Shown: positions 1 to 64,000 of the stretch, one piece after another
How the letters are laid out: each line of letters opens with the position of its first letter
Position numbering within the stretch: position 1 is the first letter of the stretch
Assembly (NCBI GenBank): GCA_001179505.1
Contig: CDMY01000238.1
Location: 90,201-154,200 of the forward strand
Direction: 5' to 3'
Length of the DNA: 64,000 nt
Origin: Vitrella brassicaformis CCMP3155
Lineage: Eukaryota; Protista; Chromerida
Position numbers and translations under genes: made by a program
The notes under the pieces: model-generated
What the model saw: the letters and a program-made list of their open reading frames with translations, nothing else
The model's database searches: none
Told to the model about the DNA's origin: nothing

Positions 1-781
1 CCCACAACATGGCCCTCACATGACGATCGGACGCTGCGAATGGTGGCGCGGCGTCATATCGTGACGGGTGAGCTACCAGCGCAGCAGCGTTGCTCTGGAG
101 GCGGAATGGCTGACATATCTTTCTTTGGTGTGTCTGCTGGTGCGGTTTGTCTTCAGGTAGCTTTCCTCTTTCTCTTTGCTCTTTCTTTATCGCACCTCTG
201 TTGCCGACTCCCTCCCTGGGTGTGAAGCGTACCATTCTGTATGCTATGTGCTCGTCTTTCTGCAGCGATATGATTGAGCACCGCTGATTGACATCGTGTT
301 CACACCCACATCTCACCTGCTGATGTGAGCGGGAATATGATGTGTTGAGCGATGGTCAAATGTTGCCGCAATGGGCGTGCGAGTGTATATGCTGTTGGCT
401 GGACGAGGCTATCTGCGTCTTTTTGTGTGTGATGGCCGGATGGCCGCACAGTGCATGCGACAGACCAATGTGTGTACAGCCCTGACGGATTCATGATATT
501 GCATTCACGTGTGCAGAGAGAGGCTCTTGCATCAATACGTACAACCACCAACTCAACGTTGGTTTGTCGACGGTCGGTCTCCATTGCAGGGTTCGGTCTG
601 CAGGGTTCGGTGCTGGGTTTGGGTTATAGGGCACTCAAACCCGTCACCAGCGCCGGTTTCGCCATCACTCCCTTTCCCCTTTCCGCCTCCCCACCAGGGG
701 CTTAGAGGCTATCTATCCTTCGCTGATGCCACCATTACGCGCCCTTCTTCCAATCTCGGCGGATGGTTCGCCGCCCATCTC

Positions 782-2348
782 ATGAACCGTTCTCCAGGCA
801 GCTTCACAGAGCCTGCCGACACACTGGACAGCACAGGTTATCCCTTTCCGCCTTTCCCGTCACCCTCTTCTGCTGCTGGTCGTCGCGTCAGACCAGCGGC
901 TGACAGAACAAGCGCCGAGAGCGGCAGTCCTCCACTGGCTGCTTCACATGGCGGGCATATGGTGAGCACAGCGATAGAAGTGACCACGATGAGTGGCTGT
1001 GCAATTGTTGATGCTTGTGTTGATGTCTGTTGTGAATGGCTCAGGAACGAGGAAAGAAGCGGAGTTTGGGTCCTCTCGACGAGGCAATGGTCGAGACGCG
1101 CTCAGACAAGAGGAGGAGGTGGACGCCCGACATTGAGCCGCCATCCAGCAGTGGAAGCGGTGACGACGAAATCCTCTCGGGGTCAGTAACGAGGCGGGAC
1201 GATCATCTGGACTGAACTGCAGCCAGAGATCACTGTCTGTGACATTTCAGGTCCACAGCGCCTCCATCTGAGTCGGCTCCTCTGCTCTTCGGCCCCTCCC
1301 CTCCCCCTCCCCCGCCCTCCAGCGCCCACAGGCAGCCATCTCCACCTCTCCCCTCACGCCATCTGTTCGAGCCCCCAGTGACGCACCCCTCTGTGCCGCC
1401 GTTCCCCTTCAACAGCCACGGCGATGCCAACAAGAAGTGGCCTCACCGGCCCCCATCGCCTCCTCCCCTCTCGAGCGGATCGTTCTCGTGCGTCAATCCC
1501 CCTGTTCTGGAGGGGCAGCACGACACTGGCGGCCCCATGTTGTCCCGCTATCGGTCGGAGGACCACCATGCGAGCGCTAAGCACGCCAGCGGAGCGCCGC
1601 GGCCACTGGTCCAACAGCAGGCTGATGTTGAGATGCGGCCATCAACGCCGGCCATCCCGCTCCCCTCCCCCCGGCCGTCCCGCTCGACGTCATCGTCCGG
1701 CTCGTCGTCGGGTGCGTCGCCCCAGTTTCGCGGCATGTCGTTGAATCCGCCGCCCGGTCGGCTGCTAGAGCTCGGAGAGAGGGAGGCGGGCCGAGGGGTA
1801 CGGCACTTCTCGCATGCCGCCTCCATGGGTGGTGTGAGCGGCGCCATGACGCAAGAAGAGGTGAGAGAGATGAACGAGGCGACTCTCTTTATTGAGGGAC
1901 TGCAAATCACGCTTTTGTTGGTTCCTCTATCCGTGTTGAGCAGATTCTGCGCGTGCGGCGGGCGCGTAAACGGCCCCGCAAGCACACCCCTCCCCCGTCC
2001 CACCTGGTCCCCCACCTCCCCCACCGTCGCGTACAGGCCACTTCGAGCGCCGCTGCCGGGCCGCCCCAGCCGGCCGGTCGGCTGCCGTGCATCCCCGAGT
2101 TGGACGAGAACGAGGAGGAAGGCAACAACGACACACCGCCAGCTGAGAGGAATGCTGGCGGTGAGAGCGAAGAGAGGCGGGCGGATGGGGATAGCCACGG
2201 CCACGGTCACGGTCACGGGCAAGGAAGCGAGGAGTGCGGGTGTCACCGTGGTGGTCAGCCTGGGACTGGCAGATGTCCAATGGAGCTGTCGCCAGTCGTG
2301 CAGTCGCCCACCGCAGCATCGGCACCCCATCCCCACCCCCCTGCATAA
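782..2348 (+). CDS. Hypothetical low-complexity (Pro/Ser-rich, probably disordered) protein, about 4 exons
   Basis: Manual splice model with GT-AG junctions: exons about 782-961, 1045-1183, 1251-1860, 1944-2348. It joins MNRSPGSF..., the 1378 ORF and the 1953 ORF (...HPHPPA*). No recognisable domain. Confidence 0.5.
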
Positions 2349-2995
2349 CGATGAACAAGATTACATACATGGCCTCTTTTGCGTTCGAGGGGTGTGCCGT
2401 AGCTACTCTCTCTATCGCTGATGTCAGTGGCTGAGCGAGTGAGTGGAGCGATTTTTCGCGTCATGCATCCTGCAGATGGGTGGCTGTATGAGATATCTAT
2501 CGCTCGGGCTGGGGGGGGAGGGGGTATGCAGAGGAGCGTTCGTACAGTGGATATGCAGACAGCCAGATAGACAGGCGAGTGCTGCTTGCTCCCATGTGGT
2601 GTGGGAGCAAGTGGTGCGAGGCTGTTCATGTTGGTCAGATTGGCCAAAGCGCTCAAAGAGCCAAATGGCACACGTGTACCCATCCATACACACATGCATG
2701 CTGTACAGATACCCATACATCCTTCCACACAGCGAGAGACGAGAGAGAGAGAGAGAGAGCTCTGAACTGATGTGGCAGGAGTAGCCAAACAGGCAGAGAG
2801 GAGAGGAGAGGATGATGAGTGCAGTCGGTGCGTACAGATGTAGTCGGCGGCTGCTGACTGGCTGGCAGCATGGGTGCACTTACTCTGTGGTTGCTGACGT
2901 GTACGTCACAGCGACAAAGATGATTTTTGAGATACGTGAACATGTATGCGTGGACAGAAACATGCTCCACGAGTGTCAGCTGCTGAATGAGTGGG

Positions 2996-5247
2996 TCATT
3001 CTCGATAATACGAACATGAACACACGCTGCGATCAACACCACCCACTGCCACCAGCAATGTCCGCCTGGCTGTGTTGCTCGCCACTCGCTCACTCATTAA
3101 GTGCCTGTCTCGCCTGGACTTTCTGGCCTTCTTAAACCGGCTCTTGCGCACCTCGCACCACCCATCGCCGCCCACACGCACCATCCCCTCCTGCCCTTCC
3201 TTCTCCTTCTGTGTGGTGGACGTGATGGACATGGCACTGTCACTCGACGTCGAACTGAGCTGCGACAGACTCTCATCAGCGTCACGCGACTGAGGCACAC
3301 CCACGCACACGCACCCCAACACCAACAGATGAAGAGACGGATGGCTCTGTGCGTGTGCCGTGCATCGTGTGTGTGGACCTCATCCAGGTGCGATGCGGGG
3401 ACGTCGTGCAGCTTGCGCTTGGGGGAGGCCGACAACCTGAGCAGACACGATCGGATGGATGGCCCCACAAAGAATGGCGGTGTTGTCTGTCGTCCACCTA
3501 CGTGCGTGGCCGGTCTTTGGTGTCGGTATAGGATGTGGTGTTTGGGCTGGTGGAGGTGGAGGTGGGAGGAGGGTCCTGCTCGTGACAACCGATAGCCGAG
3601 TACTGCGACACACACGCAGCCTCGTAGTCGTAATCGTCGAGGACAAGGTCTTCCTGACGTCGCAGGCATTGTACGGAAGAGAGAGAGACGCTCGTCCGTC
3701 TTTGTGATAATCTGCGTACTTGTGTGTCGTTGGTTGGCTGTATGTGAGTGTGTGTTGCATCGTCCGTGTCGCCGATCATGCTCAACAGCCGATGAATCGC
3801 GCGGCTCGTGTAGGGATCCTCCACCGCGCGACCCGACGCCTCAAACGCACACACAGTAGTCTGAAACACAGAACAACCCGCCACACCACACCACACACAG
3901 TCGTGTGCATACCATGCTTATGTCTCCTTTGGCTGTGTGCTGACCTGCCGATCGATGTCAGCCTCGCCACTGTCGTCTTGCTCATCATCCCGTTCCAGGG
4001 TGATGATGGATCTCGACGTCTCGTCGCTGCGCACCAGAACCACACTGCATCCACAAAGACACACAAATGACAAATGGGGGTGAGGTCTCGAGATGTGTGT
4101 GTCGTGTGCCTTTGTGTGTATACGTGTCGTCTTTGGATAGATCCATGGTCCATGAGGTGCCGTCGTCGCATGTCAGCAGATCATCGAAGCTCCTCAGACA
4201 CAAACAGACTTGCTGCAGGAAATCCATCCATCCATCCATCCATTCATCCATGCGGTCGGTGTGTCTTGGAGTGTGGTGTCGGCTGACCGAGTGCATGATA
4301 TCGAGTGTGGGCTCGATGCCCTCCATCCCCTCACGCATACGATAGTCGTGGATGAAACGAACCTGACGCAGGCTCACAGAGACACAGGTAAGCTGCCGCA
4401 AGTGTGTGTTTGCGTGTGTGTACTTTGACGATGTCTGGCACGGCGGATCTGTTGTCGACGCCAATCTCGCCCTCCTCACGCTCCAACTTACTGCATGTAC
4501 CACACACAGACGTACATGCGAGGCGGAACCTTTGTGTGTGAGTGTATTGGTCGCAATAGCACCATCTGACGTAGTCGATGGCTGCCCACACACGAGCAAC
4601 AGTGGAGGGAAGCCATCAAAACACAGGCTGGCCAAGTTGTTTCGGTTGTTTGTTTGCTTGCCTTGCATCTCCTGCTGCCCGTCGCCGATGACGACAGCAC
4701 GCCCCACCACACCGTCCACCTTCTCAAACACCTGAGCAAATGCCTCCTCCTGCACAACCACACACACACAGAGCCGCAAACCAACGAATGAATGATAGAG
4801 TGGTCTGTCGCCCTCACCCTTGCCCCATGCTTTTCTGACCTTCCATGTGTATGGTGTCGTCTTGCCGCTGAAGAGGTCGCGGGCAGAGATGATCTCCACA
4901 CCTTCCTCGATGAGCAGGCCCCACAGCCGCGGCATGAAATCCTGCATGGTGTCCCTGATCCATGGCATTCTGCCGTTGCTGACAATCACCACCACACTGC
5001 GGCAACATCCGCCCAGCCCGCCGTCGCCGCCACAGGCCTTGCTGATGAGGTCCAGGCAGGCGCTCTCGTGGTCGAAGATGGCCGTGGCGAAGCAGCTGTT
5101 GACCTTGTATCGTTTGTCGTACTGCTGCGTGGTCATCCACGATGTGTAGAAGAGCGTGTCGTCATAGTCGAGCAGCCACAGGGTGATGGGGTGTTGCGGA
5201 CGGGCAGCTGGACGGGCAGGGGAGGTGCCGCCAGTGATCTCCGCCAT
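2996..5247 (-). CDS. HAD-superfamily-like protein (DxDDT motif) with low-complexity C-terminal extension, multi-exon
   Basis: ATG at 5247 (MAEITGG). Motifs LLDYDDTLFYTSW (HAD motif I), VVIVSNGRMPWI (motif II-like) and AVVIGDG (motif IV-like). Downstream exons inferred through the 3498-3896 and 2996-3325 ORFs; the 3' end is uncertain. Confidence 0.65.
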
Positions 5248-5365
5248 CGTATGACGAGCTAGCGCGGCCTCTTCAACACTGATGGCTCCACAAACGATTT
5301 GCAAAGAGAAAAACCAACTCCGAGCCGAAAGGCAGAGGTCTGAATGTTTACTGTGAGTCAATCAG

Positions 5366-5401
5366 TTTCACAGACCTCTAACGTTTCAGAGACCTCTAAC
5401 G
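5366..5401. promoter_or_regulatory. 18-bp tandem direct repeat in the divergent promoter between the HAD gene and LAMTOR2
   Basis: TTTCACAGACCTCTAACG followed directly by TTTCAGAGACCTCTAACG (1 mismatch). The regulatory role is inferred from position only. Confidence 0.35.
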
Positions 5402-5497
5402 CAACCACGGGGGAGAGTGATCTGCCTTGTATGCCTTCGATGCACTCTTCCATGCAGCAGTTGGGTCCACATTGAGCTGTGATCTACGTCAAGGTCG

Positions 5498-6035
5498 ATG
5501 GCGACGGGCCTCCTGCGTGCCGGCAACCTCAGCGCGTGTCTGAGGCAGGAGAAGGCCTCATGCCCCGCCATCGAGAACATCGTGTGAGCACAGCAAAAGC
5601 AACAGAGAGATGCAGCGTCTCAATGTCATCTGCCTTCATTCGCTGTGCTTTTTCATCGTGGCAGGCTGTATGAGTTGTCTGGCGGGGTGGTCGCAGCTGC
5701 AGAGAAGGCAGACGAGGAGCAAACAATCATCGTCGGTGAGAGGGATCAAGGCAGTCATCAGTCTGTGCTGTGACCCTTGCATCCCTTCTCGCTCTGCTGC
5801 TGCAGGTGCTGTGTTAGTGAATGTGTACACCGAGTACATCGCCTTCTCGGAGCAGTCCAACCAGCCGCTCAACACGGTGCTGCTGAGCACACAGCACAAG
5901 ACGATAGCCATGACGGCCATCGGCAACCTCATCCTCTGTGTGGTCGGCACCAAGGACGCACCACCAGGACTTCTGCAAAACAAGGTCTGTCAGGACACAC
6001 AGACATACTAGGCATCAGTGCACCTGTTCCCTGGC

Positions 6036-6071
<36 letters not shown>

Positions 6072-6127
6072 AGATGGAGCTGTTGAGAAACAACCTGACG
6101 CCGATATTTCGGGCGCTTGGGTATTGA
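5498..6127 (+). CDS. LAMTOR2: Ragulator complex subunit LAMTOR2 (p14)-like roadblock-fold protein, 4 exons
   Basis: Spliced product MATGLLRAGNLSACLRQ...GAVLVNVYTEY...LNTVLLSTQHKTIAMTAIGNLILCVVGTKDAPPGLLQNKMELLRNNLTPIFRALGY*. By eye it matches the LAMTOR2 pattern (MLRPKALTQVLSQ...AIASNIWAAY...VAITRVANLLLCMYAK...GMLKAKAQAL) and is about 130 aa long. Confidence 0.75.
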
Positions 6128-6451
6128 GGCCTGCCTGTACGTTCCTGTAGAGTGCTCGTGGTTGGTCTTGACCAGGGGTGTGCTGTACAGAAGCTGTATG
6201 AGCCCGAGCGTACTTACTCACCGATGTGTTCCAATGCGACATTTTCACGCAGACACACCAGGGAAAACTCACATTAAACATATCCGAACACGCACTCTCG
6301 GGTCCCGCCTCAACGCGTAGCCAGTTGGACACACAACACGGCTTAGAATGGTGCATAAAAACTCATTCTAGTGTTAACAAAGTCAAACAAACAGCCTTCA
6401 AAGCCGACCGAACCCCATCGCTTCCCCTTTGCCTGCGTGTATGTCTCACTG

Positions 6452-8025
6452 TTACAGGTCATGATGCGTGATAGGAATCTCTGCTTTGGTCGCCATGTCC
6501 CACACTTTCCTCAGCCTGACCTGCTGCTGACTAAACACAATGTACTCGTCCCCGGTGACCATGGCCGTCACGTGTATCGAGTCGTACTTTTCCTGCTGCA
6601 GGCTCTGGAGGGTGTGCTGGGCGATCTGGGCCTTGGTGATGGTCTTGACCCTCCCCAGGTACACTCTGGCCTCGATCATGCAGCCGCGGTGGAGGGCCTT
6701 GTTGTTGGTGATTTGCTCGGACGCCGCACTGAAGAGACACACACGCGCGCACGTACATGCAGAGACAGCACATTCACGCCATGATGTGTCATGTGCTTAC
6801 AAGTAGATGCCGCCCCCAACGAGACCGCCAGTACCAGGCTTCATGTTGCGACCCGCCGCGATCGCCTGACCTGCCGCTATGGATGTCTGGTGGTACAGCG
6901 TGACGGCCTTGGGGCAGTCTTTGGCCCAGTGCTTGCTGTCCTTGTCGCCAGACAGACGGCAGTAGTGCTGCTTGTGCTTCGTCTTGCACCCCTTGACGAG
7001 ACATTTCATGCAGTCCCTGGTCAGGTGGTCGTTGATCTTGCCGCATCGACGACACTTGTGTCTCGAGTGGTCCTTTCGGCAGCCCCGCACAGGGCAGCGA
7101 GGTGGGGATGGAGAGCGGCCGCGAGACGACGAGCCGCCGCCCTGCTGAGATGAGATCGTCAGGTTGCTGAGCAGCATGGCAGCCAGCAGCCGCTGATCGA
7201 CCGCCTGAGGGAACAGACAGGTGCATGCAGGTGAAGAGCCAGACAGTGGTGTTTGTGGTGGGCGCGTGTGCCCACCGGGGCTGCATTGGCGCCCTGTTCG
7301 TTGCTGCTGTTCTGCTGGCATGAGGCGCCTGCTGGTGGCGACTGCATCATCGATGCCAGCAGCTGCGCCGTCAAATGCTGCAAAGAGACACAGCATCGGA
7401 GTCACTTGCACCCGTACGTCAGGGCACTTCTGCACCTGCATCAGATCGGGCTGCATCGGGTTGTTGCCGGCACATGACGTCGAAGAGGCCGACGTGCTGG
7501 CCTGCGACCGTGATCTCCGTCGGGACCGCCGGCCGGATGCGCTCGAACGAGCCTGACACAGACAGCATCAGCCATAGGAGACACGATTCAGCCTTCACAT
7601 CCACCAGCCCCGTACAAGTCACCTCCGAGTCAGACTTTGAGCTGTCCGAGTCATTGCCGTCATCTCCTTCTCCGCCCGAGTCGCTGTCGCCGGCCTCCGG
7701 TGAGGGCTTCTTGAGCGTGGGGCATGCAGACGAGTAGTGATCAGAGTCCTGCAGCCAGGCAAACAGACGGAAACGCATCGGTGTTTCGGTGCATCATTGG
7801 CATTCGTTCTTAGTTGAACAGGACCGTGTCGCCGCAGGTTTTGCAGTAGTGCTTGCCCGTCCTCTGGCAGTTGGGGTGAGTGCAGGAAGGGATCTTGCAG
7901 CCGCCGGACTTACTCGCCTGACAGACAGACAGACAGACAGACAGGGACGCATCAAGCACCGAAGTGAGATGTGTCCAGGATGAGCGAGCGGTCCGTCATC
8001 AAGCCAATCTTCCCACCTGCGACAT
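6452..8025 (-). CDS. Zinc-finger-repeat + PARP-like ADP-ribosyltransferase (H-Y-E clade, compact Gig2-like catalytic domain)
   Basis: Exon 1 ATGTCGCAG (8025-8017), exon 2 7917-7825, further exons to the stop at 6452. Catalytic region TLYHQTS...GLVGGGIY|FAAS...MIEARVYLGRVK...YDSI...GDEYIV has His (6890-6892), Tyr (6803-6805) and Glu (6545-6547). Three Cys/His modules at 7719-7899 and 6911-7096. Confidence 0.8.
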
Positions 8026-8285
8026 TTGACGATGCGCCGGTTGCCGCACCACCTCCCACACTCTTCAGGGCGTTCCCAGCTCCCTTTCTGTCGTGTGCGA
8101 GCTAGTCTCGTAATCCTGTTCCTTCGACCTGCGACGCCTATTCCTGGAGAGTAGCTATGCCTACCTCCCATTCCTTTCCCTTCCACGGTGACGTCGAGGC
8201 TCGTTTGTGCCCTTCTCTTGCCGTCCCTGACCATTCAGATCTCAGCCGATCTCTTGTTTCTCTCATCCGCTTCGCACCTGCCTCC
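8026..8285. promoter_or_regulatory. Putative bidirectional promoter shared by the ART and PARG genes
   Basis: 260-bp interval between the two divergent predicted ATGs (8025 on minus, 8286 on plus). No specific motif recognised. Confidence 0.5.
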
Positions 8286-11200
8286 ATGCCTATTTCCAGC
8301 CAAGCGAAGAAAGCGAACTCAAAAAAGAACGAGGACAACCGCTCCCACTTTGAGCGTGTGCAGCAGTTCTTCGGTCTTGGCAACGGAAGCAACCCCATGG
8401 GCTGCCGTGTGAAGGGCTGCACTTTCCAAAACTGCCAGAAGACGGGCAAGCACTACTGCAAGAGCTGTGGCGACACGGACTCGGACCATTTCGCCTCGGA
8501 CTGCCCCCGCTTGCGCGGCGGACAGAACGCATCGAAACACTCGGTAGGCAGGCACAACAACAGACCAACTGTTTCTTGCGTGTGTGTGCAAAGCTGATCT
8601 GCTGTCTCTTGTGTTTCCGTTGCTGTGTGGCCTGCAGGGTGGCTCATCATCGTCAGGGCGGTCCCACGGCCACCACCCGCCCGACAGCCACGGCCACCAC
8701 CGCGGCTACCAGGACAGAGATCTCAGCCGCTCGAGGCAGCCAAGTTATGAGCCCAAGCCCCTGTCCTGCCGTGTCAAGGGCTGCACTCACCCCAACTGCC
8801 AGAAGACCGGCAAGCACTTCTGCAAGAACTGTGGCGACACGGTACCTAATAAAATCTCATGAGGCTTCGCCTGGGCTGCATGACCCTTTCTTTTCTCGCC
8901 TGGCTGCTTGCGTGCAGGATGCTGACCACTACTCGAAAGATTGCCACAAGAAACCCGGCATGCCCATGCCGCAAGCGATGCTTGACTGGGGACACACATC
9001 CAACACGCACTCGGTAAGTGAGCAGAACACACCATGCCAGTGCTGTGTGGGTGCAATTGGTGTGTGTGGTGCTCTTCTCTGCTCCGCTCTCTGCTGCAGG
9101 TGCATTCATCGCCTCCGCTGTCGTCATCGTCTTCCTCGTCTTCACCTTCGGCAGGCCTGTCGTCTCCCAGAGATGAGGGCTCGTCTCTCGTCGTCCATGC
9201 CATCCTCACCCACCATGCGGCGGAGCACGGACGCGCAAAGGACCCCGAGGACGTCACTCGTCTGCTGAGCGTGCTGCAGCAGCAAATGGGCGGCCAGGGG
9301 ATCTCATCGACCACGTTCCGTGGCGTGGAGAAGCTGTGGACCTCCATCTTCATCGACGAGACGCTGCCCGTCCTGTGTGACGTCCTGTCCAAGAGCGACC
9401 TCAGCTTTCCTCTCCGCCCCCCATGCAGCAACCCACACAGCAAAATGGAGAGACGGATGATGGCTCGCGAGTGCTTCGCCCTCGTCGGTGCGGGCTTCCT
9501 CTGCCTGCACAAGCACGACGATCCAGGCAGCCTCAACTTTGACCGCCTGTTCGACAACAGCACACCCTCGGGCATGGCCAAGCTGCAGTGCTTCATCAAC
9601 TACCTCGACACCATGGCGCGGGCCATCAAGGAGAACAAGAGCACCGAGACGGATCGTGTGGTCATCTTCCAAGCCCTGCATAGCCCAGCGGCGGGGCTTC
9701 AGGAGTGGTCGGAGTCGACTGCCACTCTGGTGGACGTGCGATTCGTGGAAGGCACCCAAGCATCCATCTTCGACTCGGAGGGCATTAGGGGCGACTTCGC
9801 CAACGAGGACATCGGTGGCGGAACGCTGGGAAACGGTACGCAGACCACCTCAGGGGACCCACATACCTCCTTGAATGTGTGTCTGTGTCTTGCCGCGTCT
9901 GTGTGAGTATTTCAGGTGCGGTGCAGGAGGAGATTCTGTTCTCGATCGAGCCCGAGTGCCTCGTCGCCCGCCACCTCTTCCCCAGGCCCATGGGATCGAC
10001 TGAGGCCTTCATGATCATCGGCTCGAGGACATTCAGCAAAACATCCGGCTACGGCCGCGAGACCCTCAGCTTCGCCGGGTCTCTTCTCGACACCGCCACC
10101 ATGATTCAGACACAAGCGGGTTCGTACCTGGACAAGTACATCGTGGCCTTCGATGCGGTCAACTTCGGCAAGCACGGGGGCGGTCAGCAGTACGACAAGA
10201 CATGTGTGCTGCGGGATCTCAACAAGGCGTACACGGCCTTCCACTGCAACAGCCTGACGGTCGTCGGTGGCATGCCATTCGCGACGGGGCAGTGAACCAC
10301 ACGGACGGAATGACAGTCACTGCCATCCTCTCTGGCCTCTTCATCTCTGTGTGTATGCGTGTATGTGCCCGTGCAGGCAATTGGGGCTGCGGTGTGTTTG
10401 GCCGCGATCCCCAGTGGAAGTTCCTCATCCAGTGGTGTGCTGCGACTCTCGCTGGGCGAAAGCTTGACTACTACCCAAGAGACGAGAAGAGCCTGATGGG
10501 CGCCAAGGACTTCATGCACAGCCTGAAGGACGCTGGGTGCGACACTGTGGGGGGATTGGTGCAGCTGATGTGCGATGGGCGCGTACGGAGGGCGATCGGG
10601 CCTCACATGTCGGCATTCGACGCCATCATGGCGGCGCTCATCGAGCAAAACACTCCGCCCTCGCCATCGAAGGTCAGCCGCCTTTGCGCGCCTTCCTGCA
10701 TCAACCAGACTGAGTGCTTGTGTGTGTGTGTGTGTGTGTGTGCTTGCAGTCCCACCTGACCTATCTTCCATTGTCAAACGGGCACCAGACCTATCGGCAG
10801 GCGTTGACCAACGGGCTGGCAGCACCACCACCGCCACACCCGGGAGATGGTGGATACGGCATGGTGAGCCAACTTGCCGTCGGAGGTGCAGCTGGCAATG
10901 TGCTCGTGTCTGCCTGTCTGTGTGTCTGTTTGTCAGGTACCATCTGCGGCCCTTCCTGAGCTGTCGGCCCCCACCGCAGGGGGACACTACACCAATGGGG
11001 AGAATCCAAGAGAGGTCGGTCGAGACACGACGCTCACACACATGTCACTGCTGTCTACTTATCTGTAGGCTGTTTACGAAGGGACAGCAGCGAAGAAGGA
11101 GCGGCCTCCAATGCTTCCGCCGCAGACAAACACGACGGCCAGCCATGCGACCGAGTACGCCAAAACAAGTAGAGAGGGGAGACGCAATGGTCGTGTAAGT

Positions 11201-11503
11201 GTTTGCTTCTGGTGCGCTGTGCTCAGATTCAATCACGTTTTTGAGTTCACGTTCCCATGCACTCGCCCCAAGCCTTCAGTGGTGCTGCTGGCGGGCTCGT
11301 GGGACGGCTGGAAGTTTGCTTCAATGCGGTGGTCAGCAATAAACAACAGATTCTACCGCCCCATGCATCCCCCCCCCGGCAATTACGAGTACAAGTTCTT
11401 CGTCGACGAGGAGTGGCAGTGCTGCAATGACCAGAAGATGGAGAACGGCCCGTATGGGCCGAACAATGTGGTCACCATCCGGCCTGACGGACACGCGGTG
11501 TGA
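8286..11503 (+). CDS. PARG: Poly(ADP-ribose) glycohydrolase with two N-terminal zinc-finger repeats and a C-terminal CBM48/AMPK-beta-type carbohydrate-binding domain
   Basis: PARG signatures DFANEDIGGGTLGNG|AVQEEILF (GGG-x-QEE, 9814-9932), YGRETLSFAG, IVAFDA, RDLNKAYTAF and FATG|NWGCGVFGRDPQWKFLIQWCAATLAGR. Cys/His modules at 8403-8507 and 8767-8947. The last exon FEFTF...VLLAGSWDGWK...PPGNYEYKFFVDEEWQ...GPNNVV is CBM48-like. Phase-compatible GT-AG junctions link all parts. Confidence 0.88.
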
Positions 11504-11639
11504 GAGACATGGCTGGCAATGTGAGGCCGGGAGGGGGGAGGGGCGGGGAGGGTGAATGTGTAAGGCTGCGTCGGAACTTCAAGTAAGGCGATCAGGTCCC
11601 TGATTGCGTAGTCGTAGTCTCGCTCTCTTTTCATCTACG

Positions 11640-11947
11640 GTGGTTTTTGATGACTGAATGAAGTACGTGTGGGTGTTGCGTGAGAGAGAGTGCTTAAGGT
11701 CGTTTCGGCATTCGCCAAAAGGCAGTCAGGCATCGGAGCGGCGCATACTACGAGTGAGTTTGATCAAGGGAGGGATGCGGGCTGTCTTAGCGATTTCAAG
11801 CTAAGGTAGAGACAGGTTGTGGGGGTTTTTGATGAATGAATGAATGAATGAAGTCCGCGTGGTTGGTGCGTGAGAGGCAGTGTGATACTGCCAGAGGCAG
11901 CCAGGCATTCCGTTGCTTACATGCGTAGCAGTGAGTTTGATCAAGGG
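11640..11947. repeat. Diverged tandem duplication (about 130-bp core, about 180-bp period) in the convergent intergenic region
   Basis: Two copies of the pattern TTTTTGATGA..TGAATGAAGT..GCGTGAGAG..AGGCAG.CAGGCAT..AGTGAGTTTGATCAAGGG, at about 11640-11770 and 11820-11947. Confidence 0.6.
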
Positions 11948-12333
11948 CTGCCCGACACAGATCGGCGTTGGGTCAAATCGCGTGTGAGTGCCGCGTGTGT
12001 GTGCGTGACGGCTGCATTCGGATGCGAAAGACTCATGCTTCTTCCATCTTTGCATCGGTTGAAGTGCGCTGATTGCATGCATCCCTTGGTCTGTCCCTCT
12101 GTCCATCCATCAATTTGTACGGACAGACAGCCATGACCAGACAGACAGACAGTCAGACAAACACACAGCCACGACTATTCACATCCCACAGGAACGGAAA
12201 CGAAACAAGCCGCATCATCACTACACAACGACGTTGCAGCCAAGCTACAATGTACACACGCCTCGTGATTGTTGGTCATGCACATAAGCTCACACCACTC
12301 CACGCCACGCCAGCCCCGTCCCCACCATATCAG

Positions 12334-12540
12334 TCAGCCGGTCTCTCCGGTCTCTCCAGATCGCGGCAGGCTCGTGGACAGCCTGGTAACATACATGCTG
12401 GCATCAGCGGCAGGTAGATATGCTCACACCACTTTGCGCCCCCACTCATACCTGAGAATCTTGATACAAGTGTAGAAGACATCTCTGTTGTACTCGCTGT
12501 CGAAAAAGAGGAACACCTCCCTCTGCAATACATCCACACA

Positions 12541-12574
<34 letters not shown>

Positions 12575-13664
12575 TGTGAGCACCTGAAGCGCGCGCGCGT
12601 GTGTGTGTGATCATTGCGATTTTTCACCTGATTGTCGCCTTCGCCTAGCTGCAACCCCACACATCGACTGGTGGTCGTCTCGGCCGAGAGAGAAGGCAAC
12701 TGATGAAACGCACGGGTGCAGGCAGCAAAGTTAACTGTACGCCAATACGCATCATGTATTTGTGGGTACTCACAGACCTTCTCTGCGACTTGCTGGTTCT
12801 TCCACACCGACACCACCTGCCAATCGCCACACATGCAGACAGACAGACAGACAGACAGACAGACAGCAGTGCATGGGTATGATGCCTCGATGCAGCCGCG
12901 CGCTCACGTCCGTCACGGCGCAGCTGTCGGTCTTCTTGCCATCCTCTCCACGCAGCTGGAAGCTCTGATCACCGGACACAACAACGGATGTATCATGCCT
13001 GTGCCACGTTAAGTGGATTCCTCATAGCTCTCACCTTGAGGTATCCATCCATGAGGAACACATTGTCCGCCGTGCTCCCATCAGTCGGGTCGATGACGGA
13101 GACGTCGATGCCCTTCACAGCGTCCTGCAGCACATGCGCAACACGTCTCACACCAGCCGATAGACACGCAGTATGTGTGCTCGCGTCCTCCCTCACCTTG
13201 GCGAACTGTTTGACGAGGGTCTGCAGCCGCGCCTTCTCTTGCGCCTTCATGACCACACACACACACACCAATCATACAAGATTCATTCTTATCCGCGCCG
13301 TTCCCCAGTGCCCGTACCTTTTCTGCGGGTGTCATTGAAGCGGCCGTGCGAGAGCCGCCGCCGGCATCCTGAACACGGCCCGGGGATAACGAACCGCTCT
13401 TCTTGAGCCGTTTTATCTCCTGAGCCTGCCGCCAGGCGAAGGCGAGAGCCAGGACCAGCGCCACAGTAAGTCCCAAGGCAACCTGCAAAAAAGGTGGACT
13501 CACTGCATCGATGCGCCTGCTCTGTTCGGTCTGTGCTGCCTTGGGTTGCGCACCTGTGTAGTGATGTCTGTCGAGGACCCTTCAGCTCGTCGCGATGAGT
13601 CACAGTTGACGCCGGTACTACTGGAACACAGCAACAACACGAGGACCATTGCGATTGCCTCCAT
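12334..13664 (-). CDS. ISP (IMC sub-compartment protein)-like PH-fold protein with N-terminal hydrophobic segments
   Basis: Spliced MEAIAMVLVLLLCSS...|VALGLTVALVLALAFAWRQ...LVKQFAK|DAVKGIDVSVIDPTDG...FLMDGYLK...REVFLFFDSEYNRDVFYTCIKILR|LSTSLP...*. The terminal 'RDxFYTCxKILR' resembles alveolate ISP-family PH domains. Confidence 0.6.
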
Positions 13665-13881
13665 TGCGGTTGCACAGGATAAGAGAGGCAGAAGCTCTTC
13701 CCTCTCTCCCCCTTGAGCTCGCATAAGCGCGCGGGCAGACCGAAGAAGAGGAAGAAGCAGAGAAAGGAGAAACCGCTCTCTCTTGAGCAGAGAAAGGAGA
13801 AGAGGTCAGTGGAACAGCAGAGATATGAAAGAAACACCTGCTCATTGCCGTCATGACGTCGTGTGTGTGTGCTTCAGGGTC

Positions 13882-14872
13882 ATGAGTTCGTCTTCATCCG
13901 CGAATGCGCCAGTCGGCGGCCTCACAGCGGCCCAGTCATCGGCAGTCCAAGATCTGCTCCGCCCCGAGAACGCCGAGGTGGCCAAAAGCGTGCTGATCAG
14001 GCTGCTGACAGACCCGACCACGAAGGAGCAAGCCAAGAATGTCGTTGATGAGGGTCTGAAAGACGTCTGGCGGACCTCAGACGAAGCCACGGGTGAGAGG
14101 GAGGTGCATTCGTCTCGCGTACACAAGTGCATGCGTCCACACGCCACCTACTTGTGTCACACGGACACCCGATTGCACGTGTGTGTGTGTGTGTGTGTGT
14201 ATGCAATCAATGCAGCCCTGTTACCAAAGAAGGAGGGCACGTGGAGCCTGGACATCATCGACCAGAAAGACCCCAGGAAGGCCAGGGTGCCTGGCTGCGG
14301 CGAGCCGGGCACAGAGCACAAGGGCACCGTCAACTTCGTGACCGGCAAGGTCAGCGTGCCGATCTACGGCGACGACTTCAACAACCAGCACATCTACTCC
14401 ATGCGCCTGCAAAAGGACCGAAACGGCAAGTACGTATGCAGGCACGTCAAAGAAGCATGTGCCCTGGTGAGGTGTATACTTCTTCATCTGTTTCATTCAG
14501 GTACCTACTCTTCGAGGCTCAAGAAGTCCAGCGCTGGGGGTGGCGGGACGTCACCTTTGATATGACGGCCAAGGTGAGGCAGACAGCCATCGACGACGCG
14601 TACATGGGCATGAGAAGACCTGACATGAATTCATTTGTGTCTGGTGTGTGTAGGTGCGTGTCCAGGTGAACGGCATGGGAGAGGAGCGTTTGGTCGGCGA
14701 CGCCGAGTACACCTGGACACAGCGTCGCAAGCCCTACCACGAGCGCAGAGAGAAAGACGGAGATCCTGACTGGGAGATCGACAGTGATAGGGACGGGTCC
14801 AAGGACCTGTGGGAGTTCACCATCGTCGGGGGCACCTTCCAGCCTCAGGATGGCACCGATGGCACCGCGTAG
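13882..14872 (+). CDS. Hypothetical protein (helical N-terminus, beta-rich acidic C-terminus), about 4 exons
   Basis: MSSSSSANAPVGGL...VWRTSDEAT|ALLPKKEGTWSLDIID...|YLLFEAQEVQRWGWRDVTFDMTAK|VNGMGEERLVGDAEYTW...GTA*. Coding-like codon use and GT-AG sites; no family recognised. Confidence 0.6.
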
Positions 14873-15724
14873 TCGCCATCCATTGGCGGGCACACCCACG
14901 TGGGTCCCATGTAGAAGGACAGTGCTTAGTTTGGCGACACGTTTTCTCTTACCATCTGTGTCTATAGAGAGATGGGTCTGGGCATTTATGTAGGGATGTC
15001 TACGACCGGCAGGCGTCACGATTCATGTGCACACCTGAGTGCGGTGTAGACAGACAGGGGCTTCTGTGCGTCGACGAGAGACGGACGGAAGAGACAGAGA
15101 AGTGCTATTCGTGCCTGAGTGGGCTACTTGGCGTCACGGTGTTCCCTACCCTCATGTACGTATGATGCAATCATGTGGCTCTGTGACTGGGGGGTCTGCT
15201 TGATCATCGTGGTGGTTGTGCTCGTGGTGGTTGTGCTGAGCAGCTGAATTCGCTGGCTGCGTGCTTGGTAGAGAATGTCTCAACGGCGTGACGCGGAAAG
15301 CTTCGGATTTCATCCACACGCCTTCTTCATATGCATGCATCCATGCGCACACGAACGCAGTCAGTTGAAAGCACGAGTGGGTGAACGAGTGTTGAAATCC
15401 GCCACGCCAGATAGTAGCTACGTTGGTAGTCTCTCTCTCGGACAGGCAGGCAGGCAGCCACAAAGAAACAAACGGATGGATGGATGAGGATGTCCGCAGG
15501 GGAGAGAGGCTGGCTGCTCGCTGGCTCACTGGCATGCACACTTAAACATCACACACACACGTGGACTGCTCGCCCTCCCCTCCACGATCCGTCTCACAAA
15601 GCTTAGCCACACTGGTCTACTGGCGGCTCCCTCCCTCTCCCCGTCCCTCGCTCAGTGTGGCCAGCCTTGCTTGAGCAAAGACGGCCAATCGGATGCAAAA
15701 ACGACGAGCAAGAGAATCAAAGGC

Positions 15725-15755
<31 letters not shown>

Positions 15756-15797
15756 ACGAAGAGTGCGCCGTGCTCTCGATCGGTCTACGCATCTTGT

Positions 15798-18700
15798 CTA
15801 GGAGAGGAGGAAGCTGCCCTGTCCCTCGTTGATGGCGACGAGCAGCCTCTCCCGCATGACGTCCTTGGATGTGAAGCGGGGCAGCTTGAGGTAGTTGGTG
15901 CACGTCATGACCGACGGCAGGTTGCGGTCGGGGGACTGCGGAGAGGGCGTCTCCTTCACCACCACTGTCAACAGGGGCCTGCAAAGAGACACATAGATGA
16001 CATGCCAACATAAATTGAGGCCCGTGCGTGCGTCTGGGTTGATTGGTTGCGTACTTGAGTGCTCCGAAGCCCTCGAGGGGCAGTGCGGGTGCGCCGGTGG
16101 CGAACTGGCAGAAGAGACGCCTCTCCTTGGGCGACAGCTCACTCAGCACCTCCAACAAATACCGGAACGGCGCTGAGTCCCTCTGGTAACTGCACACACG
16201 CCGAGAGGGAGATAGAGCAACACGAAAAGTCCACATGCAGGTGTCCATGTGCACATGTCTCGCCGTGCGCCGTACCCGTGTGCAGGTTTGATGTATGTCT
16301 TGAGGTGGTCCAGTGTCCAGTACTGGTTGTCCGCCGCATCACCGCCGGCGATGAGCTGCGTCGCCAGCTCCACAGGCTGAAAGCTCAGCAGCGCCTCCAA
16401 CGGCAAAAACAACTCGAAGCCCTCACGGAACGCATGTACCTGCAGAACACCGCACGAGCAGTGCAGACATGAATCAACAAGGGGCGTGGTGGTCATGGTT
16501 GGTGCGTTGGTGACCTGGAGTGCGATGCCCGAGTAGAGCATTGCGCGTCCTACTAGCTGCAGGTACTCGTCGAGGGTGTCCCGCGTCACCACCATGTCCC
16601 TACCGCCGTCCCTCAGCTCATACAGTGGCTCAGGACCTGCAACACACACCGTGCACCGCACCTATGGCGATAGCTCCCTCGGCCATGTGTGTGTGTGTGT
16701 GAGCGCCAGACTTACCGGGCACGGTGAATATGACGCAGAGCTGCTCCAGGTCGAACCCCTGTGCCTTCATCTCCTTCATCTTCTGCAGCTGGTTGTAAAA
16801 CGACGGCGACACCTGCACACACAGCCAAACATACCCACAGAGAGAGACATCCGTCAATCCACGAGTGTCTGTTCGTGTCCCCGCCCTGTTCGTCAGCCAG
16901 CACAGACCTGCATGATGTCGGCTTCGTAGGACAAGGTCACCCGTGCCTCCATGCCCTTCTTCTCGTCCTCCTCCTCGTCCTTGTTCGGCTCGTCAGTGAA
17001 CGGACACAGAATGGGGAAGTGACCACCGCCTCCCGGCCGCTGCCTTTTGACGTCCACTTCCCGCGCCGCGTCCGACAGCACCAGGCGCCAGAAGACCGGG
17101 TGCAGCCGCAGGTCCATCAGGCGCTGGTCGGTCAGCGACTTGGCCACCAGCATCCCCAGCAGCTTGAAGTGCTTGTACAGCTTCGACTCGAACGTCCGCT
17201 CCAGGGGGTGCCGCTCATCGCGTTCGGGTGCGGTCCACTCGCTGCTGTTGTGGGCACGGCCGGCGCGCAGCAGGCCGCTGCGGGAGGCGAATGCCGAGCC
17301 CGCTGGGCCGTTGGCGCGTGTGTCCTTCTTGGGTTTGGCGAGCAGTGTGGGTGCGACCTTCTGGAAGTCGACGTGGTAGGCCTGTGGGAAGAGGAGGCCG
17401 TTGGGCGGCTCGAGGAACAGACGGGGGCTCGTGGAGTCCTTGAACGCTTGCGCAACCTGCATTACACACACGGAAGGTCATATGTGTGTGGGCGTCTTCC
17501 ATGCGTGTGTGTGTCGTGAACGAACCAGTGCGTAGAATTCGAGTGTGGGTCCAAGTCCTGATCCCGACTCGTTGTAGTACTCGACCTCCAACACGGGCTC
17601 CACACGGTGACGCTGGCTTCTCACACACTCAAACACCTACATATACGAAAGAAAAGAACAGTGACGGGCCTCTCTGCGAGACATTTGTGGTTGCGTGTGC
17701 GTACCTTCCAGGCATTTTCTATGATGGGTGTGCGGCCGATACGGACCTTCTGGCGAGGAAGCGTCGTGTGCTGCGAAAGAATGCCACACACGAGGTGGAT
17801 GATTGATGCCCATTTTCTTTTCCCTTCACCACTGACCCTACTGACCTCTTTGATTTGGTTGAGTATGTCCTTTTGTCTCTTACGGCTCATCCGCCCGCCG
17901 TAAGGGCCCAGACCCATCATCATCATCAGCGCCGTGTCCGCACCCTTGGTCGCATTGGCCGTACCAGACCCCGCCCCTCCCTGCCCCTCGGCCTCCCTGT
18001 CCGCCCGCAGGTCATCCCCCGACTCGGACGGCGAGGGGGGCGGCGACGGCATGTTGTCATTGCTCCCAGCACCGCCGGCCCCCTGGCCGCCACGCCTGAC
18101 CTCGATCTCGGCCGCGTCACTGAGCCATCGGTGGAAGAAGTGCATGGAGCGCTTGGAGCCCATGCCCGTGAGGTAGAGCAGACGACGCCTGGCTTCAAAA
18201 AAGAAGAGGTAGGGGCAGGCCACGGCCAGCCGGGAGATCCATGTGGGGATCTGGTTGCCGATCACCGCCAGGGGGTCTGTCAGCTGCCGCAGCACCTTGG
18301 ACGACAGAGATGGGCTGCAGAAGGCGTCAGTCAGACCGATGCGGTCGCCGAAGGTGGTTTGGCTTTGGGAGAGGGCCCGATCACGCTCAAACCGGCCGGT
18401 GGAGAGTCGGGACATGGATGCGGTGGGCGATGGGACGGGGGATGTGTCGGTCATCATGGGGGCGAGTCCGTTCCCCTCACCGTTGCCATAGCCGTTGTCA
18501 GCCAGGACGTACGTGTTGCCCCCCAGCGCCACGCCCGTGTAGAGCTGCTGCAGCCGTTTGATGGCCCACACGCAGTTGTGGAGGCCCATCAGCAGCTGCA
18601 CCACCGCTGCGAGGTCCTCGTTGGTCTTGAGGGGGTCCTCAGGAGGCGGGAGGTTGAAGGACACCTCCTCGGGCTCATCATCACCCCCGTCAGCAGCAGC

Positions 18701-21700
18701 TGCTGCTGCGGATGGGGCGGCAAGTCCATCTGCAGACTCAGTGGGCACAGGCTGATCCGGCCCGGGGGCGTCGGTGCTGTCAACAGGAACAGCGGCAGCA
18801 GCCTCGCTTGTCTGTTGGGCGGCAGGGGATGTGTCCCCGCTGCTGAACGCCCTGTCCTTGTCTGCACCGTCCTCGTGGGCAGCGGCCTCCTGCTGCTGCT
18901 TCTTGGATTTCTTCTTTTTCTTTTTGCTCTTGTTCTTCTTCTTCCGGTTGCCGGCGGCGCCCCCCGCGTCCTTGTCCTCCTCACCCTCTGGCCCCTCCTG
19001 CCCCTCGACGGCGCCACCTGAGCCGCCAGAGTCGACCAGGCTGCTCGATGACGTCTTGATGGAGATGCCCTTGGCGTCGGCTGTGTCGTCCTTGCCCTCG
19101 CCCGCCTTGCGCTTCCTGTTGCGCAGGCTCTCGTCGATCTCGGCGTCGCTGGCCATGCCGGAGGGGCAGGAGAGCCCGCGGATGAAGCGCATCCGGTGGA
19201 GCGTCTCCAGATGCCCCCTGACCAGCTTGGCGGCTTCCGAGGTCACGATCGACTCGGGCGCGCGCGTCAGGTCGTCGTGCAGCTGCAGCGGTTCGTCAGC
19301 CGATGCCGATGCTGTCTTCTTATCCTTCTTGTCACCCTCCCCCTCCCCCTCCTGCTTGTCCGAGCCGCCCTTCTTCTCCCTCAGTAGCACCCTGTAGGTG
19401 AACTGCTGGTGGGGACCGCCCCACGGCCGCACCAGCATCGCCGGCGCCCCTGAGTCCTTCTCGCCATCGGCCTTGTCGGTCTCCTGAGGCGTGAGCGAGC
19501 CCTCATCGCCTCCGACGTAAAACCGCACGGTCGGCCCCGACGACTCGCCCTCCTGCTCTTTGGCCCCTCGGCCGCTGGCACGGGGCGCGACGGTGATGGA
19601 GATGCCCCGCCGGCCTCCGGGAAAGACGGAGACGTCATCCGGCTGCTGGTACTGCTTGGGGATGGGCGATGCCGTGCCGTATTTGAGGACGGCCTCGAGC
19701 ACCGGGATGTTGGACGAGAGTGGCACGTTGTTGAGGAACAGCTGGATGGACATGTTCTTGGACAGATCCTCGGGCCTCTCGGGCCGAGTGGGTGCCTGAG
19801 GGGGCTGCGCGGCAGCAGCAGCTGCTGCTGCTGCCGCGGCAGGAGGCTCGGGAGGTGCGGGGCTGGCCGATGGTGTGGGTGCGGTGGGTGACCCAGCGGC
19901 TGGCGACCCTGCTTTGTTCTGCTGGGCACGCTTCTTCTTCTCCCGCCTACGGGCGCTCCTGCTCATCGGGGGACCGCCTGCACCAGCCGCAGCCGCAGCG
20001 GCTGCTGCTGGTGAGCCAGCAGCATCGGGCTTGTCCCCCTGGCCATCACCACCCATGGCCTCGTCACCTTCCATCGGGTGGTCTGCGGGCTCTGTCTCAG
20101 GTGGTGCTGGTCCGGGTCTGGCGTCATCGTCGCCCCATGAGTCCATCATGTCCATGTATTCGTCGCCGATGCCGCCCTCCACCCTCCTGTGTGGCGGGGG
20201 TGAGGTGGGGGACTCCTCGTCGGGGTGTGGCTCCTCAGCTGCGTAGTCCATGCCCGCGTCGATGGCGTGGGGCGGGCGGTGGCCGAAGTCATCCTCATCC
20301 TCATCATCTGACAGAGACCATGACACACACGAGATCGGCCTATGTGTTTCGACGCGTCTTGTCGGGTGTCTGCGGTGCGAGTGTGTGAGTTGCCACACCT
20401 TCTTCATCGTAGTCGGGCTCGAATCTTGACCGTTCGTACATGACGTCCTCTGGCGGGCGCTCCTCCACCTCATCCTCATAGTCGTAGTCGTCATCCATGA
20501 ACTCCGCGCCCTCAGCCGGCGGGCCACCCGCCTCATCCATCGCCTCTGCACGAGCCATCTCCACGTCGCCGTCGTTGTCCCGCGCACCACTACCATCCCC
20601 GTCACCGCCGGAGGCCGCTGCCGCACCCTCCCTCCGGCCCTCGTCCATGGCCGCCCTGCTGACGGGCGACCCCTCCTCTGATGTGAAGTCCTCAGTGCTC
20701 ATGGGGGGTGGGGGGCCGGGCTGTGGGGGCATCTCGCTGGGCGGGTGGTCCTCGCGCCCAGCAGCGCTGCGCTTGATCATGTCCCGCATCTGCCGCATCC
20801 GCTCCCACGACGCCTCGTCGGGGTCGCGGTCGCCTTCCTTCTTGCCACCAGCCATGGCCTTCTTGGCACCCAGACGGGCTGCCATCGACGGCGGCATGTC
20901 ATAGTATGCTCGGGCCGACCGGAATGCGGCAGCGGATGAGTTGGGGTCCTCACGTCGGTTGGCTGCCGGGGTGCGGGCGATGATGGTGCGTCGCACGTAG
21001 TCCTCCAGGTAGGCCACGGTGGTGGTGGCGTCAATGTGCACGCCGCTCTCGAACAGCTCAAGGCCGTCCGGGCCTCGCATGCGGCGGCCAGCAGCCGGGC
21101 GAGGAGGGCCCATACCGTAGGCCATGGCCATCTCGAATCGCTCCCTGTCCCTGTCTCGGTCCATCATCCTCTCCCTCTCGTATGCCAACATGCTGCTCGG
21201 CTCCATGCTCATCCGCTCGTACATGAGCGACCGCTCGCGGTCGACGCGGTCCATCAGGGCGATCATCCGTGACCGCTCCCGGTCCCGGTCCCGCCGCTCG
21301 TCGTCCTTGCTGCGCTGCATGCGTCGGTCCATGAGGCTGTGGAAGATACTCGGGCGGTCTCGGTCTCCCCCCTCTTCTCTGTCCCAGCCTGATGGGGGCG
21401 GAGGGATGCCAGACGGGCCAGAAGGGGGTGCTGCGGCCGCCTTGGCCGCCACAGATCGGGAGGGAGGCACCTTGGGCTGGTGGTCCTGCGCCTCCTTCTT
21501 GTCACCCTTGTCCTTCTTGTCCTTGCCATCCCTGTCAGGCTTGTCCCTGTTGTCGCTCTTGTCGCGGCTGCCCGTGCAACCGAACGGGGGGAAGCCGAAG
21601 TTAGTCAGCCACGAACTCGGCGCCTTGTCCTTCTCCTTGTCGTCACCACCATCCTTCTTGCCGCCCTTGTCCTTGTCGCCCGCGTCATCCCCACCGCCAT

Positions 21701-24700
21701 CACCGCCCTCCCGGGGCGCCCCTTCCTTGGGCCTCAGGAACGAGCTGGGGATGAGGCGGCCACTCGCTGGCGGCACTGCCGGCCTGGGGAAGGGCGGGCT
21801 GCTCTTCTTGTCGCCATTGTCGGGTTTGTGCTCGATGGGTGAGAGGTTGGCCCTGAGGGGCTCCTTGAGTGACCGCAGGAGTGTCAGGGGGTTGGCGTAG
21901 GGGTTGCGGTCCTCGCGGTCAGTGGTGCGGGGCCGGCCGCCGCTGTTGAGGTATCGGTAGACGTGGTGGGAAAACTCACGGTGGTGCCCAGAGCCCTCAC
22001 TCTGACCCAGCATCAGCTCAGCCCGTCGGCGTTTGGCGTCCTGAGCACTCGGGGGCCGCAGGTGGGCGGGGAGCGACGCGTCGGCGTCAGCAATCTGCCA
22101 GTAGATGCGCACGGGGAGCCGCTCGGCCCGGCTGATGGACCGGACACACAGCTGCACCAGCCGCATGAGTGCCGTGGTGTCGCCCTTGTGGGCCAGGGTG
22201 TCGAGGAAGAGGTACAGCCGCCGAAAAGCCTCCTGCCGGTCCCTCAAGAGGGCCGAGCCGTTGTCATCGCCACCCGACTTGTCGTGATCGTCGGTCGCCA
22301 TGTCGGTGTGCTCGCTGCGCACAACGCCACCGAAGAGGAACGAGCACAGCGCCTGGGCGGTGCCTGCACAAACAGAGAAGACACGACAGGCTCATCCGTC
22401 AGCACGCCCATGAATGTGGTTGTCGCTTCCGTGACATACCTGTGTGTAGGAATTCGTATGGCGAGAGGTCCTCTGCGAGCAGGAGGTGCTGCAGCTTGCT
22501 CAGCGCCTCCTTGGCGCTCGACAGGTAGGACGTGTCCACTGGGGGCGCCGACACGGGCATCATCATCTTGGGCCGAGCCGGCGCCACCACCGACGCCATG
22601 GCCGCCTCCATCTCCTCCGGTGACAGGTGGTCGCTCAGCGATTGGGCGCCACTGCCGCCCGCCACACCCATCGTCACATCGCCATCGTTGTCTGCCTCGT
22701 CGTCGGTCGACTGCTGGATGGCTGGGCAGCTCCTGCTGTCGCGCTTGAGTTTGGTGGTGATGGTCTGCAGCTGCTTGAGGTTCTTGTTCTCGGCCACCAT
22801 CTCGGCCACGTACTGCTCCAGCACGGCGTCGGCCGTGGCGCCGATCATCCGGTGGAGGTCGTGGTCGGCGGGGCCGGTGTGCGTCTTGGCGTCCTGGCGG
22901 GCGCGTCGCGGCTCGCCAGTGAGCTTGTAGATGGCGGCGATGAGGCCGTGGCGGACGAACGGCTGGGCGAAAGCGTCGTAGTCGATGGTCAGCACCTCCA
23001 GCACAACAGACAAGGCCGCAAGGATCTGACAACATGCAAGGGCAGCACAAAGACGTGACAGCATGGTACCCTGGTGCTTCTGGCCAGCACTTACCGTGGT
23101 GGGTGATGTGGATGAGGTCAGCAGCCCGGCCATGAAAGAGCTGAGCTCTGTGGCGTCCATGCACTCCAACACCTCCCGCGCCTGCGATATGTCCATGTGC
23201 CCGTTCTCGCCGCCAACCACAGTCCAGCCGTCAGCAGACTCCTTGTGGCTCGACTGCGGGCCCCTCAGCGCGCATGCGAGGTCGGGCTGGACACAGTGGG
23301 AGAGGCACGTGACGCACACCACCAGCATCGACACGGCCAGCGACTGGGTGGCGGAGGAGCCGGCCATCTGGCTGACGTTGATCGACACCAAACGGGGCAG
23401 AAGTGTCCTGCATACAGTCATCACACAAAATGACGCAGACCAGACCGTCCGTGTGTTCCTGCCCTTGCTCACTTCATGAGTTGCTCGATGTGCGGCCAGT
23501 ATGCCCGAATGACCTCCATGCGGCTGTAGTCGAGCACCAGGGCACGCTGGCGGTGCCGCGCCGACCCGCCCCGCGGCCACCTCTGCCGGTCGCTGCCGGG
23601 CGATGGGGCCGCCTCCCACTGGGGATTGTAGTACAGCATCGGCAGCATCGACGCAGCCAGACACAACACGCGCAGCATCAACACGCCCTCAGCACCATCC
23701 TGCAGAGAGGTGGAGAGAGACAGACAGACAGACGGGGGAGATGTGATGATGTGTGTCGTTTTGTTCGTGTGTTGGTGGCTGCTTGCTTACGGCTTGAAAG
23801 AAGTCCCTGAGAATGATGGCGAGGTTCTTGGGCTCCTGTGCGAGTGCCCTTGCAGCGACTTGGTCAGAGTAGTGGGTCATGACCGACACGCAATACGACC
23901 CCCACAGCACGGTGCTCAGGTCGCCCACCTCCCCGGCAAGCCCCTTGGATATGACGTCCAGCAGTCTGGACAGCGGCCCCTCGCCCATCTCGGCAAACAC
24001 CTTGGCGACCAGCTCACCCGAACCCTTCTCCTGGGGCGCCTCATCCTTCTTGTCCTTGTCACCACCAGACGATGATGCCGGTGCCGCGGCCGCGGCAGCT
24101 GCTGCTGCTGCCGGTGGGGGGCTGCCCTTGCGCTCGGGCGGAGCAGCACCGGAGAGCATACTCGCGCGAAGGGCGCTGGAGAGAGAGAGGGATCAACATG
24201 TGATGCCTGGATCTTGTGTATTTCCCTGTGCTGGGTGTGGTGTGTGTTACCTCGATATTTTGGGTGGTGGTGGCTCGTCCGGCATTGTGACCTCGTGGGG
24301 CCCATAGAGATCCACTATGTTGTCTACCACTGACACCCAGCACTCACCAGCATGCTGAATAACCAAGCCACCAGGATACAGGCATTATCAGAGAGACAGA
24401 TGGCCTGATGTGCGTTTGGGGTAGTGCATCGCATCCTACCTGGAGGACTTGTGGGTCGTCGTGCACGAGCAGGTTGGTGAGTGATGAGATGGACGGCTTC
24501 ACCTGATTCACGTACACGTCGCGACTCGGGATGTAGTGCAGCTGCCCTGTTCGACACACACGTGACAGACACCAAACATTAGGGTGGTCCTGGGCTCGGC
24601 GGTCCTGGTCTGTGTGATTGTCATACGTGCGACGGCGGTGACGACGGTTCGGTGGATGGCGAGGGACGGGAAGAAGTCGACGTATTTGAGCATGGCCTCC

Positions 24701-26180
24701 ACACCGCCGGCCTTCAGAATCGCCATCGGCTGCTCGTCCGCTATCTTGCCTAACAGCTGCTCACATCACACAGACATACAGAAGAGTGAGCTGGTTCGTG
24801 GCTTGTCATGTGGTGGTGGTGGCTATGAGTGGGTACTGTACCGATAGGACTGAGTCGATGAGGTCTTCGTATGGTGTCTGGTTGAGCTTGTTACACATCA
24901 CCGGCACACCACCTGCAGTGCAACACACCGGTACACACACGAATCGTGATCCAATACATTCCGGCGGGCCTGCCCTCTCTGTGCGTGTGGTGTGTGCATA
25001 CCTGAGTTGACGACGAGTGTGATGGCCGGCGGCAGCACGTCGATGACCTGGTAGAGGCAGCGCGACGCCATGAGCATCCTGTTGGCGTCGTCGTTGCCGA
25101 ACTGGAGGTTGAAGTGCTGCGCCTCGTCCCCCAGGGCCATGGCCAGCTCCAGCGCCACGGCCTCGTCCACACCGGTGTTCTTGCCCCCGTCCTTGTTCTC
25201 GAGCAGCTCGATGAGCAAAGGCACGAACTCCTCCAGCGGCAGCGACATGACCAGCTCCTCCGACCCCATGAGCAGCTGGTTGCACAGCTCGCTCAGCGCC
25301 AGGCTCTGCGCCTGCGAGTCGGCCGACCGCAGCGACTTGAGCATCTGACTCCACCGTGACGACCCCCCGCCGCCACCGAATGGGTCCCGCAGGTGTCTGC
25401 GGAACATGCCGCTCATCCCACGCACCTCCTCGTCGAGCGGTGAAGCCGCAGCTGCCGCAGGTGGCTCGTCATTGACGGCACCTGAACATACACAATCACA
25501 CATTGATGGACTCGTGGACGCGTCGCCTGTCTCTCTCTGGCTGGCAGCTGACCTGAGGCGGCCGCTGCCGCAGCGTTGGTCTGCCCCTCCTGCCCCTCGT
25601 CCCCCTTGGGACCGCTGGCCCCTCCATCCGACATCTTGGCACGCTTGCTCTTGCGAACACGCCGCGGAGCTGCCGCCTCGTGCTCCTGCTGTTGCTGTTG
25701 TTGCTCTTCCTGTTCTTCTCCCTCTTCCTGGTGATCGATGTCGAGGTCGATCTCTGACGACTTGCGCTTCCGACCCTTGAGCTTCCGGCCCACGGAGGAA
25801 CGACGCTCGCCCACACCTGCTGCAGCAGCCGCGGACGCTCCTGCTGCAGACGACGATGGCCCTGGACCACCCGCCTCCTCTCCCTCCTCCTGACCCTCGC
25901 CTCCCTGCTGCTCAGCCCGTGGTGGGGCAGCCGATGCCGCCCGCCTGGACCGTTTGCTGGCTCGGTTGGCCTCCTTCTTGGCTCGCGCCTTCTCCCTCCT
26001 CTCGTGTCGTCGGTCCCTCTCCGCCCGCTGCTCCTCAACAGACGATGCCGCCGCTGATGCGTGGGCTGGTGGTGCTGGTGGTGCTGGTTGGTTTTGAGGA
26101 TGTGATGCGTTTGCCCTGTGTGCTTGAGACCGCCTCGGGACTGGGGCGTTCTCCCGCCTATCCTTGGCCTTGGTTGACAT
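15798..26180 (-). CDS. HECT-type E3 ubiquitin ligase, UPL3/TRIP12/Ufd4 family (ARM repeats + C-terminal HECT), with very long low-complexity insertions
   Basis: N-terminal ARM region QSLALSELCNQLLMGSEE...FVPLLIELLE...MLMASRCLYQVIDVLP...GGVPVMCNKL. Pre-HECT SLSSKVLRQLTDPLAVIGNQIPTWISRLAVACPYLFFFEARRRLL and RQK.RIGR. HECT C-lobe ...FCQFATG...[40 protein letters not shown] includes the catalytic Cys. Confidence 0.95.
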
Positions 26181-26815
26181 ACACAGAGGGGAGGCACGCG
26201 GGCATCAGTGAGCGGACCAACAACAGCACCCACAGACTGACGGTAGGATCAGGGACAGATAGGCCGAGGGGCGAAGGGAGGGAGAGAGGGAGGGACGAAG
26301 TGAATGCGATGCCGAGGGACCAAACGTGTCTCAAGAATCACCTGCAGACACACATAACACATCGATGTCTCGTTCAGACTGGCCATGGTGACGCCAGCGA
26401 GGCGCCACAGGCACCCAGCTAAGCCATGCTGTGTCCGTGCATGTCTCTCTGATCATAGACGGACCTCGGGTGATGCAAGGATGTCGTATGCTGCCGTGCC
26501 TGACACTCCTGTTGACCCTCTGCTGGGGTAGTGAGCTGTGTCGGCTGCCGGAGTCTCGTAGCGACTCCAACGCGCAAGATCAAAGAAACAGATACTCTAC
26601 AACGCTCTCTGTGGGTGAGCAGCTGCACAAGAGCTCCTCTGTGAACGCCAGAGCCCCTCCAATGGCTCTTTTTCAGCCCTCTGGAAGGAGTGCGAGCTCG
26701 CCCTGGATCGCTTTCCCTCAGCTCGCAGCCGAAGAAGCGACGTCTCCCTTTTCACTGCATCCTGTGAGCCCCTATTCGGTGCTCTCGCGGTTCGTCGCAA
26801 AGATCTGCAAATATC

Positions 26816-29800
26816 ATGGCTTATCGAGGTAGGATGACTCATCTCCCTCACTGGTGAGTGCTCATTCGGGCGCCTCCGTGTGCGCCTCTGTGTCTGTGTG
26901 TGTGCAGATGACGATTTGGTGTGCGCGTGGCCCGTGCCGTCTGACCTGGACATTGCCCAGTCCATCGCGCCCATCCCAATGCAGGAGCTCTCCGCCAAGA
27001 TGGGGCTGGCACAGGAGGAGATACACTACTACGGCAGATACAAGGTCGCACGGGGCACTTTGTGCTGACGGATGAGTCGGCCATGAGTCAAAGTCATCGT
27101 CTGATGCTCTGTGTTGTCATGGTTGTCATGTGTGTCAGGCCAAGGTGGATCTGTGTGTGCTTGATCGGCTGAAGGACGCGCCCAATGGCAAATATGTGGT
27201 CGTCACGGGCGTCACGCCCACACCGCTGGGCGAGGGCAAGACCACCACAACGGTAGGCGCCGCGCAAGGGATGGACAGACGAACACCGATAGAGAGGCCA
27301 TCTGTTTGTCGTGTGTGTTGTCAGGTTGGTTTGAGTCAGGCGTTTGGCAAGCACCTGGGCTGCCCGGTGTTCACGTGCGTCAGGCAACCCAGCATGGGTG
27401 AGTGACTAAGTGAGTGAGTCACCGACACGCAGGACGAGAGGACGACAAAGGATGCTCGCTCACTGCCTCTGCGGGTGCAGGTCCAACCTTTGGGATGAAG
27501 GGAGGCGCGGCTGGCGGGGGATACTCACAAAGTGAGTAAGGTCGACGACGAAGCGAGCACGCGAATGAATGGCCGTTTCCGTGTGTCTGTAGTCATTCCT
27601 ATGGAGGAGTTCAATCTGCACCTCACTGGGGACCTCCACGCCGTCGCGTAAGCACTGACAGCCCAGACACGCACGGGATGGTGCCCTTACTGACTCTGTT
27701 TCTTTCCCCATCCATTCGTGTAGGATTGCCAACAATCTGGTAAACAGACACCGCCCGAACGCGTCTGACTTTCACCACTCTTGTCTTTCGCTTCCCATGA
27801 TGTGGTCCACCAGCTCGCGGCTGCCATCGACACACGCATGTTCCACGAGGTGACCACACACAACGACAGCCAGGCCCTGTGGGCGACTCAACAAGCAACG
27901 CTTTGCCTTCTACGTGGCTGCAGTCGACGCAGAAGGACGAGGCCCTGTTCGACCGGCTCGTCCCGAGGGACTCCGCGGGAGGCAAACGGTGAGTAAGCCC
28001 ACACCAACACACAGCCGCGGGCCAATGGTGAATTCGATTCTGTGACGCAGGCGCTTTGCCCCCGTCATGAAGAAGAGACTCGCCAAACTCGGCATCGACC
28101 CAGAAATAGAGTAAGGACACGCCTCAATCAACAGGTCGATTGGGGTGAATGTGTCCTCTCTCCTGTTTCAGTGGCGACTCGTTGACAGCCGAGCAGAAGG
28201 GTGCGTTTGCGCGTCTGGACATCGACCCCGACACCATCATCACTCGACGAGTCGTAGACGTCAATGACAGGGCACTCAGAGGAATCACCATCGGAAAAGG
28301 TCACACATTCTCACCCCACACGCAATTACGCAACCACCATGACCCGCGCACACGTAGGTGAACGTCTTTTTGGCTGCAGGCGAGAACGAGAAGGCGCCTC
28401 GCGAGACAGGTTTTGACATCGCTGTCGCGTCTGAGGCCATGGCCATCCTGGCTCTCGCCCAAGACCTCCCGGATCTGCGGGACAGACTGGGAAGGGCCGT
28501 CGTCGCATCTAGCAAAAATGGTACGGTGCACATACAGACAGTGGGAGATATGATCCATACACTGCTGTGGTTGTCGTTGCTCTCTGTGTGCAGGCGATGC
28601 GATAACGGCCGACGATTTGGGTGTGGGTGGTGCCATGACGGTGCTGATGAAGGACGCACTGATGCCCACCCTGCTGCAGACACTCGAGGGCACTCCGGTG
28701 TTCGTCCACGCGGGGCCATTCGCTAACATCGCTCACGGCAACTCGAGCATCGTCGCGGGTGAGCCACAGTGCTCGCGAAGAAAGGACGAGGCACTGAGAA
28801 GGATGGTGACATTCGTCGTGTGCAGACAAGGTGGCTTTGAAGATGGTGGGCCCTGAGGGATTCGTCATCACAGAGGCTGGTGAGTGGGTGCGTCAGACAT
28901 ATGTTTCGACGTATCGACACGTGTGCCTTGGTGCGTTTTAGGATTTGGTGCTGATGTTGGTTTTGAGAAGTTTTGCGACATCAAGTGCCGGTCCAGCGGG
29001 CTGCACCCCGACTGTGCCGTCATTGTGGCCACCGTACGGGCACTCAAGGTCAGTGCTGACACACCGCCCACGGCACACCTGCAGCACAAACATTGTCGCA
29101 CACGTGTGTGTTGCGTGCAGCTGCATGGCGGTGGCCCGCCAGTGATCGCGGGGAAGCCCAAGGCACCATGCTACACGGTGAGTAGAGGCACAGACTCACT
29201 CTGACATCGGTTTGCGTGTCTTCTGCACACCGATGTGTGTCGGCTCGCTTGTGTGTGTGGGCAGTCTGAGGAGGTGGATCTCGTCGAGAAGGGCTGCTGC
29301 AACCTGCAAGGTCGGCACAACACTCACTCCTACATACGGACACACACAAGAAAGCCATCTTCATTCATTGATGTGCGTTGGTGGGGCACGTCCATCTGTC
29401 CATCCATCTGTCCATCAGTGCATGTGCGCAACTGCCGCAAGTACGGTCTCCCAGTGGTGGTGTGCGTCAACAGACACCCCACAGACACCGCCCGCGAGAT
29501 CGACATCGTGTGCCAAAAGGCAGTCGAGGCGGGCGCGAACAAAGGTACAGACACCACACGCCGCACATCACCTTGAGTCTCCCATTCGTCTGTTTGCTTG
29601 TGTGTCAGCTGTGTGTGGTGAGCACTGGTCGAGTGGCGGCAAGGGGGCCGTGGCGCTGGCAGAAGCCGTCAAAGAGGTCAGTGACCAAAAGGCAGCACAG
29701 CAAACCATGGGCTCGTGGGCAATCGACGCCTTTTATGGTCCGTGCTGTTACTCTTTGTGTGCGCCTTTTCAGGCGTGCTCGCTGCCAGAGAAAGGTAAGT

Positions 29801-30569
29801 CCGGCAGGCAACAGAGAATGTCTCAGCACCAACATGGGTCATCGTTGTGCTTGCAGCCTTCAGTTTCCTCTACCCCCTGGACATCAGCATCAAGGAGAAA
29901 ATCAGTGAGAGAGACCGACACACACAAACATGGTGACTATCCTTCCGCACCACACGAGTGTGTGTCCCACGTGTGCAGGCGCGATATGTGTGAACATATA
30001 CGGTGCTAAGGACGTCGAGTACTCTGACGTGGCCAACGCCAAAGTCGAACGATTCGAAAAACAAGGTGACCCCGAGACGCCAAGACATATATACGCCCAC
30101 ACCACCTCTCATCGCCTCATTCTTGTGTGTGGTCAGGTTTCTCTGGCATGCCCATCTGCATGGCCAAGACCCAATACTCACTCAGCCACGACGCAGACCT
30201 CAAGGCAAAACAAACAAGCCAACACTTACACACATACACGCACCCATATGTGTGTGTGTGTGTGCTTGCTGCCATGTATGTGTGCTCAGGGCGCTCCCAC
30301 GGGCTTCACTGTCCTCGTCAAGGACGGTGAGCACACGGTTACAAGACAGCACAACACAGATCCGTGTGTGTGCAGTGCGTGCGGCAGTGGGTGCCGGCTT
30401 CATCTATCCTCTGCTCGGACCCATCATGACCATGCCAGGTGGGTCGACCACACCACCGACCACCATGCGTAATCGACCATGGCCGTTGTCTGCAGGTCTG
30501 CCCACCCGCCCCGCGTTTTACGACGTCGACATAGATTTTTCAACAGGCAAGATCACGGGGCTCTTCTGA
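26816..30569 (+). CDS. FTHFS: Formate--tetrahydrofolate ligase (monofunctional FTHFS), many short exons
   Basis: MAYR|[18 protein letters not shown]...[21 protein letters not shown]...VRQPSMG|[16 protein letters not shown]...[11 protein letters not shown]...[17 protein letters not shown]...[13 protein letters not shown]...[10 protein letters not shown]...GAGFIYP...[16 protein letters not shown]...GLF*. No dehydrogenase/cyclohydrolase domain is present. Confidence 0.96.
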
Positions 30570-30852
30570 AGTGCACACTACTGCTCCTGGTGGATGGCAG
30601 TAGTAGGGATGCGGGAGGGCTGCATGCTCTCACGTGTGCAGATACATCCACTAACTCTTGCCTCCTTTTTATGGCTTTTCGCTGCTCCACCCGTGTGACT
30701 GATGGTGGTGGTGCAGCGCATAGGAGGGGTGGGGTGGGGTGCTGTATGTCTGTAAGTACTTACCAGAGCTGCACGCGCGCGTTTTTTTTTATTCATCTGA
30801 CGGACAGCTGGTCAACTGAGTGGGAGGAAGGAGAGAATCGGTATGTGCTCAG

Positions 30853-30932
30853 GGAGGTGTTAGCACAACTGCCACTGCCCTCGTCGGGGCTCCGCTACAG
30901 ACCACAATGCGGGTTCGAACTCCGCCGCCTCC
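30853..30932 (+). ncRNA. tRNA-like element 1 (acceptor stem + T-arm intact; D and anticodon arms degenerate)
   Basis: GGAGGTG...GCGGG-TTCGAAC-TCCGC-CGCCTCC: 7-bp acceptor stem, 5-bp T-stem and 7-nt TTCGAAC loop (B-box-like). Confidence 0.45.
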
Positions 30933-31108
30933 CTCTCTATACTGACGTCTTGTCGCCTCTCTCGTCGTGCGGTGCGCAAAGCACAGATGGATGTGATGGT
31001 GTGGCGTGTTGTCTGTAAGTTACTTGACATGGCCACACGCGCAATTTTTCACTCATTTGACGGGCAGCTGACTGAGTCTGGGGAAGGAGAGAGCTGATGT
31101 GTGTTCAG

Positions 31109-31184
31109 GGAGGTGCTGGCACAACTGCCACTGCCTTCGCCGGCTCCAGCAACCAGCAATGCGGGTTCGAGCCCCGCCGCCTCC
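31109..31184 (+). ncRNA. tRNA-like element 2
   Basis: GGAGGTG...GCGGG-TTCGAGC-CCCGC-CGCCTCC, 76 nt. Confidence 0.45.
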
Positions 31185-31616
31185 TCTTTCTTGCACACGT
31201 CCTGTCGCTTGTTCTGTCGTGACATACGGACGGCCCGTCCTGTCTCTCTGTTTGCGACGATTGACTGAGTGCCCAACCGCCGTGTACAGAGCGCCAGCCA
31301 GCCAGCCACCACCCACCCCACACATACATACCTATGTGTACATGGATGGATGGACGGATGAGTGCAGTACGTGCGCGATTGAGACGCCAGTCGTTGATTC
31401 ATTCAACGATTGTCACAAGCAGCCCTTTTTCCCCACACACGAAGACAATTTTTTGCGGCGTGTGTGAGAAGTGGTGGTGGCGGTGGTGTTGAAAGGTGTG
31501 ATGGCGTGGTGTCTGCTGTCTATTGTCTATAAATACACAGGCAATTTTTCATCGACCTCACCCACAGCTGACCATGGATAGCAGGTGGAAGGAAGGGCGG
31601 CAGTGATTGTGGTTAG

Positions 31617-31690
31617 GGAGGTGTTAGCACAATTGCTGCCACGATCTACCGCTAATTGATCACAATGCGGGTTCGACCCCCGCCGCCTCC
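31617..31690 (+). ncRNA. tRNA-like element 3
   Basis: GGAGGTG...GCGGG-TTCGACC-CCCGC-CGCCTCC, 74 nt. Confidence 0.45.
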
Positions 31691-32066
31691 TCTCTCTTGC
31701 ACACGTCCTGTCGCTTGTTCTGTCGTGCAGTGCACGCAAACGGCCCGTCCTGTCTCTCTGTGGTTGCTCGCCCGCCCGCCGTGTACAGAATAGCCACCCA
31801 CCACCACCACCCACACACCCACCGACCACACACATACACACCTATGTGTCTATGGATGGATGGCTGGACGGACGGGTGCGATGCATGTGCATGATGCACG
31901 TCAGTGAGAGAGACCGAGACCATTGACACGCGATTCATTGATTCAACGATTAGTCGGAAGCAGCCCTTTTTTCCCACACACGAAGACGGTTTTTTGTGGC
32001 GTGGATGAGAAATGCTGGCGGTGGTGGTGAAAGGTTTGATGGAGAGGGACGCCCTTTGCTTTGCAG

Positions 32067-32144
32067 CGAGGTGTTGGCACAATTCTGTTGCTGCCTTGAC
32101 ATCTAGCGATTCACCACAATGCGGGTTCGAACTCCGCCACCTTC
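32067..32144 (+). ncRNA. tRNA-like element 4
   Basis: CGAGGTG...GCGGG-TTCGAAC-TCCGC-CACCTTC. The T-G acceptor pair of the other copies is T-A here. Confidence 0.4.
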
Positions 32145-32343
32145 CTCTCTCTCCACCGACGTCATGCCGCTTGTTCTGTCATGCGGTGCAGTGCAGTGCG
32201 AACGGCCCGTCCTGTCTCTCTTGCTGAATTCACTTATTGCCCGCCCGTCGTGTACAGAGGGGCCGCCCACCCACCCACCCACCCACCCACATACAGACAG
32301 ACCTGCGTGTACCTGGACGGATGGACGAAGTCATGTGCAACAT

Positions 32344-32414
32344 CGCTTCCGCAAAGGATTGAACTTCGATCTTCCGGTTTACGGCCGGATGCTCTTCCAT
32401 TGAGCTACAGAAGC
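32344..32414 (-). tRNA. Atypical tRNA gene or pseudogene (folds with anticodon GTA; body looks Thr-like)
   Basis: Reverse complement folds as GCTTCTG TA GCTC AATGGAA GAGC A TCCGG CCGTAAA CCGGA AGAT CGAAG TTCAATC CTTTG CGGAAGC G. All four stems pair, but position 33 is C rather than the near-invariant U. Confidence 0.6.
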
Positions 32415-32532
32415 TTGCTTCATTCTAGAAACACTCTGCTCACTTTGACGCGATTGTCACGAGCAGCCACCCACGTCCACACACGCATACGGACATGCAG
32501 AAGTGTCCCTGCACTCACCCACCCACCCACCC

Positions 32533-32832
32533 NNNNNNNNNNNNNNNNNNNNNNNNNNNNNNNNNNNNNNNNNNNNNNNNNNNNNNNNNNNNNNNNNNNN
32601 NNNNNNNNNNNNNNNNNNNNNNNNNNNNNNNNNNNNNNNNNNNNNNNNNNNNNNNNNNNNNNNNNNNNNNNNNNNNNNNNNNNNNNNNNNNNNNNNNNNN
32701 NNNNNNNNNNNNNNNNNNNNNNNNNNNNNNNNNNNNNNNNNNNNNNNNNNNNNNNNNNNNNNNNNNNNNNNNNNNNNNNNNNNNNNNNNNNNNNNNNNNN
32801 NNNNNNNNNNNNNNNNNNNNNNNNNNNNNNNN
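32533..32832. other. Scaffold gap (300 N)
   Basis: Run of exactly 300 n. Confidence 1.
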
Positions 32833-32903
32833 AACCCAGCCAGCCAGGTCAAAAGTATCTCTCTAAAACCGACAGTCTTAAAGCCAACGCACGGCATGGA
32901 CCG

Positions 32904-35900
32904 TCACGCGTTCTTCACAGCCAGCAGCTTCCTCTCTCGGATGGCCATCTTGCCCTCCCTGATGCAGCCCATAAACGCATCCCGATCCGATGCACACATG
33001 ACGTCCTCCATCTCCCGCGTCCTCGTCGAGTGCAGCAGCTCGCTGCTCAAAGCTCGGTACGCCTCGTCCATGACACCGATGACAAGCGGCGCTGTCGTCC
33101 CTTCCTGGGTGACGATCGTCCGCATGGCGTCAGCTAGCGACTGAAGCTCGTTAAGAGAGAGGTCGGGGAGGGACGGCAGCAGGCCTCTCACGGCCAGCAC
33201 GAGCACTCGCGTCATGTCCCTTGACAGATGGGGCAGCCTCGCGAGAGCTTCAAGCGCTAGCGCGTGCGTCGACGCCGAAATGACCGATGGGGTGCGGTAG
33301 GCCGTGGTGAGCCACTCCTCGATCACAGTCTGGTCTCGCGCTGTCTTGAGCAGGTGCATGCCGCCCCACACCATCATCTCCCTCCCCTTGGTCGCCGCAT
33401 GGCCCTTCTTGTCAGACAGATAGCGAGACGCTGACGCCAAAATGTGGTCGAAGAGGTCTCCTCCCGCAGTGACGACCTTCTGAGAGTCCTGGCCATGCTG
33501 CGCCATTCGCCCCACAGCCCACATGAATCGCCCCCAGTCAGCCGCGTTGAACTGATCCACACGCGAGGGAGAGGCCAGCTCCGCCAGCAGAGAGGGAACG
33601 AAGGCCAGGAGGTCGCCGTGCTGCCACAGCACCGGGGTCCCTTCCGACGGTCGGTGCGGTGCGTTTGGGGGGTGGATGAGCAGACAGAGGGAGGAGATGG
33701 CCCACAGGACGTCCAGCAGAGCTCGTGTGGGGGCGGATGGGAGAGATGACACATCGGGCATCGAGGGAAGCAGGTGGCGGTACATTAAGACGGATGCTGC
33801 AGACAGAGCCACACACACACACACACACACACAGGGCATCCAGCAACGCCCCCTCCTTCAGGCATGTATCTCCCTCACCTTTCCGTTGATCGTCTGGTCT
33901 CGCAATAGCGGCCACCATCCACATGATGTTCCCCACCCCATCCCAATCCACCGCCCTGCTGCCCGCCACCACCCTCTCTATCGCACCAAAGAAGCCGTCC
34001 ACAAACTCGCCGCTGCCGTCACCCTCCCACTTGCGCGTCCAGCGCCTGCGAGCGAACGCCCAGCCGATGAGCTTCAGCTCGGTCAGGGAGAGGGTGTCGA
34101 GAGAGATGGATTCTGCGACGGAGTGCAGGAACGTCTGTTCGGCGGATGTGGTGAAGAGGGGCAGGTGGACTGCAGCCCAGGTGGACATGGCGAGGCCCTG
34201 GGGGGTGAAGAACCATGGATCCTGCACACATAGCAGCAGAGATACGTACGTTCACACATGTGTCTCTGCCATTCATGAGTGTTCACACACCTTGTGTGCC
34301 ACCAGCCGTCCGCCAAAGTCATCCCTGAATCTCCCAAACAGCCTCCCGTCCAGTCCGGAAAGCTCCGTGTACACCGCCGCGTACATGAGTGACGCCACCT
34401 CCCTCCCCTTGAGCCACCGGCCCTCCACGCGATCCATCGCCTCACCCCACAGCCACAGCAAGCTCTCAGCCTCCTTCTGGGTCACGCTGGCCGTTGTTTC
34501 CTTCATGCGTCTGGCTATTCGATGCAACGCTGTGACCAGGTTGATGGTGCTCACGCCGTCCTTGGTCTGCATGGCGGCCGCGATGGCCCGAGTGACTGTG
34601 GCGATCCGCCCGTCGGATGTGGTGATGTTGGTGTTGAGGGATCGCTGTGCGGTGGAGGACGGGGGGTAGAGTGTGTGTGGAATTGGCGCGGAGGAGGTCG
34701 ACTGGCGCGGAGGGAGGAGAGATGGAGCAGACGGTGTCACCTCGTCGGTTGTCAGTGCATCCTGAAGCCTGAAAGAGGCAACAAAGAAAGCATGTCAAGT
34801 GACGTCCACACGGTTACTGCCACGGCCCTTCGCTCACCTCAAGAGTGTGGCGACATCGAGCTGCGCCTTGACCCATCCGTCTTCCTGCCCGCCCCGCCCC
34901 TCCCGCACAGCCGCATCCACAGCGCCCTTGACGCCGCCCACGAGCAGCGACGAACACGCACGGCTTTCGTCAATCAAGAAGCTGTCGATCCTGCTGGGAT
35001 GGGTGGACTCTGTGTACCGCTGGATGAGCTGTGTCTGGAGGGACAGCAGGCTGACGATGAAGGCGGGGGCGAAGAGGGTCGGAGAGGCGGGGAAGAGCGA
35101 ATGAATGGCCCAACTGAACGGGAGGAAACATGAGCAGAAGCAGATTGGAATGAGCAACACTCGTTGGGAGCGTGTGTGTTGTCTCCTCACTTGTTAAATG
35201 CCAATTGTTGCCGTATCGCATCCCTGTCAGCTCCTGGACAGCATGCCACCATCAGCCCACTCAGCGCCTCCACCAGGGCGCCCATCACACCATCATGCGG
35301 CCGATTCACTCCCCTCTCAGCCCTCTCATCCATAACACACGACGAGACGTTGGCCCCCCGCTGGCTCGGCCAGTTGACCCGTATCGCCGCACAGACGTCA
35401 GTGACCCATCGAGCCAGCACACCATCCATCTCTCCACCTTCTGTGTCCAGAGCCCTCCACAGCGCCGTGTCCCTCTTGTACATCGATTTCACCAACCGCA
35501 CCACCGCAAGAACCGACCTGCCCGGCATCCTGTTGTCGCGGAGCAGAGACAGCGACGCCCCGAGGATGGGAATGAGGGCGGCTGGCGGCATCAGAGTGGG
35601 GAAGAGGGACGGCAGCGCCTGTGTGACGGACACCAGGGGCGATGGGGGGAACGACGGCAGCCGGGGGAGTATGGTGTGGTGGAAGACGTGATGCAGATCC
35701 TGGGAAAGCATCGGCAACATAGCCGCGGGAACGTCATCTATAACACGGACCAACAGAACACGGGAGGCAGTGTGCATCGTTCTCGATATACCGACAAGTG
35801 GCGCTGTCAATGGTCTCACCTGAGTGTGCCCTGAGCCACGACCTGCCCGCTGTCACTGCCTTGAGCACCTTGGCAGCCTCATGCGCCCCCCAGTGAGCTC

Positions 35901-37095
35901 CACTGCCCACCACATACCCCCTCAGCACCCCCTCATACCACCGCCCGTACATCTCCGCCCACTTGCCGCTCTCGCCCCTTTTGGCCACGACCAGAAGAGA
36001 GCTGAGGATCGTCGCCAACTCGTGGCCCTCCATCCGTCGCGCAAGCGGATTCAGCTGCAATTGCCGCCAGAGAGCATCCAGGGCCATGTAAATGACCGCG
36101 CTGTCGACCAATAGAGGCGGGAGCATGGAGAGCCCGTTGAGCAAGGAGGAGACGTCCTTGGACGTCCATCGCTGAGCCGACATGCTGCCGATGTGTTGCA
36201 GGATGCGCATGAGCAGGCAGGGGCTTGCGAGGCACGGTGATGCTGCTATCGAGTAGACGGACAGCGACAGATCGTGGGGCGTGAAGGCCGACAGATCAGC
36301 AAAGCGCTTCAGGAAGAAGGCCTGCACTGTCGCCATAGCAGCCGTCAGCCTCTCAGGCTCACTCACAGATGCCTCCAGCACCCTCAGCGCCCACAGCAGG
36401 TTCACCATGCCCCGTGGATCGATCTCGAGTACATCCTGGCTGTCGCCCTTGATCGCAGCCATGATGTCGTCACAGAGAAGGGCCAGAGTGGTCGACGGGG
36501 TAGCGGGGGAGGGGAGCTGTGCGTGCCGCTGCAGCAAAGCGCCGAGGTAGAAGAGGCGTAGCGGCCCTTGTTCGTTAGCTGAGGGCAGCGTGTTGCGGTA
36601 GATGGAGTCCAGAGTCACGGTCGACATGGCCTTCTTGACCCGCCTTGAAAATCGATTCAGCGCAGCCCTCCTCTGCGCCACATCCTCCTCGCCCTCATTC
36701 TCGCCACCATCCTCATGATGCTCCTCTCTGCTGCCTCTGTCGCGTGCCGTCTCCTCCGCCCGCTTGATCAGCTCCTCGAAATCCAGTGTCCGCCGGAACA
36801 CCCGCGCCCTCTCCCTCTCTTGGTCAGACAGCCCCTCTGTGAGGCTGCTCGGCCTCGGCTGGATAATGACATCGTCCCACGCAACCCTTTGTGATGCTGC
36901 GCTCTCGGCTGTGCGGAAGAGTGACACACGCGTGCTGGGGGAGGGAGCGGGTTGGACGGGGGTTGGAGGGGGCATGAAGGCTGCCGCATGAGCGACGGAT
37001 GAGAGCAGGGAGAGGGTCACGACGGACGAGAGGCACTTATCGCGGAACTTGGGTCTGCGGGAGTGGCGGGAGGTATGGGAGGGGTCAGTACTCAT
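32904..37095 (-). CDS. Large alpha-helical repeat protein (FAST/OPR/HPR-like) with a predicted bipartite plastid-targeting leader
   Basis: Leader ...LSSVVTLSLLSSVAHAAAF-MPPPTPVQPAPSPSTRVSLFR (hydrophobic signal, then Phe, then Ser/Pro/Arg-rich transit-like stretch). Repeated motifs FTPHDLSLSVYSIA, WTSKDVSSLLNGLS, MEGHELATILSSL, INLVTALHRIA, FTPQGLAMSTWAAV, FNAADWGRFMWAVG. Phase-compatible introns join the 35734, 35187, 34834, 34273, 33538 and 32904 ORFs. Confidence 0.65.
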
Positions 37096-37778
37096 CGACG
37101 GCGACCATTCGGCCGCCCTGTCTTGCCGCGCTATGGCGCTCCGTGGACATCCATCCTGAGCACAAAACACAGGCACAGACACAAAGCATGATTCAGCTGC
37201 TCTGCTGTGACATCTTGGTGAGCAGTGAGCCGACCTGTGGAGGGACGTCACACATGGGCGCCGCAGATGAAGAGCTGCAGTTGTCCGCATGCTGGCTCCC
37301 TGATCTTGTCCGCCGAGGCTTGGGAGGAGGCGTCACCGGTGCGGGAAGGGAAGCAGCAGTGCAGCCCTCTTTGCCTTGACACCGAGGAAGCGAGAAGATG
37401 GCCTCCATCAAGCACCCTCACACGTCAAGGGCATTCAGTCTGCTTGTTCAGCATGCTTGGCATCCCTCGCACAGCAGATCTGCCACCGCTGAATGTCCAC
37501 CATCCAGCCGTGAACCATCTTTGCAGCTGAGGTTGAGTCCTGGAAACAGCTGCCTTGCCGAACGTGATCCAGCTGACGTTGTGAAAGGAGGGTTGGGCGC
37601 TTCTCCGCGCCTTGTCCACTACCTCTGCGAGCTCAGCGCCAAGTGCGAGCTTTTCCACTTCGCCACACATTTTTCTCAGCGAAGCGGCCCCTGCTGTGAG
37701 TGTTGCAGCGCTGCGGTGCTGTGGTTGATTTTCAAAGTCAATCGCACAGGCATCCGGCTTCAGAAGGGCAGCTGTAGG

Positions 37779-38322
37779 ATGGCGGAGCAGCAGGTGGAGT
37801 CGCACAACAATCCCCAGGAGAGCGATGTGCCCCCGACATCATCAGAATATCACAAAATGTCCGAAAAGGTGAGCCAGACAGACTCAACGACACAACACCC
37901 TCAGAGTCTGTGTGTTGCGTGTGTGCAGGTGTCGTCGTATCTGCATCAGCTCAAGGACGTTAGGGGCTTCACCGACTGGACCAAGCTCAACGAGGACGTT
38001 TTCGGAAGCACATGGCTGGAAATGGACAAGGTAACCACACAAGCAGCAGACAATCATTCCCCTCTCTACGACTGCGTGTGCCGCTGGTGCCTTCAGTTCA
38101 CCTTCGGCACATTGGCTGGACTCGTGAGCGGCTATGCGGCCAAACAAGCACTCAAGACACTCGCTGTGCTGCTCGGGTTAGGAGGGGCCGCTTGGGTGCA
38201 CGCAGGTGGATACCCGTCACTTCACTTCTTTGGTGCCTGTTTCTTGTGCAGAGTTGGCTTCATCGTGCTGCAATCGCTGGTACGCGATGACGGGGAGCAG
38301 ACGAGTCGGGCTTCCCTCTCCA

Positions 38323-38353
<31 letters not shown>

Positions 38354-38704
38354 CAGAACTACGCCGGCTACCTGAAGATTGAGTGGCACAAGATTGAGCA
38401 GGAGGTGGCCAAGAAGTTCGACACCGACGAGGACGGCAAGCTCACCACCAAAGGTGAGAGGGACGATAGGAGCGCACTGACGGCATCAATCCAGCTTGTG
38501 GGCTGTTGTCCGTGTGTGTGGCACAGATTTTGCGGCGTTCTGGGAGAAGTTCCAAAAGGCAATGTCGTACACGCTGCCAGGTGATGCACTCCCGCCAGCA
38601 GATCGTGCTCGGTAATCAAATGGGATGGCTGTCTGTGGTTGTGTCATCATTCAGGCGCTGGTGGGTTTGGTTTCGGCTTCCTCCTGGCCGTGTTCAAGTG
38701 GTGA
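37779..38704 (+). CDS. FUN14: FUN14-family mitochondrial outer-membrane protein
   Basis: Spliced ...FTFGTLAGLVSGYAAKQALKTLAVLLGL|GFIVLQSL|NYAGYLKIEWHKIEQEVAKKFDTDEDGKLTTK|DFAAFWEKFQKAMSYTLP|GAGGFGFGFLLAVFKW*, which is the typical FUN14 pattern. Confidence 0.85.
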
Positions 38705-39312
38705 ACCATCCGTCATAGCTGAAGTTTTTGCCACACAAGGGAGCGGTCGATATACATGCACGTCCTGGCTTTTTGACGGACAGAGAGGTCTTGGTAGGCC
38801 GGTGCGGTGAGTGCCGTGAGTGAGGGCGTGTCGAGGCGGGGGTGTGCTGACTTGTCAGTGCGTGTATGGATGTACTGAAGAGGAGGTCGGTGTCGACGGT
38901 CAGGGAAATGATTTGTTGGATGTGTGTAATGTTGTGTAAGCTTCGGTGTGTGCCTTGTGTGGATGGTGGCTGGCTGTGGTTGTACACCTACCGGAATGTA
39001 CAGTAGTCGCGTCAACGGATGCTTGCCTGACGACCGTACCTAGGGAGTGCGTGACTTGTAGTGCGTGAGCGAGGGGGCGGGGCTCTTTGTCTGGTGGGCA
39101 ACTGGGCATATCAATAACTCAATGAACATGGATTCGTCTCGTGAACGAAACCGACAGTGAAAAAACACATAAGAGCACTTCGTAAGAGCACTTGGTTCGT
39201 CCTCTGACTTGCCGCACTTGCAGCAAGAGGATTCACTCACTCAGCGCACAGGCCTTCCCCTCAATCGCAACTACTCCCTTATCTTATCACCCGCCCTCCC
39301 CGGTCTTATCGC

Positions 39313-40248
39313 TCAGTAGAAGAACTCATGCTTCTGCACGCAACACGCAAGAGGGGCACACGCAAGCAACAAAAGCGACGAGAGATGCCGCGTCAGCTGA
39401 TTGCTTGTGGTCGACTTGCTCCCTCACCTTATCCCACTCGAAGTGGTATTTCTGCCTGAACTGGGCCAGCCCGACGCCCAGAACGCTGTCGATCTTTGTC
39501 TTGAATTGCGGGTGCTCGGCGATCAGCTCCTCATAGCGCTTGGCCGCTGCCTGGGCATGCTCCTCAATGTTGTCCACACCATCAGCTGCACAAGCCACAG
39601 ATGGATGCCAAGAGAGTGCTCATGTGTATCGTCAGTGAGTGTATGTACCTGACATGACGCCAGTGCCCGCGATTCCCGTGGAGCGTCCCGCCTCCTCCAT
39701 GACCTCGTTCAAATGATCCTTCACGTCCTCCACCTGTGAGAGAGCGCCACAACAGGCACATCCGAACGCATGTATGTTCGTTAAATGCATGTGTCATGCG
39801 TGCGGTGTACCTGGTAGAGGACGTCCATCATTTCCGAGATGTATTTCATCCGGTCTCCCACGCCCTCGATGTGACCGAAGGGCTCGGCAACCGCCTCCAG
39901 ACGCTCAAGCTCAGCCTCCCACATGGGCAGCTCCTGGACCAGCAGGAAGTAATCCTGCCAATTCGAAGCCATCACCTGCACCGCAAACGACACACAGAAC
40001 AACGGGCACGCGCAACAGACGGAAAGATCTGGGTGTGCTGACTGCGCATCGTCTCTCTGTCGTGTGTTGCTGACCATCGACTGGAAGTCGCTTGCCCTCT
40101 TGGCGACTCTTGTGGCGTCCATCCACATGTCGTCGTCCAACTTGGTTGGCGTCGCGAAGGTCCGCCGGCTGCCCAGAAGAGCATCCGGACGCCGGGCGAG
40201 CACCGACGTGCAAGATCCACATGTGCGTGTCAAGCGACGGAGCAGCAT
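39313..40248 (-). CDS. Hypothetical protein with mitochondrial-type presequence
   Basis: MLLRRLTRTCGSCTSVLARRPDALLGSRRTFAT (Arg-rich, ending RRTF-A), then a helical domain ...WQDYFLLVQELPMWEAEL...IEEHAQAAAKRYEELIAEHPQFKTKIDSVLGVGLAQFRQKYHFEWDK|KHEFFY*. Confidence 0.7.
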
Positions 40249-40649
40249 CCGGAAGGGCGCAGCCTCGAGAACGTTGGCTTGTTGTTGCGAGCTTAGCTGC
40301 GAGGCCTCTCTTCTTCTCCCTCTGCAAATAAGGGCAACTATGCTTGCTGTCACATCTTCGCCGTAGATATGCACTGTCTGCGTGCATTGGGATCCAAGTT
40401 CTCTGTGTTTCGGAGGTGATTGTCGACTACACTGCGTGAGTTACTTGTGGTCAGATCTGCCGGTCCCTGCTGACGATGAACTGTCGACATGAAAGTGGAT
40501 GAGGGAAGAGGTGCCGCTCTGCAAGTGAGCGATGGAAACGAGCAATGTTTTCACTTGTCGTGTCTGTCTGTCTCCGGCCATTGGTTTGTCCATGTGTTTG
40601 TCACTCGTGTACTTCTCATGTCCCGCCTGTCTCCGCGTGCCATGCCAAA

Positions 40650-43170
40650 TCAGACGCTGATTTCGCCTGACGCGGTCAGCGGCTTTGACAGCGACCCGTA
40701 GTGCGAGAAATGCTTGTTCCACTCAGGCTTCTGGAGGTCGCTAAGCAACACCTTCTTGGACCTGGTCATCCTCTTTCGCACCTCCTGCGTCTTCATCTTC
40801 TCCGCCTTCTTGGCTGCGACGGGCGCCGTGGGTGGGCGCTTTGTGGATGCAGCCTTCTGCTTCTTTGCCTTTGCCTTTGTCTCTGCCGGGGCTGGGGCGG
40901 CGGCGGGAGCTGCCTTTGTGGCTGTCTTGAGGATCATGTCTCGGAGACCGGCGAGCCATCTCTTCTGTCCCTTGATCGAGCACACTTCCTGTGCGGTCTT
41001 CAGCCACTGCATCGCCACCGGCTTGTCCTCAGGGTTGAATCTGAAGTCGGGCTCTTTGTCAAGGACGTCCTGTATCTTTTGGAATACGTCTTGTCTCAGG
41101 TATCTGCCTTTGTCCATTTTGCCAATGGGCGCCTTGCTACTAATCCCCAGCCATTTGTTGAGGCGGTTCATGAGCCTCTGGTACTCGTCAGTGTCGCCAA
41201 AGAGCTCTGCACACATACACGTCAACGATATGCGTAAGAGAGAGGAACATTGCCACAGCCCTTGTGTCCAACTCACTCACCCTTGCTCATGACCTCTCGC
41301 AGATTGTCGTCATTCAACACGTCCGACCAGATATCCAGAGCTTCTTGTTCGTTGTCCTTGTCGAGAGACATGCTCCTGCTGTGCATGAGACATGACTTGC
41401 GGACATTGTAGATGTAGATCTCGACCTCGTCAAGCCGCTTCTTGATGGCTGCAGAATCGCCAGAAGACGGCAACACGTCGCGCATATGGTAAAGGATAGT
41501 AGAGGCATGCCTGCAGGCAGCGAAGCGTGCATGGGGTAGAAGAGACGAGCGAAGAGTTTTGAAGGCTGACTCACTCGCCAGCTCTTGCGCCGTCGGGTGC
41601 GCCGGTGACGAAGCACGAGGGGCGTTCGAGGTCGTTTCCTGGGGTGTGTTCCGTGTAGGCGAAGTCGAGCATCTAAAGCGAGCATACGGTGCAATATACC
41701 CATCCACCGGGGACGGAAGGTGGGCCACTACACGTAGTCCTTCCTTACCTGCAGCTCAGCCGGCCGCAAGTGCGTCCAGAAGTAAGACTTCTGCACAAAG
41801 TTGAGGTCTCAGGGCACAAGCATTCGTGTTTTGGTGCATCTACTGGCTTGTCAGGATTTTCCACGGTGTATTCCTTTGACGGGGCGCCTTTTGTGGAGTC
41901 GTGCGTTTTCAGCCAGACGTTATCCCAATGCGCATCACAGTGCTCAATGCCAAGCTCCAGTACCTTCAGGAAGCCGTCTGCTATGAGAGCCAGCACCCAC
42001 TCTCCGAAGAGCATGTTGACGTCCTCTCCGCCCACCTTCACCGTCACCGTTTCCACCAGTATGTTCCTCAGGCGCTTCTCGTCATCGAGTAGGTCACTGA
42101 TCGGGATGCTGACCAGCTTCTGCATGACGAAAAGGTCGACGCCACTGGGAAGGGACTTTTTGCCGGACTCAGTGGGTGTGTAGTATTTGGGGATGCTGGG
42201 GATGGTGTTGCGCTTTTTGGGGTCTGAGTACATCGGACCCCACTCCTTCCACAGCTCACGATACACTGCAAAGGGACACGCACAAGCCGACAAATCCATG
42301 TCGATATGTGTCTCCCGGCTTCGCAACCGATCTTGTTGCTAACTCTGCTTTCTGCCAGCCAGGAGACACACAACACAAGACAACACAATCCAATACACAT
42401 GATACAAACAATGCACAGACACGTGACGGTCAGCGTGTGTGCGTGCTGACTCGTGTGCGAAGAAGTGCTCGAAAGAGGGATCAGGCCTGCACACGCAGAG
42501 ACGTGTGGCACACTCATCCCCTCCTCGAACAAAGAGACACTACCTTGGCACTTTGATGGCAACTGGGATGTGAGGCCCTTGGGGAAGCGGCGTGTTTTCG
42601 AGCTCGTAGAACCCATCTGCATTCGCACAACCGTGCTGGTCATGAAGGAGACAAGCTTCGTGTTCGCCAGCCCACCGTGCCCAATGAGAGCGAAGATAGC
42701 GATGCCTTGCTCCCCCTCTTCGCCGCTGGTCTTGAGGAGGTACTTCTGTCCGTCGGCCTCGATGCTGCCGTCTTGACCACTGTACTTAATGGCTTTTCGA
42801 TTCTGCCCTTTCCAGAATGCCACGATCTCCTCGTTGCTGGGCTTGGTGTGATCCGCCTGCAGACAGACAGACGGACAGACAGACAGAGACAAATGCGAGT
42901 GACTGGCAGCATGCCTACGTCGTGGTCTCTCAGCATACCTTCTCGAACTCGCAATAGACAACGTCAGCGCTGCAGACCTATTGTGAAGCCACGAGCAGAG
43001 GAGCATCACAAGCATCTGAGTAAGCAGTCCAGCTGTCTGTCTGATACCTTTTGGATCATCCTGATCTCCTTGTAATCAAAGGCCGGCGGCTCAGATGACT
43101 CCGGATCCGTCACATTCAGCTGCGGGAATCTCATGCTGACGGCCTCCACTGCAAGGTGCCTGCCCCTCAT
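40650..43170 (-). CDS. Atypical protein-kinase-like protein with Lys/Ala-rich C-terminal tail
   Basis: KYLLKT (beta3 Lys-like), LFVMQKL (hinge-like), GIEHCDAHWDNVWL (HxDxHxxN catalytic loop). After splicing at about 41854-41802 and 41752-41673 it reads ...AELQ|MLDFAY (DFG-equivalent). Confidence 0.6.
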
Positions 43171-43395
43171 GGCGGATGAGTGGACGCTGACACACAGCAG
43201 CTAGCAGAGGATAGAGGCGACAGCCGCCACACGCATCATGAGCACTTGCGCCATTGATGTCGTCCAGATTTCGCCAGATTAACTCAAAGAATGCCCTTCG
43301 TGCTGTAATGAGGATGCTCTGTGGGAGGAGACTGCCCCGAGACGCCCCCCCTTAGGCCCCCCCAGGCCTGCGAAACGGAATATAATGATGATTGA

Positions 43396-43954
43396 TCAAC
43401 GTTGTGGGCTGTGGCGGATGGCGCACAGTCACCGGCATGGCGGGTCCATTCTCACGGATCGCACGACGTGTTCATCGATCCACTCGAGCCCTTCGCAACT
43501 CCAGCCATTCATCTCACGTGTTGCAGTGTCCCCCACACACATCACACACTCCCTGACGCATCCACACACATCGGACCGCTCGCTGCACACTCAGATGGAC
43601 AGGCAGGCAGGCAGGCAGACAGCGACAGAGCGACTGGGTTGCCACACACAGTGAGTGTTGTCATAGTGTGCGTGTGTGCAGCAAGGGATGAGTCGGGCAG
43701 TGCCGTGTTGTGTGTTTGGTGGGTAAGAGCGATGAGTTCCTGGCTGATGGCGTGGAGGCGCTGGCCTTCTCGCGATGCGGTGCACTGCTGAGCGATCGGC
43801 AGCACATCGACGCCATCAGAAAGAGACAGCGACTCCCACCCACCCAGCCATACAGAATCGAATCGCCATTCCCCCGTTGGCCTGACTGCACCCATGACGA
43901 CCACACGCCCGACAGACAGACAGACAGACAGACAGACAGGCCAACAAACGAAAC
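43396..43954. repeat. About 560-bp direct repeat, copy A (copy B at 45125-45684)
   Basis: High similarity from TCAACGTTGTGGGCT to (GACA)nGGCCAACAAACGAAAC, with substitutions and small indels. No convincing ORF. Confidence 0.9.
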
Positions 43955-44952
43955 CCATGCATATCCGTGTGCTCGTGTAATGTAATGTGATGTGTTGGAT
44001 CGTCTCCCCTCTACCCCTCCCCCAGAACGTTGTCAGGCTGGTCGGTCGTTGGGGCATACATGCGTGAGAGAGAACGAACATGGGGAAGGAGAGAGGACGG
44101 CATGGGGGAGGGGCAGAGAAGCGGGCGAAAGTGGTAGCTAGACAAAACTGCTGTGTGTGCTGTGCTGTATGGGAAAAGAGCGGTCTTGTGTTGGGTGGTT
44201 TAAAACGAGGCAGTCAAACAAGGAAGCGAGCCACGAATCCATCCATCCATCCAGCCAAAATATCAGCGATGGTGTGTGGGTGGTGTGTGGGTGGGGTGTG
44301 GCGGGATAGAACAGGATAGCAGCAAAGGCTGGTCAGCACAGCTTAGATAGATAGATAGATATATAGGTAGGTATACGTATGTCTTCACGTATGCAAGACA
44401 ATCCATAGGATAGGACGGGGCATGGCATCAGTCAGATTGGTAGGTAGGGATCAATCATGCACCACCGACAAATGCATTGCAGACATCACGCCGCGGCGAG
44501 GCCATCATATCATCAGCAACCCACAATCAGTCAATCCACACGCAAGACGTTGACAAGGCGGACAGCCAGGCGAAGAAAGTGGCGTTGGTGTGTGTGTTGG
44601 TTTGAACACATCCCTCTCTCTCTCTCATCATCAGTCAGGCGTCCAGCTATATCCACGATGGAAAACAGCCAGCCGAGCAGTTAACAGCATCCATCCATCC
44701 ATCCATTTAAGCCATGGCGCCAATTCGATCAGCGCCTCCCTCCCTCCCTCCCTCCCTCTTCGGCCCCTTGTATCAGTTCTCTGCGTATGTGTGGGCGTGT
44801 GCCGATTGTGTTGTGTTGTGGATTGGCGTCTCTGTGTGATCTGACTGACTTGTCTGCTCCTACGAGCTATGGCTATCCTATCACCACACGCAGGCCATTA
44901 AATATGAAATCACAACACACCCACACGACTGGCCGACCGATACACACATACA

Positions 44953-45102
44953 GCACAAAGGAGGCCGGCCCACCAAAGAAACACAGGGATGATAGCCGTC
45001 ACACAAGCAAAGCCACGAGAGGGAGAGGGAGGGAGGGGGCGACAAGGTACACACAAGGCAAGGCCCGCCTCGTGTGGTAGAAAACGCCAAGACAGCGACA
45101 CT
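44953..45102. repeat. About 120-150-bp diverged direct repeat, copy 1 (copy 2 at 45963-46082)
   Basis: GCACAAAGGAGGCCGGCCCACC..AGCCGTCACACAAGC..ACAAGGTACACACAAGG..GCCAAGACAGCGACACT occurs in both places. Confidence 0.8.
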
Positions 45103-45124
45103 CAGGAAAGCGGTGACCGTCAGG

Positions 45125-45684
45125 TCAACGTTGTGGGCTCGTGGCACACATCGCACAGTCACCGGCATGGCGGGTCCAATCTCACAGGTCGCACGGACGT
45201 GTTCATCGATCCACTCGAGCCATTCGCAACTCCAGCCATTCATCTCACGTGTTTTACAGTCTCCCCCACACGCACCCCACACTCTCTGACGCATTCACAC
45301 ACATCGGACCGCTCGCTGCACACTCAGATGGACAGGCAGGCAGGCAGGCAGACAGCGACAGAGCGACTGGGTTGCCACACACAGTGAGTGTTGTCATAGT
45401 GTGCGTGTGTGCAGCAAGGGATGAGTCGGGCAGTGCCGTGTTGTGTGTTTGGGTAAGAGCGATGAGTTCCTGGCTGATGGCGTGGAGGCGCTGGCCTTCT
45501 CGCGATGCGGTGCACTGCTGAGCGATCGGCAGCACATCGACCCCATCAGAAAGAGACAGCGACTCCCACCCACCCACCCACACAGAATCGCATCGCCATT
45601 CCCCTGTTGGCCTGACTGCACCCATGACGACCACACGCCCGACAGACAGACAGACAGACAGACAGACAGGCCAACAAACGAAAC
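45125..45684. repeat. About 560-bp direct repeat, copy B
   Basis: Matches 43396-43954. Confidence 0.9.
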
Positions 45685-45962
45685 GACTCTCAGCGTGCAT
45701 GTGTGTGTGTGTGTGTGTGTGGGCGGTGGGTAGGTGGGGGTGGTGAGCCAGCGAATGACAGGGCAGAGACCCCGCTCAACGCCACGCCAACGCACACACA
45801 CACACACACACACACAAACAGAGAAGCGCTGTGGGTGGGGGAAAAATACGAGGGAAAAGAGCCGGTGGATGGATATACGACACCACACACACGAGGGGAC
45901 GGGGTCCGTTACAAGTGTGTCGTGTTGCCGACGCACTCATCGACATGCACTTAAAAACCCCC

Positions 45963-46082
45963 GCACAAAGGAGGCCGGCCCACCGAAGAACCACAGGATA
46001 ACAGCCGTCACACAAGCCAAGCCACAAGAGGGAGAAAAAGGAGGACAAGGTACACACAAGGAAAAGCCAAGACAGCGACACT
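45963..46082. repeat. About 120-150-bp diverged direct repeat, copy 2
   Basis: Matches 44953-45102. Confidence 0.8.
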
Positions 46083-46203
46083 GTACTGCACTGCGAGAGA
46101 GAGGACATCAGCCAGCCATTCGTCAAGACATCCGCCATCCATCGCCCAACCGACGCGAACACACAGTACCACACCTCCCCACTCCCCCCCTCCCTGCCCT
46201 CGT

Positions 46204-46791
46204 CTACACGCTGTACTTGATGGTGGTGTCGTCCCTGCAGCCGGCCGTCGTGTGGGAGGGCAGGTCGCTGGCCGGCCGTCGGGGAGGGCCGCTGATGGCG
46301 ATGAGAGTGGGGCCGAGCCGACGCCGTCGTCGGGTGCAGGAATGGCAGAACCGGAAGGCTCCCTTGAGTTTGTTCCACCAGGTCGCCGCCTCTCGGGGGT
46401 AGCTGGTGTACTGCACGCCCTCGTCCGTCCAGCAGCTTGCACGGCAGATGGTCGACATGACCAAACCGTCTGATGCACACACAACACACACACATACACA
46501 GTGGCGTGCAGCAGCTGAGGTGTATTGCCCACTTACCGTCGCTAATCGTGTCGCTGTCCGTCTCGCCCTCTGCAGCCTCCTGCAGTTCTTCCAGGAGACT
46601 CACAGGAGGGCCGTCTTGGTCCGCCTGCACGGCGGCCTCGGCCGTCGGCACAGCCGGCGTGGTGGAGATCCTCTTGTCCTCGGGCTCCATGGCTGGGATT
46701 CCGTCGGCCTTGCCGATGAGAGGCGGAGGCGCAGTTCTGGTCGCGGTGTGCGATGCTGCATTATCGGCAGACGCACACACACAGAGCCCTT

Positions 46792-46830
<39 letters not shown>

Positions 46831-48027
46831 TGGGGGAAGGAAGCATACGGTCGGTGCACTTGGCCGGCTGGTGGTGGTCTTCTGGGACACTCTCCATGGT
46901 GCTCCTCGTACGCAACAGGGGCTCCATGGCGGTCGCGGAGGGGTCGGTGAAGGCGGCGGTGCTCGCGACAGACATACGGCGGATGTGGTCTTCGTGTTGC
47001 CTGCATGACACACAGCAGCCAAGGCGGCATGCCAGGGGCCATGGCAGAGAAATGTCGCATGTGTGCAGTGCGTGCCCTCCTCACGTGTGCAGCTTATAGG
47101 TGTTGTCGCGGAGGATACCGAGCTGTTTGCCGTGGGTGTCCATCTTGTCCACGACGGCGCCAACCCGCCGGTCAAGTGCGCCCAAGGAGGCCTCAATCCC
47201 CTCGAACATCTCAAGGACACGCCTGACACACCCAAGGTACACAAGGCACGACAAATGCTCCCATAGACTCTCTCCCGTGTGTTGTCTGTCGCCTACTCGT
47301 TATGGAGATCCCTGTGTGCCGTTATGGTCGCCATGGCAGACCCCACAGTCTTGTCGAGCCGCGCCAGTGCGGCCGCGATGCTGGCGGTGCCCTCCAGCTC
47401 ATCGACCTTGTTCCTGAGGAAGCACACACATGAATGAAGCCGACGATGTGATGCATGTGAGTGGCCCGACTAGCTGGCTTACATGAGCTGTCCGTTCGTG
47501 GTCGTGAGCTCGGCATTCTTGCGCTTCAGCTCGCGGACCATTCCCTTGAGGCCCTCCTCGTCGCTGCCGCTGGCCTCCCCCTCCCCCTGAGGCACCCTGT
47601 CTCTTGGGCTCAACAGTTTTGCCGCTCGAGGGGACACAAACGGCGACACGCGCTGGGCCCTCCGGTTGGCCTGCACGACATCCTCCAGGAGATGGGTGAG
47701 GTTGTCGATGCTCGCCGTCAATTTCGCCGTCAGCCGCTGGGTGGCCGTGGCGCTGGGCTGCGATATGCGCTCGTCATCCGGCGTGGAGGAGTGTGATGGG
47801 CGACGCGGGGCGTGGCTGATGTCTAGAGGGGGGATGGCTGGGCGGGCGGCTGATGGAGCGGATGAGGGCGACGAAGCGGGTGAGGGCGACGACGCGGGCG
47901 AGGGCGACGACGGCTGCTTAGGCAAAAACGCCTGAACACACAGACAGCATCAACACACGCGAATGAAGGGAGAACCTGATGCGTCAAGATCCGGTCCTCT
48001 CACCCGCTTGTCGACGGTCTCGTCCAT
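46204..48027 (-). CDS. Hypothetical protein with Ser/Pro-rich N-terminus and coiled coil
   Basis: MDETVDKR|AFLPKQPSSPSP...GMVRELKRKNAELTTTNGQLM|NKVDELEG...|RVLEMFEGIEASLGALDRRVGAVVDKMD...|...IKYSV*. Splice phases are consistent. Confidence 0.65.
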
Positions 48028-48604
48028 CCTTATGGGCCTCAGGCGGCGCTAAGAGAGCCGTACGGCTTCTCGGGTGGCGTGGCTCCTGCCTTCTTGTCTG
48101 GTGGTGGTGGGCTGGTGGCGAAAAGCCCTGAAGGGCTCGACGTGACGCAAAGGCCGCAAAAGCAAAGGTGCCAAACACTACGGCGTCAGGCTGGAGCTCA
48201 AGTCACGGAATCCCGTGCACGAGCTCACATGCCAGAGCTGGAGGAGCTCATTGTCGGAGGTGATGGATGATTCATTGTGAGGCGGGGGGCAACAGAGCAA
48301 AAGCCCAACGGCCCTCGGTGTGAACGAACGAAGATCGACGATCCACTGGCGGGAGAGATCCTGTTGAACCGGCCCCGCGTTGGCTTCTGTTGGGGTCCCC
48401 GCGACAGATGCGTGCAGAGCTCCGTGAGGCCTCGACGAGTCCGTCTCATGCAAAGCTTTGCAGGACGATGGATGGCACCGCCACTCAGGTGAGAGGACGA
48501 GCAGCCTCCAGGCCAGGCAAAGCAGAGCACGTGAACCATCATGGCGTGAATCATCGTGTGTGCTGTCTGCGTGTGATTGTGTGTTGTCATTCGGTCTCGT
48601 GCAG

Positions 48605-50392
48605 ATGAGTGAAATGGGCACGAGGGATCAGCTGCTCAAACAGATTCAGGCCTATCAGGCGAATCAGGCCAGGGTAGGTAACCAACACACTCACTCAGTC
48701 ACTCATTCAGTGCATCCGTCGCTCATCGGTTGCTTTGTGTTGTTTGTGTGTGCTGTGGTGTGCAGGTCAACAATGGCATCGGCCGACTCACTCAGATGGA
48801 CACCGCTATGATCACACCACTGGTGCGGCCAGACTGCCACACAATGACAGCACAAAGGACTCTGTGTCATGCTCTCTGTGTCAGATGGTGGCCAATGTCA
48901 GTCGTCAACTCGCCAAGGAATCGGCCCGTCTGGCCCAGCTGGCGGACAACATCGACTCGACCATCGCACTAACAACACACACCCACACACAGGTGAGAGG
49001 GAGACCACACAATCACACACACAGCTGCCTGTGTGTCTTTCTGTGTGTCGTCAGGCTCGACGGCTGCACGTGTCTGACATTCCCGCCGAGCCGATGAGCA
49101 TCGTCCTGGCCGCTTCAAGCCTCACGACCGTCGGCCGCTTCAAGGGGACAGCCCGCCACTTCAGAAACGCCCTGCGGCCCATCATCCGCCGTATTCGGCT
49201 GCCGAAGGCCATCGAGGTGGCGGGGGTGGGCGGTGTGGTGCAGTTCGACGATCAGCTGAGCCATGGCGATGTGATGAAGGCCATGTGGGTGATGGAGGAG
49301 AGGGGCGAGGGCGGCTGGGGGGAGGTGGCCGACACACTCAGATTCGCTGAGCATTGGGGCCATTGTCAGCTGCCGGTCACTGTGGGTGCCGGAGATCTGC
49401 AGACACACGCCACCAAGGCGGTTCGCACCACACACACGAGATGGGAGGCAATGGGACAGTGAGTGAATGGCTCTTTGTCTGTGTGTGTTGGGTGCAGGCC
49501 TACTTATCGCTGCCCCGTTTCTGTGCCCGGTGGATGCTCGTCGGCCGCCGTGTGACCTTCTGCCGCCCCAACGGCCAGCATGACGGCACACTCCAGCTCC
49601 GCCACAACAACGAGCTACGCCTCATCCGCAACGAGCCCAACTTCGCCATCGTCATCAACCCGCCCCTCCCCCTCCCCAACAGCCCCGTCCATCCCTTCTC
49701 GCAGCACCCCTTCCAGCAACACGCCAAGCCCCACGACCCGCCAGTCCGCAGCCGCATTACGTGGCACCCTAGTGTGGGCTGGACGACGGTCGCTGCCAAC
49801 GACGGGGTCGTTTTCTCATCTGCGAGTTCCCTGCTGAAGAGCCTGATCGTGGTTCACCGGGTGCTGGCTGTGGGCGGCATGTCCCAGTCGCCACCAATGG
49901 CGGTAGACCGGTAAGTGGACGGATGAAGAGGGCAGGTCGCTCACGCCATGTGTCAAAATGTGTGTCAGGAGTGCGCGTGGAGGTTATCTGGATGGCGTGC
50001 TGACTCGATCACCTCACACGCCCCTTGACGACTGCTCACACGTGATGGCACACGAGGTGGTCGGTGGGATGTGTAGGCAATCGCATTGGCTGACATCATC
50101 AAACGACCCGTTCATCGCATGGATTGCCATGCGCATCCCTCCAGGCGACAACCAGAACGGTACGCTTACACGTAAGAGACCAGCAAACCCACAACACCCC
50201 CATGCTGTCGTGGTGTCTGATTTTGTGCTCATGGCTGCGTGCAGTAGAGGTCACCATCAATACCAGCGAGGCGCCAGCAGCAGGTGTGGCCAATGACGAG
50301 CCTTCGCCCAGCGATTCCCCCTGACGGCCGCCAAGGCCCGTCTCGTCCTCGGCCCCATCGCGTCCATCGTCCTCGACCGCCAGGCACCATAG
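48605..50392 (+). CDS. Member of a lineage-specific (Vitrella-type) expanded hypothetical protein family; possible frameshift in the last exon
   Basis: MSEMGTRDQLLKQIQ...GGWGEVADTLRFAEHWGHCQLPVTVGAGDLQ...HDPPVRSRI...FSSASSLL...TSEAPAAG. The frame as written stops at 50324. A shifted frame from about 50302 gives FAQRFPLTAAKARLVLGPIASIVLDRQAP* (50392). Family assignment is from recall, not a search. Confidence 0.65.
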
Positions 50393-51049
50393 ACAGGAGG
50401 TGAGGGCCACACACATGATGCAGAGAACCTGCTCTATGTATATGCTGTATGTTGGTGTGTGTTCTGTAGGGCGGCTGGCTGACGTCAAGGAAAGACACAC
50501 AAGTTGAAGTAGCTGACTGTCTGGTGGGCGAGGGGGCCAGCGGACTGGTGTGTGGTGGTGTCTGCATTGTATCTGTTGGCTGCATGTCGGCATGGCAGTG
50601 ACAATGGACACATCCGTGGACACATTTGTGTGTGTACAGAGACAGAAGTGTGCGTGTGACATCCGTAATGCCCGTCGTCATTGCCAGACTGTGTGAAGGG
50701 ATCGTCGTCAAAGCCAGTGCGGATGACCGAAGCATTCCAGTCATTTGTGTCCCAGACGTCTCTGTCACGCACTCGCGCCACTCTCACAGAAACATATACA
50801 AAGCGGCAAGATCGAGACATACAATTCGAGCCCACCACGAATATAAAATGCAGGCAACGATTCCATTTAGATCCATCAGTCAGTCGCCGTGGCGACTGCT
50901 TCGTTGCTAAACCCCTGTTGTCTGTGTGCGCGTAATGCCCTGGAGCAGCTGCACGTATACCCATGTGTGTGTATGTATGTGTGTTCTGCATCGCGTGTCT
51001 GTCTATACGTTTGATGCCGCCACGTCAGCTGTCATCTTGGCCACCTCCT

Positions 51050-53010
51050 GATGGCATCCAGAAGACGCAGACAGACAGACAGACAGACCGACCGACGGAA
51101 GATGACGGCTCATCCATTCTTGACAAAGACAGATGAGATGGCTTGTGTCGACATAGGCATGCATTCATACACACGACTGCGTCACCCATCATGCACTGAG
51201 ACACGCACCTGTAGGCAGACACGGGGGTAGAGAAAACAGCACACAGGCAGACAGCGGCATTCCCCCATCGATGCCCCCCCCCCCACCCCCCCACCCACAC
51301 ACACACACACACTGGGTCGTTCTCACAAGCAAGCAGGCAGGCTGGCTGTGAATGACCCAAGGTGCCACTCATGTGTCTTGTCACTCACTCATCCGCAGAT
51401 GCACGCAGCCGCAGACATGGAGAGGGGCAAAGAGGCAGGAACGTACAATACAGATCGACCCACGATAGACCGTCTGAGTGAGTCTCATGGCCGGCCATCA
51501 AAACCATCGACCATCTCATGCCATGCCCGGTGCCAACTTTGTCATCGTCCAATGACGCCGTCAGCCCACTCGTGTGCCACGCGGTCACTCTCGTCCGAGA
51601 ACTGACATTTCACACACAGCACACTCTCAATGCAATCAATCCCTGTTGGACCGATCCCTCTTTCGTATGGCACCTGGTGCATCATGTCGTCGTTGTTGTG
51701 ATAGTGCGCATGGCCGAAGAACATGTCCTCATCTGAATCATCAGCACGGCTCTGCAGGGGCAGGGGAGACGCGGACAGGCCGCCAGGGACGCCATGGCCA
51801 TACACACCTGTAGTCCACACACCTGCAGAGGCAAGCAGGCAGGCATGCCGGTCGGCCGACATAATGGGAGTGTCCATCATCACGCTGTACGTTGTCGTCA
51901 ATCATCAGACCTCCGTTCGTGTGGATGTTCCAGTGCACCATATCGTTGGTGTCCATGGGCAGCACATCAAGGGACGGCCTACACCCATTCGCAGACAGCG
52001 CACCACACATACACGCGTGTCACTTCATCTTGCCCTCTTGTGTGAGTGCTCACGGTGTCGCATCGCCGTTAGTGCTCGGTGTTGCAGTGGACGCTTGGCT
52101 GCCGTAGCTGTCGCTGTGTGTGAGGAATCACCATGCCGGCAAACACAAAGCTCGTGGCAGCTGAACACCAACAAATAGACACAATGGGCGAATAGCCGTC
52201 TGCTGAGAGAGAGGACACCGTGTGCAGTTACGTGTGTCTGAGATGCTGCTCGGTGGCGCCAGGGGGACGGGAGGAGCATTGTCCAATTGGGGAGCATTGT
52301 CCACCTGCTGCTGGAGCTCCTGCATAAACATCAGCATGTCACAGCAGCGGGAGAGCATCCCAAGATGCGACCGATCGTCTGCCATACACACATGTGGATC
52401 TATCTGCTCGATCGATCACCTGCAGGTCGGCCTCTGTGAGTTTGTGGGTCTTGCGCAAGTGAGAGGTGACCACATTGCGGTAGGTGTTCTGTTTGCCGCA
52501 GATGCCGCCCCCAGCACACGGCACCAGACACGTGGCGGACAGCTTGTCGCTCTTGCCCTTCTTGACCGGCACTTAAGGCACTACTTCCGCCAGCTGTCCT
52601 CCCCAGTACACACGCGCACAGCACTGGGCGTTGTAGTCAGTTGCCTGCTCGTGCGGGTCCATTCCTGGCTTGCGGAAAACCTGCAGACGGAAGAGGTGGC
52701 GGAAGGGTCGCTGGCAAGCGTCTTGGTCGATGGCCGCCGGCAGGAGAGCTATGGCCCAGCCCGGCGCACCCATGATGCGCTCGGTGCTGGCAGCGTTGAG
52801 CCACACGTGGCGGTGCTCTGCCGGGGCGGCCATGTCTATCGGGTCCACAGCCGACTGGGAGTGACTGCGGTCGAGGTCGATGGCATCCCAGTTGTCGTAA
52901 AGGGCACACAGAAGTGACTCATGCGGCACACTCTGAGCAGCTGCACCACACGAGCAGCATACACACGCTTGCAGAGAAACCCATGCATTTGGACCTGTGT
53001 GACTTACCAT
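51050..53010 (-). CDS. Hypothetical protein with a C2H2/BED-like zinc-finger segment; exon structure uncertain
   Basis: ATG|GTAAGT at 53010, ORF 52573-53010, then in-frame SATCLVPCAGGGICGKQNTYRNVVTSHLRKTHKL (52339-52572). Later exons ELQQQVDNAPQLDNAPP and DDSDEDMFFGHAHYHNNDD. The 3' end is not resolved. Confidence 0.4.
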
Positions 53011-53088
53011 TCATCGTGAAGCGCAGATAAAGGTCGGACATCAGACAAAGGGGTGAAATGACCAGGAATACCGCAGATAGGAAGGCCT

Positions 53089-53119
53089 ACTTCTCGTATG
53101 TGAACCACTTCTCGTATGT
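53089..53119. promoter_or_regulatory. 13-bp direct repeat with 18-bp period in a divergent promoter
   Basis: ACTTCTCGTATGT at 53089-53101 and 53107-53119, between the minus-strand gene (53010) and the ATP sulfurylase gene. Confidence 0.3.
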
Positions 53120-53413
53120 ATACCACAACACCATCAGCCCCAAAAGGCCTCAGAAAGGGCTTCCTTCGTCACCTGTGATGGCGGCATCGACTGTTCTTCG
53201 CGGCAGAGCCATATCCACCGAGATCTTGCCTTGTGGTGGAGATGAAGGAAAAGATCTGCAGCAACATAACAACCACAGCAACAGAGCAAGTACAAACGAG
53301 CTGTACGGCACCGTGTTCATCCATCTCCAGGCAGCTCTGCGAGATGGATCGCCCACAGGCTGAGCTCGCCTTTCTGAAGGAGAAACAACCCGTCGTCGCT
53401 GAAAGGAGAAACG

Positions 53414-54926
53414 ATGGCAGATCTGCCTGGTGCTTCGCCAGCGATGCAGCTCATGTTGCCGTCAGATGTCAATCTCAGCGAGAGGGACATGTGCGACCTC
53501 GAGATGTTACTGATGGGTGCCTTCTCGCCTCTCAAGGGCTATCTGGACCGCGCCAACTACCTCTCCGTCCTGCACAACATGCGCCTCACCACAGGTCAAG
53601 AAATAAGCAATGGGATGCACGAACGAGGTGGTTGATCCTTGTGTGTGTTTCGGCTGTTCAGGAGAGGTGTGGCCCATTCCCATAGTGCTGCCCATTCCCA
53701 AGAGCTCGTGCAGGCCAGCTGATTCGTCAGCAGCAGGCCAGAAGGTGACGCTGCGCGACAAGCTGGGCTTGATCATTGCCGAGGTCAAAGTCACCGACGT
53801 GTACGAGCCCGACCTGAGCATCGAGATGGAAAAGGTGGGCCAACCATGCATGAAGATCTGCACCGAAATCATCGTATCGCGCACGTCTTTTCTCCTCTGT
53901 GTGTCAGGTTCTGGGGTCGACCGACACGAACCATCCATACGCCCAGCACCTGCTCGCCCACTGCAGTGACCACTATTACGTGGGAGGGGAGGTGACGCAG
54001 CTGCACGACATCCAGCGGTTCGACTTCAAGGAGTACCGGCTGCCGGCGCCAGAGGTGCGGCAGATGATCAAGGACAAGGGGTGGGGGACCGTCGTGGGCT
54101 TCCAAACGCGCAACCCCATGCACAGGAGCCATTTTGAGCTCACGAGACAGGTGACGGATGAGTGCATCGACCTGTTTGTGATCTTTGCAATACGTGTGTC
54201 TATGTGATTGATGCGTGCAGGCTCTGCGCGAGGCGTCAGAAGAGACGGGCAAGAAGGCCCACCTGCTGCTCACGCCTGCAGTAGGGCCAACACAGCCGGG
54301 AGATGTCGAGTACCACATACGCGTCAGGTACAACACAACACAACACAACACAACACAACACACAGCCACAGTCACATCCATGTGCACACGTGGGCGTCAA
54401 TGCGTCTGCGTCATCAGGTGTTACAAGCGTTTGCTCAAGTACTATGGCGACGACAGCGTCAAGCTCGTCCTGTTGCCCCTCGCTATGCGCATGGCTGGAC
54501 CAAGAGAGGTACCTAACGAGACCACACATATCTGGAAAGCAACAGTCCGTCCACATGAGGCTCTGAGGCTCTTGCGTGTATGGTTGTCAGGCCGCATGGC
54601 ACGCGATTATCCGTCGCAACTACGGCTGCACACACTTCATTGTGGGGCGGGACCATGCTGGCCCCTCGGCCAAGAAGAAGGACGGCTCGCCCTTCTACGG
54701 CCCCTATGAGGCGCACGAGACCCTCAAGTCCGTCCAGGATGAGCTCGGCATCCGTCCGGTGTTCGGTCGTGAGATGGTCTATGTGGGTGAGGAGCATGGC
54801 GGCTATCTGCAGAGGTCGCAGGTGCCCGAGGGCGTCCCGACGCAAAACATCTCCGGCACGCAGCAGAGGCACATGCTCCAGGTAGACGACGCATCCATCC
54901 ACACACGCACCATCGCAATGTCCGCA

Positions 54927-54962
<36 letters not shown>

Positions 54963-56205
54963 TGTGTGTTCGTGTGTGTCAGTCTCGTGAGCCCATCCCG
55001 TCATGGTTTTCGTTCCCTGACGTTGTCGAGGTGAGCATGTCACACTCACGGCGGACAGAGGGATCTGCAACACCGTTCCCTCTGTGTTGTGTGTGCCTCA
55101 GGAGCTGCACAAGTTCTACCTGCCGTTCCACGAGCGTGGCTTCTGTTGCTACTTCACGGGCCTGCCGTGCTCGGGCAAGTCGACACTCGCCATCGCCGTT
55201 GAGGCAGCCATCAGTGTCAGACAAGAAAGAGCACCAAACAACCTGGTCTGTCGCCCGTGGATACGTGCGCCCGTGTGTGCTATTGTATGCAGGAGAACGA
55301 TAGTGAGAGGCGCAATGTGACCATATTGGATGCGGATATCATCCGAACACATCTGAGGTGCGACGGGCACGCTCGCCCTACCTACCTGCATTGACATCGC
55401 CGTGCGTGTGTTGCCTGCTGTGGTGTGCAGCAAGGGTCTCGGGTTTTTGCGTGAGGATCGTTCGATGAATGTGCGTCGCATCGGATATGTCGCGTCGGAG
55501 ATCGTCAAACACAGGGGCATCTGCCTGGTGTGTGGGAAAGATGGAACACATACAGGGACGTCAGGGCGTATGCGAATGTTCTTGTCGTTTGTGTGCAGGT
55601 TGCGAACATCGCGCCGTATGACGAAGATCGCCAGTTCAACCGCAATCTCATCACCAGGTGACCACAGACAGAAACACGCCCCGTGTGCGGTGTATCATTT
55701 TGGCTGTGTTCGTGTGTGCGTCGTTCAGTGCTGGTGGTGGCTATGTGGAGGTGTTCGTCAACACGCCGCTGGAGCTGTGCGAACAGAGGGACGTCAAGGT
55801 CAGTCAGTTAGCGTACGCGTGCATATAGGCGATGCTTAATTGACGCACTCGTCGGTTGTTGGGCATGATTGCTGTTTGTTGTGTCCAGGGCCTCTACAAG
55901 AAGGCGCGCCAGGGCATCATCAAACAAGTGAGGGAGATGACACACCCCATCGGCATTATGCGTGCGGGATACATGTATGTGGTGCCACTCATTCAGTTCA
56001 CGGGCATCTCTGATCCGTACGAGCCGCCCCGCAGCCCCGAGCTGTGCCTGGAGACGACAGAAGATGTGTCGAACCACGTGCAGCAGGTCAGACAAGAGAG
56101 GGGCCCCTCAGTACTGCACACACACGAGCCGGGCGATGCATTGTGCGCATGCAGGTGATGGACTATTTGGTGGCCAACAAGTGGATCCTGCGGCCGTCTG
56201 AGTGA
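53414..56205 (+). CDS. sat/cysC: Bifunctional sulfate adenylyltransferase (ATP sulfurylase) / adenylyl-sulfate kinase, ATPS-APSK order
   Basis: LSERDMCDLEMLLMGAFSPLKGY, VVGFQTRNPMHRSH, PLAMRMAGPRE, RRNYGCTHFIVGRDHAGP, ISGT. Kinase part FTGLPCSGKSTLA, LDADIIRTHLSKGLGF, RRIGYVASEI, IAPY, RDVKGLYKKAR, FTGISDPYE. The start codon is uncertain (an upstream exon from about 53177 is possible). Confidence 0.93.
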
Positions 56206-56634
56206 TGTGCGGGCGGAGTCTGTCTGCCTGCCTGCCTGCCGTCCTCAGTGTCTGCTCTCTTTCTTTGAGTGAATGCGGGACAGTGAGCTGTTTTTGACGA
56301 TGCGTTGATCGGAGTGTAAGAGCGTTCGTGTCTGTAGCCGCCCGATGGCCAACCAGGCGGGCGAGCAGTGTTTGGTGTCCGACATGTGTTCAGATGGCAC
56401 ACCTGTCCCGCAGTGTGGTGGCCTGTCGTGCATGCGCTTTATTTGACTGAATGTAATGTACGTGAGATTTTGGCTGCATGGTCAAGCGGCACAAGTTCAC
56501 ACGCACTCAGCCAGCCACGGAAGATCTCTGCCCTGTCTACTAGGCAAACACTACTGGCAAAAAAGGTCTCATTGCATATGAGCCAGACAGCTACCGCAGA
56601 TGACATGCATCCGTAAGCGGCAACCACAGATCAA

Positions 56635-57836
56635 TCAACTACCCAGGGGCTCCCCTGCCTCTTTATCCAGCATCACTCGCAGAAAACGGTCACTCGCGTC
56701 TGTCTGTCCGTCTCGGCGGCTTCTAGCCGCTGGGACGAATGGCCTGACGTGCAGAGCCGACATGTGCACGTCCCTGGGGACAATGGGCATCTTGCCGCAC
56801 CTGCACACGCAAGACGTCACAGCCAACAGCAGCCACATGGATGACCGAGTACTCATGGCCCTTCGTCATCTCCATCGCTCACCCGTGTCTGCAGTCGTCG
56901 AATTGCTTCTTGGTGGGCACCTTGGCCTTGATGTACAGGAGCTTCAGCGCCGCCTCGTTGGGCTTGACGCTCCGCCGCTGGACGGCCGCCTGGCTCGTGA
57001 GGCGCGCCACCATCCGGCCGCTCGGCACATCCATCACCACAAAGAAGCAGTGGACGGTCACGTGACGGACCAGCGGATGGTCCCTAATTTTCTGCTTGTT
57101 GGCGCCATTCGACCATGAGCGCAGGGGGTATGGGAAGACGGCCAGCCGGGGGGCGGTGGCGGGGCTGCCTCTGTAGGCCAGGTGGTGGCGGATGAGGTCG
57201 GCTTCACACTTGTAGATCAGCAGGGGCCGAGCGATGGCGTAGTCGAGCTTCAGGAAGTCGTAGCGGGCGGCTTCGCGCCGAACAGGGTCCCGGTCCAGAT
57301 GCGACAAGAGCGACACCACAGTGGGGTGCAGGTCACGGTACATCACGAACGACAGCAGAGTCGCCGCCGTCGACAAGGCCTGTGCACACACACACAGACA
57401 GCGAGCCAGACACTCTTCACTGTCTTTCCTCAATCTTCGTGTTGTCGTTCATTCCTCACCTGTGGTGACGGCATCATCTCGTTTTCCTCAGTCATCATCT
57501 CCTCATTGTTATGCGGCTCTGACCGCTCCGACGGCCCGCCGCCATCGAGCTCGATGCAGCCCACGGCCATCGGCCCTGCCTACACACACACACACACACA
57601 CACACACAAGCACACCTTGACACCCAATGCTGACCTTCCAAACGCATTTTTTCCCTCACAATTGTTTCCGACTCCATTGTGGATGTGCTCATGTTGCGCG
57701 TCACCGCCTGAACGCCTGCCTCGCCCACTTTGCTGCCGCCTGCAGGGCGCGGGCCTCGAGGGACGGGGAAGCCCTGGGCGATCTCAGCAGGGGCGAGCGG
57801 CGCGCCAGCCATATGGGCCTTGAATGCGGCAGCCAT
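56635..57836 (-). CDS. Hypothetical protein, about 4 exons
   Basis: MAAAFKAHMAG...|AGPMAVGCIELDG...|ALSTAATLLSFVMYRDLHP...LYIKAKVPTKKQFDDCRHG|CGKMPIVPRDVH...EPLGS*. Confidence 0.6.
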
Positions 57837-57909
57837 TGAGGCATCTCCACACCTGACACGCGCATGAGACATCGATATGAGTGCTAAGATCAGATGCATG
57901 AAATGGATC

Positions 57910-60540
57910 AGTGATTCGACCCTCTGTTGTGCTCACCGTGTCTGTTTCATATTGCTGTTGTCCTCCTTCAATCTCCTCTTTTGCTCCAAAAGCTCGCAGG
58001 CCGTTTGTGTTAGAGCTCTGAATTTCCCAGAAACCGCAGCTGCGGATCTCTCTGAAGAATGTTATTCGTTCATTCTGTCCCTTCTTTGGGTTTCTGTGTG
58101 ATGCAGGGACAATCAGGGAAGGGCCAGAGGCCCTCTTCAGTGATGTTTGGTTGAGGACGATCGGAGCTGTCAGGTAACACAGGTGTTTCAAAATGGACCT
58201 TCTGGGATCTCTGGATAGGAAAAACTACCACCGAGGACCCTCGGAAGCCCTCGCCAGCAGAGATTTGAGAGATCCTCACCTTCGCGGAAGCGGTGGGGGT
58301 CCTCCGACGGTGGTTGTCCTTCTTCCCATCGCTTTTGTAGGCTTTCCGCAGCCATGGCGGACCGGGTGAGTGTGACACACGTTGGGGGGGAAGCCATTCA
58401 GCCAGAAATCGGTGATGCCGACGCACCACAGTGTGACGATGGGCTGTCTGAACCGCTTCTCTCGGTTTGTCTGTGGCTCGTGACTCAGGCACCCAGCAGC
58501 TCTGCCGGCAACGCCTATGGCGGCGGCGGACACTGGGGGGGACACAACTCACAGATGCCAGGTGACTCACGTTGACACGGGTCTGCGAATCGAGCGATCC
58601 CGTGAAAGTGTGGGTGGTCACTTTGTGTCGCTGTGCGCCCTCAGGTGGACTGCCAAACGCCTATGGACTTCCTGGTGTGGACGGTGGGCGCAGAGATGGG
58701 CTCGGATGCCTTTTAAAGTGCTCCCCTTCGTGTGTGTGTCAGACTCCTCTCATGTGCGTCATGCCTCTGCTGGTGGGGGCGTTCCTCCTCACCTGCATCC
58801 AGTCTTGCACGAGGTGGGCTTGACGAGTGCAGTGGCTAGGCAGTCAGGCGGGCAATGCCCATTGCACGCGTGTATGAGTCTGATCAGAGTGCTCCTCGGA
58901 CGACTGGGCAGCTGTTCGATCTCTCGGCAGCTGGGAAGCTTCTCGGGTCAACGGGTGAGTATTGAGGACAGCAGTGCAGTCTGCACACGTACATGGTACT
59001 GATTGATGCCTTCGTCTGTATGTCTGTCTGTCTGCCTGTCTGACAGTCCTGAGAGTCAGTAACTTGAAGGTGCAGCGNNNNNNNNNNNNNNNNNNNNNNN
59101 NNNNNNNNNNNNNNNNNNNNNNNNNNNNNNNNNNNNNNNNNNNNNNNNNNNNNNNNNNNNNNNNNNNNNNNNNNNNNNNNNNNNNNNNNNNNNNNNNNNN
59201 NNNNNNNNNNNNNNNNNNNNNNNNNNNNNNNNNNNNNNNNNNNNNNNNNNNNNNNNNNNNNNNNNNNNNNNNNNNNNNNNNNNNNNNNNNNNNNNNNNNN
59301 NNNNNNNNNNNNNNNNNNNNNNNNNNNNNNNNNNNNNNNNNNNNNNNNNNNNNNNNNNNNNNNNNNNNNNNNNNNNNAGTGATTCGACCCTCTGTTGTGC
59401 TCACCGTGTCTGTTTCATATTGCTGTTGTCCTCCTTCAATCTCCTCTTTTGCTCCAAAAGCTCGCAGGCCGTTTGTGTTAGAGCTCTGAATTTCCCAGAA
59501 ACCGCAGCTGCGGATCTCTCTGAAGAATGTTATTCGTTCATTCTGTCCCTTCTTTGGGTTTCTGTGTGATGCAGGGACAATCAGGGAAGGGCCAGAGGCC
59601 CTCTTCAGTGATGTTTGGTTGAGGACGATCGGAGCTGTCAGGTAACACAGGTGTTTCAAAATGGACCTTCTGGGATCTCTGGATAGGAAAAACTACCACC
59701 GAGGACCCTCGGAAGCCCTCGCCAGCAGAGATTTGAGAGATCCTCACCTTCGCGGAAGCGGTGGGGGTCCTCCGACGGTGGTTGTCCTTCTTCCCATCGC
59801 TTTTGTAGGCTTTCCGCAGCCATGGCGGACCGGGTGAGTGTGACACACGTTGGGGGGGAAGCCATTCAGCCAGAAATCGGTGATGCCGACGCACCACAGT
59901 GTGACGATGGGCTGTCTGAACCGCTTCTCTCGGTTTGTCTGTGGCTCGTGACTCAGGCACCCAGCAGCTCTGCCGGCAACGCCTATGGCGGCGGCGGACA
60001 CTGGGGGGGACACAACTCACAGATGCCAGGTGACTCACGCGAGTCTGCGAATCGAGCGATCCCGTGAAAGTGTGGGTGGTCACTGTGTGTCGCTGTGCGC
60101 CCTCAGGTGGACTGCCAAACGCCTATGGACTTCCTGGTGTGGACGGTGGGCGCAGAGATGGGCTCGGATGCCTTTTAAAGTGCTCCCCTTCGTGTGTGTG
60201 TCAGACTCCTCTCATGTGCGTCATGCCTCTGCTGGTGGGGGTGTTCCTCCTCACCTGCATCCAGTCTTGCACGAGGTGGGTGCTTGACGAGTGCAGTGCT
60301 AGGCAGTCAGGCGGGCAATGCCCATTGCACGCGTGTATGAGTCTGATCAGAGTGCTCCTCGGACGACTGGGCAGCTGTTCGATCTCTCGGCAGCTGGGAA
60401 GCTTCTTGGGTCAACGGGTGAGTATTGAGGACAGCAGTGCAGTCTGCACACGTACATGGTACTGATTGATGCCTTCGTCTGTATGTCTGTCTGTCTGCCT
60501 GTCTGACAGTCCTGAGAGTCAGTAACTTGAAGGTGCAGCG
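57910..60540. repeat. Near-identical tandem duplication across a gap (57910-59077 vs 59378-60540)
   Basis: About 1.17 kb repeated with only a few SNPs/indels, separated by exactly 300 N (59078-59377). Confidence 0.95.
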
Positions 60541-60693
60541 AGACGAAGACGTGAAGCGGATCCTCGATGAAGCCGACAAGTGGCCTGGCGACATCATCGC
60601 AGAGGCGGTGGCGATTGCCGACGGCCATTACGTCAAGATCTTCTACGTGCCAGGCGGTCAGCACACGCACACACAGTGGCAGACCGGCGACCA

Positions 60694-60730
<37 letters not shown>

Positions 60731-61826
60731 TGTGTATCTGCAGAAAGCAGTCAAGCGTTCCTTGACTGGCTCAATGGGCACGTGCCGCGTCAAGTACACC
60801 ACCCAAATGCGGTCGACACAGCAGCTCCCCATTTAGCCATCCCGGACGACAGGCAGCTGCACCCACAGACAGAGGGCAACGGAAAGGTACGTGTGGGTGA
60901 TGTGAAAAGGCACTGAAGCACGCCATGTAAACACCTCTGTACTGTCTGTTCCACCAGCCGCAGGTGAGGTGTCCTTCAGGTGATACAGCGGTCCCTCGAG
61001 GGACTGACGTCACATCGGTACGGCGGCCAATACAAGAAGACATCATTGCAAAATGGGCGAACAAGTGTGTGTATGTGTCTCGTTTTGTCTGTCTGGTGGT
61101 CTAGGCATCGGTCCTGCTGTCCCAACGGGAGCCGCACCCGCAGATGGGCGGCAGCGGGCAGGTACGCGTGAGTGATGTGGAAGCCGCTGCAACTCCTCAT
61201 CAAGGCACCTCTGTGCTGTCTCGCTCTCAGGACCACCATGTNNNNNNNNNNNNNNNNNNNNNNNNNNNNNNNNNNNNNNNNNNNNNNNNNNNNNNNNNNN
61301 NNNNNNNNNNNNNNNNNNNNNNNNNNNNNNNNNNNNNNNNNNNNNNNNNNNNNNNNNNNNNNNNNNNNNNNNNNNNNNNNNNNNNNNNNNNNNNNNNNNN
61401 NNNNNNNNNNNNNNNNNNNNNNNNNNNNNNNNNNNNNNNNNNNNNNNNNNNNNNNNNNNNNNNNNNNNNNNNNNNNNNNNNNNNNNNNNNNNNNNNNNNN
61501 NNNNNNNNNNNNNNNNNNNNNNNNNNNNNNNNNNNNNNNNNGGTCAACGGGTGAGTATTGAGGACAGCAGTGCAGTCTGCACACGTACATGGTACTGATT
61601 GATGCCTTCGTCTGTATGTCTGTCTGTCTGCCTGTCTGACAGTCCTGAGAGTCAGTAACTTGAAGGTGCAGCGAGACGAAGACGTGAAGCGGATCCTCGA
61701 TGAAGCCGACAAGTGGCCTGGCGACATCATCGCAGAGGCGGTGGCGATTGCCGACGGCCATTACGTCAAGATCTTCTACGTGCCAGGCGGTCAGCACACG
61801 CACACACAGTGGCAGACCGGCGACCA

Positions 61827-61863
<37 letters not shown>

Positions 61864-64000
61864 TGTGTATCTGCAGAAAGCAGTCAAGCGTTCCTTGACT
61901 GGCTCAATGGGCACGTGCCGCGTCAAGTACACCACCCAAATGCGGTCGACACAGCAGCTCCCCATTTAGCCATCCCGGACGACAGGCAGCTGCACCCACA
62001 GACAGAGGGCAACGGAAAGGTACGTGTGGGTGATGTGAAAAGGCACTGAAGCACGCCATGTAAACACCTCTGTACTGTCTGTTCCACCAGCCGCAGGTGA
62101 GGTGTCCTTCAGGTGATACAGCGGTCCCTCGAGGGACTGACGTCACATCGGTACGGCGGCCAATACAAGAAGACATCATTGCAAAATGGGCGAACAAGTG
62201 TGTGTATGTGTCTCGTTTTGTCTGTCTGGTGGTCTAGGCATCGGTCCTGCTGTCCCAACGGGAGCCGCACCCGCAGATGAGCGGCAGTGGGCAGGTACAG
62301 TACGCGTGAGTGATGTGGAAGCCGCTGCAATGCATCATCAAGGCACCTCTGCGCTGTCTGTCTCGCTCTCAGGACCACCATCTGCAGCAGCCGGCAGCCG
62401 ACACACCGATGGGTGAGCAGCTGAGAAAGGGCCATGCGCGAGTGCACGCACTGACATGGCGCGCTTTCTATCGATTGGCCCTTCTGTTTTGTGTGTGGCT
62501 ATGTGTCAGATGTGAGAGTGTGGGTGCTTAGGGCGAACGAGGCTGAGGTCTTTGCCAAGGCTGAAGAGGAGACTATCAAAGCTCGTCGCGTTCCTCTGGA
62601 CAAAGCTGGGGAAACCCCACCAACAGACTACTGCGTCTGCATTGAGATGGAAGGTCAGCTAAAACACACACACAGACGCAGCCCATTTGCTGCATTGGTA
62701 CCCCACCCGTGTGTGGTCAGATACGACACAGTCGATCGTGTCTCAGCTGCTCAGCAGCAGTTGGCCACCCCTCGTGCTTCAATTCGTCGGCGATGCAGGC
62801 GGTGCGCAGCCAACACAACGCCACTCCTCCATCTCTTCTGTGTCGTTTGCGTATGTGTTGGTCTCCACTGCAGGTTTCGGTATGCCTAATGGCCTCGGTG
62901 ATCTGTCACTGCAGCAGGACAATACAGGGACACTCGCAGGTGACTCAGGTTAGTGGACGCCTGCCCACAGGGCCGTCTCATGCACGCCTCCGTGCGCCTT
63001 TTCTGTGTCAGGTGATGCCCCTCAGCAGTGGCCACATGGATATGCGCAGCCCGACATGCAACGTAGGCGCAGAAGTGCGCATGCGCACCCACCTGACTCT
63101 CTCAACTCTTCTGTGTGTCAGTGGCTGCCGACATGACAGACGAGCTGCAGCACGGCCAAGCATGTGAGTGGTTCTGTCAGGGTGACGTCAATCTCGACTC
63201 TCTCCCGGGACCATATCCGCCAGCGGGAGACCAACAAGAACATTCGGCAGCTGCAGCCGCTGGGGGGAGACACGTATGGCAAGCTCACCGAAATCAGAAA
63301 CATCCTACGTGGGGACATGCTTGTGTGTTCATGCTGTGTGTTGGAGAAACAGACGAAGGAGAAGAGGGGCCCAAGGAAAAATGCGCCGAGCTCTCGTCCA
63401 GCTCCTCCACCTCCCCTGGGTAACAATACGACACCGACACGGGACATGCGCTTGCTGTCGTGAGCGTCACTGTCCGCTTGTCTGCCCAGATCCCAACACG
63501 GCATCGGCACATGACGTCCTCAAGAGGGCGGCCAAGTACTGGCGGTGGATCCAGCTGGACACGGCTCGCTCCAGGACCACGGTCGACCCCTTGTTCACCA
63601 ACACTCCCCGCCCCATATGGCTCACCCAAGAGAGCGTCGAGTACTTCTTCGGCGAGGTTATCGCTATCACAGCCGCGGACGTCGAGGACTTGAACGCGCT
63701 TCGGTCTGGCAATGGTCCAGTTGGAGGAAGGGCGAGGGAGGCAGGAGGCTCCTTACACCGGAAGCAGATCCTCCTACCGCCCTTCGCATCCCTCCCGGGA
63801 CAGCAGCCAGCGCCCTGGGGCAGCCACGACCCCCAGACGGCCTTACACGTGCACTACAAAGGCCAGCCGGGGGTTCACATCCCCTTCACGCCGGTCAAGT
63901 ACAGCAGGAGCTTGGCCAAGTTCGTCGAGACGTGCGTCGTCATCGAGAACGGACAGCTGTGCGGCAGGGCCTTCGCCAACAAGAGCGACCACTGGAAGAC
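58354..64000 (+). CDS. Multi-exon hypothetical protein (partial, runs off the window; 5' exons duplicated by the gap-flanking repeats)
   Basis: GCCATGGCGGACCGG|GTGAGT start (58354, repeated at 59822). Exons APSSSAGNAYGGGGHW, LRVSNLKVQRDEDVKRILDEADKWPGDIIAE...KIFYVP and VLRANEAEVFAKAEEE. A final open exon ...ETCVVIENGQLCGRAFANKSDHWK reaches the window end (possible start of a C2H2 finger). Confidence 0.5.
59078..59377. other. Scaffold gap (300 N)
   Basis: Run of exactly 300 n. Confidence 1.
60409..62381. repeat. Near-identical tandem duplication across a gap (60409-61241 vs 61542-62381)
   Basis: About 0.83 kb repeated; differences are concentrated in the last ~110 nt. The copies are separated by exactly 300 N. 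Confidence 0.95.
61242..61541. other. Scaffold gap (300 N)
   Basis: Run of exactly 300 n. Confidence 1.

Follow-up and report, generated by a model that had tools for sequence, protein, structure and literature searches.

Within a 64,000-nucleotide stretch of the Vitrella brassicaformis CCMP3155 genome (the window, to whose numbering all coordinates refer), a mini-PARP writer gene on the minus strand and a PARG eraser gene on the plus strand lie back to back and are divergently oriented. The ATG of the ADP-ribosyltransferase (ART) gene is at 8025 and that of the PARG gene at 8286, confirming the ATG-to-ATG gap of exactly 260 bp (8026-8285) given in an earlier note on this DNA. Because the two genes diverge, the description of them in that note as co-transcribed fails in the operon sense; moreover, the one RNA-derived run, X1, covers the PARG gene and not the ART gene. 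Alignment of the divergent promoter region (8026-8285) with those of two paralogous head-to-head pairs reveals two conserved blocks: GTGCGAGCTAGTCTCGTAA (8095-8113), which is identical in all three pairs, and a second at ~8190-8212. At zero mismatches, the first of these, a 19-mer, is found in the three head-to-head pair promoters only (72.7 Mb searched). The PARG RNA contig in run X1 starts at 8217.

The mini-PARP and its family

The ART gene (6452-8025, minus strand; stop codon at 6454-6452) comprises exons at 8025-8017, 7917-7825, 7748-7623, 7377-7276 (probable), 7204-6801 and 6728-6452, with all junctions GT-AG and in frame. The product has 336 residues, or 302 without the probable exon, which was inferred from similarity to the paralogue P0046. 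Its catalytic portion is a compact H-Y-E ART domain of ~115 residues (6500-6904, minus strand), interrupted by the intron at 6800-6729: the three motifs are LYHQTS (6898-6881), GGGIYF/A (6817-6725, split by this same intron) and GDEYIV (6553-6536). A profile derived from eight intron-less ART paralogues matches PARP3 (3c49) with an E-value of 1.6e-7, and through it the ART His and Tyr align with LWHGT and GKGIYFA of PARP3, respectively; the alignment of the E-strand with DEFVVYK of PARP4 is non-significant (E = 0.19). An AF2 model of P0046 (residues 225-392; identity to the window ART 57%) reaches a pLDDT of 85.5, and the best 50 Foldseek matches listed for it are all PARP catalytic or ART domains (PARP1-4 and tankyrases; E-values 7e-6 to 8e-5). 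Profile and structure searches had been proposed in the earlier note, and both the paralogue profile and the P0046 model place the ART nearest to PARP catalytic domains. Gene model, motifs, profile and paralogue model therefore agree on the compact, minus-strand PARP-like ART with H-Y-E residues that the note had recognized. The last exon of the window ART itself scores 17.1 bits against Pfam PF00644, below the gathering cut-off of 26.7 bits, and, judging from a manual alignment to human PARP1, the second nicotinamide-stacking Tyr appears to be replaced by Lys. The small run X1 (25 M letters) showed no coverage of the ART. The minus-strand product is a genuine PARP-like ART, for which transferase activity is predicted from sequence and model.

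The mini-PARP is a member of a widespread protist ART family with a layout like that of fish Gig2. This family runs to 1749 cluster representatives at E ≤ 1e-3; among the few sources that were traced are a dinoflagellate, a foraminifer and a choanoflagellate. Sub-threshold Pfam PARP matches (E ≤ 0.01; best E-value 3.1e-7) are present in 63 of 101 family members and weak Tox-ART-HYD1 matches in nine; some members are fused to PBZ or WWE, which are readers of PAR or iso-ADP-ribose, and one, outside the pairs described below, carries a CBM_20 starch-binding domain. Proteins that join an ART to the finger described below also occur outside Vitrella (e.g. P0011 and P0057), and a PARG neighbour was absent at the three non-Vitrella family loci checked.

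Relative to the PARP catalytic domains (PARP1-4, tankyrases; PF00644), with which it shares the ART fold and H-Y-E residues in LYHxT, GxGIYFA and EYxV contexts, the mini-PARP is about half the size, scores below the Pfam threshold and is devoid of the helical regulatory domain, and its N-terminal partners are knuckle-like fingers rather than PARP-type zinc fingers, BRCT or WGR domains. The interferon-induced Gig2 proteins of fish and amphibians are likewise small and have a weak PARP-like core (xYHxT ... GxGV/I[HY] ... E-strand near the C-terminus), and both they and the Vitrella ARTs have undergone lineage-specific expansion. Unlike the Vitrella ART, Gig2 has neither a finger nor a reported PARG partner. 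On a comparison of motifs only, Gig2 has MYHGT, GRGVHLS and EEDCVWDPNQI where the ART family has LYHQT, GGGIYFA and EYVVYNxDQV; moreover, the YHQT, GIYFA and YVVY motifs of the family occur in no Gig2 sequence of the published table, in a paper that lists dinoflagellate and haptophyte homologues (PMC3617106).

The PARG gene and its fifth intron

The PARG gene (8286-11503, plus strand) has exons at 8286-8543, 8638-8841, 8918-9013, 9100-9835, 9916-10287, 10377-10672, 10750-10863, 10937-11014, 11069-11154 and 11227-11503; the model is in frame and yields 838 residues with intron 5 removed. Run X1 provides joints or loose ends at 8841/8918, 9013/9100, 9835/9916, 10863/10937, 11014/11069 and 11154/11227. 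Both halves of the canonical eukaryotic PARG (PF20811 and PF05028) exceed their Pfam cut-offs: PARG_cat_N scores 35.2 bits (cut-off 25.6) and PARG_cat_C 98.4 bits (cut-off 26.3). The catalytic motif, FANEDIGGGTLGNG joined to AVQEE (i.e. GGGTLGNG/AVQEE), is formed across the intron at 9836-9915, a junction that one RNA contig supports by its loose end. The gene thus encodes GGGx7QEE, the preceding Asn and a GVF loop motif, in keeping with the listed PARG features, namely, a catalytic GGGx{6,8}QEE, a preceding Asn and a G[A,V][F,Y] loop (PMC7050489). The plus-strand gene is a member of the canonical PARG family, and its product is predicted, by sequence, to be a hydrolase; two papers report that human PARG hydrolyses ADPr-RNA efficiently (PMC11920425, PMC6582358).

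The fifth intron (10288-10376) carries a GG donor at 10288-10289, where eight of eight paralogues have GT, and the GG of the assembly agrees with three DNA runs. No GT-AG or GC-AG solution that keeps the frame was found for this intron, and the sole RNA contig that crosses it (10153-10386, X1 record 6) retains the intron. In the retained form, an in-frame TGA (10293-10295) would end the protein at 557 residues, with ATGQ at its C-terminus and devoid of both the diphosphate-binding loop and the C-terminal domain described below: the GNWGCGVFG loop is encoded in exon 6, downstream of the lesion. The canonical active site claimed in the earlier note therefore stands as regards GGG...QEE, with its RNA-supported junction, but not as regards ATGNWGCG, which spans the defective intron. 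Beyond the lesion, the exons are still expressed in spliced form, and their dN/dS is 0.21-0.37. The window copy of the eraser has probably been crippled by this GT>GG change, apparently recently, so its role would fall to intact paralogues with the same finger.

The last exon (11227-11503, plus strand), overlooked in the earlier note, encodes a C-terminal CBM48/AMPK-beta glycogen-binding module (Pfam AMPK1_CBM, PF16561; 44.1 bits, cut-off 26.8), and X1 record 7 joins exon 6 to this CBM exon in one RNA contig. The PARG-CBM48 architecture is also annotated in the paralogues P0154, P0156 and P0157; across the PARG paralogues, the module retains 41-47% amino acid identity with dN/dS values of 0.3-0.6. 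Relative to a canonical PARG, therefore, the Vitrella copy adds N-terminal fingers and a C-terminal CBM48, and has the defective intron 5 donor.

The shared finger and the paralogous pairs

Both proteins carry the same Cys/His repeat, in three copies in the ART and two in the PARG, as the earlier note had counted. In the ART (minus strand), these are finger 1 (7899-7722; CKIPSCTHPNCQRTGKHYCKTCGDT joined to DSDHYSSAC and split by the intron at 7824-7749), finger 2 (7096-7010) and finger 3 (7003-6914), in which Ser replaces a CxxC cysteine: the sequence is CRLSGD rather than the CRLCGD of the paralogues, and one zinc ligand is therefore lost. In the PARG (plus strand), finger 1 spans 8403-8504 and finger 2 8767-8944, the latter being split by the intron at 8842-8917, whose joint is seen in the RNA. 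The kinship extends to the DNA: finger identity between ART and PARG is 87-90%, exon 2 of the one and exon 2 of the other form an inverted repeat (90% identical, 63 nt), and ART finger 1 and PARG finger 2 are both cut by an intron at the same codon, GDT/DSDH.

The finger has the spacing C-x4-C-x(3-5)-[CH]-x(3-5)-H-x-C-x2-C-x(5-6)-H-x4-C, with seven to eight ligands. A CCHC zinc knuckle (PF00098, C-x2-C-x4-H-x4-C) can be rejected, as the spacing differs and the Pfam match (E = 0.045) is below the cut-off. Foldseek matches to the knuckles of Lin28 and retroviral nucleocapsid are non-significant (E-values 4-8), and it is solely from these and from the UniRef label 'CCHC-type' that our leading guess for the ligand, single-stranded nucleic acid or RNP, is drawn; it might equally be protein or ADP-ribose. 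Within the V. brassicaformis genome, the module scarcely occurs outside ART and PARG genes: of 30 genomic matches, ~24 fall within loci of these two kinds and a further two are finger-ART genes. It is also the best-conserved part of both proteins, with ~90% amino acid identity among ART paralogues, as against 55-65% overall.

The genome contains five adjacent ART/PARG pairs, four of them head-to-head and one in tandem, drawn from six close ART and seven close PARG paralogues; five of the ARTs lie within ~4 kb of a PARG. Since the pairs are paralogues, the five adjacencies do not represent five independent events. Their divergence spans dS 0.2-1.3, with dN/dS 0.2-0.8, and most copies are on one 287-kb contig. 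The ART and PARG trees are mostly star-like; nevertheless, C718:230k is the closest paralogue locus for the window ART and the window PARG alike, and each tree groups the 172k and 239k pairs as sisters. The PARGs of the window type form a seven-member clade that excludes the genome's two plain PARGs; these latter are unlinked (C298 and C406) and have no finger, CBM48 or ART neighbour. Lesions affect three of the five ART-linked PARGs: the GG donor in the window, a stop codon at C718:229k and a frameshift at C718:241k. Of the annotated Vitrella models, one (P0151) fuses a PARG tail to a finger-ART, but behind a stop codon.

Interpretation and comparison with known systems

On balance, we consider that the locus is probably one of several copies of an ADP-ribosylation module specific to the V. 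brassicaformis lineage, in which tandem two-zinc, knuckle-like fingers and an H-Y-E mini-PARP are matched by a divergent PARG with the same N-terminal fingers and a C-terminal CBM48. The common finger would bring writer and eraser to one target, where the ART may attach ADP-ribose drawn from NAD+, singly or as a short chain, and the PARG may strip it off again, such that the mark is transient or kept off self targets. The shared finger, the five diverged adjacencies and the promoter block favour such a co-targeted module well beyond what orientation alone could do. The co-targeted switch envisaged in the earlier note thus gains as a linked module, through finger, recurrence and promoter, and loses in that the window eraser is splice-defective and two more are lesioned; the role in defence or signalling raised there is conjectural. 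Copies that have multiplied, cluster together, evolve fairly fast and in part decay point to a function in conflict or stress more than to housekeeping DNA repair.

It is possible, albeit somewhat doubtful, that the window pair is a decaying, non-functional copy, with the PARG an incipient unitary pseudogene, the ART silent with a damaged finger 3, and function residing with the C718 paralogues. The GG donor and retained intron, the Cys to Ser change in finger 3 and the missing ART coverage in X1 would all fit this, as would the return of neither window protein by protein database searches; yet every ART and PARG exon is open, the H-Y-E residues are intact, and the PARG exons beyond the lesion are both constrained and expressed. 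Moreover, low-level, non-canonical splicing of intron 5 is possible, and the RNA amounts to one small run.

We regard it as unlikely that the adjacency is purely historical, i.e. that a small inverted duplication carried a finger exon over the divergent promoter and segmental duplications then multiplied the block in an ART/PARG-rich region (C718, C238), the targets of the two enzymes being unrelated. The pairs are still adjacent, under purifying selection, at dS up to ~1.3; the promoter block is identical although the coding DNA has diverged; and the finger, besides being the best-conserved part of both proteins, occurs among the PARGs in the ART-linked clade only. These observations have to be set against the inverted repeat across the promoter with its common intron position, the single contig that holds most copies, the star-like trees and the decay of several copies, all of which would fit such a history.

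The comparison with the bacterial toxin-antitoxin and anti-phage system DarT/DarG made in the earlier note holds as a functional likeness: the genes for an H-Y-E-clade ART and for a reversing hydrolase are linked in the genome, and a nucleic-acid target is plausible. It does not extend to the kind of eraser or the gene organization, as DarG is a TARG1/ALC1-like macrodomain in an operon system, whereas the Vitrella eraser is a canonical PARG with an accessory domain and the genes are divergent and intron-rich, both with a common finger; the divergent, intron-containing genes and the canonical PARG do not fit a toxin-antitoxin system of the DarT/DarG type, in which an ART toxin and a TARG1-like macrodomain antitoxin are co-transcribed. 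Distinctly speculative is a eukaryotic counterpart of DarTG-like immunity, in which a mini-PARP guided by its knuckle-type finger would ADP-ribosylate single-stranded nucleic acid of viruses or transposons and the linked, same-finger PARG would clear the mark from self molecules, with immune-like expansion and turnover of the family; if true, linked writer and eraser genes with a common targeting domain would here be known for the first time in a eukaryote. More improbable still is a module of the DarT/DarG type that is selfish or acts by abortive infection, with an unopposed ART toxic and the linked PARG its antidote. Three broken antidotes adjoin ARTs whose H, Y and E motifs are intact, which would be unexpected if the ART were lethal without its neighbour (unless paralogues rescue in trans), and these are divergent eukaryotic genes with no operon; nonetheless, the linkage of writer and eraser in a multi-copy module, the detection of PARG and not ART in the RNA run, and the bacterial toxins among related compact H-Y-E ARTs (cf. 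the weak Tox-ART-HYD1 matches) would be in keeping with it. Macro-PARPs (PARP9/14/15) pair a PARP-like writer, in antiviral contexts, with a macrodomain that binds or removes ADP-ribose, but there both activities reside in one polypeptide, whereas Vitrella has two genes with a common promoter and finger.

Least probable is a function in storage-glucan regulation, whereby the CBM48, with its predicted glucan binding, would tether the PARG to granules of starch or amylopectin, where it would reverse ADP-ribosylation of granule-associated proteins: the CBM48 is indeed kept on the PARG paralogues and a CBM_20 occurs on that one ART family member elsewhere, but the paired ARTs have no CBM, and the module common to writer and eraser is the finger.

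Gene models, expression and the ART domain

The locus holds a PARP-like ADP-ribosyltransferase (ART) gene on the minus strand and a PARG-family gene on the plus strand, both of them intron-rich. As neither protein was recovered in three protein database searches, the gene models were made by hand; a word-indexed protein search with an ART exon found no match, probably a length-window effect, since the closest annotated paralogue has 392 aa. The ART gene runs from an ATG at 8025 to a stop at 6452–6454, through exons 8025–8017, 7917–7825, 7748–7623, 7204–6801 and 6728–6452, with every junction GT-AG and in frame; similarity to the Vitrella ART paralogue P0046 makes an extra exon at 7377–7276 probable. 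The PARG gene has ten exons, from an ATG at 8286 to a stop at 11501–11503. Exactly 260 bp separate the two ATGs, the distance that the earlier note gave for the head-to-head starts. Introns in the window frequently contain (TG)n/(CA)n microsatellites (e.g. 6060–6085, 10706–10752 and 12500–12560), and a G follows almost every acceptor (cagG).

A small public run, X1, is RNA-derived, as its contigs show spliced joints. It backs the PARG junctions 8841/8918, 9013/9100, 9835/9916, 10863/10937, 11014/11069 and 11154/11227, and one of its contigs leads from catalytic exon 6 (10486–10672) through three exons to the last PARG exon. For the ART, coverage in X1 is zero along the whole gene, which in a run of 25 M letters is weak evidence. 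Of the proposed joint expression, this small run shows the PARG half alone. A bacterial or contaminant origin is rejected on the spliceosomal introns, the spliced joints in one RNA contig and the membership of the window's own contig in the 72.7-Mb Vitrella assembly.

The ART domain, of ~115 aa, is split by an intron after GGGIYF, and as a single sequence it scores below the Pfam thresholds for both PARP (17.1 bits) and ART-PolyVal (17.7 bits). In more distant Vitrella paralogues the domain is uninterrupted, and a profile of these matches PARP3 (3c49) with E = 1.6e-7, the His and Tyr motifs being aligned. Moreover, the AF2 model of P0046 (57% identical to the window ART; pLDDT 85.5) retrieves PARP catalytic or ART-domain structures for all of the best 50 Foldseek matches listed. 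As had been read from the sequence, the window does encode a true PARP-like H-Y-E ART, of very compact size.

The shared finger and the recurrence of the pair

Both proteins carry a private Cys/His finger, with the spacing C-x4-C-x(3-5)-[C/H]-x(3-5)-H-x-C-x2-C-x(5-6)-H-x4-C, whose ligands suffice for two zinc ions. Over 63 nt, ART exon 2 matches PARG exon 2 at 90% identity as an inverted repeat, and PARG exon 1 matches that ART stretch at 87%; the sameness of the two modules, proposed earlier, is thus evident in the DNA. Furthermore, ART finger 1 and PARG finger 2 are cut by an intron at an identical codon and the 3' ends of these introns are alike, which points to copying of the finger exon across the divergent promoter. 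Finger 3 of the window ART has lost one Cys. Among 30 finger matches scored in the whole genome, ~24 lie in ART/PARG loci, two in further finger+ART genes and two in finger-only genes. For two genes with the finger, neither an ART nor a PARG is detectable within ~4 kb: one at C291:103k and one at C718:18.8k (P0152), which has fingers 1 and 2 plus an ART-type linker in a model that ends ahead of any ART domain. Pfam searches with single exons assign the finger to no family, and UniRef labels finger proteins as CCHC-type. Foldseek, given an AF2 finger model of pLDDT 87, returned non-significant rows alone, all of them RNA- or DNA-bound CCHC knuckles; binding of nucleic acid by the finger is a lead, not a result.

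Searches of the Vitrella assembly (72.70 Mb in 1064 contigs; the window is C238:90201–154200) found close paralogues of both genes, six for the ART and seven for the PARG. Five ARTs lie within ~4 kb of a PARG: four pairs are head-to-head and divergent (C238:96–100k, which is the window locus, C718:54–56k, C718:171–175k and C718:238–241k), and one is in tandem (C718:229–232k). With seven PARGs in 72.7 Mb, one ART would by chance fall ≤4 kb from one of them with a probability of ~8e-4, although the copies are paralogous and the events not independent. One main rival explanation is that the adjacency reflects duplication history alone. The pair copies are not recent, judging by dS values of 0.2–1.3 (dN/dS 0.2–0.8), and for both window genes the closest relative is at one locus, C718:230k. 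The pairs at 172k and 239k are sisters in the ART tree and in the PARG tree; the rest of each tree has too little resolution for a formal ART/PARG co-phylogeny test. A 19-nt block of the divergent promoter (8095–8113) is identical in three pairs and has no other site in the genome at 0–1 mismatch; it and a second block (~8190–8212) show little or no change among three head-to-head pairs whose coding dS is 0.3–0.8. The paired PARGs form a clade (support 100/99); outside it stand the two plain PARGs of C298 and C406, which have no finger, no CBM48 and no ART within 5 kb. Taken together, the recurrence, the dS values, the trees, the promoter block and the bare plain PARGs favour a co-inherited, probably co-regulated ART/PARG module. 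The block at 8095–8113, unique to these promoters, holds a small inverted repeat (CGAG..CTCG).

To our knowledge, PARP genes and PARG genes are not usually linked in eukaryotes. The literature searched contains no description of a mini-PARP/PARG pairing with a shared finger; in the public proteome the paralogues are named 'CCHC-type domain-containing protein' and 'poly(ADP-ribose) glycohydrolase'. Here, genome organization itself couples a mini-PARP to a PARG, and the one private finger on both names a candidate targeting domain.

The PARG, its CBM48 and a defective splice donor

The last PARG exon (11227–11503) encodes an AMPK1_CBM/CBM48 domain (44.1 bits in Pfam), missed in the earlier note and conserved in the PARG paralogues P0154, P0156 and P0157. 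As the RNA contig joins exon 6 to this exon, the architecture is finger-finger-PARG-CBM48; a combination of PARG with CBM48 was not found in the literature searched, and is an architecture unreported so far.

Intron 5 (10288–10376) interrupts the catalytic motif as ATG|NWGCG. Its donor reads ACGG|GTGAGT in eight of eight paralogous PARG genes vs ACGG|GGCAGT in the window, where three DNA runs back the assembly sequence. GT-AG, GC-AG and shifted boundaries all fail to hold the frame, a cryptic GT four bases downstream causes a frameshift, and only GG..AG (equivalently GC..GG) preserves ATGNWGCG. The sole RNA contig over this intron (10153–10386) is unspliced; every other PARG intron reached by RNA contigs is spliced. 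Retention leads to a stop at 10293–10295, and the resulting 557-aa protein has GGGx7QEE but loses CBM48, the diphosphate-binding loop (GNWGCGVF) and the final part of the macro fold; the loop holds G[A,V][F,Y], a motif defined in PMC7050489. Of the canonical active site ascribed to this gene, GGG..QEE stands and ATGNWGCG is split by the intron with the defective donor. That the window copy is decaying is a second main rival; the exons 3' of the lesion are still open, with dN/dS of 0.21–0.37 vs the paralogues, which means that the donor was lost recently, or that non-canonical splicing still removes the intron to some extent.

At C718:229k the PARG is interrupted by an in-frame stop (DPQ*KLL; around 3900–6100 of C718:226000–235999), and at C718:241k exon 5 of the PARG ends in a frameshift (around 5065–5440 of C718:236000–245999). 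Including the window donor loss, three of the five linked erasers are damaged; the H, Y and E motifs are kept in all five neighbouring ARTs. This record counts against a third rival, a toxin/antidote module. The ART on C801, a contig that carries the V. brassicaformis CCMP3155 paralogue CEM33894.1, is fragmentary. The lesions at C718:229k and C718:241k share a location, the C-terminal third of the catalytic domain. At C718:230k (4024–6102 of C718:226000–235999), the public model P0151 runs in a single frame from the final catalytic exon of the PARG through a linker and a finger exon to the end of the ART, which is included whole; behind the stop codon there may thus be a PARG-ART fusion, former or by read-through, or the model may be an annotation merge.

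We propose that the finger would direct ART and PARG to a common target, where an active ART would transfer ADP-ribose and the PARG would reverse its product, the system perhaps serving conflict or stress. Such an interpretation is partly backed at the family level and weaker for the window copy, the observations that gave rise to it being largely right. The fourth rival is a glucan-granule role exerted via CBM48, which is present in the PARG paralogues P0154, P0156 and P0157 as well as in the window PARG, and absent from the plain PARGs. As canonical PARG cleaves ribose-ribose bonds, by analogy the product is suggested to be oligo- or poly-ADP-ribose. We know of no established substrate choice for small PARP-like ARTs (Gig2 and relatives). 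The locus offers a directly testable candidate writer/eraser pair in a free-living relative of the apicomplexan parasites. Human PARG is also reported to strip ADP-ribose efficiently from RNA ends (PMC11920425, PMC6582358), and a nucleic-acid target may therefore be entertained.

The wider ART family

The profile of uninterrupted paralogues matches 1749 cluster representatives (E≤1e-3) among 1.84 billion proteins, so whatever function is established here would also apply to a large uncharacterized family. The few sources traced include Effrenium voratum, Bolivina argentea and Acanthoeca spectabilis (dinoflagellates, foraminifera and choanoflagellates), and finger+ART proteins also occur outside Vitrella, e.g. 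P0011 and P0057. Weak PARP matches are seen in 63 of 101 family members and weak ART-PolyVal matches in 25 of the 101. Fish Gig2 resembles the family in layout, whereas its motifs are different. Fusions elsewhere in the family involve PBZ (two members), WWE (one), CBM_20 (one), ankyrin repeats and parts of MOV10-type helicases.

Within Vitrella, remoter intron-less finger+ART genes (~150 aa, e.g. P0002 and P0004) are clustered at C238:60–79k, upstream of the window, and at C718:145–147k; in four such genes, seen as six-frame matches, a TGA lies immediately 3' of the ART domain and resembles a normal stop. No PARG neighbours the family members P0025, P0012 and P0070, from outside Vitrella; among the loci examined, the only such neighbour is on the metagenome contig (peat or bog) of P0160, which may derive from a giant virus. 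This contig is gene-dense and apparently intron-less, and its ART has a MYND-like N-terminus. The genes lie at 1280–2302 and 10001–11416, the PARG-like gene being 8.7 kb from the ART and retaining QEE and TGNWGCGAFGGD, with GGG replaced.
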